Shown here piece by piece: positions 1 to 64,000 of a stretch of 64,000 bases of DNA (positions within the stretch are counted from its first letter, which is position 1; every line of letters starts with the position of its first letter). The notes beneath the pieces were generated by a model. The model did no database searches. It was not told the DNA's origin and was given only the letters and a program-made list of their open reading frames with translations. A program made the position numbers and the translations under genes. The stretch lies in the NCBI RefSeq assembly GCF_009914755.1, contig NC_060947.1; one strand, written 5' to 3'. The DNA is from the human T2T-CHM13v2.0 reference genome, Homo sapiens.

Positions 1-592
1 AACGAAGGAAGTGAAAGATCTGTACACTGCAAACTATAAAATATTGATGAAAGAAATGAAAGAACACAAAAATAAATGGAAAGATATTCTGTATTCATGA
101 ATTGGAAGAACTAATACTGTCAAAATGTCCACATTACCCAAAGTAATCTACAGTCAATGCAATCCCTACAGAGTCAATACAATCCCTATCAAAATTACAA
201 TGACATTTTTCACAGAAATAGGAAATCTAAAATTCATATGGAACTACAAAAGACCCTGAAGAGCCAAAGCAGTCTTGAGCAAAAAGGACAAAGCTGGAGG
301 CATCACATCATCTGATTTCAAAATATAATACAAAGCTATAGTAATAAAAAAAGCATGGTGCTGGCATAAAAACAGACACATATACAAATGGAACAGGAGA
401 GATCCCAGAAATAAATCTATGCATTATGTTCAACTGATTTTTGACAAAGATACCAAAATCACTCCATGGGGAAGAGACAGTCACTTCAAGAAATTATGTT
501 TTGAAAACTCGAAATCCACATATGGAAAAATCTCACAGAATATACAAAAAATCAACTCAAGGTGAATTATGAGCTTAAATGTAAGACCTGAA
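1..592 (+). mobile_element. Old LINE-1 (L1M-type) ORF2 fragment
   Basis: Degenerate L1 ORF2 motifs (aaatggaaagatattc, caatgcaatccctatcaaaat, aaagctggaggcatcaca) with indels. Confidence 0.9.
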
Positions 593-2061
593 CTACCAAG
601 TTATTAACCACCAGCAGCTATTGCATATTATACCTTAATTCTAACAAGTCAGAGCAGCAATTCTAATACCAAATAAGTGGTTTTGTTAAAATAGTTTCCT
701 TATGGCAATCACCACACATTCTATAATTATTCATATTTTTGTGAGCAAAACTTTAAGAAAGTATATTATTTACAGAAGTCCAATATAATCACACAAGATT
801 TTAAATGTTTTCATCACATACAGGCACACATCTTTACCTACCCGCATAGTCCAGTATAAAGAGATGACAACATCCTATTTAAAAAGTATGCTATTAGAAT
901 ATATCTGCATTTCCCCCAGTTTTTCTCCCTTCATTTTCCTCACATTACCAAATCAACACTTTGTACAACCATTAAAATGATTTTGCTAAATAAAAATCAA
1001 CATTGTGTGAAACCATTAAAAAGTTTTATTAAGTGGAATGTTTTAGTTATTATAAATATATATTATGAAGAAATAGGTATTATGGACATTTTGTTTAAAC
1101 TATAATTGACTGTTTTGCCAGGATTCTGCTGATCTTTTTTCTTCCCCTCTAGTATTACTCATGATTGCACTGCTATGTAACTTTCCTCTCCTGTTGAAAA
1201 CTTATAAGCCCATTCTAAAATATCAGTTCATTTATTAAGCTTTTTCTAATTTCTTCCATAAGAAATTCATTCATCTGTTTCCATAGTAATCACTTCATGT
1301 TGTGCTTGAGGTTATTGATTTTCTAACTGACTCCCTCACTAGATTGTGATTTACCTTGTAGGTAGGCACCATTTCTTTTATATATCTTCAGATCCTAACA
1401 TAGTGCTACATATAGAGAAGATTAAGTAAATATTTTCCCAACTCATTCAAATTAATACTTCAATATTAATGCAAATTCAAAAATACTAACATGCATACAG
1501 ACATTACATATGATTAAACTAAAATAAAACCTTTTATTTCATCTTCTCCACTTCTCCGTAAGCAGCTTATGTCTGAATGGGAATATTTTCCTAGACTTCT
1601 AAAACCCATATGAGCTTTTTTTTATTTACACATAATAACAAGCTATTATGTGAAGAGATTTATTCCAGTGATTTTATTCTTTCCTTATCTTAATGGGATA
1701 TTCCTCAGAATTTTATTTTCCCTTTACCTATCAAGAAAAGATTATTTTTAAAGTTATATTAGCTCAACTTCACAACTTAGATGTACGAAAGTGGTTTGTG
1801 AGTATATTTTGAGGCGTTGTAAATTAAATGCATAATTTTAGATTGCTCAAACTAAAAATTTCAAAATACTCTAAACCTGACACTAAGATATCATTATATC
1901 TAAATTTTAAATTTTACACCAAATTAGGTTTTGTGGAGTAAATGAAGGCAAGATAACTTAATGTTCTACTAATGGCCACAGAATAAAATTTCTCTTCATT
2001 ATAGAAGTCCTTGTGGTTGGAAAATAAGTTTCATTTGAGTTTGAGTTTTACTTGTATATAT

Positions 2062-2303
2062 ATTTTTATTTTTTGAGACAGGGTCTCACTCCAGTTGCTC
2101 GGGCTGGAAGGCAGTGGTGCGATCTCGGCTCACTGCAGCCTCAGGTGATTCTCCCACGTCAGCCTCCCAAGTAGTTGGGACTACAGGCATGCACCACCAA
2201 ACCCTGCTAATTTTTTTTTTCTGTATTTTTATTAGAGATGGGGTTTTGTCACCTTTTCCAGGCTGGTCTGGAACTTCTGTAATCAAGTAATCTGCCCGCC
2301 TTG
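2062..2303 (-). mobile_element. Alu (AluJ-like), truncated
   Basis: T-tract followed by gagacagggtctcact and gcctcccaagtagttgggactacagg. Confidence 0.9.
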
Positions 2304-2659
2304 TCATATATATTTTTAATGAAGTATATTGCATATTGAGGAAGTGGTTTGCTAATATTCTACTACTAGATGTTCTTTGTAAATCAACTTTGATTCCCAC
2401 AACTATTCTTTAATGTAGACACCATATTACCGATAAGGAAACAGTTATCAGAGAGATTAAATAGCTGGTTATCTATATCATAGAACCTCTTTATTCTAAA
2501 TTGTCTTACATTTCTACTCACTTTATACATTTTTAATCAAAAATAGTTTAAACATCTATTTCCCCAATAAAAATAGTTAATTAAGTAAATGGAAATATAT
2601 AACATTCCATTTGTTATGGATAATATCACTATAACAATTAGAAGCCAGAACCTACTATA

Positions 2660-2981
2660 CAGTTGGCCCTCCAAATATGTGAGTTCCATATCCAAGGATT
2701 CAACCAACCATGGATCAAAAATATTTAAAAAAATAAATAAGAATAACAATTCAAGAATAAAAGGTAATATCAATAAAAATGCAGTACAACAACTGTTTAC
2801 ATAGCATTTACATTGTACTAGGCTATAACTAACCTAGAGATGATTTAAAGTATACAGGAGGATGTGCATAAGTTATATGCAAATACTATTTCATTTTATA
2901 TCAGGGACTTGAGCATTTGGGAATTTTGGTATCCACATGGGGCCTGGAACCAATACTCCATGGACACTGAGGGACGACTGT
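2660..2981. mobile_element. MER2-like TcMar-Tigger DNA transposon
   Basis: Terminal inverted repeats cagttggccctc / gagggacgactg flanked by TA dinucleotides. Confidence 0.85.
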
Positions 2982-3129
2982 ACTACAAACTGAAACAATT
3001 AAATACGGCATATTCGACACTTCTAAGACAAGGCTGGGAAGACTAGAGCTGAAGTCATAATGTTTTTAAAAATCCCCATGTTCTCACTAACCAAATTCTG
3101 AAAACTATGAAACTAATTTAAGCAGACAG

Positions 3130-3330
3130 ATACAATTGTGCTGAGAGCAGAGATACTGAAGTTAGACTATCTGAGTAAAAATTCTGTTCTTAATGCCCGC
3201 GGTAACTCTTACTAGCTTGGCAATTTACTTAACCTTTCTCTGTTCCAGTTTGTTACGAAAAATAGGTGAGGATATATACAATTTAGAACAGTACTTGACA
3301 CAAAGTGAATACTATCTAAAAGCTGTTGAC
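3130..3330 (+). mobile_element. MIR (decayed)
   Basis: MIR-like core: cttactagcttgg...ttacttaacctttctctgttccagttt...tagaacagtacttgacaca. Confidence 0.6.
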
Positions 3331-3549
3331 TATCATTTCCTTTTTCTTTGACTAGTTTGAGTCACTCACCCTCTCTTCCCCTTGCCTTTACCATAATGGA
3401 TTTTATAGCACACTATACTTCTCCTTTTCAGTATTTTTCAGAATGTAGCCAGTAGATTCTGCAGCAGAGAATAGGCTGATTTTCTCTATAACTGGTACAA
3501 ATAGAAAATAGAAATACATTCAATAACCTCTGGTTTTATCTTTTGTCCA

Positions 3550-3760
3550 CTGCTTTTTCTCTTTACATACAATTTTTCCAGGAGGAGAGTTTCCAATCTC
3601 CATTATTCACCACTATCTATATGCTGATCACATTCAAGTCTCTTTCTCCAGGAACAAGTTAACTTCATAGCTTCAGCTGAAATATCCAATTTCCTGATGG
3701 ACATATCCAACCAGATACACTCAATCTATCCAAAACATGTTCTTATTGTAGTCTCACTTA
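3550..3760 (+). mobile_element. L2 fragment
   Basis: ctatatgctgat...atatccaatttcctgatggacatatcc...caatctatccaaa, typical of the L2 3' region. Confidence 0.55.
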
Positions 3761-4016
3761 TGGGGTATTATCCAAAATTATTAGCATATTACATAAAATA
3801 TGTCATGATCCTGTTCTCCCTCCTGGCCCTCTGTGCCTCAGGCTGAATCGCTTGCTTATGCTGCTTCCATATGAGACATGCTAGTTTTTGTTCCTATTAT
3901 CTTATAATTTTCTTCCCATCTAATATCATCTGATCTTTGTCATTATTAGTATGCATTTCTATTTTTCCAGAATCTGTAAGTATTGTGTATACACACAATA
4001 TATATACTGCTTATAC

Positions 4017-4080
4017 AGAGTGTGTGTGTGTGTGTATATATATCTATATATATACTGCAGTTGATATATATATATATATG
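4017..4080. repeat. (TG)n/(TA)n microsatellite
   Basis: Seen directly. Confidence 0.9.
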
Positions 4081-4689
4081 CTGTATGAGTATTCTATTAA
4101 AGAAAGAAATTAGAATATATCACATGGATTCAAGAACAAAACATGTTTTATTCTTCTAGAATCTAAATCATAGGATTAGTATTATAAGGTGTACCTGTTG
4201 AGAAAGGGATCAAGAAACCACTAGGCATCAATGTAAACTGTGACTCTACTTATCTATCAAACCTCAAAGAATCCAGAAAGAAAAGCTTAAATATAACATG
4301 GCACCAAGGAGGACCTGACAGATCCATTTTGTATCTTACGGTGAAGGAGGTAGGCACAAAAAAGAATGAAGAGTCCATGGATTTTCAGGCACAATGACAC
4401 CATCAATTCATTATCATTGCTCAATTAATGAGGTAGATCATTGGAATAGCAATCCTTGCTCAGTTAGTAAGAAGATGGGAAGCCAAGCAAATGAAAATGG
4501 TAGAAGTTGCTTGATGTAATAAAAGAGGTGAAGCCCCCACCTACACACCTAACACACATAAGTAACCTATTGTTTTCAGTGGTGATGAAAAGCCCTCACT
4601 AAAAATGCCAGAGTAAATAAAAATATTAAGAAAATCCCAGGCTTTCTGCGAAACCAGTTTACCATCTAGTGCCAAGAATAATGAAGTGG

Positions 4690-5030
4690 TCATTGAAGCT
4701 GTTTACATTGTGCTTCTCTTCTCCTTTCAGGCACCTGGGAGGTTGGCATTACCTTTCACCCTTTAAAATTGGGTATGGCTATATGACTTGTTTTATCCAA
4801 TTAAATATCAGGGAAAGAGATGTGTCTCTACTATAAGTGAAATCTTCATAAGTCAGTACATGATTCCCCACAATCCTTCATTGTAAGAGATTATGGAAAC
4901 ATTTCAGTTTGGAGCTTCTAAAAGCCTATGTCCTTGAGGGGCTAAGATGTGCAGAGTCCCTGCTAAACAGCCTTGGCAGTAGCTAAAAGTTTTGGCTATG
5001 TTGAGCCTCTGAGGTTCCAGCTTGTACTTC
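4690..5030 (+). mobile_element. MLT1-type MaLR LTR (decayed)
   Basis: ggctatatgacttgttttatccaat...gggaaagagatgtgt...tatgttgagcctctgagg resembles MLT1. Confidence 0.55.
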
Positions 5031-6499
5031 TCGATTTAATGTAAACACTATCTGTCGATAATATGGTACCACATATGGTTCACCTCATGAATGCTTTTGA
5101 TAATTTTTTTAAAAATAAATATTATTTCTAAAATAGTTTAGCTGGTTTTGGGGGGATTTATCAATCAACGGAATTGACATGATTTTACAAATCAGTTTAT
5201 ATATTGTCATGAGTCTCACTTATTTGTTGTACATTTGTTAACATATCTCTGAAAAGTAGGCAGTTTTATTGTCAGCTGAATGGAAGAAATTTCCTCAGAG
5301 ATAAAAAATATATTTGAAGATCTCTTTCCAATCTTTTTTGATTCCTTAAATAAAATTAATTGCAATCATTAGTATAAGAAAAAAATATATACTTCCCTAT
5401 TTTGTCTTTGAATTGGTGTGAATGTAGTGCATACGGTAGTATAATGGAAGAAAATATTCAAAATAGATGAAAGAAAAATGAAGAATTATGTATATATGGT
5501 ACATCTTTAATAGGTTGATATTAGAGTTTCTATATATAACCAATTCATCGTGGTCTCTAAAAAATTCCTTTTTATCTTGCATAGAAATAGCTCAATTATA
5601 TATTCTAAAAAGCAATCTACAGCATTTCAAGTATGTGGGATGCTTTTTCATGTTCTTTAATTCGTAAGGAAGAATTAGCATGTAAATAGGTAATTAAGAA
5701 AAGGCATAAAAGGCTATGATTGAAACTAATACATTTAGAATAAAAATAAAAGTTTTTTCCTATTTCTTGCAGCATAGAGAAATAACTAGGATAGAACATT
5801 TATATATCTGAGAAAGAAATCCTGAGGCTGTGAATTTGTAAGTTGTGTTTCCTTACAGCTTACAATTTCCCCTTTAAAACACAGGAAGAAAATTAAATGA
5901 TCCCTTCAAAATCTCAGTAAGACTGAATGTACATCTGATGTGTAGCAAATGTCATTACATTGATAGGCAGATACATGTGACTGGCTGTGCTCATTCATTC
6001 CATACAGGACTTGCTTTCTTCCATACCAGTTTTGCAGGACCTGTGATTCAAATCTGTCATTCAGCTGTATTTAAATTTACTACTTTACATGGATGCTCAG
6101 ATAACCAAAACCATGACTATTAAATCTATTAAACACTCTATGACCAAAGATAATAGCATAATATTTGTGGTTTATTCAAGGAATAAGAGATATTTTGCTG
6201 TGATTATAGAGTCTATGTAAATTATGGGGAATGCCATAAGTAAGGCCAGAAAGGAAGCTTGGAGCCAAATGATAATGGACTTTGAATGTTGTGATGGTTG
6301 CATTGTTTAATGTGGAGTCAATTATTTTTAGTTTGTATTATTTCATTTGTCTATTTGTTTGCTTTTCACTATAGAAGTGCTATGATGTTCTAACACAGTG
6401 TGAAAAACAGACTACTTGGGTTTGGAGAAACTGGAGTCAGTTTTTGGCAAGCCCAAAACTAAAATAAACTATGGAGGAAAATCAGAGCAAGGGTTACAC

Positions 6500-6835
6500 C
6501 CAAGGAATTCTCTTCAAAGAGGCATATAGGAATTCTGTGGAGCGACTGAAATGTTTCATATCTTGATAGGGATTTCCATCTGTTTTGTATCTTCAGGGAT
6601 TACACAAGTATATGCTTTTGTCAAAACACATGGCACAGTACTTTTAAGATGTGTTGATTTTACTGTGTGTGGATTTTACCCCTAAGGATTTAAGGACTGA
6701 AAACAAATACCGAACTCTAGATAAAGATGTGCATGCTGACATGTTTAGGGGTAAAACGCCATCAAAATAAGATAGATTGATAGGTGGATGATATGGGGCT
6801 GGATAGATATGTGATACCTAATAAATCACATAAAG
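6500..6835 (+). mobile_element. Old L1 (L1ME/L1MD) 3' UTR fragment
   Basis: gaaatgtttcatatcttgataggg...ttgtcaaaac...gtacttttaagatgtgt. Confidence 0.6.
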
Positions 6836-6839
6836 AGAA

Positions 6840-7041
6840 CCAGGCGTAGCCACTCACGCCTGTTATCCTAGCACTTTGGGAGGCTGAGACAGGTGGATTG
6901 CCTGAGCTCAGGAGTACGAGACCAGCCTGGGAAACACGGTGAAACCCCCATCTCTACAAAAATACAAAAAATTAGCCAGGTGTGGTGGTGTGTGTCTGTT
7001 GTCCCAGCTACTTGGGAGGCTCAGGCATAAGAATCGCTTGA
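6840..7041 (+). mobile_element. AluS 5' part (split by an L1 insertion)
   Basis: Alu left arm and A-linker; breaks at aagaatcgcttga and resumes at 9507. Confidence 0.95.
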
Positions 7042-9506
<2,465 letters not shown>

Positions 9507-9625
9507 AAGAATCGCTTGAACCTGGGAGGCCGAGATTGCAGTGAGCCAAGATTGGCCACTGCACTCCAGCCTGAGCGATAGAGCAAGACTCTGTCTCAAA
9601 AAAATAAAAACAAAAATAAATAAAG
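9507..9625 (+). mobile_element. AluS 3' part
   Basis: gaatcgcttgaacctgggagg...gagcaagactctgtctc plus A-tail. Confidence 0.95.
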
Positions 9626-10294
9626 CACATGATGAAATATGTTAACAATTATAGAATTTAAGTTATAGTTACCTGGATATTCATGGTGCAAGTATTTCAA
9701 ATTTTCTATAGGTCTGGAAATTTTCATACTAAAATACTGAGAAAAAATAATCCAGGTCAAATTGTGCAAAATACTGTGCAAGTAGCAAGAAGGACCACAC
9801 CCTCACCTCAAAATAATTAGAAAAACTAGTTCATATAGACACAAGTCTGAAAAAGGCTATACTTTTATAATAGCAAACAAGTCCCATTACAATCTTGGAA
9901 TATTTTCTGATGGTAAATACAGATTTGCTGAAAAATACATAGCTAATATAACACAATGAGAAACATATAAAATTTGCTGTATAAGATATATGCTTGACAC
10001 AAAACTATTTTGTAGTTGAGTTGAACTAAATATTCATTAATTTATGCCATTAATGGGGTGGGAATGGGGAACAGGATATAGTGACTTCTGATTATTCTAG
10101 AATACTACTAACTCCTGTCAGAAACATAAAAGGTAAAGAAAGATTCATGGGACTTCAATGTATTCCTAGTTTCTGTGTTTAAGGAATTCCTTTGGAATAT
10201 TCTGTTTTTCTTTATCTAGGCTGGGTAAATAGAATGCCTTTTAAAATGTCCCCATGCCTTACAAAATATATTTGATCAACTGGCTGGTTCATCA

Positions 10295-10600
10295 GAATAT
10301 TTTTTTTTATTTTATGTATAGCATGATGTTTTTATACACATACACATAGTGAAATGATTACTACAGTCAAGCAAATTAGCATTTCCATCACCTTTTTTGC
10401 ATGTGTGATCAAAGATCTAAAATCTATTCTCTTAGCGTATCTCTAGTATGCAACACAATACTCTTAATTATAGTCCTCATGCTGTACATTAGACTCTGCC
10501 ATTTGTGATAACATGGATAAACCTAGAGGACATTATGCTAAATGATAAATGCCAGACAGAAGAGGAAAATATTGCATAATCTCACTTATATGTGGAATCA
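10295..10600 (-). mobile_element. L1MA 3' end with inverted segment
   Basis: Antisense L1MA 3' UTR (catagtgaaatgattactacagtcaagc) abuts sense-strand gccatttgtgataacatggataaacctagaggac at about 10495. Confidence 0.75.
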
Positions 10601-11939
10601 AACAATTTAAATACATTAGAGTATTCATATATATATATATATTTAAAATGTGTATATATGTTACTGCCTTTATTAGAAGAATGCTCTTTGAAGACAAACC
10701 AGTTCCACACATTTAGAAACTGGTGTTCTTTAGGGTTAATGCTCATTTTATGCAAATATTATAAAGACTAAATATTAAGTATATCCCAACACTGACTTTC
10801 ATTCAGAAGGAATTCATTTGGTAAGTATTAGGATTACTGCAGGGATTATTAAAAGGTAATTATTTTTTGAAATATTACATTCGTAAAACAAGTCTCATCA
10901 TGTGTTGGGCTTATTTAGATTGAAACATTTACATTTTAAATTATCTGCATCATGTTGATCTTGGGAAAACAAATTTAGAGCATATCTGTTCCGAATGTTG
11001 AACATGTGGAATGTGTATAAATGATACTACACTTCACACATTTTCTATCATATTGCTGCAGTCCTAAAAAGTATTCCTACCACTCTACCTCTACTTGGGC
11101 TTACTTGGAATGGATTCAGATATTTCAGGTAGAATTTCAAAAAGCATTAGCTTTGACCTTCCTCATTCTGGTCTCTGAAAAGCTGAAATATTTCATCTGG
11201 TGATTTTAAGCTGTTGATCCTCTTTCGAAAATCCCAAAAGAAACATATGGCAAAATTACATCGAACAAGCTTTCCACTTCATCACCTCATCAGAAACTGA
11301 AACAGAACATTAGGAATTCAGCCAAGAGTTGCCATCCAAAGGCCACACTTTCTGTATGCTGACTCAACTCCGGCATTAATTATGGGAGCGTATGATGGTT
11401 ACCGATATATCTTTGGAACATCCAGAAATTGCTTGAGAAAATATAGTAAATTATCCTTGTCAAATTTAGAACAGGTACGCAAATCTTTTTGAAAGGGAAA
11501 ATGTAAGTGAATTAAGGGAAAACATCCTCTAATCAGACTCAGATTTAACTTTCAAGTATGTAGTGCAGCTATACACTTTTAAAAAAGTAATATTGGATGA
11601 TATTTGATGATTTTATTTCATTGCAACTTTAACAAATACATATTGCATTTATTTAAGAAACGTTTAATAGTCATAGTTCAGCTCTTTCAATCTCAGTGGT
11701 TATTAATTATATTAGGTTTGAGTTTTATGGGTTTGAATAATCTCCAGTAAAAGTGAACGTAAATATGCACTGCAAAGAATGTTTTATTTAAATATGATGT
11801 CCAATAGGACATCAGCAGCAGTGAGTTAGCTATAATTATTTTCTTATTACTGACAAGTCAAGGACAAGTAGGCTAAGGAGAGATAGAATGAATGTAGCCA
11901 CAGCCATACAACCTGGTAATATTTGATGTAATTTCTAGG

Positions 11940-12860
11940 TCTACAAATTCCTTTTTTTACACTTTCTATTTCTTTCTTCATTATATTCTTCTTTTCTTTA
12001 TTTAAACATATTTACAATGTCTTTTAAATTCTTTCTTAATTTTATCATCTCTATCAATTATGGATCTTCTTAATTGATTTTTTCCTAGTTATGATCCACA
12101 TTTTCCTGCTACATGCATGTTTAGTAATTGTGGATAATGATGGAAATTATGAATATTAATGTTGTCAATTATCTAGATTTTGCTGTTCTCTTTGAAAGAC
12201 TATTGAGTTTCATTTTGACATTTATGTATTTGTATATCAGCATTTTCTTGTTGAGACGTTTTTCTCAGCTTTGTTAGGATGGGTCTAGGTTAGCTTTTAT
12301 TCTAGGGCTAGCATAGCCTTCCTCCTATAATGTGGCCTTTCTGGGGTCTCTACCGAAGTCTCAGGGTGATCAATAGTGATGTCCCAGCCTCGTGTGAACT
12401 TTGGAACTTCTTCAGTTTATAGCTTCTGACAGCTACTCTCTGTCTGACCTTATGGAATCTCACCTTATGCATATGACACTTATTCAGCCAAATATTCAAA
12501 ATGATCCCAATTCTGATCTCTATGAGCCTTGTTCAGTGCAGAACTCTCTCTGCTCTGGTACTCCACCCGACAAGTTTCAGCCACCTTAGCCTTCAAAACT
12601 TTTATATCTGTCTCTTAAGTCTGGGAAGTCCATTGTTCTCAGTTTGGTATCACCTTTCCTCTGCCAGAGTCCATTAAGTGCCTCTGTGAAAATCTAGGGC
12701 TATTACAGGGCTCACCTCATCCTTTTCCTTCCTTTAGGGATCTTGCACTGCTCGTTGTCCAAGTCTGAAAAGAGTATTTTCAAATATTTTGTCTATTTTT
12801 CAAGTTGTTCATGGTAGGGTATAATTTTACTATCAGTTATTCTGCCATGATAAGTGAAAG
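11940..12860 (-). mobile_element. Old L1M fragment (antisense)
   Basis: T-rich antisense L1M-like sequence (ttttcctgctacatgcatgtttagtaatt; gggctcacctcatcc...gttgtccaagtctgaaaa). Confidence 0.6.
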
Positions 12861-13299
12861 TGCTCTATCTGTGATTCTTAAAACTTCCTAGAGACTTCAG
12901 ATGTGCATTCAGAGTTGAGTATCTATGTTCTAGTTGAAATTTACCAACTTAGCAGTACATATCTGAATGAGTTCTACTGAATACATGATCATCTTATGCA
13001 AAATAGTTCCATCACATATTCAAATTATCTATAACTTTACTTGAGCATTTATCAACTTGAACCTCCACTATTCTATGGTCCAATATGTCCTGCATTCTAT
13101 TAATTTATTACTAAATGCACAGGTAACCTAGTTTCTATCCATCAGAGTATGTATCAATTTTTAGTTATAAACATTTAATTTACATGCATCACTGAATAAC
13201 CTGAAAATAATTATTACATAAAATTTCATTCTGATTTCATGCCAATGAAATTTGCCTTGGAAAATTTCATGAAATAACATGAGAATCCAACTTCTAAGC

Positions 13300-13492
13300 C
13301 AGTTGTTGACAAACTATAGCCCTAAAACCAAATCAGATCCATCGCTTGATTTTGTAAATAAAGGTTTTTTGGAACAGAGCCACACTCTTCCATTTAACGG
13401 CAGAGTGAGTAGTGAGACAGAGACCATATGGTCCCCAAAGTCTGAAATGTTTATTATCTAGCCCTTTACAGAAAAAAAATTGCCAACCTCTG
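13300..13492. mobile_element. MER58A hAT-Charlie DNA transposon
   Basis: cagttgttgacaaact...ttgccaacctctg termini, internal ttttgtaaataaag motif, degenerate 8-bp TSD. Confidence 0.85.
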
Positions 13493-14589
13493 CTCTAATC
13501 TCATATATTTGAGTACCGTTCTTGTTCAACAGATTGTCAGCTAATGATTCTACAAATATACTTTAACTCTTTGTTATTTAGAACACAACAGTACAGTAAA
13601 CATAGAGAGATATTATTGGCCCAGCTTCGTCTCCCTAAGTTTCATGGGAGCATTCTAGAAGGGGGACACAGTGTGAAAGGAGATAACAAATAACAATAAA
13701 AACCCTCACTGAGTGTTAGGAGCAGTTATTCAACTTTTCTAAACTACATCCTCATCTTTGGGGCACAGCTAATATTGATCGAATTAACCAGGCCTATTTG
13801 TACACATTTAAGAGAATGCAAACACATCATATTGTATTACATTATATTTATAAATGATGCATAAAATATGTCAAAACTGGGCAAAATACAACAAAGATAA
13901 CACATATTAAGAAGGCAATGACCAAAGCTAAAATGGTGATGTATAATACAATTATTACATCTACTGGCTGTAAGTCGGGCTTGATTTAAAGGTAAAAAAA
14001 TTTCTAAAATTTGTTAATCCCACAAAGTAATGACCAGGAATCAGATTTAAGAACTCTAAGCAAAGTCACAAACATAAGAATCACTAATTGTCTACAACAT
14101 GAGTACTGTATTATCAAAATATCTTTTTCTCTTGTGCTTATGTTATCCTGGAAGAAACAGTGAACTACTGAAAGAACTAAAACTAACAAACTATACGTTA
14201 ATTAAAATGAGTTTAAAATAAAACCCAATTTTGTAGAGCATTTAAAAACTTATAATAAATTTTGGTGTCTCTTCTTCATACAAGTATTTTTTAAAAATCA
14301 AATTTGTATCTTCAGTAACATTAAAATGAAAACATATCCGACTGACAGCAAATTAAATCAGTTAACAGGCTTTCAAATATCCTTGTGATAATGAGCCCAA
14401 CAATGTAATCAGGTCACTGCTATGAATCTAGAATTACAATTTATATTAAGAAACTGCAAATATATGTTCATTGTATATTTGCATTTTAATACAGTTAATT
14501 ATTATTATATTCCTTTTATTTCACTTGAGGGATTTCAGTGTACCAGATACTGCAATATGCTTTGTAGGAATGGTATTATAATGATTTAT

Positions 14590-14765
14590 TACTCATCGAT
14601 ACGTAGTTTGTTGCAGGTCTTAGAGAAGTTGCTGTGGACACACCTAACTCACTGATTGATGGAATCTACTGTGTGCCTGGCAATGGGATGGGTGATGGAG
14701 ATACATCATTTAGCAAGATGTTTGTGTTGCCTAATCTCATGGAACTTAGAGTCTATAGTTTTATT
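14590..14765 (-). mobile_element. L2 3' fragment
   Basis: ctactgtgtgcctggca...ggagatacatca...ctcatggaacttagagtcta. Confidence 0.6.
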
Positions 14766-17649
14766 GATCTAAAGGCACCGAAGACCTCCATTCCCACTCT
14801 TTATGACACTTTCCAAAGGTCCTGTTAGGAAAGTAAGTGGAGTTGGTTATAGTGAGGTCTCCTTTACTCTACCATTATACTTTACTGTCAGTCTCCCCTT
14901 ATTATCACTGGTTTTATGGTATTGAGAAATGAAAATTCATCCTCTTTTTAATAAAAACTTGAGACTCCTCTGATTCCATAAAAGGGAAATTTCCCTGCCT
15001 TAATTATAAACTCTAAACTATAAAGTGAAATATAAGAACACAGCAAAACACTCATTTTTATAAAAACATGAAGTATTTGGAAAAATGAAAAGAAGTTAAC
15101 ATTTATGTGACACTGACCTCTATCTTTCAGTAAAGTGATACAGGCATAACAGCAGTGAACTGATAACATATCAATTTCCCAGTCCAAGTACATTATTTCC
15201 CAAAAATACAAATCTTCATTACAAACAATTTCTGGAACGTTTCTACACTTAAATGAAGGGATGTCTGGTTCCAAAAATCAGTGTTTCTCTGGGAAGCCTA
15301 TCAAACACAGGACAATGGCAATGGGGGTTTCCCAATATATACATACATACATACATACATTTTTTATTTATACCATGGTTAAAAATATGTTTATGACATA
15401 TGAACTCTATTTTTTGAAAAATTTCTTTTAACATAGTATTTTCTATTATAATAATCCTACAAATATGTACAATTTTCCTTCTTTTTACATTAGATTTATC
15501 TAACATTATAATTCAAAACAGTCTCAGAAAGAAAAAAAGATTGGATTTTAAATCAAAATTGCACAACTACTGCTACCTTAAACTGAAGGTGAGGTACTTG
15601 GGTGCAATTTCTGCTGAAGGACTCACTGGTGACCTAGAAAACATTGGCATAACTATTATTTTGATGACTTCCCCAATTTCAGAAAAATAGGAGTTACAGC
15701 ATCTATCAGCTGTCTCTATAAGGATTTCTCTTGAAAGCCTTTCCACTGTATGTTTTTCCAACATCTGAGAAAATAGATGGCTGCCTGTAAATTTTTAAAA
15801 AGTCAAATATAGGCCAAGACTAATGCAACTGTCTAGTCACATATGTAAATGACTGGAATTTATTTTCCTCATAAAACAGAGTACAACATATTATCATTAC
15901 AAATAATCTAGCTTAAGGGGCTCTATTTTCACTAGACATAAATAGAAAATTAAGTTGCTTCCCAATATTATATATTGCTTATTGCCTGATGAAAATGTCT
16001 GAATTTAATCAATAATTGAGCCGGGGTTCTATTTCCTGAAATGGAACAACAGGAAAATGAAGTTGTTGTTTTATCCTCAAAAGGTTTTATTCTGATTCAT
16101 GAGTTTTTAGATAATTAAATGTGAAGCTAAATTTTTCAACATAATTTATAAAATGATAATCCACAAAAGTGTACATTCCTTAAACTGGCCTGATTTTTCT
16201 ACTCATCTAAAGTTGTCAATCCAGTTTTACAATCCCTCTTCCACAACATCCCCTTGACAAAACAATTATTAAAATTGACTCTACTCAATGGAATACTGTT
16301 TATTGCTTTATTTTTCTTCATATTACCTGACTTTACTACCTGACTTTAGAGTCTAGAGTGATGATGTTTCAAATGTGATTCTCCATCATTTTAAACTGGT
16401 TTCAAAGATCTTTGTAAGGAATAATGAGATTATAACATTTTTATTTCATGCTGTTTGACCTTTGCATATTTGGAAAACTCATGAACAAGGTAAATTCACA
16501 CATTTGATAAATAAATAACATGCTTTCAGGATAGGATATAATAAAAAATATCATTTCCCAGAAAACTTTCAAAACTATTTTTTATAAAATTAAAAAATAT
16601 TATGAATAAAATGATTACCAAAATGCAGAAATAAACAGTTTATGTAAAGGTTAAGATCCTTAAAAGAAATGCTAAATTTGTTCCTCAATGCTAAAATTCT
16701 TGCTGAATATTAAATTATGATAAGTTCAAATGTCACTAACTTTCTAACTTTTAAAATGTATTACTTACATAACTTCAGGAAGAACTTAGGTTTTATATTT
16801 TAACCCTACGTCTGTTATTTATTTTATTTAAACAAATTTCAACACAGTGTTATAATGTAGTGCTCTATTTCTCATTATTCTGCCAAATTATCAAATAGAG
16901 AATTACTAAACGTCTTGTATGTTGCCTGTCTAAATATCAGCATGTAAAAAAAAATTTTTTTTCCTTCAAAGAACAGAGAGAGAATCCATTTGGATAAAAA
17001 CAAGAAGACCAGTTACTAAAGATAAAATAGTGTTTGGTTTTCTCTGGCATAAGTTTAGAAAAGAAATGTAGGCTTTATAAATCTGGTATACTAAAACAAC
17101 TCTTCAGAGAGAGAGTGAGAGAGAGAACATTCTTTTCATTGAAACATCTTATGGACAAATAAATCTTTTGGGAAATCTATGTATATTTACACTGTATATC
17201 GAAAAATGAAAGATCATTTATCACATATTTATAATATGCCACTGTTATCATAATGGAAAAATTTTTGACACTTTTCATTAGTTGAATAAACTCTTCTTTA
17301 TTTGGAAACCAAGAAACTCATAAAGGTAAAAAGATAATAAACAACATGTTACTTATTTTTATATATTCTGCATGCTAACTCTTATTCATTCTAATGTATT
17401 GGGTTGAGGAACCAGACAATAAAATGGATTAAATAAAATCAAACAGAAATTTTCTAAGATATATGATTAGAATAAATATATCTCCAACCTAATCTCTATT
17501 ATGTATATAAAATATATGTATACTGTCCATTAAACATAATTAAAATCATGAGCTCCAGGCATTACAAGAATCAAAAGTAAGTATGGTTTCAGATTGGAGT
17601 GTTTTAAATACCTTCTAATTAAATGGAAATTTATACTTTTCATTCAATT

Positions 17650-18380
17650 CTCCAAATATTCATTTATTTAACCAACCAATGTTTGAACATCTACTATGCA
17701 TTATGAGCAATAAAATTTGCAAGGTAAACACTGATAGCTAAGAAATTCCGTTGTCTCTCTATATGCTGAATCAAACAGGTCTCAATGTGGTTATGGGCTC
17801 TATAAATGGTAACAAATACAAAAGGGGCAAGTGGAAGCTCAACTCTTCTTGAAAGTCTGAGAATGCCTTCATATAAATGCCATTGTGGACTTAATTTCAC
17901 CCTTAAAACTGTACAGGTGTGTGCCAAGTGGAAAAATAAGGATGTCCTGGTAACCAAATGAAGTAGTATGAACACTGACATGGCTATGTGAAAGATAATG
18001 TCATGAAACCTAAACATGGGTTTGGAGAGCTTGTCTAGGGTACAGATCATGGAGGGACTGCTCAAGGCAACAGGAGCCACAAATGGGTTTTAAGGTAGAG
18101 GACTATGAACAGACTCTTTTTTGAAGGACCAAGGTAGTGTGATTGTGACTGATGAATCCTAAGGATTTCAGTTTGGAGGCAGGGTGACAAGTCAGGAAAC
18201 CATTAAAACATTCTAGGTAAAAGTGAATGAACAGCTAGAACCAGGCAACAGTGGTGGAACTGCCGAGAAGCACATGTTTAAAAATGCTTAGGAGTATAAA
18301 TAAATGGAACTGTTCACTGACTGAATGTTAAAAGGAGGAATTGAGGATGCCTCTTAGATTTTTAATTTCCCCAACTAGCA
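17650..18380 (-). mobile_element. L2 fragment
   Basis: tttgaacatctactatg...cagatcatggagg...gatgcctcttagattttt. Confidence 0.65.
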
Positions 18381-18639
18381 CCTTCTTAACTATCCTTGGT
18401 AATTGGAATTGACTTTTTAAATGCTGGGTCAATTCTTCGAACACAAATTCCTGTCAAAATAATTACTGTTGTAGAATACAGTGCTATTTTTCCAAAATAT
18501 TCTCATCCCAATCCCATAACTCCTTGGAATATAAGAAATATAACAATATGTTCTTTAAAAAGTTTTATAAATCATAGATCCCACTGTTGCTTTACCTCCA
18601 TTTCTTCCTGCCTCTTTATAAGGAGTTCTAGGGATTTGA

Positions 18640-19090
18640 GGGCTTCTCAATGAAAAAGATAAAACCACAATAAGGTAGCACACACAAGCTTTATCTGGAC
18701 GACGCTTTGACAGGTTTGCATGTGGGGGAAGTCCCTCACAGCAAGAGACTATCCAGAGGCTTCCGTGCAGAAGGGTCATCCTTCAGAAAGTGAGGAAAGC
18801 AAGGAAACTTCTAGGGGAAAGAGGGATCAGAGAGGGGGGTTACATGTGTAGGTATTGTCACTTAGTCACAAGATGAAGAGTCTCTGGGTCAGAGATCTTC
18901 AGAGAGCAAAAACAGCTTGGGGCCTTTATAGCCCTGGAGTTTGTATCTTATCTATGGCTAGCAGATGCTGGGCATAGTTTCACTAGGTATAGAAAGCAGG
19001 AAAACTATAATTGGCTAAAAATTTGCTTATTTGGTCTATGCTTAAAAAATATTGAATGTACAAAAATTTGAGTTTGGTGCCCATGGGGTT
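18640..19090 (-). mobile_element. LTR-like element (family uncertain)
   Basis: About 450 bp with antisense polyA-signal-like gctttat and TATA-like cctttatag; resembles ERV1/ERVL solo LTRs. Confidence 0.4.
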
Positions 19091-19344
19091 TTGAAATAAT
19101 TAGACTCCGTCTGCTTTTCAAAAAATTAAAAATGAATAAATAAACCCTAGGGGCCCATATACAGAGGTCTATTTTTGGCTTATTTATGTAATACACTAAA
19201 TATATGCTACTACGAGTTGTTTTCTGTAAGGTTACAGTGTGTAGATGTATGGGTATTCTATCTGAGATGTTTCCACACTTGACTGTGCACTTTCTGTGAT
19301 CCAAATTCATGTCCCTTAGAAATCCATCTGGACATCACAATTTA

Positions 19345-19670
19345 TTAATTCACACATATACATTCATTCAGCATAAATATGCATATATATGTATATCTAT
19401 GCCAAGCACTTTTTACATGATGTGATAAGAGACCACAAAACTTAGTTCCTGCTCTCAGCGAATCCTGATGTTGACCAAAGTTTAACACACAAGCAAATAC
19501 ATTAAACAGTTAGATATCATCAAGTAATTCAAATGTAAAACAGGGTCACTGACAGGGATTCAAAGAATTGCCTAGCGTGCTACTTTAGAGGTATAATCAG
19601 AAATGGACTCTGAAAAGGTGCCACTTAAGGCTGAGAGAAAAAAGATAAAGAGAAGCAAGAGATGCAACAC
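19345..19670 (-). mobile_element. L2 3' fragment
   Basis: cattcattcagcataaat...ctatgccaagcact...gttcctgctctca. Confidence 0.6.
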
Positions 19671-21349
19671 TTTATGTGCTGAATCTATTCACTTATAAGG
19701 TTTTTAGTGTTGGTGCACTACATGAATTCAGGGCCAGTTAGGGTAACAGAGCCGTGGCTGTTGAAGGATGTGAATGTGAAGGTAGTGATACTTCGGAAGA
19801 ACGATCCAATGGATTCTAAGCCTAATGCCTTCATTGTCTTCAAGCCTGACTGGTTACGGTAAAGACCTATGGGAATGGTTTTCATGCACATGAGAAAAAT
19901 GGATTCAACCTCATGGCTGTGCCATGACTGCAGACCTGTGAGATATCTATAAAGCAGCATATCGTTGACATGATAGACCAGCCATTTTTTCCATGGCTGG
20001 AGATGTACATGAACTAATTTTTAATTGTGCTGATAGTCCAGCATATGTAGTACAAGGTGAACACAATGTAAGTGGTGCACACAGTGTAAGTGATGCTTGG
20101 AATACCCGGTCAACGATTACTTAGGCACCTTCACTGCAATCAGCCTGGGGTTCTATATAACAGGCTATTACAGGAGAGGTCATCAAATTCTCGGGAAGAA
20201 AGGCATTCCTAGTAGCTTGAGAAAACTGGTATTCCTTCAGGCTGTAAGGAAAAGATGAAGCATCACTATACTGAAATGATACACTAGTTATTCTTCTCAG
20301 GACTGGTGAGGTACATTACCTCAGGTGTGTTGTGGTCATTGTCCAGCCAGGGATGAACAATCTTACCAAAGGGCAAATGACTATGGGGATGATAAATCCA
20401 ATGCATTTTAGTGCAAGCAACTTCACTGCCATCAAGTTAGGAGGCAAAAGTGCGCAGTTACGAAAAAAGGCATCATGCATTTTGAGCAGAAAAGTTTTAG
20501 CCAGATGGTCTCAATGATCCTTTGGACTTCAGTGTAATACTTGAAACTGCACTGCCTTAAACTGATAGACCACCTATTCTTCCCAGGTCTGTACACAAAC
20601 TTAGGACCGGGTTTAGCATTATTCAGCACGTGTTATAGGATATGAACATACAAAGTGATACTTAGGAAGATTGATGTAATAGATTAAAAACTGGCATTTT
20701 CATTGCCATCAAGCCAGGCTGCATTCAATGGAGTGTTTAACAAGACAGATGTCAAACATCTGAACAGAAGGGATTCAGATCCATGGGCATAACATTCATT
20801 CTGACCTGTGAGGTACAACAGAAATAGCACCACAATGACATGATTTACTGTCCATTCTTCTCAGTGCTGGTGAAGTACATCCAGTGGAATGTAACGAGTC
20901 AGATGTCAGACATCTGAATAGAAGGGTGTCAGATTCATGGACATATCATTTTTATGACATGCGAGAAGAAACACAAATAGCACTACATTGACTTAACAGA
21001 CTGAACGTTCTTCCCATGGCTGGTGAAGTGCACGTCTAGCAGGTGCTGAAGGAGGTGAACACGGGCAGATGATGCTTGGGAAGAACAATCCAATGGATTA
21101 TAAACCAGGCACATTCATTGCCATAAAACTGTGCTATGTCCTGCAGGGCATTATGGGTGAACTCACTAAGCATTTTGAACAGAAGGGATACTGATTCATG
21201 TCCATGACATTGCTTCAAAACTGTGATGAACATCTGAAGCAGCAGTGTGATAACCTGGCAGGTTAGCCATTTTCCCTAGTGCTGATGTACTAAATTAACT
21301 TAGAGTTAGTTGTGTTCATTGTTCAACAGTTGCTGAAGAATATCTAAAG

Positions 21350-22995
21350 AGCTAAATTAATGCTTTACATGACCAATTCAGTTTTCCCAGAGCTGATTAA
21401 ATAAATAAACTCAAGGACATTTGTGGCCATTGGCCAACAGGAATGGAAGGCAGTAAACACAGGACAAGTGATGTTTTAGAAGAACAACTTTGGTGTGTGC
21501 TTCCTTGAGGTGGCCACCAGGGCCCACGAAATGAGTGGAATATAGGGGGTACTGCAGCAGTGTGGAGATGGGGCAAATCCAGACATGTTTCTTTTGCATC
21601 TTCTCAGGTACAAAATGCCAACCATAACTGTTTGTCAGCAAGAGAGACAGAGACTACAGATGACTATGGGGTAGATTCCCTGGTGGGAGGGCTCTGAACA
21701 TAGCTGGCAAGTGGGACTGATGCTGGTAGCCCTGGGAGCTACAAAGGAGTCTTGACAGGAAGAGACACTGACTCTAGAGTGGGCTTTGCTTACCCAGTGG
21801 AAGATTTAAATTCAGAGTGCCATTAACAAAACAAAACAAAAACAAACAAACAAACAGAACAAAAGATATTACATGGATTTGGACAGCTGATGGTCATTTC
21901 TTCAAACCAAGGAATACACTGTACATCCCATAATGTCCAATAATGTGCACAGAGATATCCTCCTCAGTGTAATAGTTTGATAGAGTAATAGAAGGGGGAG
22001 TTAAAACATTGGTTGTCTAAAACTGGGGGAAATGAAAGCATTCAGGGCTACCTTGTATGCCTTCAAGAGTGTGTGCTGACACTCAATATGAGTGGGACTA
22101 AAGGAGTGTCTTCACTAGATTTTCTGTTTTTCTGGTTCACCTGGGGAAGAGGAGGAGGGGAAGATGCTGGCATGACTGTGCAATTCTTGCCAAGGGAGGA
22201 GTACACTCGTATAACGAGTATAATTTTTTCTTTCTTCCCCAAATCACCTCAAATTTTTTTTTCTCCCCTACCTGATGCAGTGGTGCTAGGACTAGGGCTG
22301 CAATGACAAGTACTGGAAGCTGGGATGATTTCTAACCAAGAAACTGGGAAAATATTTTTAAACCTTCTGTCAGAATTTCTAAGGGCCTAAGGGGAGTGGA
22401 TTGTGCCTTCATCCCCATCTATCAAAACTGGGACTAAAAGTGAATGCAGCTATATTGCCTGATGGTAAAAATAGCTCACCAGCTCTGCACCTATGTAACT
22501 TTACCCTATTTGAATAGGAATGAACCGAGGAGGAAGTACTTACTAGGCTAGTATTGCTGCCTGCAATATAAACCAGCACACACGGTGGCAATTCTAGTGT
22601 TCCTTCCAAAGGTGAAAAAGTTTGAGAATTAATAGAGAGGAGAAATACTAGCTAAGGATAAAAAAAAAAGAATAAATGGTTTATAAATTGGGTAAATCTA
22701 ACATTACATTAACACCTTGAAAGGGACTCAGAGCAAGAGATGGCATTGTCTCTTAGCTCAATTATAACAGATGCCTGAATGGATGAAGCTGTTTGCCAAC
22801 ACCACTCCTGCTTTTGGAACCTGACAAGAGTGAAAGAAAGCTGGCAAACCTGAGTGGCCTTACCACGGGAGACAATAATACAATATGATGTACTGGACTA
22901 ATTATTAATGTTTAAATGGGATTCTAGTAATGTGGCAGTCTCTTTTGAGTTGCATGTCCTTTTGATATAAGGGATTCTCTGGGTTCAAAGACTGG
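21350..22995 (+). mobile_element. ERVL-class internal remnant (integrase and 3' region; HERV16/ERV3-16A3-like)
   Basis: From about 21770, DSRVGFAYPVEDLN...LHGFGQLMVISSNQGIH resembles the ERVL integrase core; no 5' LTR seen. Confidence 0.7.
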
Positions 22996-23435
22996 TGATA
23001 TTGGGAAATACGTTTTGGTCTTTGTCCCTGTTTCCTGGCATACAACTCCTAAAATCCTTAGAATCTCCAAAGTTTTGTCTTTTTGTATGCTAATGTTGAC
23101 TGGTAGCTTCAGGATGGGGACAGTTACTGGAAAGACAAAGGCATGATTAGAGGGTTGGGATTTTCAGCCCCATCCCCCCAACCTCTGAGAGCCCAAGGCA
23201 AATTTATCACCAATGGCCAATAGTTTAATTGATTATGCCTACATAACGAGGCCTCCATAAAAACCCAAGAGACAAGTTCAGAGAGCTTCCAGATAGCTGA
23301 ACATGTGGAGGTTCCTTGGGGGTGGTGCTCCCAGGAAGTGCATGGAAACTCTGTGCCTCTTCCCCCATTCCAAGCCCTATGCATCTCTTCAACTGTATCC
23401 TTTGTAATATGCTTTACAGTAAACCGGTAAACATT
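22996..23435 (+). mobile_element. MER21-type LTR, 3' truncated
   Basis: tgatattg...ttcctggcatacaactcctaaaatccttagaatctcc; ttccagatagctgaacatgtggagg. Confidence 0.75.
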
Positions 23436-23444
23436 TTTTAAAAA

Positions 23445-23600
23445 GGCCAGGCCAAATGACTCACACCTGTATTCCCAGCACTTTGGGAGGCCAAGGCAGG
23501 AGATTTGCTTGAGCCCTTGAGTTTGAGGCTGCAGTGAGCTATGATCATGTCACTGCACTTCTACGTGGGCAATAGAGTGATAAAACACGAAAAAAATAAA
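23445..23600 (+). mobile_element. Alu monomer (FLAM-like)
   Basis: About 135-bp Alu monomer with A-rich tail. Confidence 0.85.
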
Positions 23601-24343
23601 TCAATAACCATCAATTCAATCTGAGCTAGGCACTTTCATTGCCTTCAAGCTTGTCAGCTTAGGGTGGAAACTTAGAAGACAGGATGTTAAGTGCTTTGAG
23701 AAAAAAGAATTCAGCCTCAATACAATTCCTACAGGACTATGACGAACTCTGAAGCAGCACTGCATTGATATGACACATGAATCACTGTTCCCAAAGCAGA
23801 TGAAGGACAAAAACAAAAGACCAGTTCTAGCGACTGTCCAACAGACCATGTAGGGGATGACAAAAAGGTGAGTGATGCTCGGGTGAGTAATTCAATAGAT
23901 TCTCTTTAAGGCCTCATCATATCCATGAAGCTGGGAGGTATACAACAGGGGGTTACAAGAAAAGTGACCAGGCACACTCAGCAGAAACGATTCAGATTCA
24001 TGGGCAGAATGTGACTTTGGGACTTTGAGGAATACCAGAAGCAAACATAAATTGAAATGAAAGACTGTACAGTCTTCTGAGGAATAGTGTATTACATGAA
24101 TTCACAGCTGATTACAGCCTGTGTGAAACAGCAATAAAAAGAATTGAATACAGGGCAAGTGAGGCTTAAGGAGAGTTTACAGAGCAATGTAATCCAAGCA
24201 ACATTATTGCCAATGGCCATACTTCAATCGGAAAATTGTTACAGGAGAGTTCTTCATGTGCATTTATGAGATGAGAGCTGATTCACCATCATGAATCTTG
24301 AATTTTTTTTTTTTTTGGTCTCTGCAAAAAACCAGAAGAACCT

Positions 24344-24742
24344 TGATATGGTGTAGGATGATGTTTGTCCCCTCCAAATCTCATGTTGAAATGTGATCTC
24401 CAATGTTTGAGGTAAGGCCTGGTGGTAAGTGCTAGAGTTGTAGGGGTGGATCCCTCATGAATGCCTTGGTGCTGAAATGAGTGAGTTCTCACCCTATTAG
24501 TTACCAAGAGATTATAAAGAGCCTGGAACTTCCTCTATCTCGCTCCCTCTCCTGCCATGTGACATGCCTGCTCCCCGTTGCTCTCTGCCGAGTAAAAGCT
24601 TCCTGAGGTCCTTGCCTAACGCAGATGCTGGTGCCATGATTCCTGTACAGTCTACAGAACCATGAACCAAAATAAAGCTCTTAACTTTATAAATCACCCA
24701 GCCGCCGGTATCCTTTCTAGCAGCACAAAATGGACTACTACA
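24344..24742 (+). mobile_element. MST (MSTB-like) MaLR solo LTR inserted in an NME unit
   Basis: TG...CA ends, tttgtcccctccaaatctcatgttgaaatgtgat, aataaa; TSD aacct/aagct. Confidence 0.9.
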
Positions 24743-25589
24743 AAGCTCTACCATAACATGATACACTGCCATTATTCCAAAGATTCGTAAAGAACATTAA
24801 CTACCCATTGAATGTGGGCATGGTCAAGTAGCAGGTGATGTATTTGGACACAGTGTTAGTAAAGCCTGGGGAGACTTTTTGAATGAATTCAAACCCAGGC
24901 ACATTCCTTTCAATTAAATGGCATTGCATCCAGTAGAAGACAATAGAGCAAGTATCCAGTGCTGAAACAGAAAGGATAGATTCACTGACATAATAACATC
25001 CTTAGAGACAGTAAGGAAAATCTGGAGCAGCCCTACTCTGAAATGAAACATTGCACAATTTTCCAAGGACTGGTGAGTGACTGATAATTTAGGGCTAGAT
25101 TCTAAGAACAGCAATTTAAATGTCTTAAATGTGAATGAAATGCAATCTGGCCTTAAAGAAGAGGTCATCAAGCTTCCTGAGGACAGCAACAGGCGTCTCA
25201 TGAGCACATACTATTTTCTCAAGCACATGAAAACCCTTAAATAAGCAATTCGTTGACTTAAAAAGAAGCCGTTAACCACTACCTAGAAATAAATAATAAA
25301 TAACTTTGGTGAAAAGTCTAGCATCAATTTGAATAGGTGATCACAGGAGAATAATTTTTTCATAAAAAAAATAATCTGCACAAAGACACTGACATCTTCC
25401 TAATGCACACCTATGGAGCTCCCACTTTTTTGTTTATTCTTGGCCTATAGAAAATACAGGCCAGTGGTGAAAATCAGTTTAGAAAAGAATGAACATAGGG
25501 CTAAAAATCTGGAGTGAACACAGCTGAACTCTAAGCCAGAAAACATAATAGGCATGACACTAAACTTACTGAACAGGTTTTACAAAAGA

Positions 25590-28500
25590 AATTCAAGCAT
25601 CATATAAGAGGACAACCCAGAGGAGTTTGTAAAGCACTCTTAATACACAATCAGCCCCAAGATTATTGTACCCACGCCAAAAAATTTCCAAGAAGGTCAA
25701 CTGCAAAGATTCCACAGAAGGTATTCTGAGTGACTTCCAGTACACTGGGCAGGCGATGGGGAAAGACCTTAGACAATATGAACCACCCTTACAAACACAG
25801 TAGGATCCTCCTGTGCTTAACATGCTTTCTAATGCACGGGATAGCCCTAAAACAGCCAGTGTGCATTGAATACAAGACATGTTTTTGTTCAGGACCTTGA
25901 GAGTAATTATAAAGACTGACTGCAGTGCCTTACCCCTGAGGAACTGAAGACTTTGTGGACACAGAGCACGCTCCCAGTGCCAGGAACCAAAGAACCTTTC
26001 AGTGACCAACACGATGCCTTGGGAGGCAAGATGGTCCTGTCGCACAAGAGGAGTAATTTGAACATGCTGAAAACCCCCAACAGGAAGCTAGGCCTGGGAC
26101 CCTCAGCATGGCGTGCTCACTGCCATCAAAACAAGCATCATACACAAGGGAAGCACAGAGTTCAAAAGGCATTACCCAAAGGGGCAATCAGCCTCGCAGA
26201 TATGCCATTTTAATCTGGTCATCATGGAATGACCTTTCACTCACCTGCTGTAAATGGGGGAACATCCTGGTAAGTGGGAGTTCACATCTTACACACCTTC
26301 CACCAGAATGACTGTAAGCATTCCTGACAGGGCTGCACGCATGCCCAGCAATTGAGAAGACTGTCAATCCCGAAGTTTCCAAAAGGAAACCAACAAAAAA
26401 TAAGGCACTCCAAGTGGCACCCGGTAAAAAGACAGATAATAGGGCCCAATCTGAGAATTCACCAACTGACTTTCGAAATAGAGTGGGATCCTCCCAGACT
26501 TACCATTCTGTAATGCACTGGACAGCCCCCAAAAGCAAATATGGATTGAAGGGAAGACACCAGTGGTCCCAAATCTGGACAATAATTGTCACAAGTGCCC
26601 AGGGGGTGCGGCACTCCTGAGGAACTGAAGGCTGAGTGAACGGGGAGTGAGTTTCTAAGGCCAGACACAGAGCAACCTTTCAGTGCCCATTTTGAGACCC
26701 CGTGAGGGAAGAAGGTCTTGCCTCCCACGAGGAACAGTCTGCACTTACACAGCACTCCTGAGAGGAGGCTCTGCATCTGCATGAAATCCCTGCATGGCAC
26801 GTTCACTGAAATTGAAAGACGCATCATACAAGAGGGCAACCCAGAGGAGTTTTTAAAGCATTCTTACACCAGGACAATCAGCCCTGAGATTGCTGTATCC
26901 ATTCACCACAACTTGCTGGAACAGCAATCCCATGGTTTGCAAAAGAGGCATTCCAGGTGACTGTCAAGCACCATGGGTGGGCAGTGGCAACAGACCAGAC
27001 AGGTTATCAACCACTGTTAGAAGCAGGGTAGGATCCTCCTTTGCTTAACATGCTTTCTAGTGCAGAGGACACCCCTAAGAAAGCAAATGGTCATTGAACA
27101 GAAGCCACCTGTTATTCAGGACCTTGAAAGCAATCATAATGAGTGACTGGGGTACACCACTCATGACAAGCCAGAGCCTGTGTGGACATAGAGCGAGTTT
27201 CTAATGCCAGGAACCAGGAAACATTTGAGTGACCCGACACCTGATCCTAAGAGTCAAGACAGTATAGTCTCATGTGACAAATAATTAAAATGTACTGAAA
27301 GCTCCCAAAAGGAAGCTATGCCTGGGGCCATCAGCATAATGTGTTCATTGCCATCAAATGAGCATCACACAAAAGGACAACCCAGAGATGTGTTGAAAGC
27401 ATTATTGAAACAGTACAATCAGCCTTGAGATTTCTGTACCCATCCTCCCAAATTTACAGGAACCCCCAACTCCAGATTCCCAAAAAGGCATTCTGGGTGA
27501 CTGCCAGCACCATAGGCAGTCAATGAGGACAGACCCGGGTGGCCATTGGCCACTGTTATTAGCAGAGAACAACCCTCCTGTGGGTAACCTGCTTCCTAAT
27601 GCACTGGATCACCCTAAAGAAGCCAATGTGCATTGAATTGAAGCCACCTGTTGTGCAGTTCCTTGAAATTAACTGTAGCAAGGGCCCCGGGACTCATCAC
27701 TGCTGAGACACTGAAGGTTGAGGCAAGAGGATCTTGCCTCACATGACAAGTTGTCTGAACGTACAGAACACTCCTGAGAGAAAACTCTGTGTGAAATCCC
27801 TGCGTGGCAAGTTCATTTCCATCAAAACAAGCATCATGCAAAAGGGCAATCCAGAGCAGTTTTGAAGGCACTTTTAAAATGGGACAATCAGCCCTGAGAT
27901 GGCTGGATCCACGGCCAACAATTTCCAGGAAGGCCAGTCGCAAGGATTCCACAGAAGGCATTCAAAGTGATTTCCAGCACCCTGGGCAGGCAACGGGGAC
28001 AGATCCGAGAGGTCATCAAACCCCACTACTAACACAGTAGGATCCTCCTGTGGGTAACGTGCTTTCTTTCTAATGCACTGGATATCCTTTAAAAGAGCCA
28101 ATGTCCATTGAAAACAAGCCATGTTTTTGTTCAGGACCTTGAGAGTGATTTTAGGGTGAGGTTCCATGATGCAATGGTGAGCACTCTGGACTCTGACAGT
28201 AATTTTCATGAGCGACTGGGGTGCCTCACTCCCTGAGAAACTGAAGACTTTATGTACGCAGAGCGAGATTCCAATGCCAGGAACCAAGGAACCTTTCAGT
28301 GACCAACACGATGCCCCGGGAGGCAAGATGGTCTTGTCTGACAAGAGGAATAATTTGAACATGCCGAAAACCCCCAACAGGAAGTTAGGCTTGGGACCCT
28401 CAGCATGGCGTGCTCACTGCCATCAAAACAAGCATCAAACACAAGAGAAACATAGAGGAGTTCAAAAGGCATTGCTCAAAGGAGCAATCAGCCTTGCAGA

Positions 28501-29320
28501 TATGCCATTTTAATCTGGTCATCATGGAATGACCCTTTTACTCCCCTATTGTAAATGGGGGAACAACCTGGTAAGTGAGAGTTCACATATTATATGCCTT
28601 CCACCAGAATGACTGTAAGCACCCCTGAGAGGACTTACACATGCCCAGTGATTGAGAAGACTGCAAATCCCAAAGTTTCCAAAAGGAAAACAACAACAAA
28701 AAGGCACCCCAAGTGGCACCAGTAAAAAGACAGGCAATGCGGACCAACCCAAGAAGTCACCAACCAACTTTCGAAACAGAGTGAGATTCTCCCAGGCTTA
28801 CCATTCTGTAATGTACTGGATAGCCCTCCAAAAGCAAATGTGCATTGAAGAGAAGCCACCGGTGGTACCAAATCTGGACAATAATTGTCACAAGTGCCCT
28901 GGAGTGCAGCACTCCTAAGGAACTGAAGGCTGAGTGAACGGGGAGTGAGTTTCTAAGGCCAGGCACAGAGCAACCTTTCAGTGCCCATTTTGAAACCCTG
29001 CGAGGGATGAGGGTCTTGCCTCCCATGAGGAACAGTCTGCACTTACACAGCACTCCCGAGAGGAAGCTCTGTATCTGCATGAAATCCCTGCACAGCACAT
29101 TCACTGAAATCGAAAGAAGCATCATACAAGAGGGCAACCCAGAGGAGTTTTTAAAGCATTCTTATACCAGGATAATCAGCCCTGAGATTGCTGTATCCAT
29201 TCACCACAACTTGCTGGAACAGCAATCCCATGGTTTTCTGAAGAGGCATTCCGGGTGACTGTCCAGGACCACTGGCAGGCAATGTGGGCAGACTGGAAAG
29301 GTTACCAACCTCGTTTACAC
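25590..29320 (+). repeat. Higher-order repeat: ~470-690 bp monomers with a ~2.3 kb duplication period
   Basis: Monomer starts at 26116, 26802, 27344, 27812, 28413, 29100; 26116->28413 = 2297 and 26802->29100 = 2298; near-identical ORFs 26718-26960 and 29007-29258. Confidence 0.92.
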
Positions 29321-30150
29321 TGAATTATAGAGAAGTTGGTTTTGCTCACCCTAAGGTTTTTTTCAAGAAATGTGTCTGCCGTGACAGACCCATCAGTAAT
29401 TGCACGTGTGCTGTGATTTAGTATTTGGCCCTAACTTTTTACTTCTCTCATTCATGCCTTGGTTACATTCTTGAGACATTATCAGGACCAAATGAAACAA
29501 TCATTTTGAGGTTATTTTAGAAATGATCAAGCAGATTCCTGAACCTCTTCAGTGCCATAAATTTACCAAAAGCAGCACTACTGTGAAATGCCAGATCGGC
29601 CATTCTTCATAGGTCTGGTGAAGTACATGACTCCATGGTGAGTTGTTCCTATTGTCAAACTGGCATTGAAATCTTTCAATACAGAGTGAGTGAATCTGGG
29701 AAAGAACAATGCAATGTAGTTTACTCCTGGCACCATCATTACCATCAAGCTGGGAGGTCTGAAGCAGGCATTAGCAATGAGGTCGCCAAAAAGTGCAGAA
29801 TCTGAATCCTTTCTGCACTTTCGCTCCCTGTTCACTCAACCTTCAGTTCCTCAGGAGTGCTGCACTTTTGGTGCAGAAAGGATTCAGATTCTTGCCCATG
29901 TTGTTCCTTCTGACCTGTGAGGAAAATATGAATCCTCTTTACACTGACCTTATAGACTGCTCTTTCTTCTCAGTGCTGGTAAGTACATGAATGTAGACCA
30001 GTTTTGGCCATTGACCAGCAGGTGGTGAAGGTGGTGAAAACAAAGGGTTGCAAAGAGTACCGTTATGGGTTGAATTTTCCTTTGTGTTCATCGCCACCAA
30101 TAAAAGAAACGGTAAAATGTTTAAGTAAATAACTAAATAATAATTATATT

Positions 30151-30575
30151 TGTCTAGCGTGTCCATGTGAAGAGACCACCAAGAGGCTTTGTGTGAGCAA
30201 CAAGGCTGTTTATTCACCTGGGTGCAAATGGGCTGAGTCAGAGAAAGGAGTCAGCAAAGGGAGTTAGGGATGGGGCAGTTTTATAGGACTGGGGTAAGCA
30301 GTGGAAAGTTACAGTTAAAGTGGGTTTTTCTATTGCAGGCAGGGGTGGGGGTCACAAGGTGGATGGTGGGGAGATCAGAAGACTCATTGTCCAGAAGAAG
30401 AATGTCACGAGGTCAATTGATCAATTGGGACAGGGCAGGAACAAGTCATAATGGAATGTTGTAAGGTTGGTCAATCAGTTAAGACAGGAGCTGGCTGTTT
30501 CCCTTCTTTTGTACTTTTTGGTTGCCTCAGGCCATCTAGACGTATACGTGCAGGCTTGGGCTCAGAGGCCTGACA
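30151..30575 (-). mobile_element. HERV-H 3' LTR (LTR7 family, LTR7C-like)
   Basis: tgtcaggcctctgagcccaagcc start on the minus strand; about 91% identical to the 5' LTR by manual count. Confidence 0.93.
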
Positions 30576-30813
30576 TTTCTGTCTTCTTATATTAATAAAT
30601 AAAATACAACAAAATAGTGGTGAAGTGTTGGGGCGGCAATTTTTTTTTTGGGGGCGGTGGTATGGAAGGACAATGGGCGATGTTTCTCAGGGCTGCATCA
30701 AGCAGGATTAGGGGCTGCATGGACACGTTAAAGAAAATTTTATAATGAGTTACATGGAATAGGAGTTTAGGCTGTAGGGAGATCTTGGGGCAGAGAATGG
30801 TACCGTGGGGTTA

Positions 30814-32515
30814 TTAAAAGTAGCATTTGTCATATAGAATGATTGGCGATGGTCTGAATGCAGTTTTGTATGAATTGAGAAACCAAATGGAAGACACAAG
30901 GCCCAAATAAGAGAAGAAGAAAAACAGGTACCAGGAGACTAAGAATTGGGAGGACCCAGGACGTCCAATGAGAGAGTGCCCAAGGGGGTTCAGCATAATT
31001 ACTTGCTTGGTTGGCGAGTTTTTGGGCTCTATCCTTGAGTTTTTTTATGTTGTCATACACCAGGCCAGATTGATTTAGGTAAAAGCAACACCCTTCATTT
31101 AAAAATGTACAAAGTTCTCCTTTTTCAGCAGTGAGTAAGTCAAGGCCTCGCGGTTTTGGAGGAAAACTGCAGTTAAAGAGTTAACCTGGGCCTGAAGGAC
31201 TGATAGAGTTTGTGATATGTCTGCTATGCTAGCAGAGAAGGCATTAGAGAAGCTACGGAAGGTCGTGACAGAGGTTGAAATGCCTGCTATTCCAGTTCCA
31301 AGAGCAATAGTGGAGGCAGAAAGTCCTAAACCGACAAGCAGGGGAATTAGTGGAATAACCTTTTTTCGTGTTGGTGTCATGAGGAGAACAGGAAGCTCTT
31401 CGGTCCCATTTGCAAATTGAATTTTGGGAGTAATGTAAACTAGTGTGTATGTGCCTGTCTAATTAGCAGGTAGACACATGTAGGTAGAGGATCCACAGTG
31501 GAAGAAGAGACCTTGTTCAAGGCAAAACTGGAAATACATAGTAAAAAGATGAGAAGAAGTACTAAAAGAGGTGTCTTGTACCCAGACTCCTAGGGATCCA
31601 GGTAGGGCGGCAGCCATCAGAGGTTGTAATGGGGACTGATGGGATAACTGCGTAGAGGGGGAGGTTCAATTTTCATAATGTATGAGAAAATGTCGAGTGT
31701 CTACGGCAACCTTTCACTATTATTTACGGGGCTGGGTATAAGCAAACAAGAAGAGGCCTGGGAGGAGAGTCTGATGAGCAAGGGGAAGGTAGCCAAGGAT
31801 GGAGTGAAATACAGGGTAAGTATCTTCCTAAGCAATAATAACTGCTGATGTTTTTAGGTTTGCCAGTATTGATAGAGGGCTTATCTGTAATACGGAGCTG
31901 GAAGGCCCCAATTGTTTCAGTGATGTGTGTAGTTGGGCTTTGGAGATGAAGAGTGAAGGAACATTGAGAAGGTGAAAGGTTACCCAGCGGAATTCCAGTG
32001 GGTCTTTGTCGAGAGATACATAAAGGAGCGGCCACAGGAATAGTAGTATTTTGTGTTGTGAGGGGTCCAAATATGGGGGGAGCAGAGTTGATGTAAGGAG
32101 AAAGGTTTTCTAAGTAAGTGTGGAGAAGGGCGGCAGCTTGCTTATGTGAAATGTCTGGGGAGGTCTTGCTGGACCTGTCCAGAAAGTAAAGAAGTTCTTC
32201 AGGAGGGTAAAGGTGAGGGCTGTTAAAGGAAGTTCGGAGGTGTAGGGAGGCAGATGTTGCCCAGTCTGTATGTAAGGTGGGGACAGCTGTGTAGGTGCAG
32301 GAAGAAAGGGAAATGCAAAGCCAGCAATTGTTTGCTAAGGAGGGATTAGAAACGGCTAGGAGAGAGTGAGTGAGATTGATAGTGTGGTGGACATAGCTGG
32401 GGAGAGGTAGAGGGTGGCATAAGAATGGGAATGAGAATAAGAGTGAGTATAAAAGTAAACAATAGAACTTCATCAGAGTGAAAGTACTGGAGGGTGCCCT
32501 GCCAGCAAAGATCAT
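30814..32515 (-). pseudogene. env: HERV-H env (frameshifted)
   Basis: MIFAGRAPSSTFTLMKFY signal region, CWLC motif, fusion peptide VIPLIPLLVGLG, LQNR start of the immunosuppressive domain; split across ORFs 31724-32515, 31099-31380, 30814-31060. Confidence 0.9.
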
Positions 32516-32849
32516 CTATCCACTCCAAGAGGGAGTCAAGAGTGGCGGTTTGGGGATAGCACCAGGAGATATCAGCTGTGATGGCTTGGAGAGGAAGTGT
32601 AAACTGGCAGTGTAAACAAGAGTAGAGCATCTATGAGTAGTTGAGAATGGTGAATCAGAGTATGACTAGACAGAAGATAGTAGGGATGACAAGTTTTGGG
32701 GGCACAGTCAAAGTAGTGGGGGTGACTGCGTAGAGCCCTGCTGTAAAAAGTAGTAGGGTAAGGATGAATAGACCTAATAGAATAAAGGAATGTATTAGGC
32801 TCATAAGGGTTATTACTATTCTTCAGAAATGTGAGTGAATTTAAGGGAA

Positions 32850-35800
32850 GTAGGGGAGAGTACTTGTGACTTCCAGGAGGAAGAGGAGAGATCAGGTTGG
32901 CTGTCCAACGGACACAGCTTTATTCCGGAACAGTGAACCCAATGGGGAGGGTCCTGCAGGCAGACGACAGTTGGGGTACTACAGATGACCAAGTAGGATC
33001 CAGTCCATCGAGGCTATAGAGTTTGAGGGGTCAGATTCTTAATAAGAACTGATTGTCCAGCTAGGGTGTCTTCATATTGCTGGGAATCTGGAGTAGGCAA
33101 GAGAAGATTAGCAGCCTGGCGAATTTCCTGTCTAGCCTGCTGGAAGACTGGAAGATAGTCGCCTAGAGGGTTGGTGTCTGGGACGAGGTTGGGGCCGACC
33201 AAGAAAGTGCATCCATATAAAAGTTCAAATGGACTGTACTCTGTAGCATCTCGAGGACAGGCTTTAATTCTGAGAAGGGCAAGAGGTAAAAGTACTGTCC
33301 AGTCCTTTTTAAGTTGGAGGCTGAGCTTGGCGAGGTGTGTCTTTAAAAGATCATTAGTCCGTTCTACCTTTCCTGAAGATTGAGGACGGTAAGGGGTATG
33401 AAGGTCCCACTGAATATCAAGAGCCTGAGAAACTGCTTGGGTGATTTGACTAATAAAGGCCGGTCCGTTATCAGACTGTATAGAGGTGGGAAGGCCAAAC
33501 CAAGGAATTATGTCTGACAGAAGGGAAGAAATGACCGCGGTGGCCTTCTCAGACCCTGTGAGAAAGGCCTCTACCCATCCAGTTAAAGTGTCTACCCAGA
33601 CCATGAGGTATTTTAGTTTCCTGTCTCAGGGTATGTGACTAAGTCAATTTGCCAGTCCTGGGCAGGGGCAAATCCCCAAGCTTGCTGTGTAGGGAAGGGA
33701 GGGGGCCTGAACAATCCCTGAGGAGTAGTAGAATAGCAGATGGAACACTGAGAAGTGATTTCCTTGAGGATAGATTTCCATGATGGAAAGGAAATGTGAG
33801 GTTCTAAGAGGTGGGCTAGCAGCTTGTAATCTGCATGGAAGAGGTTATGAAATGATGACAGAATAGAATGGGCCTGTGAGGTTGGAAGGAGATATTTTCC
33901 TTGGTCCAAGAACTACTTGCCTTGTGTGGGAAGAGATTGATAGGTTCAAGTTTCAGTGGGAGAACAGGTGGGAGTGACCAATGAGGAGAAAAACTGGCCA
34001 TGGGGGACAGAAGTTAGAAAGCTAACTGCTTGTTTAGCTGTCTTATCAGCATAATTGTTGCCTTGAGCAATGGGATCTGATGCCTTTTGATGGCCCTTGC
34101 AGTGAATGACTCCAGCTTCATTTGGAAGTAAAGCGGCCTTGATAAGAGTTTTTATTAAAGAGGCATTGATGATGGAGGACCCTTGCATAGTGAAAAAACC
34201 TCTTTCAGCCCATATAACAGCATGGCAGTGCAGGATATGGAAGACATATTTAGAGTCAGTATAAATAGTGACATGTAGTCCTTTTGCAAGAAAGTGACGG
34301 CCTGAGTTAAGGCAATGAGTTTGGCTTGCTGAGAGGTAGTGGAGGGGGGCAGAGTGGTAGCCTCAATGATAGATGTGGAAGATACTATAGCATGGCCTGC
34401 CTTTGCTGGTGAATGGCGATTAGGCCTGGAGGAACTTCCATCAATAAACCAAGTGTGATCAGGGTGAGGAACAGGAAAGAAGGAAATATGGGGAAATCGA
34501 GTGAATGTCAGGTGGATCAGAGGGATACAGTCATGGGGTAAGCTGTGGTATCTGGAATACTGTGGGAGGCCGGATTGAAGTCTGGGCCAGGAACAATGGT
34601 AATTGTGGAGACTCAACAAAGAGTGAGTATAGCTGAAGGAGCCAGGGAACAGAAAGTATATGCGTCAGGTGTGAGAAAGAAAACAGATTTTGGAAGTTAT
34701 GAGAACTGGAGAGTGAGTTGAGCATAGTTTGTGATTTTAGGGGCCTCTAAAAGTATTAAAGCAGCGGCAGCCACCGCACATAGACATAATGGCCAACCTA
34801 AAACAGTAAGGTCAAGTTGTTTGGACAAAAAGACTACAGGGCGCAGTCCCAGTCCTTGTGTAAGAATTCCGACTGCACAGCCCTGCACTTCGGCTGTGTG
34901 TAATGAAAAGGGTTGGGATGAGTCAGGGAGAGCTAGTGTGGGAGCAGTCTCTAAAGCTGTCTTCGAGGAATGGCAAGAGGAGTGGGGAAAGGATTTAGGA
35001 TCTATGGGGTCAGCTAGGTTTCCCTTTGTGAGTTTATATAATGGTTTTGTTAGGATGGCAAAACCAGGTATCCAAAGGTGAAAGTATCCAACCATGCCCA
35101 GGAAAGAAAGGAGTTGTTGTTTTGTAGAAGGGGTTGGGGTTTGAGAGATCAGCTGGACACGATCGGCAGGGAGAGCCAGCATGTTTTCATGAAGAATTAT
35201 GCCAAGGTAGGTAAGGAATGGGGAAGAAATTTGAGCTTTGGAGGGGGATACCCAATATCCTTTGGAGAATAAATGTTGAAGGAGCAGGAGGGTATCTTAT
35301 TGAGAAGACTCAAAGGAAAGACTACAAAATAAAAGGTCATCAATGTATTGAATAAGGTGGGAAGCAGAGGGGTGGAAAGAGAGTAAATCATGAGAAAGGG
35401 CTTGGCTGAAGTAATGAGGGCTGTCCTGGAAGCCTTGGGTGAGTACAGCCCAGGTAAGTTGCTGGGACTGATGGGTGTCAGGGTCAGTCCAGGTAAAAGC
35501 AAAGAGGGGCTGGGATGAGGGATGCAGGGGAATAGTGAAAAAAGCGTCTTTAAGATCAAGAATGGAATACTGAGTTGTGGAGGGAGCTATTGAGAACAAA
35601 AGAGTGTATGGGTTGGGCACCATAGGGTGTGGATAGGCAAAACAATTTGGTTGATAAGATGCAGATCCTGAACCAGCCTGTAAGACTTGTCCAGTTTTTG
35701 GACAGGTAAGATGGGGGAATTGTAAGGAGAGTTTGTAGGCTTTAGAAGCCCATGCTGTAGCAGGCAAGTGATAACAGGCTTTAATCCCCTTAAAGCCTGT

Positions 35801-36090
35801 TGCGGGATGTGATACTGGCATTGAGCCAGGTAACGGTGATTAGGTTTTAATGGGATAGTAATGGGCATGTGATTGGTTGCCAGGGAGGGAGTAGAGGTGT
35901 CCGATACCTGTGGGTTAAGGTCGGGGGATACAAGAGGAAGACACAAAGGAGGCTTTGGGATGGGAAGAAGGGTGGCAATGAGATGTGGCTGTAGTCCAAG
36001 AATAGTCAGGGAAGCAGATAATTTGGTTAAAATGTCTTGATCTAATAAGGGAACTGGGCAGATGGGGATAACTAAGAAAGAGTCCATAAA
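32850..36090 (-). pseudogene. pol: HERV-H pol (RT-RNaseH-IN), frameshifted
   Basis: LDLKDAFF, QGFQDSP, QYIDDLL, WFIDGSS, HCKGHQ, IQSDNGPAF, PQSSGKVER. Confidence 0.93.
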
Positions 36091-36311
36091 AGAATGTTGT
36101 CCAAGTTGGCACCAAAGGGGGCGGCATTAAGGGGTTTTGAAGTTCGGCCGTCAAAACCCACAACAGTTATGGGGGCAAGGGAAACAGGCCCTCGAAAAGA
36201 AGGTAATGTAGACTGCGTAGCCCCCGCATTGATTAAACAGGGGATGGACTTACCCTCCACCATGAGAGTTACCCAAAGCTCGGCATCTGTGATGGTCCAG
36301 GGGGCTTCCAA
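36072..36311 (-). pseudogene. pro: HERV-H protease remnant
   Basis: CLINAGATQSTL: the catalytic DTG motif has decayed to NAG. Confidence 0.75.
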
Positions 36312-36399
36312 GGCGATCGGGCAGCATCAGTCTTCAGCTGTTAAGCTGAAAAGATCTGGGAAGGAGTCAGTCAGAGAGCCTCGGGCCGGAGCTTTAGGG

Positions 36400-37936
36400 G
36401 CTCTAGCAGTGGCTTCTGGGCTAGCTGGGCAGTCTGATTTCCAGTGGGTCCCTGCACAGATGGGACACAGCTTGGGAGAAATAATGGGCTGCAGGCATTC
36501 CTTGGCCCAGTGGCCAGATTTCTGGCACTAGAAGCAAGATCCTGAGGGAGGAGGTCCTGTAGGAATGCCTGACCACTGTGGCTTAGGCATTTTGAAGTTC
36601 TTGTGTGCTGGAGGTGCAGCTGGGTTTTGTCTCACAGCAGAGGCAAGTAATTGTAACTCAGAAATGCGTTCCGTCTGGCTGCCTCCTCTCTATTATTGCA
36701 TACCTTGAAGGCGAGGTTGAATAATTCCTGTTGTGGGGTTTGAGGGCGGGATTCCAATTTTTGAAGCTTTTTTCTAATGTCAGGAGCTGACTGAGTGATA
36801 AAATGCACACTGAGAATGAGACAGCCTTCTGACCCTTCAGGGTCTAGGTCTCTAAAGCGTCTCAGGGTTGCTGCCAAATGAGCCAAGAACTGGGCCGGGT
36901 TTTTGTCTTTACCTTGGGTAGTTTAAGTTTGTCATAATTAACAGCTTTGTAAGCTGCCATTTTAAGCCCTTCAACTAGGTAGAAAACCATGTAATCTTGC
37001 CTAGCTATACCTGGGGAATCTGCCTGTTAGTTCCATTGGGGATCCTTTCGGGGAACTGCTCTAATGACTTCCTGGAGTCTTCCAGCTTCCAGGAAGCTGG
37101 TGGTTGTCAGCGTGAGATTGGGCTACAGAAAAAACTCTTTCCCGTTCATCTGGGGAGAGGGTAGAAGTTAGGATGACATTTAAGTCACTACAGGTTAAAT
37201 TGTAGGACAGAGTTAGATATCAGAATTCCTGTATATATTTAGTGGGGTCTGATGAGAAAGAGCCTAAACGCTGGCTGATTTGGGAAAGGTCTGATAGAGA
37301 AAAAGGCACATGTACCCTGACTATGCCTTCAGCTCCAGCCACTTCTCTAAGAGGAAATAGTTGGGCAGGTAGGGGAGAGCTAGTCACGGAATGAAACTGT
37401 AAGCCAGACTGCGTGTGAGGAGGGGAGGTGATAGAAGGATTATAGGGTGGAGGAGCGGAGGCTGAGGAAGAATTGAAGCCTGATTCAGTCTGGCAGGGAG
37501 CGACTTGAGAAGTCTGGGGAGGAGGAGAGAGGTCAGATGGGTCGGTAGAAAAGAAAGATTGAAAAGACTCAGCAACACTTGGGGTTGGGACTGAGGGGAC
37601 AGACGGCAGGGAAAGAAGGAGGATTTGGGACCAGTCGCATTGGGAACAGAGACTAGGGAGGGAACAAAGTGTGAAAAATGCCTGGACATAAGGCACCTCA
37701 GACCATTTGCCCATTTTTTGACAAAAATTATCTAGGTATTGTAGGATGGAGAAATCGAAAGTGCCGTTTTTTGGCCATTTAGAGCCATTATCAAGTTTGT
37801 ATTGGGGCCAAGCGGTGTTGCAGAAGAAAATAAGATGCTTAGGTTTTAGGTCAGGCGAGAGTTGAAGAGGTTTTAAGTTCTTGAGAACACAGGCCAAGGG
37901 AGAAGAAGGAGGAATGGAGGGTGGAAGGCTGCCCAT
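36400..37936 (-). pseudogene. gag: HERV-H gag, disrupted
   Basis: MGSLPPSIPPSSPL...FFCNTAWPQY; FITQSAPDIRKKLQK. Confidence 0.88.
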
Positions 37937-38456
37937 AGTGAAGGAGGCAAGCCCAGATAAAAGAGAGGGTAGAAACATGGATGCGGGGAGTGGTACTTGC
38001 CACCCAGAGGAGGTGGTGCTTGCCACCAAGGTGAAGGATCAAGGCAGGCATTCCTGCGGTGATTAGACACCTCTGAAATGTGGGTGAATAATCAGGCAGG
38101 TGTCCCTGTAGTGATTATACAGCAAGGGCAGACTGTCTTTCTGAGTCCATGACCAGTGCTGGAATTTTGGATTCACAGATAAAACGTGTCTCCTCTGTCT
38201 CTACCAGAAAAGGAAAGGAACTGAAATTAAGGGAAGGGAGAGGTTGAAGGCTGGCACAGAAATTGAAAGGAGAAAGAGGTTGAGGGATAGTGAGAGAGGT
38301 TGGAGAAGAGAGTAAAAAGAGGCCGCTCACCCGATTTAAAATTGGTGAGATGTTCCTTGGGCTGGTTGGTCTGAGGACCCGAGGTCATAGGTGGATCCAT
38401 CTCATGGAGCAAAGAGCAGGAGGACAGGGGATTGATCTCCCAAGGGAGGCCCCCTG

Positions 38457-38474
38457 ATCTGAGTCATGGCACCA
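38457..38474 (-). promoter_or_regulatory. tRNA-His primer binding site
   Basis: TGGTGCCATGACTCAGAT just inside the 5' LTR (His PBS consensus TGGTGCCGTGACTCGGAT). Confidence 0.9.
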
Positions 38475-38477
38475 AAA

Positions 38478-38906
38478 TGTCATGAGCGTCTGTGTGAAGA
38501 GACCACCAACAGGCTTTGGGTGAGCAACAAGGCTGTTTATTCACCTGGGTGCAAGTGGGCTGAGTCCAAGAAAGCAGTCAGCGAAGGGAGTTAGGGATGG
38601 GGCAGTTTTATAGGACTGGGATAAGCAGTGGAAAGTTATAGTTAAAGTGGGTTTTTCTCTTGTGGGCAGGGGCGGGGGTCACAAGGTACATGGTGGGGAG
38701 ATCATAAGTCTCATTGTCCAGAAGAAGAATGTCACAAGCTCGATCGATCGATCAGCTGGGACACAGCAGGAACAAATCATAATGGAAAGTTGTAAGGTTG
38801 GTCAATCAGTTAAGACAGGAGCTAGCTGTTTCCCTTCTTTTGTACTTTTCGGTTGCCTCAGGCCATCTGGATGTATACATGCAGGCTTGGGCTCAGAGGC
38901 CTGACA
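38478..38906 (-). mobile_element. HERV-H 5' LTR (LTR7C-like), promoter facing leftward
   Basis: TG...CA ends, TATA (cctataaaa) and AATAAA on the minus strand. Confidence 0.93.
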
Positions 38907-38984
38907 ATAATATGGTAAATGCGACAATTGAAGATATATGAAAGTTGCTGTAAAAGCACAGAGAAGGAGAAAAATATTGTATAT

Positions 38985-39152
38985 TGATGTTTCTCAAACT
39001 TAATCCACATCAGAATTTCCTCAGGATCTTGTTAAAACACAAACCTCCAGCATTTCTGATACATTAATTTTATTGTGTGGCTTGAGATTTTGCATTTCTA
39101 TCATTTTTGCATGTGCTCATGCTACTTGTCTGTGGATCACAGTGTGAGAATC
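38985..39152. mobile_element. MER5A-like hAT DNA transposon
   Basis: gtttctcaaact...catcagaat...cttgttaaaacaca...ttttgcatttcta...tgagaa. Confidence 0.7.
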
Positions 39153-42100
39153 CTTGATAATCACTAATGGGAGACATTTCTAATGAGATCAAAGTTGAGC
39201 TGGGTCTTTCACAGCATATAGACTTCCGAAGTATAATTTTAGTTGAAGGATATTTTAGACAAACATCTTTGGGCCAGGTAATAGTAGGTATGAAGAGTAA
39301 GGGGAAGCAACACCTCAGAGAGATCCAATTTGATAACTGAAGATTGAGTATATGTTTACAAGTGAGACAGCGAGCAACAATATTCCAGGAAGAAGAAAAA
39401 TATATACAGACCAGGGGAAGGGGAAGGGAGCTTGTTTCATTCAAAGAACTTCTAGTACCACAGTGTTTTATAAGGGCATGGCAGAGGTGATGAGTGCCTG
39501 AATGAGAGAAGTCTGTGAAGTCAAAACCTGAGGTTGCAGTAATGAAGATGGAGAAAGAATAAAGGTATAAGACAACTAGAGTATAGAATCGCAAGGAATT
39601 CATGACCAATTAAACTAGAAACAATGAAAAGGTGAGGTTCAGAAAGGAATCTATGATTATTCATGGATATTTTAATATGATAGTTTGTAAATAATTAGGT
39701 CTTGCCAGAGAAAATACAAGGAAAAGCTAGTCTTTAAGTGCATGTGGCAGGTCTGGGAGGGGCGGGGCGATGGAGTTTGGGTAGGAAACTAATTTGCAGA
39801 GGTTAAAACTGTCTACTGATAATGGCGAATTGGGTTATATACACATTCTTTGTCAATGAGGGAACTTTAAAAAGCTTTAAAACATCAGAGGCAACAAGAC
39901 AATGAAGAATTATCAGGCTCAGATTTATGAGTTGAGAAAAACCCAATAAAATAAGCCCGCTAAGTTGGGGTATTTGTGCTCTGGCATTATTTGCTCATGC
40001 TTAAGTGACCATCTGAGAATCCATATTGCACTTTAGATAGCTATAGGGAGATAAAGGGACAATGCAAGCCTGGGACCTTCTGGAGATCTTGGTAAATGGT
40101 TAATTCTGTTTTGTGATTGTTTATATTGTGGCTGATTGGGAATTTTTAGAGACTAAGAAGAAAAAGCCAACGGAGAAAAAATGATTGAAGATAGAAAAGA
40201 CAAAAGAAAAAGTGCCTTTGAAGAATTTTTAAAAAATAAGTTTAAACCTCAACGTATCTAATTGTGTTTTCATTATCTTGTCATTTAAAAAGAACATTTT
40301 CTATCAGTTTGCTTCTTGGCACCCTAATGGAGCATGTCACATGTCACCTCAGGTGCACTCACTTGACCTTGGTTGGTACCACTGTTATGTATTAAGAATA
40401 TACCTTAGATCTCCAAGCATCCTTGCCATTGGACTTCTTCTCTGTTCACCCAAGGCATCATTTGGACCTTTTTCTAACTACCTGATACAATTTCCTACAC
40501 TGTGGATATCATTTGTTTCTCCAGTTCTCACCCTAAATTGTGAACCCAGAAGTAAAAAGTAATGCCTTATTTTTCCTTATAAAACAATACCTGGAAAAAA
40601 GTAGACGCTCTATAAATGAGATTTGAGGTATACAGCAAATAAGAACATAGGAAATGGGATACACTTAATAGACACTTTTACCAAAGAGTTATAAAATGAT
40701 ATTTTGAATAATAAGAAACTAATATTTTGCCTAGAGTTTTATCTGCAGTAATACAATCTAGTTAGTATATACAACGACAACATTTTATCCAACATATATT
40801 TTTAGTTACCTCTAGATGGTGATTAGGGTATTTTTTGCATTATCTTTTTTTTTTTCCACAGACACTTCCAAAATTACTACTATATAACTACACACACATA
40901 GATCTACACACATATACACACACATAACTTTATATATATGTTACTACATGAGATAATCTATAGTATTATAGTAATATATTACTATAAGTATGTATATAAT
41001 ACATCATGTATATATAACTTACACAATGAATTTAAAGGAAGTATCTGAAAATTTAATATATCTGCATTTTAAAAAGTAATCACAAAGGGAAACTTTTTTG
41101 CTTCTCTTCATACAATTTTTCACAGTTTCCTTTCTTTAAAATTAAAAAGAAATGCTGACTTTTTTTCCAAATGGAATTCTATGTTAATTTTAGATTACAA
41201 TTTCTCTCTTAGCCTGTTTGAGTCTCATCAGAAAGCAGTCAGAGAGAACCAAGCTACAGTTGACATACCATAGCAGTTAGCCAATTTTGTATGTTTTTAA
41301 TTATTGCCCTTTTAAAATGACTGTGTAGGCAAACCTCATTTTGTAGATAATACTATGTTCTACCATTCATATATACTGATTACAATGATGGTGATAATGC
41401 AAAATGGGGAGGAGGAAAAGGAGAAGGAAGAACAAAGGAAGAATGAAATCCTTCACAATTATCAGGCTATTTTTAAGCCACAAATGTCTTTACCAAAATT
41501 TTTGTCCACAAAAAATAAACCATCTGTGAATTGCCTCTACAATGAAGGTGTAAAGAGGGTAACTTTTGGACTTTAAAGTGTCGAGACCTAATTCTAAGCT
41601 TCATCATTTTCCACAGCCAAATTATGTATTTCTTATACCCCAGTAGCATCATTAAAACATAGAATGTCTGTTAGTATTTGTGAAAATTAAATTAAACAAT
41701 CCACTTCAAGATTACATAGCACAGAGTAAGCATTCAGAAATTAGGACCTCTTCTTATCACTGGCTGCATTCTCCTTTAAGTAATACCCTTCTCTTTATGG
41801 TGCTACTCTCAATACTGATGGTGCTTAGGCATTTTGATTTCATCACTTCATTTGGATGTCCATTTAAGCAAAGCTAAAACACAGTGATCATTTCTTTAAG
41901 CCTGTAGCTATGTGAACTTTGATGACATAATTGTTCCTTGATGAATATAAGTAACCTTTGATGCTGAGAATAGGTCATGTTTATTTCCTAATGGAACAAA
42001 ATATAATGTTCATTTGATAACACGTTTTCTGTGACTGCCATTATAGTTCTTTCGTTGCTTCTATAAACAGTGGAATTTAGCACCAACAATTAGATGATAG

Positions 42101-42996
42101 GTGACAGTAACATCACCCCTGTACAAATCTAAAGCAAATGCAGAAAATGGTATCATACAAAGAGTACATTAACTAACCTGCTTGCAGAAGTGAATAGTCA
42201 AGAAATATGATGTAAGGAGAGTTTAACACCAATTCTTACTATTATTATATTATGTGAAATAAATTACTTTCAAGGCACCACTGTTGCTTCCCTGCTGTAT
42301 GGAAAAGTAACCATTTTACTTAATCAGTATTCACTAAATCTGGAACCAAAAAAATGGGCCTTCCATGGCCCATTTAAATTTGTTCATTGTCTATACTCTG
42401 CACTCCATGGATAAAATCCTAAGTATATTCTACAACATTTTAATTCACTTACAGAAAAAAATAATATCCTCTGGTCATTTTAGTGTCAAAAACATCCCTC
42501 ATGTCAGTGACTAAAATTTCTAGTTGCTAAATAATGATAAAACTCAAATATTTATTTAAAAGTGTAGCTTCTCTGTCTATTCTGCAACTCAGCAACTCCA
42601 CCCCTACATACATACTTAGGAAAAATGAATGCGTATTTTCACCAGGATATATATACCACAATGTGCACAGACACTTTATACAAAGTAGTCCCAAACAGGA
42701 TATAATGCAAATTCCAAGCAACAATAGAATAGATAAATATTCGTATGAGTATTCTATTCATGCAGTAGAATACTAGGCACAAACAGCAAAATGTAAACTG
42801 ACTCTACAAACAACTTCAAAGATACTACTCTCAGAAAAGCTGGACACAAAAGAATATATAAGTCCAGTTTAAAAAAGCTATTTAAAAATAGTTTCTTAGC
42901 AAAATATATATTTAACATATATAAGAGAACATTTGCAATGCCTTTGGGACCACATATATACACATTCCCAATTATATCACCCTGCTTCCTCCTAGG

Positions 42997-43048
<52 letters not shown>
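42997..43048. repeat. (CA)n microsatellite
   Basis: Seen directly. Confidence 0.95.
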
Positions 43049-43162
43049 TATCAAAAATTCAGTGATAACATTCTTTTGTTTATCTAAGTAATATTATTGT
43101 ATTTATATACTGTGAGTCCTTTAAAACATGATACAAATAAATAGTACAAAACTAACAAATAA

Positions 43163-49650
<6,488 letters not shown>

Positions 49651-49964
49651 GTCTAAAAATAAATAAACATATTATATTTTATTTAAAAAAAAACGACCCA
49701 GTGTTCATTTTGCTACAAAACGAGAGTCCACTTAAGAAGAGAGAGATTAGAGAACAGGCAGATCAAATTGTTCTCTCAAGAAATTAGAAGTGTGTCTGTG
49801 TGTGTGTGCGCACGAGCGCACATGTGTGTGCGTGCATGCACACCTGTACACATGTGCCTGTGGTGATTACTATTCACCATTTCTTTGGTTCACCTTCTAT
49901 TTTCCCAGCTCAAACCCTGTATTCATGTTTTTCCTAGTTTTGGATGTCTTTTCCCTACACTTAC

Positions 49965-50400
49965 CTGTCTTTGAAAACCCACATAAAGAGTCATCCCTGT
50001 GTGAAAGTTTCCTGGGAGCTTTTTGTTTGTAACAAGCTCTAGTACCTGCAGCAAGTAGGTATTCAAAATTGTTTGCATAATAAATAAGAGAAACATCACA
50101 GGTAGGAGTAATCATGCTCTTTCTTTTGGTTCTTCATTAGATATTACAAATATACTTGATCCAATTAGTGGCATACTTATTGTAGCTGAAATTAAACTAT
50201 TTGAAGAAACAAGGTCCACTTTTGATGTATGTTTGATATTTATTTGATATTTTAATAAAGAAATTATCATCCCAAATCTGATTTTTATTTAAGTGGTGAT
50301 ATGTGTTCTTTTTAAAAACTTACCTGTCTGTAGAACAAAGAGCTATACATCAATAATCTCTAAAGTCCTTGGTTGTAATGAGAAACAAAAGATCATATAA
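49965..50400 (-). pseudogene. Two candidate decayed exons (50324-50400, 49965-50185)
   Basis: Near-consensus sites ccctttacag|...CAG|GTAAGT and aatttcag|...CAG|GTAAGT; the best frame has one stop per exon. Confidence 0.4.
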
Positions 50401-50539
50401 CTGTAAAGGGACTGGAACAGTGTCTGTTGCTCTTGTTTTTGTGGTTTTCCTATTCTAGCTATAATATTCCAAGATCTGTTATTCATTGTATAAATTACAT
50501 ATTTTTGTATTTTACTTTCAAGGTCAATATGTATTAGAC

Positions 50540-50800
50540 ATGATGGAATAATAGAACTAGCTTAGAAAAAGACCTGTCTAGTTCAAATTCCATTTGAGCC
50601 ACTCACTAGCAATATGACTTTGGGCAAGTTGCTCAAGTACGCTGAACCTCTGTGCCCAATCGATAAAATTGAAGTATTGATAATTACTTTTAAGGGGATT
50701 AAATATTATATACACACACACACATATATATATAATATATATTATATATATACACACATACATACATATCACATAGAAATGTGCTAAGCACTTAGATTTT
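50540..50800 (+). mobile_element. MIR with internal (TA/CA)n
   Basis: agacctgtctagttcaaattcc...tgactttgggcaagttgct...aacctctgtg. Confidence 0.7.
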
Positions 50801-51208
50801 TAATTACAGGTAACTGATTGTAACTAATTATATTATTCAAATGTATAAATATATTCCATCTTTAACAGCAAAGGATATGTTAACACAGATATATAAAATA
50901 GAATAGATTTTAATTTCCTAATTATAAAACCCAGGAGATTGATTAAATAACTTATATATACTGATACAATAAAATCATAATTATTAAAAATGTAGGTTTA
51001 GCAGTATATTTTATAATGTGGAAATTTTAACAATGGATCACTGACACAAAAAAACTTACAATGTAGGAATTATAATAATGATTCTAATTTTAAAATTTTA
51101 TATGTTTTTATATATCTATATTTATGTTTGTGTGTGTATATATGATTGGATATATATGGATTTGTATATATACCCATATTGTCGAAGATATATATATATA
51201 TATATAAT

Positions 51209-51638
51209 CGATAGCGACAGGAGGCAGCCAGATGCCTAGGCAGATAGGAGTGGGTACCAGGTGAAACCCCTCCTCAAAGCTGAAGACAGTTTAAAGCCTG
51301 AAAGCCAAGCTGCAAGTTAAATCCTTGGACTGGATTCTATACCTGCCCTTTCCTAATTGGTTTTCTAAACTGTCATACCCACCATTGAGTGGTATCTTCA
51401 CTTTAACCTTTTTTGCATACTCACAAACCAATCAGCATGCACACCCCATCCTGTGCATATAAAGACCCCAGACTCAGTCGGTAGAGAGAAGATGGCCTGA
51501 CTTTGGGGAAGAGACAATGAGACTTTGGGGAAGACGACCTGCCCTTCTTGTCCCCTCTTCAGCTCCCCTCTCTGGTGAGAGCTGTTTTCATTGCTCAATA
51601 AAATTCTCCACCCTCACCATCAAAAAAAAAAAAAAAAA
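51209..51638 (+). mobile_element. ERV1-class LTR (LTR27/28/MER61-like) ending in poly(A)
   Basis: gatagcgacaggaggcagcc start, CCAAT and TATA-like catataaa, AATAAA at 51597-51602 then A17 at 51622-51638. Confidence 0.7.
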
Positions 51639-53711
51639 CCTAACAAATAACCAGATCCATGTAGCTATCCAAACAGAACACAGCTGTATAAACATCACTC
51701 AGATGGAGAATGAAACACTGTCAGATTTCCAGAATAAAGGAGGGAAATCCTTTTTGCTACCTCCCATCCTTATGCTTTTCCTTTTTCTCATAATTAACCA
51801 CTACTCTGACTTCTAACATTATGAACTGATTTCACTTGTTCTAAAGGAAAGGAATTAACAGAATAACATCAGGCCTGTAACTATTTTTTCTCTACCTGGA
51901 ATGCCAGGTAGGAGTAAATGACTTCCTTGTAAAAGTGCTAATGACATTGATGATAACTCCTTGTAAACAAGAATAGTCACTGTTTTACCAGAGCATAACT
52001 TGTCTGTCTAGGTTGTTTAAATAAACCTGGAAAGGCAGACTTCAGGAGTGGATATATGAGGATCCAGTTGGATACAACTCCCTGTGAAGCAATTATTTAA
52101 CCAGTGAATATTATATTTTAAAAACATTTAAAGTATCTGGAAATTAATCTAAGGGCATATAGAAAATGAAGAAACAATACTCAATGAAATCTGAATCTTG
52201 GAAAGGACAGCAAGGGTCTGTGCTGTCTGAGCTACGATGTGCTCTTCTGCACTCTGCTCCCAGCTCCCTACTACAAAATCTCTACTGCAGAAAGTGTGGC
52301 CAAGAATACAATCACTCCCTCTCTGCCCAGCATCTAAAGTAGGGCTCCAATTTCACTGTAGAAGGAAAGGCTGCCTAGGACTTTCATTCACCTGCTCCTC
52401 TATAAGCTCCCTGTTGAAGAAGCTCCATTGCAGGAAAGCACAGTCAAGATAACTGCAGTATATTTCCTTCACCCAGACCCCACTTTAGGACATCAGCTCT
52501 GCCTCAGGAGCAAGACTGCTGATCCTGGGCCCTGATAATTTCCTTCCCACTGTCTGGCTTTTTGGGCAGATGCTGTGTGATGGGGAAGGAAAATCAAGAA
52601 GACTAGCTGCTACCACCTTCCCCAACCAGTGCCCACTCATAGACCAGAAATATCACTCTGGGAGATGTAGGTTTATATTCCCTGCCTGAGCTAAGATGTA
52701 GTAGTGGTAAAGTTTTGCCTTGGGGAAAAGCAGGCTGTGAGGATTAGTATCTTAGCAGCTCTGCCTGAGAATACTGCTTTTATTTGGGACAGAACTTGGA
52801 GAGTTCATGCTTAAGGGCTTCAAAAACTGGCAATATTGGTGGTGACTTATTAAGAAGGGGCTGGTGGCCTCATGGAAGTAGTAGCAACAACGGAGATAGA
52901 AGAATAGCCAGAAATTTAACAGAAAGAACCAGAAAAAGACATAGCAATGAAGGGCCCCTTTTGGGATCACACTTATCCCAGGGGGTCCAGAAGGTTATTT
53001 GCGTGCAGTAGGCTGCATCTACTCAGAAGTTATTAGAGTAGGATGTTGAGGAGAAAGTGTTCAAAAATCACAAGTGGATCCATTGGCAAAGGGCAGAGCG
53101 TTAATGGCTCAAGGTACTAAACATAATCTCTGACCAATCACTGGCTGAATAATAAGTTATGTTGACACTGGGTGACTCCAATGAAGCCAGGCTTAAAAAT
53201 AAAATCACACTCAGTCTGTTCTTTCCAATGGTAAAATAAACCATAAAACTTTGAACTTAGAACCATGAAAGCAGTCTAGAAGCCACAAACAGATCCAAAG
53301 TTAAAGGCTGAACATCTTTCTGCTTCAGGGGCTTAAGTGCACCCTTTGACCAATAAGTGCCCTATGCTGACCAAGGGAGGACCCCTAGGAAGCCAAGCTA
53401 AAAGATAAAAACATGGAGAAAATCTGAGCAAGGATATCAGAAGCTACACACTGCAGTGGAAACAGACCTCAGAAAATTAGTCCACTGAAGTCACTAATCA
53501 AACACCAAGAAGTCTGTATGGGGATCAGTGTACAGATTTCCTAAGTTATATTGCCAAATATGCCCAGTTTTTAACAATGAGACATATAAAGAAACAGGAA
53601 AGTGACACATACACAGGATGAAAGGCAAGCAATAGAAACTGTCTTTGGGGGAAAGCACATGTTGACCTAGCAGAAAAAGAATTCAAAACAGCTATTATAA
53701 ATATGTTCAAG

Positions 53712-53742
<31 letters not shown>

Positions 53743-53864
53743 GCATGTTTAAAGAATAAAAGGAATACTCATTAAACATCCCCCCAGTTCCCACCTCCAC
53801 CCGCCACTACCCTTCCCAGCCTCTGGTAACCCTCCTACTCCCTATCGCCATGAGTTTAATTGTT

Positions 53865-54460
53865 TCCAGTTTCATCCATGTCCCTACAAAGGACATGAAC
53901 TCATCATTTTTTATGACTGCATAGTATTCCATGGTGTATATGCACCACATTTTCTTAATCCAGTCTATTGTTGTGGACATTCAGGTTGGTTCCAAGTCTT
54001 TGCTATTGTGAATAGTGCCGCAATAAACATATGTATGCATGTGTCTGTATAGCAGCATGATTTATAATCCTTTGGGTATATACCCAGTAATGGGATGGCT
54101 GGGTCAAATGGTATTTCTAGTTCTAGATCCCTGAGGAATCGCCACACTGACTTCCACAATGGTTGAACTAGTTTACAGTCCCATCAACAGTGTAAAAGTG
54201 TTCCTATTTCTCCACATCCTCTCCAGCACCTGTTGTTTCCTGACTTTTTAATGATCGCCATTCTAACTGGTGTGAGATGGTATCTCATTGTGGTTTTGAT
54301 TTTAAATGACGAGTGAATGGGTGTAGCACACCAACATGGCACATGTATACATATGTAACAAACCTGCACGTTGTGCACATGTACCCTAAAACTTAAAGTA
54401 TAATAATAAAATTTTAAAAAAAGAAATTAAAAAAAAGAAATAATAAAATTAAAAAAAAAG
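53865..54460 (+). mobile_element. Short 5'-inverted L1PA insertion
   Basis: Antisense ORF2 C-terminus 53865-54301 joined to sense 3' UTR (taaatgacgag...) and A-rich tail. Confidence 0.9.
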
Positions 54461-55220
54461 AATAAAGTGTCTGTAAACATTTATGTTCAGTTTTTGTATG
54501 AATGTGGGTTATCATTCCACTTGGGTAAATACTTACAAGTGGGATTATCTGGTTGTATATTAAGTGTAGGATTAACTTTATGATTAACTGCCAGGTTATT
54601 TTCCAAAAAAGGCTGTACATTTTGCATTTCAACTAACAAGGCAGGAGAGTTCCTGTTTGTCTATATCTTCAAAAGCACTCGACATTGTCAGTTTTCTGGT
54701 GTTTTGGCTTTTTTTCTTTTAATTTCTTTACATTTTAATCCTTCTTTTAGGTTTGTAGTGGTGTCTTGCCATTTAAGTTTCATTTGCTTAATGACAATGT
54801 TGTTAATTACTATCTGTATCTCTTCTTTGGTGAAATGTTTGTTGAAATCTTTTGCCCATTTTAAACTGTATTTTCTGTTTCCTTATTATTGAGTTATGAG
54901 GGTACTTTCTATGTGATTTGCAAATATTTTCTTGAACTACTTTAGTCCTTTTATTTTGTTTAACATTTTGAGCAACAAAAAAAGTAGTTTTAATCTCTGT
55001 CTACATTAAGGGCAAAATATGTTTTCCTAAAAGATTTATAGTTATCAGGTTTTGCATTTAGATCTATAATTCATTGAAGGTTTGTGTTTATGGTGTGAAT
55101 ATAATTTGTTTTATTTTTTACATGTGAATTTTCAATTATTCCAGTACCATTTAATTATTATTCTAGACTTTATCCATTGAATTGTCATCTTTGTCAAAAT
55201 AAATTAACTTTACATGTGTA
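54461..55220 (-). mobile_element. Old L1M antisense fragment
   Basis: aaatcttttgcccatttt, atttgcaaatattttc, ttccagtaccattt. Confidence 0.75.
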
Positions 55221-55437
55221 AGTTTAAAAAAAAAAAGAACAACCACATACAAAATGCCAGAAAGAGAGGCAAGAGAGAACAAGACAGAAAATATATTCAA
55301 AAGAGTAATAGCTGAAAACTTCCCATATTTGATGAAAAACATTAACCTATACATACAAGAAGTTCAATTAACTCCAAGGCGAATAAATTCAGGGAGATTC
55401 ACATTAAGAGACATCATAGTCAAAAAGTTGAATGCCA

Positions 55438-55789
<352 letters not shown>

Positions 55790-58700
55790 TCATCATGTAC
55801 AAGTGTACTTCAATAAGATCAACAGCTGACTTTCCATGAGAAACACTGTCAGAATGTGGTGGGACAGCATATTCAAAGTGCTGAAAGAAAAACAAGAAAA
55901 CAAAGTGACAAGCAAGATCTTTATACCTAGCAAAGCTATCTCAAAATGAAGCCAAAATTAAGACATCCTCAGATTAAAGAAAAAAATTGAAAGAATTTGT
56001 TGCTATGAATCTTGCAATATAAGAAATTGTAAAAGAAGTTCTTCAGCATGAAAGCAGTGACTAAATATCAATTAAAATCCATATGATACAAACAAAGATC
56101 TCCAGTAAAGGTAATGATGTAGGCAATAATAAACAAAGTATAATTACACACTGACATACCTTTCTGATCAAAACTCATTTAAAGAGCAATTGTATAAAAC
56201 AATATATATATATTATATTATATGTAATAAGACTATATATATATTATATATATATATAATTGTATTTTCTGGCATATAAAATATACAAATATAATGCAGT
56301 TGACCAAAAAATGCAAAGGAGAAAGTTGAGAGTGAAGCTATATTGGTGTAATGAGATGAAACCAGATGATAACACAAACTCATAAGAAGAAATGGCACAT
56401 AAGTTTATAATAAAATAAAATAAAATAAACACTATAAAATATATGCATTTTCTTTCCACTGTCTTCTTCAATAGATATATAATTATATGAAGAAATAATT
56501 ATAGCAATGTATTGTTTGGTATATAACATACATGGACATAATATGTATAAAAATAATAGCACATAAAAGTGTGCAGGAAAGGAGATATATAGAAACAAAG
56601 GTTCTATATCTTACAGGGATTAATTTATTATGCATCTGATATTGATTCTCATAAGTTCAGATTTATATTGAAAGAAAATAATCCAAAAATATGATAAAAT
56701 CATTGAGAAATTGAAATTGTAAATTAAAATAATATACACTTAATACAAATAAAATACTAAGGGAGAAACAGAGGAACAAAATAGTCATGAGCCATTTAGA
56801 AACAAACAAAAACAAAGTGGCAGATGTAAATCCAACCATATTACGAATATATGTGAATGAATTAACCCAAGCAAAAGGGAAATATTGTCAAGCTATATTT
56901 AAAAAAAGACCCATTCTATGCTGTCTACAGGAGATATGCATTAGTCTCAAAGATAAAAAGTTTGAAAATAAAATAATGGAAAAGATACACTATACAGAAA
57001 GCAACCATAACAGAGTCAGACTGGCTAGATTTGTATCAATAAAAATAAACACTGAGATAAAAATGTTACAAGATAGGTTATAAAATGGTCAATCACAAAG
57101 ATCTAACAATTCAACATATATACCCCTAATGACAGAGCCCCAAAAAATATCAAGCAAAAACTAATAGAAATGACCAGAGAAACTGAATTTCAACAATGAT
57201 AGTTGGAGACTTCAATACCTCTCTTTCAATAATGGATAGAAAAACTATGCACATAATCAAGAAGATACACAAGAACTAAAGAACATGAAAATCAACTAGA
57301 CCTAGAAGACACTGATAAAACATTCCATCTAACAAACAACATTATCACATTATTTGCAAGTACACATGGTATATTTTCCAGAATAGATCATTTATTAGGC
57401 CTTAAAACAAGGCCAAACAGATTTTAAAAGATTATAATAAAGCAAAATACATTTTCTGACCACCAAAGATTTAAATTAGAAAACAATAGAAGAAAGAAAA
57501 TAGAGAAATGTACAAACATGTAGAAGTGAAACCACATTCAATGAAAGGACCAATGTGTCAAAGAATAAATCACATGCGAAATTTGAAAATCTTTAAGATG
57601 AATGAAAACACAAAACACAGCAAAAATTATGAGATGCAGCTCAGTAAATAATTAGTGGGAAAATTATAGCTATAAACAACTATATTCAAAAAAATCTCAG
57701 ATAGGCTAACTATAAAATGAGAAAAATAACAAATTAAAACTAATATAAGCAAGAGATAGAAATAATAAAGACTGAAGCAGAAATAAAACAAACTGGAAAC
57801 ACAATCAAGAAAATCAATGGAAGCAAAGATTGATTCTTCTAAACGATCAACACAATTGATAAGCCCTTTGCTAGACTAACCATGAAAAAAAGGACAGACT
57901 AAAATAATTAACATAGGGAATTAAACAGACGACATCACTACCAAATTTGCACGCGTGAAAAAATGCTTATAAGGGACTACTATAAACAATTGTGTGCTAA
58001 ATAGACAAATTCCTAGAATGGCATAAGCTAATAAACTGACTCAAGAAATAGAAAATATGAATAGACCTATAACAAGTAAAGATACTAAATTCGTAATTTA
58101 AAAGCTTCCCAGAAGAGCCCAGATCCAAACGGTTTCACTGGAAAATTCTACAGAACATTTAAACAAGAATTAACAGCAATTCTTCATAAAATGTTCCAGA
58201 AAACTGAAGAGGAGGGAGTATTTCCCAACTCAGTATTGTATTGTAATGCCAGTATTATCCTGATGTCAAAACCAAGATATCACAAGTACAGATTAATATT
58301 TCTTATGAATGTAGATGCAACAATCCTCAAGAATATACTAGCAAACTGAATTGAGCAACATTTAAAAAGATTATACACTATGACTAAGTAGGATTATACC
58401 AGCAATGCAAGATATATTTACTATCCCCAAATCCCCCAAAGTAATATATCATATTAAGAGAATAGAACACAAAAACCACATGATTATTTTAAAATGTGCA
58501 GAAAAGTCATGACAATATCTAGCACACTTTCATGATAAGAAACAACAAACAACTAGGAATAAAAATGAAATTCCTCAACATGACAAAAGACATCAAAAAA
58601 AGCCTACAGCTAACATTACACTTGATGAAAGACTGAATGCTTTCCACCTACTATCAAAAACAAGACAAATATATGTCCACTCTAACCAATTCTGTTTAAT

Positions 58701-60619
58701 ATACTTTAGCAAGAAATAGGTATGTAAGATGTACAAATTGGAAAGGAAGAAGTAAAATTATCTCTATTTGTAGGTGACATGATACTGTATATATAGAAAA
58801 TCCTAAGAAATCCACTAAAAAACTATTATAACTACTAGTCAATTTAGTCAAGGTAGCAGGATACAAAAACATACACAAAATCATATTTCTATAAGTGTCA
58901 ATAAAAAAATTAATTTACAAAGGCATCAGAAGATACTAATTATTTAGAAATATATTCCAAAAATGCACAATTTATAGATTGTAAATCACAAAACACTATA
59001 GAAATAAATTATTAAATATCTAAATAAATGGGAATGGGAAAATAACCATGTACATGGATTCGAAGAATTAACATTTTTATGATAGATATACACCAATAGG
59101 TAAAGAACAGTATTTTCAACAAATGTTTGTGAGACAACAGGATATCTACAAGCAAAAGAAATAAGTTTAACCCTTACCTTACATCACACAGAAAAATTAA
59201 CTTAAGTGGATCACAGACCTAAGTATAAGGAGGAAAAAAGCTCTTGGAAGAAAGCATAGAAATAATTCTTCATAACCTTCATAATTGCTTAACCTAAGGT
59301 TAACCAATTAGTTATTAGATATGACAGCAAAAGCACAAGCAATAAGAGAGAAGATTGATACACTGCAATTCATCAAAATTGAAAATGTCTTTGCTTCAGA
59401 AGACATCATAAAGAAAACGAAAAGACAACTGCCCGAATGGGACACAATATTGTAAAATCATCTATCCGATAAAGGACTTGCATAGATAAAATATAAAGAG
59501 CTGTCTCAATAATAAATAGACAATCCAATGTTTTAAAAGTTAGCAAGGAATTCTAATAGACATTTCTCTTAAGAAGATATACAAATGGTAATCACATAAA
59601 AAGATGTTGAACATCATTAGTTCTTAGAGATCTGCATACCAAACCCAAAATGGCATAATAATTCATAACCACAAGAATCAGTATAACAAATAAGAGAGAT
59701 AGCAAGTGTTTGTGAGGATGTGGAGAAATTGGAATCCTCATATATTGTTCTTGGGAATGTAAAAAATGGTAGTTACTTTGAAATACAGTCTGGTAATTCC
59801 TTAAAAAGAGACAAAGAGTTACCATATGATGCACAATTTCCAATCCTAGTTGTCTACTCAAGATAACTAAAAAACATACAACCACAAAAATTATACCTGA
59901 TTATTCATAGCACTACTATTCATAATAGCAAAAAGTGGAGGAACCACAAATGCCCATAAACCGATGAATGGAAAAACAAACTGTAGGCTTTCCAAACAGT
60001 ACACTATATTTGTCATTTAAAAACCTCAAGTACTGATGTATTCTGAAGTTTGGATGAACCGCAAAAATATTAGACTGAAGTTCTTCCCTGGACAAAATAG
60101 CGTACACTTGTTTCTCCTTGTTCCTTTCCACTAGATACAACCCTAAACCATGGATATAATGCAAGAGACAACTAAAAAGGAACTCTGAACAGAGGAAGGC
60201 AAATTTGTATGCGGAAGGCAAACTAGAAGAACAACGCAACAAGGCATCTTATGACCCTCACCCAACAAAAAAGGGGACCTAGACCTAGTATTTCCCAACT
60301 CCTAACATACTAGCATAATTTGACTCGGATAGGTTAATTTCTCCCTTGGCTTCAACAATAATCCTGCCAAAGTAACTAGGGCAGCCAAGTAGAACCAGAA
60401 AGAGGGATGTTACTGGAAATACTGCTGACAATAAAGAGACAAAAAATGTACTAGCCTTCCCAACTAGGCCCAAGACCCTCCTCCAACTACTGCATGGGCA
60501 GGGAGCACTCAGAGATCATGAAACAACAACTTTGTAGAATTTTGTTCATATTCATTGGTATATGGTATTAATTTGTGTGATGTACTATGTTTTACTCATT
60601 CTTAGAGATGGTGGTTTAA

Positions 60620-60993
<374 letters not shown>

Positions 60994-61159
60994 TGGCACA
61001 TGTTAATTTTGAGGATGATTATATGTCAGAGTAGAATTACTGTGTCATGTTGTACGTGTATATTCAGCTTAATAGAACCTGCCAGAACTTTGCCAGAGTC
61101 CTGACTCCAATTTCTCCTCCAACAAACAATGTGTGAGAGTTTCTCACAGACATAAGGTA

Positions 61160-62365
61160 TTGTCAGGGTGAGAGCCTCATGTTTGCCCAGGCCCTATGGG
61201 TGGGGAAAATTCTGTGGCAGGGAGTGTGAGACCAGGCAGAGCATGGCTGTGTTACTGAGCTGATGAGACAGGGATGGAAATTTGGGGGCTGTTAGTGCAG
61301 CTGTGATTTACCTGGTAGGGCACTGAAGATGGGGGAGCTATGCACAGAACAAGGACAGAAGTCAATGTGGGAGTTCGAAATAGGTCCTTGTTAAAGGGCT
61401 AGGCTGCACATGTGCACAAGACTCATCAAGGCCCAGCAGGGAGTGAATGTGAGGTTTAATGAAGAACAAAAATACCAGAGGTCTTACAGTGTTCAAAGAT
61501 TTTGGGGTTCTGGCCTAGCCAAAATACAACAACCTACAGTAACCTGTGAGATAATGTTCAATCATCAAACATACGTTAGTCAGAGTCCAATATAAAGAGA
61601 AAGAGAAATGGATCAGAAAGATACATGATTTGTATAAAAGTGGCCCCAGATTCTCAAGTTTTCAGAAATATGTCAAATTACAAATGTAAGATTAGTGGAA
61701 CCAAATCTGGTTAAATAAAAACAGATATGCACATGAGTATATAATACTTAAACAGCTAAGAGCCAAATAATAAATAAATTAAAAGTGCCAGAGAAATAAA
61801 AATTAACTGCCTACCTGGGAATGATGATTTAAATAATGGCTGTCTTCTCAAGAGCATTCACGGAGACATGGAGAAAATGGGGCAGCATCTTTCCAAGGCT
61901 CAAAGAAAATAAATAAAATTTTCAATGCAGAATACTACGTCTAGAAAAATTATCCTTCCAAACTCAGCATGAAATAAGACACATCCACACGAGCAAACCT
62001 GAGACAACTTGTTCCGTATAACCTGTAACATAAGGAATACTACAGCAATGTCTTCAGACTGAAGGGAAATAACCCTTCATGGAAATTAAAAACTATAGAA
62101 AGGAGCCAAGCACACTAGAAAAGAAAATTACGTAGATAAATATGTCAATTTTTCTACTGATTTTGGAAAATAACCCAACTTATAAAACAAAACTGATGAT
62201 AACATTGTATATGTAAAATATATGAAAACAACACCACAAAGGAAAGAGGATGAAAAGGAAATAGAGTGTTGTGAAGTTAACATTTATGTGCAGTGGTACT
62301 AACATAGTTCCAAGTAGAATAAGATAGGATAAAGATTCATATGCCAATCCCCAAAGCAACAATTC
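61160..62365 (+). mobile_element. Old L1M 5'/ORF1 remnant
   Basis: ORF1-like gcatctttccaaggctcaaagaaaa...aattatccttcc...gaaataagacacatcc. Confidence 0.6.
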
Positions 62366-63399
62366 AACACAGTATAGGTAGTAATCAGGTTACTATGGCA
62401 GTATAATGAATTCTCCAAAAACTTATATTTTGTAATATACTCATTATTTACTGTTTTAGTTTCCAAATAGGATATACTTCAATAAAAGTACTGCCACCAT
62501 ATTGCTCATACCTGGCACATGTTAGATGCTGAAGAAAAATGTATTGAACTTATGGATATTTAACTTGAAATAAATTAATATAATGATAAAAAAAGATGCA
62601 CTCCTTGGGAAGATAATTTGCATTAACAGAAATTGTTTATCTTAGGCACATATAGATTGAATAAATTTTCTATAAAAGAAAAATTTACAGACTCACAAGT
62701 ATTTCGATAACTAGTATTTGTAAAGATGAACACTTCCACTGAAGAGGCAAACAAGCCTCTTTCAGTCCAAACACCCTGCTGAGAAAAACTAGGAAATCTG
62801 GAAGATATTAAAGATATTGTTTGAAGGCACCATAAACCAAAGGAAGAAAGCAGATAGGATCCCAGGAGACAAGCTTGTGTAATGAGAAGCACTCAAATTT
62901 GCTACTGCTTCTCGCTTGAAGGCTTTTGCTGACTTTAAGGATGTGATTGAGGATCCACGATGCTCAGCAGAATGTTGTAGCTGAGCAGCTAAGCAGCTGT
63001 GAAGGACATTCAGGAGTTTCATCCAACCAAGAGGATGCAGATTAGACCTAACAGTGAACAAAGGAAACAAGCCAGGGAAAACAAACCAGAGGTTCATTTG
63101 GCATCCCCAAGGAATTATATCTTGATATTGATATAAACCTAAAATAGAAAACTCCACACAAAACCTGAGATCCAGTTTCCAAAGAAGTCAATCTCTGATT
63201 GTAATGAGATGAACTATCCCGACCCTAACTGCCTCTCAAATGCAAAAGCAACGATATACCACCCTAGAAAGTCCAATTACCTCTATATGACTTCATACAG
63301 AAAAGCCAGGCTACAATCAAAAGTAGCCACAAATGCAGAAAGCAAATTGGAAGGAAAGGATTTAGCATCAGACTTGGGATCCATTTTCTCCATTTACTG

Positions 63400-63925
63400 A
63401 GGACGCCTCAAACAGAAAGAACTAAGACGTGATTTTACACCCATGCAATTTAGAACAACAGTGGGATACCACTAAATGCCTATTATATGAACAACAGCAA
63501 AAAATACAGACCACAAAAAGTTCTGGCAAGGCTATAAAGCAAATGTAACTCTCCTACACTGCTGGTAGAGTGCAAAACAGTATATTCACTGCGGAACACA
63601 TCGACATATTCTAGAATAACTGAAAGGCAGAAATATCATGTGATCCAGTCATTTTGTTCCTTTAAATTTTTCCAAGAAAAAATGATATTATATGTCCATA
63701 CAAAGACTCCTAGAAGAATGTCCATAACATGGGAAAGGGTGGAGAGCCTGGGCAAGATCAAAGGGAAAAAGAACAAGGTTCATAAGAAACTATGGTGCAC
63801 GATGAGTGGATATTTACATTATCTTGATTGTAGTATTGGTTTCTTAAGTATACACATATTAAAACTTTTATGTTAACTTTAATGTTGTACAGTTTAAGTC
63901 AATTATACTTCAATAAATCTATTCC
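63400..63925 (+). mobile_element. Old L1ME 3' fragment
   Basis: ctcctacactgctggtagagtgcaaaa, atatgtccatacaaagact, ttatcttgattgtagt...aattatacttcaataaa. Confidence 0.7.
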
Positions 63926-64000
63926 AAATGTGCCATACGCACCAAATGTCTCAAAGAAAGTTAAGACCATTAAACTCAAAAGAGAAAGTTTGAAGACAGA

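What the first reader, a model, noticed from the sequence alone, without database searches (positions are those of the whole stretch)
19800..21130. Units are fused at KPGT|FIAIK through a GCACC microhomology, deleting the catalytic half-site
Seen: junctions aagcctaatgcc|ttcattgtc (19830), ttaggcacc|ttcactgca (20130), aaactggcatt|ttcattgcc (20699), aaaccaggcaca|ttcattgcc (21114); also gagctaggcact|ttcattgcc (23635), cccaggcaca|ttcctttca (24904) and cctggcacc|atcattacc (29735). Known (recalled NME2 CDS): GCACC occurs at both ...CGCACCTTCATC (Thr7) and ...GGCACCATTCGT (Thr103). Joining them gives a 288-nt, 96-codon unit that preserves frame and lacks Arg105, Asn115 and phospho-His118. The junction is not at an NME2 exon boundary, which argues against canonical circRNA back-splicing. 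Inference: one microhomology-mediated circularisation or duplication seeded the array (rolling circle or unequal crossover). Any ancestral product would be a kinase-dead NDK-fold repeat. No NME2 start, C-terminus or 3' UTR is evident at either end.
Basis: partly seen in the sequence, partly recalled or inferred. Interest (0 to 1): 0.75.

Follow-up and report, generated by a model that had tools for sequence, protein, structure and literature searches.

The report
Decayed tandem array of NME2 cDNA fragment
An old, broken, non-coding tandem repeat on human Xp21.3 is built from one 288-base piece of spliced NME2 (nucleoside diphosphate kinase) message joined head to tail at a 5-base microhomology; it is a tidy fossil of how a tandem repeat is born, not a working gene.

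Summary
From about 19576 to 30045 on the + strand there are about 11 unit-equivalents, in 15 well-aligned segments, of an intronless NME2-type cDNA piece. Each unit is CDS nt 22-309 (Phe8 to Thr103, 288 nt). All nine clear junctions show the same fusion...KPGT|FIAIK....

GCACC occurs in the chr17 NME2 CDS only at nt 17-21 and 305-309, which are 288 nt apart. The junction is not at an exon boundary. No IHGSD, C-terminal or 3'UTR sequence was found.

The idea of a kinase-dead repeat protein is not supported:
- There are 36 stops in 1015 codons.
- Only 1 of 29 indels is a multiple of 3.
- Substitutions are spread evenly over codon positions.
- The common ancestor of the surviving units had already lost conserved residues such as Trp78 and Glu79.

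The array is unique in the genome, roughly 100-200 million years old (a rough inference), and broken up by later transposon insertions.

Best reading: an NME2 retrocopy, then one microhomology-mediated tandem duplication, then DNA-level expansion and neutral decay. It is a new member of a known kind, of modest interest.

The parts
19576..19700 (+). Weak leftmost remnant: the 3' end of one unit, a possible junction near 19618 with a 9-nt deletion, and the decayed 5' part of the next unit.
   Evidence: Local alignment to the consensus dimer (positions 243-288 then 1-79): score 32, z 3.0; the tile gives z 4.2. Weak.
19701..21486 (+). Block A of the NDK-derived array. Unit starts at 19830, 20130, 20422, 20699 and 21114. 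Two out-of-register partial duplications: 20699-20880 with 20879-21113, and 21114-21382 with 21378-21486.
   Evidence: nhmmer hits at E 1e-21 to 1e-60. Junctions. The internal duplicate is 76% identical. The adjacent halves are sisters in the tree.
21487..23605 (.). Later insertions that split one unit at about unit position 263. They are an interspersed repeat of about 1.95 kb, then an Alu-monomer-like piece with an A-rich tail.
   Evidence: 7005 first-look candidates, of which 40 were scored; copies are 69-95% identical, and the long ones 72-78%. Sequence. The unit resumes at about 23608-23634.
23606..25259 (+). Block B of the array. Unit starts at 23635, 23916 and 24904. Decayed or unassigned stretch at 24216-24743. 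Weak unit pieces at 24236-24348 and 25143-25259.
25597..29319 (+). A second, locus-specific tandem repeat of about 8 units of 500-540 bp. It lies between blocks B and C and may be a far-diverged derivative of the NDK units (unresolved).
   Evidence: Self-BLAST and HMM tiling. No copy elsewhere in the genome. Its consensus against the NDK-unit consensus scores 44, reached by 0 of 1000 dinucleotide shuffles. nhmmer, tblastn and blastn are not significant, and only 2 of 6 single copies are significant.
29565..30045 (+). Block C. It holds the 3' part of one unit, the junction at 29735, and a last unit (29735-29790 plus 29866-30045) interrupted by about 75 nt. That interruption includes a 45-bp inverted piece of the second repeat.
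   Evidence: The inverted piece at 29821-29866 is shown.

Best explanation
This is a dead relic: a degenerate tandem array derived from a spliced NME2-type cDNA.

Most likely sequence of events:
1. A processed NME2 retrocopy landed in what is now Xp21.3 (inferred).
2. One microhomology-mediated tandem duplication occurred between the two GCACC pentamers, at CDS nt 17-21 and 305-309. It created the non-colinear junction Thr103|Phe8 and a 288-nt unit. The junction and microhomology are shown; a DNA-level mechanism is inferred.
3. Unequal exchange or replication slippage multiplied and turned over the units while the sequence was already decaying. That the surviving units share a decayed ancestor is shown.
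4. The array then froze and the units diverged independently, by about 0.3 substitutions per site each.
5. Transposons inserted into it and its ends were lost.

It encodes nothing today, and there is no sign that it ever did.
For: - **Spliced cDNA origin.** The units are colinear with the CDS across both exon-exon joins (nt 126|127 and 228|229), with no inserted columns in any unit.
- **NME2 type.** The consensus matches NME2 at 221 of 288 positions and NME1 at 192 of 288. At the 54 sites where NME1 and NME2 differ, it agrees with NME2 at 38, with NME1 at 9 and with neither at 7.
- **One junction type.** 9 of 9 clear junctions are the same.
- **Microhomology.** GCACC occurs only at CDS nt 17 and 305, as an exact 5-nt run. 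NME1 shares only ACC at these two sites. A random model gives 4^-5, about 0.1%, for an arm of 5 nt or more; this follows the model used in PMC13167724 (passages read).
- **Known route.** Microhomology-mediated tandem duplication as a way to tandem repeats is described in PMC13167724 and in bioRxiv 10.64898/2026.02.28.708716 (abstracts and outlines read).
- **Neutral decay.**
  - 36 stops in 1015 codons read in the NME2 register.
  - 1 of 29 indels is a multiple of 3.
  - Units differ from the consensus at 0.302, 0.269 and 0.303 of codon positions 1, 2 and 3.
  - CpG count falls from 16 to 2.3 per unit, and GC from 0.59 to 0.41.
  - The longest stop-free + strand frame is 80 aa.
- **Decayed founder.**
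  - Consensus and NME2 differ at 23/17/27 sites by codon position, against 6/3/45 for NME1 versus NME2.
  - 20 strongly shared non-CpG changes fall 8/5/7 by codon position and include Trp78 and Glu79.
  - The tree stem is 0.139.
- **DNA-level growth.** Out-of-register partial duplicates lie next to each other and are sisters in the tree (S4a/S4b support 0.955; S5a/S5b 0.825).
- **Array predates the inserted repeat.** That repeat sits inside a unit which continues on its far side.
- **Single locus.** A genome-wide search with block A gives 6 matches: itself, block C, and colinear NME-type loci on chr12 (two matches), chr9 and chr17.
Against: - No colinear 5' end, C-terminal part, 3'UTR, poly(A) tail or target-site duplication of a founding retrocopy is detectable. 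The retrocopy stage is therefore inferred, not seen. An RNA-level origin predicts exactly this absence.
- The microhomology is read from today's NME2, not from the ancestral message.
- The NME2-versus-NME1 assignment could partly reflect slower evolution of NME2 (branch 0.022 against 0.20).
- The age is rough. G/C sites changed twice as often as A/T sites (0.477 against 0.244), which inflates simple distances.
- I could not examine any other mammal.
Confidence: 0.7

Rival explanations
1. RNA-level origin. The multimer was made in one step by reverse transcription. This could be rolling-circle copying of a 288-nt circular NME2 RNA fragment. It could also be repeated template jumps of the reverse transcriptase from nt 22 back to nt 309 at the GCACC microhomology. 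The product then integrated, and DNA-level turnover followed.
For: - There are no 5' or 3' mRNA ends at either side of the array.
- The units are intronless.
- A microhomology at the jump site is also what template switching would leave (general knowledge).
- Dong et al. 2016 (PMC4897178, whole text read) show that non-colinear retro-pseudogenes exist. They note that such junctions can also arise when reverse transcription passes through structured open-ended RNAs.
Against: - The junction is inside exons, not at a back-splice site.
- The ancestor of all surviving units was already decayed, with 13 of 20 strongly shared changes at codon positions 1-2. A single-step multimer of a functional message does not explain the present array without later DNA-level amplification.
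- Folding CDS nt 1-342 of the intronless copy gives no special structure bringing nt 22 and 309 together (z -1.23).
- No dispersed copies with this junction turned up in the genome.
Confidence: 0.15
2. The array was once a selected gene or exon set encoding a repeat protein made of truncated, kinase-dead NDK modules, and has since died.
For: - The unit is 96 codons long and frame-preserving.
- The two stops in the majority consensus fall at CpG-containing Arg codons (18 and 89). There the units show TGG/CAG and TGA/CAA, meaning independent CpG decay, so the ancestor was probably stop-free at these two codons.
Against: - Frame preservation is expected about half the time for 5-mer pairs in this CDS: 92 of 169.
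- A stop-free ancestor is what any fresh copy of a CDS looks like.
- Shared founder changes hit conserved residues and are spread evenly over codon positions.
- Indels are not in threes: 1 of 29.
- No start, promoter-proximal exon or terminus was found.
- The unit lacks the strand that carries His118, so the fold would be incomplete (general knowledge of the NDK fold, not tested).
Confidence: 0.03
3. The array is a functional non-coding element, for example a structural or regulatory repeat within the intron of lncRNA LOC105373150, kept for reasons unrelated to NDK coding.
For: It has survived for a long time as a recognisable array, and a second locus-specific tandem repeat lies next to it.
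Against: - The units have drifted to a mean pairwise identity of 56% over 96 pairs, with no homogenisation.
- Insertions and partial deletions are tolerated.
- No conservation or expression data could be examined.
Confidence: 0.07

Closest known systems
Processed pseudogenes of NME2, such as the intronless copy at chr12:120.27 Mb (L001, NME2P1 by recall of the name) and the copy at chr9:84.4 Mb (L017)
   Same: They are intronless copies of the NME2 message and lie outside the chr17 parent locus.
   Different: Those copies are colinear and single, and they include the C-terminal half and the 3'UTR. The chr12 copy keeps an open frame. The X array holds only CDS nt 22-309, circularly joined and repeated more than 10 times.
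Tandem repeats seeded by microhomology-mediated tandem duplication (Wei et al., PMC13167724; bioRxiv 10.64898/2026.02.28.708716)
   Same: A single-copy segment flanked by short identical arms becomes the unit. The unit length equals the arm spacing (288 nt), and one arm remains per junction.
   Different: - The examples quoted in the passages I read are mostly short units, with under 50 bp making up a large share.
- Here the unit is 288 nt.
- The progenitor is a retro-copied coding sequence.
- The event is ancient, so the single-copy progenitor state is not observable.
circRNA-derived pseudogenes (Dong et al. 2016, PMC4897178)
   Same: A non-colinear junction in an intronless gene copy, with no canonical poly(A) end.
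   Different: Their defining junction joins whole exons in back-splice order. Here the junction lies 25 nt inside the first coding exon and 32 nt before the end of the third coding exon.
Retrogene-bearing macrosatellites such as D4Z4 with DUX4 (recalled, not checked here)
   Same: A tandem array whose unit contains retro-copied coding sequence.
   Different: Those units are kilobases long, homogenised, copy-number variable, and carry a whole open frame. This array has 288-nt partial-CDS units that have not been homogenised for a very long time.

Membership tests
NDK / NME (Pfam PF00334) derived sequence | Significant match to the NDK profile | tested here: met
   48.3 bits, E 1.2e-12, cut-off 27, on a stop-masked frame; nhmmer E as low as 1.5e-18 against the NME2P1 CDS.
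NDK / NME (Pfam PF00334) derived sequence | Catalytic His118 segment (NIIHGSD) and Arg105/Asn115 present | tested here: not met
   Units end at Thr103 and restart at Phe8. No credible match to residues 104-152 anywhere in the window.
NDK / NME (Pfam PF00334) derived sequence | Intact open reading frame | tested here: not met
   36 stops in 1015 codons. 28 of 29 indels are not multiples of 3. The longest + strand open stretch is 80 aa.
Processed pseudogene (retrocopy) | Introns absent across parental exon-exon joins | tested here: met
   No inserted columns at CDS 126|127 or 228|229 in any of the 15 segments.
Processed pseudogene (retrocopy) | Colinear with the mRNA, with 3' end, poly(A) tail and target-site duplication | tested here: not met
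   Circularly permuted junction. No 3' part found. The array ends are truncated mid-unit.
circRNA-derived pseudogene | Non-colinear junction that coincides with back-splice exon boundaries | tested here: not met
   The junction is CDS 309|22. Exon limits are -3, 126, 228 and 341. The definition is taken from PMC4897178.
Tandem repeat seeded by microhomology-mediated tandem duplication | Unit bounded in the progenitor by identical short arms whose spacing equals the unit length | tested here: met
   GCACC at CDS nt 17-21 and 305-309 only, 288 nt apart. The consensus unit is 288 nt. The progenitor is represented by today's NME2, not by the ancestral copy.
Tandem repeat seeded by microhomology-mediated tandem duplication | All copies share one junction | tested here: met
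   9 of 9 clear junctions.
Tandem repeat seeded by microhomology-mediated tandem duplication | Single-copy (1x) state documented at the same locus | not testable with these tools
   This needs orthologous loci from other mammals, and none are held here.

The most novel reading that the evidence does not exclude
The array may be a fossil of a one-step RNA-level event. In that reading a reverse transcriptase cycled on a 288-nt NME2 RNA segment, either a non-canonical circle or repeated microhomology-guided template jumps, and inserted a ready-made multimer. DNA-level turnover then reshaped it, and it may also have given rise to the neighbouring 540-bp repeat. This would be a natural mammalian case of a tandem repeat born from rolling-circle-like reverse transcription of an mRNA fragment.
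Probability: 0.12. Interest if true: 0.6.

Novelty: new member of a known kind. Interest (0 to 1): 0.3.

Why it matters
This is a clean, datable example of how a tandem repeat can start from unique sequence. The progenitor, the NME2 message, is known base for base, so both the breakpoints and the 5-nt microhomology can be read directly. That is rarely possible for old repeats.

It also shows that about 5 kb of NME2-derived sequence, spread over a roughly 10-kb interval unique to Xp21.3, carries no row in the RefSeq table supplied with the finding. It is only partly soft-masked.

It has no evident bearing on NME2 function or disease. I found no description of it in three literature searches. 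Pseudogene and repeat tracks outside these tools could still list it.

Tried and rejected
- **Tandem Repeats Finder on the whole window.** No array of period about 288 was found; the units are too diverged.
- **Direct translation for Pfam.** Repeated with stops read as X.
- **Search for the NME2 C-terminal part and 3'UTR.**
  - tblastn hits to residues 104-152 are all chance level, E 3 or more.
  - A Smith-Waterman scan of 850 tiles gives a best z of 4.2, scattered.
  - Nothing lies beyond the LTR-flanked insertion.
  - An apparent tblastn extension to residue 134 at 29570-29824 turned out to be the next unit misread.
- **Relation of the 540-bp repeat to the NDK units.**
  - One test is positive: 0 of 1000 shuffles reach the observed score.
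  - The others are negative: nhmmer gives no hit; the NME2 unit itself is matched or beaten by 481 of 1000 shuffles; tblastn, tblastx and blastn give E of 0.07 or more; 4 of 6 single copies are not significant.
  - Left open.
- **Parent gene for the long minus-strand open frames of that repeat.** Only its own copies were found in the genome, and there is no Pfam family.
- **RNA fold of CDS nt 1-342 to look for a stem joining nt 22 and 309.** Not more stable than shuffles, z -1.23. Uninformative.
Not done.
- **Family name and age of the inserted repeat.** Not obtained, because no repeat library is on hand. I built no consensus of the inserted repeats.

Full report
**What is there**

The window is human chrX:26846001-26910000 (T2T-CHM13), according to the hub note.

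Several searches show that the region derives from NDK coding sequence:
- Translating with stops masked, Pfam NDK (PF00334) matches frame 2 of 19502-22501 at E 1.2e-12 (48.3 bits, cut-off 27). Frame 3 gives 19.3 bits and frame 1 nothing.
- In frame, 21063-21290 reads ...LGKNNPMDYKPGTFIAIK....
- For a reference I used sequences from the same genome. These were the intronless chr12 copy (L001) and the chr17 NME2 and NME1 exons (L016, L015).
- tblastn with the chr12-derived protein gives 23 HSPs at E up to 10. Sixteen lie between 19710 and 29981, all on the + strand. The other 7 are chance level, E 3 or more.
- nhmmer with the coding sequence gives 15 hits, all on the + strand, between 19707 and 30043.
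- An iterated unit profile gives 18 hits, 17 on the + strand.

**Anatomy**

The array lies in three blocks: 19701-21486, about 23606-25259, and 29565-30045. There is a weak remnant at 19576-19700.

Clear unit starts are at 19830, 20130, 20422, 20699, 21114, 23635, 23916, 24904 and 29735. All nine show the same fusion: the end of the Thr103 codon is followed by the Phe8 codon.

Complete units measure 300, 292, 277 and 281 nt. The consensus is 288 nt in NME2 coordinates, with no consensus indel.

For the counts I used 15 segments, 3101 aligned bases or about 10.8 unit-equivalents. I left out three weak or misaligned pieces: 23590-23634, 24236-24348 and 25143-25259.

Two adjacent out-of-register partial duplications exist: 20699-20880 with 20879-21113, and 21114-21382 with 21378-21486. 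Each pair is sister in the tree.

Block A ends inside a unit at about position 263. That unit resumes at about 23608, after an interspersed repeat of about 1.95 kb (7005 first-look candidates; long copies 72-78% identical) and an Alu-monomer-like piece. The array therefore predates those insertions.

The right end stops at unit position 238 (30045). A 14-nt match to the unit start at 30087 is in phase but not significant. From about 30140 an LTR-flanked element begins. Nothing NDK-like follows it.

**Source and junction**

The NME2 first coding exon starts at CDS nt -3, and exons end at nt 126, 228 and 341. The units cross both internal exon joins without any inserted columns, so the source was spliced RNA.

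The junction (CDS 309|22) lies inside exons. A back-spliced circle of whole exons, the defining feature in Dong et al. 2016 (PMC4897178, whole text read), therefore does not fit.

GCACC occurs in the NME2 CDS only at nt 17 and 305, as an exact 5-nt run. NME1 shares only ACC at the two sites.

The consensus matches NME2 at 221 of 288 positions and NME1 at 192 of 288. At the 54 diagnostic sites it follows NME2 at 38, NME1 at 9 and neither at 7. NME2 also has a much shorter branch than NME1 (0.022 against 0.20). "NME2-type" is therefore safe, while "after the NME1/NME2 split" is only likely.

That split is placed before or around the amniote radiation by Desvignes et al. 2009 (PMC2777172, passages read). 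This is compatible either way.

**Was it ever coding?**

The evidence says no, or at least gives no sign of it:
- In the NME2 register there are 36 stops in 1015 codons, and each of the five full-length units has 2-5.
- Of 29 indels, only 1 is a multiple of 3. One 18-bp internal duplication in the first full unit is split by the aligner into 2 + 11, so 2 of about 28 would be the generous count.
- Units differ from their consensus at 0.302, 0.269 and 0.303 of codon positions 1, 2 and 3.
- The consensus differs from NME2 at 23/17/27 sites by codon position (uniform, p 0.32). NME1 versus NME2 gives 6/3/45.
- Twenty non-CpG sites meet three conditions: NME1 equals NME2, at least 60% of units share a different base, and they include Trp78 and Glu79. 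They fall 8/5/7 by codon position.

The last common ancestor of the surviving units was thus already a decayed pseudogene.

The majority consensus has two stops. Both are at CpG-bearing Arg codons where the units show TGG/CAG or TGA/CAA, which is independent CpG decay. This only says that the seed came from a coding sequence.

Frame preservation is uninformative: 92 of the 169 identical 5-mer pairs in the CDS are in frame.

**Age (rough)**

- Mean unit-to-unit identity is 0.561 over 96 pairs (K2P about 0.70).
- Unit-to-NME2 identity ranges from 0.50 to 0.71.
- The tree is star-like, with terminal branches of 0.15-0.41 and a stem of 0.139.
- G/C sites changed at 0.477 and A/T sites at 0.244. 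GC fell from 0.59 to 0.41 and CpG from 16 to 2.3 per unit.

A GC-rich cDNA decaying in AT-rich DNA inflates simple distances. Counting NME2-specific changes (9 to 16 of 54) against a split about 310 million years ago gives roughly 100-185 million years.

I therefore say only [quoted passage not shown]. This is inference. The rates and dates are from general knowledge, and no other mammal could be examined.

**Mechanism**

The shown facts are:
- a spliced-cDNA origin;
- one junction type at a 5-nt microhomology whose spacing equals the unit;
- later out-of-register local duplications;
- a decayed common ancestor;
- neutral decay;
- later insertions.

The simplest chain is retrocopy, then microhomology-mediated tandem duplication, then unequal exchange, then freezing and decay. 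This route to tandem repeats is described by Wei et al. (PMC13167724 and bioRxiv 10.64898/2026.02.28.708716; abstracts, outlines and passages read). Their random model gives about 0.1% for an arm of 5 nt or more.

The main rival is an RNA-level origin of the first multimer. The missing mRNA ends fit it. It is not needed, however, and it cannot by itself explain the decayed founder. An RNA fold gave no support.

**Uniqueness and prior description**

A genome-wide search with block A returns 6 matches: itself, block C, and colinear NME-type loci on chr12 (two matches), chr9 and chr17. The PF00334 genome scan lists 25 matches, none with this junction.

The three literature searches each returned a single, unrelated paper. 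The search listed none that describes the array, judging by titles and abstracts. The supplied RefSeq table has no row for it. Tracks outside these tools (GENCODE pseudogenes, retrogene tracks, Dfam) were not available and may list fragments.

**Verdict**

This is an ordinary kind of object (a pseudogene-derived, microhomology-seeded tandem repeat) in an unusually legible form.

Noticed in passing
window 25597-29319: A second tandem repeat of about 8 units of 500-540 bp. It has a higher-order duplication: 25594-27012 against 27828-29310 at 82% identity. No copy exists elsewhere in the genome, and there is no Pfam match in six frames. Its consensus aligns weakly and colinearly with the NDK-unit consensus through the junction (0 of 1000 shuffles reach the score), but nhmmer, tblastn and blastn do not confirm this.
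   Followed up: partly
window 25593-26087, 26459-26863, 27874-28413, 28757-29161 (minus strand): Unusually long stop-free frames (164, 134, 179 and 134 aa) on the minus strand of the second repeat. The 179-aa frame finds only its own sister copies in the genome.
   Followed up: partly
window 29821-29866: A 45-bp piece of the second repeat, inverted and 91% identical to 26606-26650. It sits inside the last NDK unit, between 29790 and 29866, which suggests a small rearrangement between the two arrays.
   Followed up: no
window 30166-30575 and 38493-38906: Two direct copies 92% identical to each other, belonging to an interspersed family (2995 first-look candidates). They look like the LTR pair of an endogenous-retrovirus-like insertion of about 8.7 kb, starting about 95-120 bp after the array's right end. 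I located it only and studied it no further.
   Followed up: no
window 21487-23605: A composite insertion inside one NDK unit. It consists of an old interspersed repeat of about 1.95 kb without terminal direct repeats, then an Alu-monomer-like segment with an A-rich tail at about 23446-23605. The family names are not known.
   Followed up: partly
window 20056-20096: An 18-bp unit repeated 2.3 times inside the first full NDK unit, which is a small secondary tandem duplication. It explains that unit's 300-nt length.
   Followed up: no
L001 (G000:C12:120269442-120269843): The intronless NME2 copy on chr12 keeps an open frame across the whole NDK domain: profile positions 1-134, no stops, open frame of 177 aa. 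It is 92-97% identical to the NME2 exons.
   Followed up: no
window 18616-19194: An old interspersed repeat (154 first-look candidates, 67-72% identical) lies upstream of the array. The stretch 19195-19575 between it and the array has no strong match elsewhere.
   Followed up: no

What the first reader, a model, noticed from the sequence alone, without database searches (positions are those of the whole stretch)
19690..30105. 10-kb tandem array built from a retroposed NME2 (NDP kinase) coding fragment
Seen: at least 12 clearly recognisable ~280-300 bp head-to-tail units, plus more diverged ones at 25.6-29.3 kb. Each reads TF(I/T)AIK...FEQKGF...HLKQHY..L.D.PFF.GLVKYM..GPV...VMLG..NP.DSKPGT on the plus strand. 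The ORF track misses them because every unit carries stops or frameshifts. Known: EHLKQHY and YMNSGPV are NME2 rather than NME1 residues, and NME genes have introns inside this region, so intronless units imply an mRNA-derived source. Inference: a processed copy was amplified into a protein-coding-derived satellite. It may be the relic of a former multi-NDK-repeat ORF, or a source of NME1/2-complementary RNA. Ordinary processed pseudogenes are single copies, so this architecture is unusual.
Basis: partly seen in the sequence, partly recalled or inferred. Interest (0 to 1): 0.92.

Follow-up and report, generated by a model that had tools for sequence, protein, structure and literature searches.

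The report
Decayed tandem array of NME2 retrocopy fragments
An intronless 288-base piece of the NME2 (nucleoside diphosphate kinase B) message was copied head to tail on the human X chromosome long ago and has since decayed into a broken, apparently functionless fossil array.

Summary
A DNA profile built from the units finds 14 significant same-strand pieces, 8 near full length and 6 partial. They lie at 19701-21487, 23630-25162 and 29565-30045 and total about 3.3 kb.

Each unit equals NME2 coding bases 22-309 (96 codons, F8-T103). Units are joined head to tail at a 5-base microhomology, GCACC. The unit crosses two NME2 intron positions without introns. It is NME2-like rather than NME1-like: 36 against 9 diagnostic sites.

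The units average 55% identity to one another and changes fall evenly on all three codon positions. 13 of 14 pieces carry stops or frameshifts. Two interspersed repeats inserted later split the array.

The 25.6-29.3 kb stretch is not a run of 290-bp NDK units. It is a separate 535-bp repeat of about 7 copies with no protein-level NDK match. It keeps the unit-start motif in phase and shows weak collinear similarity, so it probably descends from the units.

I found no support for a former open reading frame or for RNA complementary to NME2. Verdict: an ancient, neutral, single-locus pseudogene array of modest interest.

The parts
19701..19808 (+). U01, partial NME2 unit (unit positions 165-272); left edge of the array
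   Evidence: nhmmer E=2.6e-18; tblastn NME2 aa 64-101
19828..20124 (+). U02, full NME2 unit
   Evidence: nhmmer E=6.8e-57; 5 in-frame stops and 2 frameshifting indels
20125..20416 (+). U03, full NME2 unit
   Evidence: nhmmer E=8.3e-57; aligns to CDS nt 17-288
20417..20693 (+). U04, full NME2 unit
   Evidence: nhmmer E=4.5e-53; aligns to CDS nt 17-307
20694..20880 (+). U05, partial unit (positions 1-187)
   Evidence: nhmmer E=1.3e-47; exact copy of the 15-nt start motif at 20699
20879..21108 (+). U06, partial unit (positions 30-272); closest pair with U05 at 70% identity
   Evidence: nhmmer E=1.9e-43; pairwise matrix
21109..21380 (+). U07, full NME2 unit. The junction ORF 21027-21194 reads NDK residues 84-104 and then 5-32
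   Evidence: nhmmer E=4.1e-60; PDB alignment of the junction
21378..21487 (+). U08, partial unit (positions 159-268)
   Evidence: nhmmer E=5.4e-20
21494..23437 (.). Interspersed repeat inserted at a unit boundary, about 1.95 kb, family not named. An Alu-like fragment follows at about 23444-23580
   Evidence: Copies 72-78% identical on many chromosomes; 7005 first-look candidates, 40 scored. The array resumes at unit position 1 at 23630
23630..23910 (+). U09, full NME2 unit
   Evidence: nhmmer E=1.3e-56
23911..24190 (+). U10, full NME2 unit
   Evidence: nhmmer E=9.3e-57
24191..24359 (+). Degenerate first half of a unit, not significant on its own
   Evidence: nhmmer 24235-24344 to unit positions 39-143, E=1.3. 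Its phase fits U11 on the far side of the insertion
24360..24742 (.). Second interspersed repeat, about 385 bp, inserted inside a unit
   Evidence: Copies 72-75% identical genome-wide; 6007 candidates, 40 scored
24744..24898 (+). U11, partial unit (positions 133-265), continuing the unit split by the insertion
   Evidence: nhmmer E=9.5e-23
24899..25162 (+). U12, full unit and the most decayed (58% identical to the consensus)
   Evidence: nhmmer E=1.4e-40; identity
25163..25596 (+). Locus-specific stretch with weak matches to both repeat profiles (25142-25294)
   Evidence: Short-unit profile E=0.64; 535-unit profile E=0.0085; no other copy in the genome
25597..29319 (+). Secondary tandem array of a 535-bp unit, about 7 copies: 25597-26129, 26135-26812, 26821-27357, 27362-27825, 27831-28426, 28432-29111, 29119-29319. 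Probably descended from NME2 units
   Evidence: nhmmer E down to 5.5e-159; found only at this locus; profile-profile score 28.1 against 15.8+-1.8; start motif in phase in 4 units
29320..29564 (+). Locus-specific stretch ending in a start-motif remnant at 29548-29562 (3 mismatches)
29565..29729 (+). U13, partial unit (positions 124-272)
   Evidence: nhmmer E=5.1e-33
29730..30045 (+). U14, unit positions 1-245. It holds an inverted 46-bp piece of the 535-bp unit at 29821-29866
   Evidence: nhmmer E=3.9e-55; inverted piece E=7.3e-10
30087..30101 (+). Possible start of a further unit at the right edge (start motif, 3 mismatches). An ERV-like repeat begins at about 30140

Best explanation
This is a fossil of a retroposed NME2 message. 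A 288-base internal piece of the spliced coding sequence (CDS bases 22-309, residues F8-T103) became a head-to-tail repeat. The repeat junction lies at a 5-base direct repeat, GCACC, which occurs in NME2 at bases 17-21 and 305-309.

- The simplest route (inferred) is one illegitimate duplication between these two microhomologies in a processed copy, followed by unequal crossing-over up to at least 15 units.
- The array was never, or only very briefly, constrained as coding. It decayed neutrally: the units are now about 55% identical to each other, GC fell from 59% to 41%, and all 16 CpGs of the source are lost.
- Two interspersed repeats later inserted into the array.
- A decayed block of the array probably became a new 535-bp unit that was amplified about 7-fold more recently.
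- An ERV-like element now bounds the right edge.

Shown: NME2 origin, absence of introns, the junction, the neutral substitution pattern, the insertions, and that the array is a single locus. Inferred: the order of events, the mechanism of the first duplication, the great age, and the lack of function.
For: - **Homology.** Pfam NDK E=1.4e-13, + strand only. tblastn with NME2 gives E down to 1.8e-12. The unit profile against NME2 cDNA gives E=1.9e-61.
- **NME2, not NME1.** 195.8 against 126.2 bits. All 16 segments tested score higher on NME2, including two marginal ones at 26/22 and 32/28. The consensus agrees with NME2 at 36 of 52 diagnostic sites, with NME1 at 9 and with neither at 7.
- **Intronless.** In this genome NME2 introns lie after codons 42 and 76 and inside codon 114. 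The units run uninterrupted from CDS nt 17 to about 309.
- **Junction.** GCACC lies at nt 17-21 and 305-309. Nine junctions were read in the window. One ORF reads residues 84-104 and then 5-32.
- **Neutral decay.** Unit-to-consensus differences by codon position are 0.297/0.265/0.302 (p=0.14). For comparison, NME1 against NME2 gives 6/3/47 differences. 13 of 14 pieces have stops or frameshifts. Pairwise identity averages 54.8%, and adjacent units are no closer at 54.7%.
- **Older than the insertions.** Copies of the inserted repeats are 72-78% identical to each other, while the units are about 55% identical. Unit phase continues across both insertions.
- **Single locus.** A genome-wide DNA search with 1.8 kb of the array finds only itself, NME2P1, a chr9 NDK pseudogene and NME2 exon 3.
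- **The 535-bp unit is related.** Profile-profile score is 28.06 against 15.84+-1.82 for permuted columns (0 of 100 reach it). Reversed, reverse-complement and complement controls give 17.0, 16.9 and 11.6. Its consensus matches the unit start at 18 of 21 bases. Against real-sequence controls the score is 34.5 against 20.5+-3.7 (0 of 120 reach it). The start motif sits in phase in 4 units.
Against: - No poly(A) tract, target-site duplication or any other part of the NME2 cDNA was found in the window. This covers bases 1-21 and base 310 to the end, including the 3' UTR. The 'processed copy first, duplication later' order therefore rests on inference, and a circular or template-switch origin fits equally well.
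- The founder unit shows no shared frameshift relative to NME2, and 288 is a multiple of 3. A short coding phase cannot be excluded.
- The link between the 535-bp unit and the NME2 unit is weak taken copy by copy. nhmmer gives E=1.2 and 5.2 on single copies and E=0.17 profile-to-consensus. A frameshift-tolerant protein alignment scores 34 against 30.6+-4.2. The best real-sequence control reached 31.2 against 34.5.
- The age rests on identity values alone and is inflated by the fast decay of a GC- and CpG-rich insert. No other species could be examined.
Confidence: 0.78

Rival explanations
1. The tandem structure arose before or during insertion, not by later duplication. A 288-base circle, either RNA or extrachromosomal DNA closed at the GCACC microhomology, was copied by a rolling circle. 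Alternatively, a reverse transcriptase jumped repeatedly between the two GCACC sites, and a ready-made multimer integrated.
For: Only CDS bases 22-309 are present anywhere in the window. No 5' or 3' remainder of the cDNA flanks the array, as a pure multimer would predict. The junction is a short microhomology. The units form a star-like burst with no neighbour effect.
Against: Both array edges are damaged: the left edge starts in mid-unit, and an ERV-like repeat abuts the right edge. Lost flanks would explain the missing cDNA ends just as well. The junction is not at exon borders, so canonical back-splicing is excluded. No tool here can tell the two routes apart.
Confidence: 0.17
2. The 535-bp repeat at 25597-29319 is unrelated DNA that landed in, or arose beside, the NME2 array. 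It shares only a short captured piece of a unit.
For: There is no NDK signal at protein level. nhmmer between the two families is not significant (E=0.17). Consensus identity is only about 45%. The margin over real-sequence controls is modest (34.5 against a maximum of 31.2).
Against: The collinear, nearly gapless alignment over 290 positions beats 100 of 100 permutations and all three orientation controls. The start motif matches at 18 of 21 bases. By my own arithmetic that is about 4e-6 by chance in one 534-base unit on one strand. The repeat has the same strand as the units, is embedded between NME2 units, and has no copy elsewhere in the genome.
Confidence: 0.2
3. The array is the wreck of a gene that once encoded a protein of repeated 96-residue NDK fragments.
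For: The unit length is exactly 96 codons and the founder has no shared frameshift. The 535-bp profile has 534 positions, which is also a multiple of 3.
Against: Codon positions show no bias after amplification. Differences between the consensus and NME2 are also nearly even: 20/93, 17/95 and 27/94. The unit stops at residue 103 and lacks the segment with histidine 118 that NDK catalysis needs; the sequence is and the catalytic role is recalled. No start, splice or promoter feature was identified. A multiple of 3 arises by chance one time in three.
Confidence: 0.04
4. The array works at RNA level, for example as antisense or piRNA-like transcripts against NME2/NME1 made from the minus-strand lncRNA whose intron contains it.
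For: The hub's table places the array, which is in NME2-sense orientation on the + strand, inside an intron of a minus-strand lncRNA. Antisense NME2-like RNA is therefore presumably transcribed.
Against: The longest exact match to NME2 cDNA is 16 nt and to NME1 13 nt. The best 24-nt window is 21/24. There is no Rfam family in 18-32 kb. Decay looks neutral. No paper mentions the lncRNA.
Confidence: 0.03

Closest known systems
Processed pseudogenes of NME2, such as the intronless copy on chromosome 12 (NME2P1; the name is recalled, the locus is L001)
   Same: It is an intronless copy of the spliced NME2 message, and disabling mutations are present here as well.
   Different: The chr12 copy is single, collinear and full length, with an open 151-residue reading and 92-97% DNA identity to the NME2 exons. 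The X-linked element holds only CDS bases 22-309, repeated at least 14 times, at about 60-66% identity to NME2.
D4Z4 macrosatellite carrying the DUX4 retrogene
   Same: Both are tandem arrays whose unit contains retroposed coding sequence. The 'D4Z4-encoded retrogene DUX4' wording comes from abstracts listed.
   Different: From recall, D4Z4 units are about 3.3 kb, highly homogeneous, CpG-rich and hold a complete ORF. Here the unit is 288 bp and only a fragment of a coding sequence. The units are about 55% identical, have lost their CpGs and are dead.
circRNA-derived pseudogenes (Dong et al. 2016, PMC4897178; passages read)
   Same: Both have a non-collinear junction in which a downstream part of the message is followed by an upstream part.
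   Different: Their defining junction joins exon ends at a back-splice site. Here the junction lies inside exon 4 and inside exon 2, at a 5-base microhomology.
Higher-order repeat formation in satellite DNA (general knowledge, recalled)
   Same: A multi-unit block with deletions becomes a new, longer unit that is amplified later and is more homogeneous. Here the 535-bp units are 74-88% identical to their consensus, against 58-77% for the 288-bp units.
   Different: The parent monomers had already decayed almost beyond recognition before re-amplification, so the relationship is only statistically detectable.

Membership tests
NDK domain (Pfam PF00334) homology | Significant match to the family profile above the curated cut-off | tested here: met
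   51.3 bits against a cut-off of 27, E=1.4e-13, + strand frame; profile positions about 3-100 only
Functional NDK domain | Presence of the C-terminal third of the domain, which holds the catalytic histidine (H118 in NME1/2; the catalytic role is recalled) | tested here: not met
   Units end at residue 103. There is no hit to residues 104-152 and no DNA match to CDS nt 310 to the end
Processed (retroposed) pseudogene | Exons joined without introns | tested here: met
   Introns lie after codons 42 and 76 in the chr17 gene. The units are continuous across both positions
Processed (retroposed) pseudogene | 3' end of the message with a poly(A) tract, and flanking target-site duplications | tested here: not met
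   No 3' cDNA part is found anywhere in the window. Both array edges are truncated, so loss cannot be told from original absence
circRNA-derived pseudogene | Non-collinear junction exactly at back-spliced exon borders (PMC4897178) | tested here: not met
   The junction joins CDS nt 309 (inside exon 4, nt 229-341) to nt 22 (inside exon 2, nt 1-126)
Tandem repeat / satellite | Head-to-tail copies of one unit in one orientation | tested here: met
   14 pieces, all on the + strand, in continuous phase. Not detectable by Tandem Repeats Finder
Retrogene-bearing macrosatellite (D4Z4 type) | Each unit holds a complete open reading frame and the units are highly similar | tested here: not met
   The unit is a 96-codon fragment. 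13 of 14 pieces are disabled. Mean pairwise identity is 54.8%
Small-RNA source against the parent gene (Stellate/Su(Ste)-like; recalled analogy) | Long stretches of near-perfect complementarity to the parent mRNA, and small RNAs mapped to the array | tested here: inconclusive
   Complementarity is poor: longest exact run 16 nt, best 24-nt window 21/24. Small-RNA data cannot be examined with these tools

The most novel reading that the evidence does not exclude
The array is a pure multimer of a 288-base circle cut from NME2 mRNA at a GCACC microhomology and copied by rolling-circle reverse transcription. On this reading it integrated ready-made before the radiation of placental mammals. It would then be a fossil record of a non-back-splice circular-RNA (or microDNA) route to satellite birth. 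Its exact 96-codon period might also have allowed a short-lived repeat protein.
Probability: 0.1. Interest if true: 0.6.

Novelty: new member of a known kind. Interest (0 to 1): 0.3.

Why it matters
This is a clean, datable example of how a piece of a protein-coding message can seed a tandem repeat. The junction microhomology is still readable, a second-generation longer unit has arisen from decayed monomers, and later transposon insertions act as time marks.

It has practical value for annotation. Neither Tandem Repeats Finder nor the RefSeq table supplied with the finding marks the region, so about 7 kb of apparently 'unique' X-chromosome DNA is in fact repeat-derived.

It does not appear to be a gene or a regulator, and nothing found here suggests any effect on NME2. 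I found no paper describing it, but those cover only open-access full text. Repeat libraries and the GENCODE pseudogene set could not be consulted.

Tried and rejected
- **Tandem Repeats Finder on 17-33 kb.** It returned only an 18-bp microrepeat, because the units are too diverged.
- **The search for homologous proteins with the junction ORF ('longer').** 3 candidates, none scored. The library seems to lack close eukaryotic NDKs, so I took references from the window's own genome instead.
- **First Pfam call on raw frames.** It failed on stop codons, so I repeated it with stops read as X.
- **Apparent C-terminal NDK motifs in the 535-bp unit.** I thought I saw 'DSV-K-SA'-like and 'KPEEL'-like strings by eye. 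I rejected them because the frameshift-tolerant alignment of its consensus to NME2 scores 34 against 30.6+-4.2 for shuffles. The profile alignment also places those bases opposite a different part of the unit. A permissive alignment to full NME2/NME1 cDNA ran on through the UTRs, so its extent is not trustworthy.
- **Long minus-strand ORFs in the 535-bp array (179, 164 and 134 aa).** They have no paralogue outside the locus and no Pfam family. There is no clear three-base periodicity of substitutions (0.210/0.201/0.171, p=0.044, with no single phase elevated). I rejected them as coding.
- **Literature.** There are no hits tying NME2 pseudogenes to an X-linked tandem array. 'NME2P2' occurs in two papers without a location. 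There are no hits for LOC105373150.
- **Failed scripts.** One script ended with an index error after printing its main results.

Full report

Yes in substance, but it is smaller and more fragmented than described.

- Tandem Repeats Finder sees no array in 17-33 kb.
- A seed-and-extend repeat search shows many 60-75% identical direct repeats spaced 262-306 bp apart at 19.8-21.3, 23.6-24.1, 24.9-25.1 and 29.5-30.0 kb. It also shows a second repeat system with spacings of about 470-690, 1228 and 2298 bp at 25.6-29.3 kb.
- With stops read as X, Pfam NDK (PF00334) matches one + frame at E=1.4e-13 (51.3 bits, cut-off 27) and another at E=7e-4. The third + frame and the three - frames show nothing.
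- A DNA profile built from eight units and iterated to convergence finds 14 significant pieces, all on the + strand. They lie at 19701-21487, 23630-24175, 24744-25162 and 29565-30045. No significant piece lies elsewhere in the 64-kb window.
- Eight pieces are near full length and six are partial. Together they hold 3269 bases.

**2. What are the units?**

The window's own genome can be searched. PF00334 finds the NME1 and NME2 exons on contig 17 and an intronless full-length copy on contig 12. I fetched the chr17 region and rebuilt both coding sequences from their exons.

- NME2 introns lie after codon 42, after codon 76 and inside codon 114.
- Every unit aligns to NME2 CDS bases 17 to about 309 with no interruption at the first two intron sites. 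The source was therefore spliced RNA.
- One window ORF (21027-21194) matches solved NDK chains at residues 84-104 and then immediately at residues 5-32.
- At DNA level the junction is the word GCACC. It occurs in NME2 at bases 17-21 and again at 305-309, exactly 288 bases apart.
- The unit is thus CDS 22-309, or 96 codons (F8 to T103).
- It lacks the last third of the domain, including histidine 118. The position is read; its catalytic role is recalled.

**3. NME2 or NME1?**

NME2.

- The unit profile scores 195.8 bits (E=1.9e-61) on NME2 cDNA against 126.2 bits on NME1.
- All 16 segments tested align with a higher score to NME2. Two marginal segments score only 26/22 and 32/28.
- At the 52 aligned sites where the genes differ and the unit consensus is defined, the consensus agrees with NME2 at 36, NME1 at 9 and neither at 7.
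- Passages of Desvignes et al. 2009 (PMC2777172) place the NME1/NME2 duplication around the amniote radiation. They also describe NME2 as closer to the ancestor. Part of the NME2-likeness could therefore be ancestral, but the agreement at mostly synonymous sites argues for a post-duplication NME2 source.

**4. State of decay and selection.**

- Units are 58-77% identical to their consensus and 48-66% identical to NME2. The consensus is 218/282 identical to NME2.
- Mean pairwise identity is 54.8% (range 35-70%, 86 pairs). Adjacent units are no closer at 54.7%. This is a star-like pattern with no later homogenisation.
- Differences from the consensus fall on codon positions 1, 2 and 3 at 0.297, 0.265 and 0.302 (chi-square p=0.14). 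NME1 against NME2 differ at 6, 3 and 47 sites.
- The consensus-to-NME2 differences are also nearly even, at 20/93, 17/95 and 27/94.
- All 16 CpGs of the source are gone, and GC fell from 58.8% to 41.4%.
- 13 of 14 pieces carry an in-frame stop or a frameshifting indel. No indel is shared by the units, so the founder's frame was intact.

The pattern is neutral evolution since amplification. A brief early coding phase cannot be excluded, but nothing supports it.

**5. What fills the rest of the 10.4 kb?**

- 21494-23437 is an interspersed repeat with copies 72-78% identical on many chromosomes. An Alu-like fragment follows it.
- 24360-24742 is a second interspersed repeat with copies 72-75% identical.
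- Unit phase continues across both repeats (268 | insertion | 1, and about 143 | insertion | 133). They therefore inserted into an existing array.
- Copies of these families are far more alike than the NME2 units are to each other, so the array is older than those insertions. This assumes neutral decay.
- 25163-25596 and 29320-29564 have no other copy in the genome.
- The left flank holds an old repeat at 18616-19202. An ERV-like element starts at about 30140.

**6. The 25.6-29.3 kb block.**

This is a separate tandem repeat of a 534/535-bp unit, about 7 copies.

- Copies are 74-88% identical to their consensus.
- It contains an internal 1.45-kb duplication at 82% identity.
- It is found nowhere else in the genome, by DNA search or by its longest ORF.
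- At protein level it shows no NDK signal. There are 0 PDB matches at E<=10 in each + frame. There is no tblastn hit better than E=9.5. A frameshift-tolerant alignment of its consensus scores 34 against 30.6+-4.2.

Several results still tie it to the NME2 unit:

- A profile-profile alignment is collinear and almost gapless over 290 positions (130/291 identical). It scores 28.06 against 15.84+-1.82 for 100 column permutations, none of which reaches it.
- Reversed, reverse-complement and complement controls give 17.0, 16.9 and 11.6.
- A second segment aligns to unit positions 1-150 and begins with 18 of 21 matches to the unit start.
- Against 120 real segments of the window, the consensus scores 34.5 against 20.5+-3.7, with a maximum of 31.2.
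- The 15-base start motif, allowing up to 3 mismatches, occurs 15 times in the window against 3.95+-2.03 expected. Six hits are in short units and four sit in the same phase of 535-bp units. Two more lie at 29548 and 30087.

I read the block as a second-generation unit built from roughly two decayed monomers with deletions, with a probability of about 0.8. It is wrong on period and on recognisable NDK content.

**7. How it arose.**

The shown elements are a spliced NME2 fragment, a microhomology junction, a burst-like amplification, neutral decay, later insertions and a secondary amplification.

The first duplication is inferred. One route is illegitimate recombination or replication slippage between the two GCACC words in a processed copy, followed by unequal crossing-over. 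The other is a multimer made before integration, by a circular template or reverse-transcriptase template jumps.

The second route gains some weight because no other part of the cDNA is detectable anywhere in the window. Both array ends are truncated, however, so the absence is not decisive.

Canonical back-splicing is excluded because the junction lies inside exons 2 and 4. The defining feature comes from PMC4897178; the exon limits come.

**8. Function.**

None is indicated.

- The longest exact match to NME2 cDNA is 16 nt, and the best 24-nt window is 21/24.
- There is no Rfam family in 18-32 kb.
- Substitution patterns show no coding periodicity in either repeat.
- According to the hub's table, the array lies in NME2-sense orientation inside an intron of a minus-strand lncRNA. 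Antisense copies are therefore presumably transcribed as intronic RNA. I could not examine expression.

**9. Age.**

Pairwise identity of 55% corresponds to roughly 0.34 substitutions per site per lineage by my Jukes-Cantor arithmetic. That is comparable with the oldest recognisable mammalian repeats (recalled), so the array probably predates the placental radiation. The estimate is inflated by the rapid decay of a GC- and CpG-rich insert. It needs comparative genomes, which these tools do not hold.

**10. Novelty and verdict.**

The mechanism classes are known: retroposition, microhomology duplication, unequal crossing-over and higher-order repeat birth. I found no description of this locus in open-access full text. 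Repeat libraries and the GENCODE pseudogene set were not available, so it may carry an annotation I could not see.

It is a new member of a known kind. It is a tidy evolutionary fossil and a useful annotation point, but not a functional element on present evidence.

Noticed in passing
window 29821-29866 (- strand relative to the 535-bp unit), inside NME2 unit U14: A 46-bp piece of the 535-bp repeat (unit positions 330-375) lies inverted inside the last full NME2 unit (nhmmer E=7.3e-10). It accounts for the extra length of that unit. How an inverted fragment got there is unexplained.
   Followed up: partly
window 30140 onward; ORF 30830-31180 on the - strand: An ERV-like interspersed repeat bounds the array on the right. 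Copies elsewhere are 78-88% identical. A 116-aa stop-free stretch on the - strand looks like a retroviral envelope transmembrane region; that resemblance is judged by eye and was not tested.
   Followed up: partly
window 25593-26087, 26459-26863, 27874-28413 and 28757-29161, all on the - strand: The 535-bp array has unusually long stop-free stretches of 164, 134, 179 and 134 aa on the strand opposite to NME2 sense. They have no paralogue outside the locus and no Pfam family. There is no clear codon periodicity. The profile length of 534 is a multiple of 3.
   Followed up: partly
G000 C9:84426293-84426653, C9:111062168-111062547 and C2:47710483-47710978: There are further NDK-like matches where several parts of the Pfam profile lie within a few hundred bases, some with stops. 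They look like other processed NME pseudogenes. One of them may be the 'NME2P2' named in two papers without a location.
   Followed up: no
window 20056-20096: An 18-bp unit is repeated 2.3 times inside NME2 unit U02. This is the only array Tandem Repeats Finder reports in 17-33 kb.
   Followed up: no
window 29500-34500: There is strong positive GC skew (0.19-0.47) across the ERV-like region to the right of the array. AT skew of about +0.2 runs across the 535-bp array.
   Followed up: no
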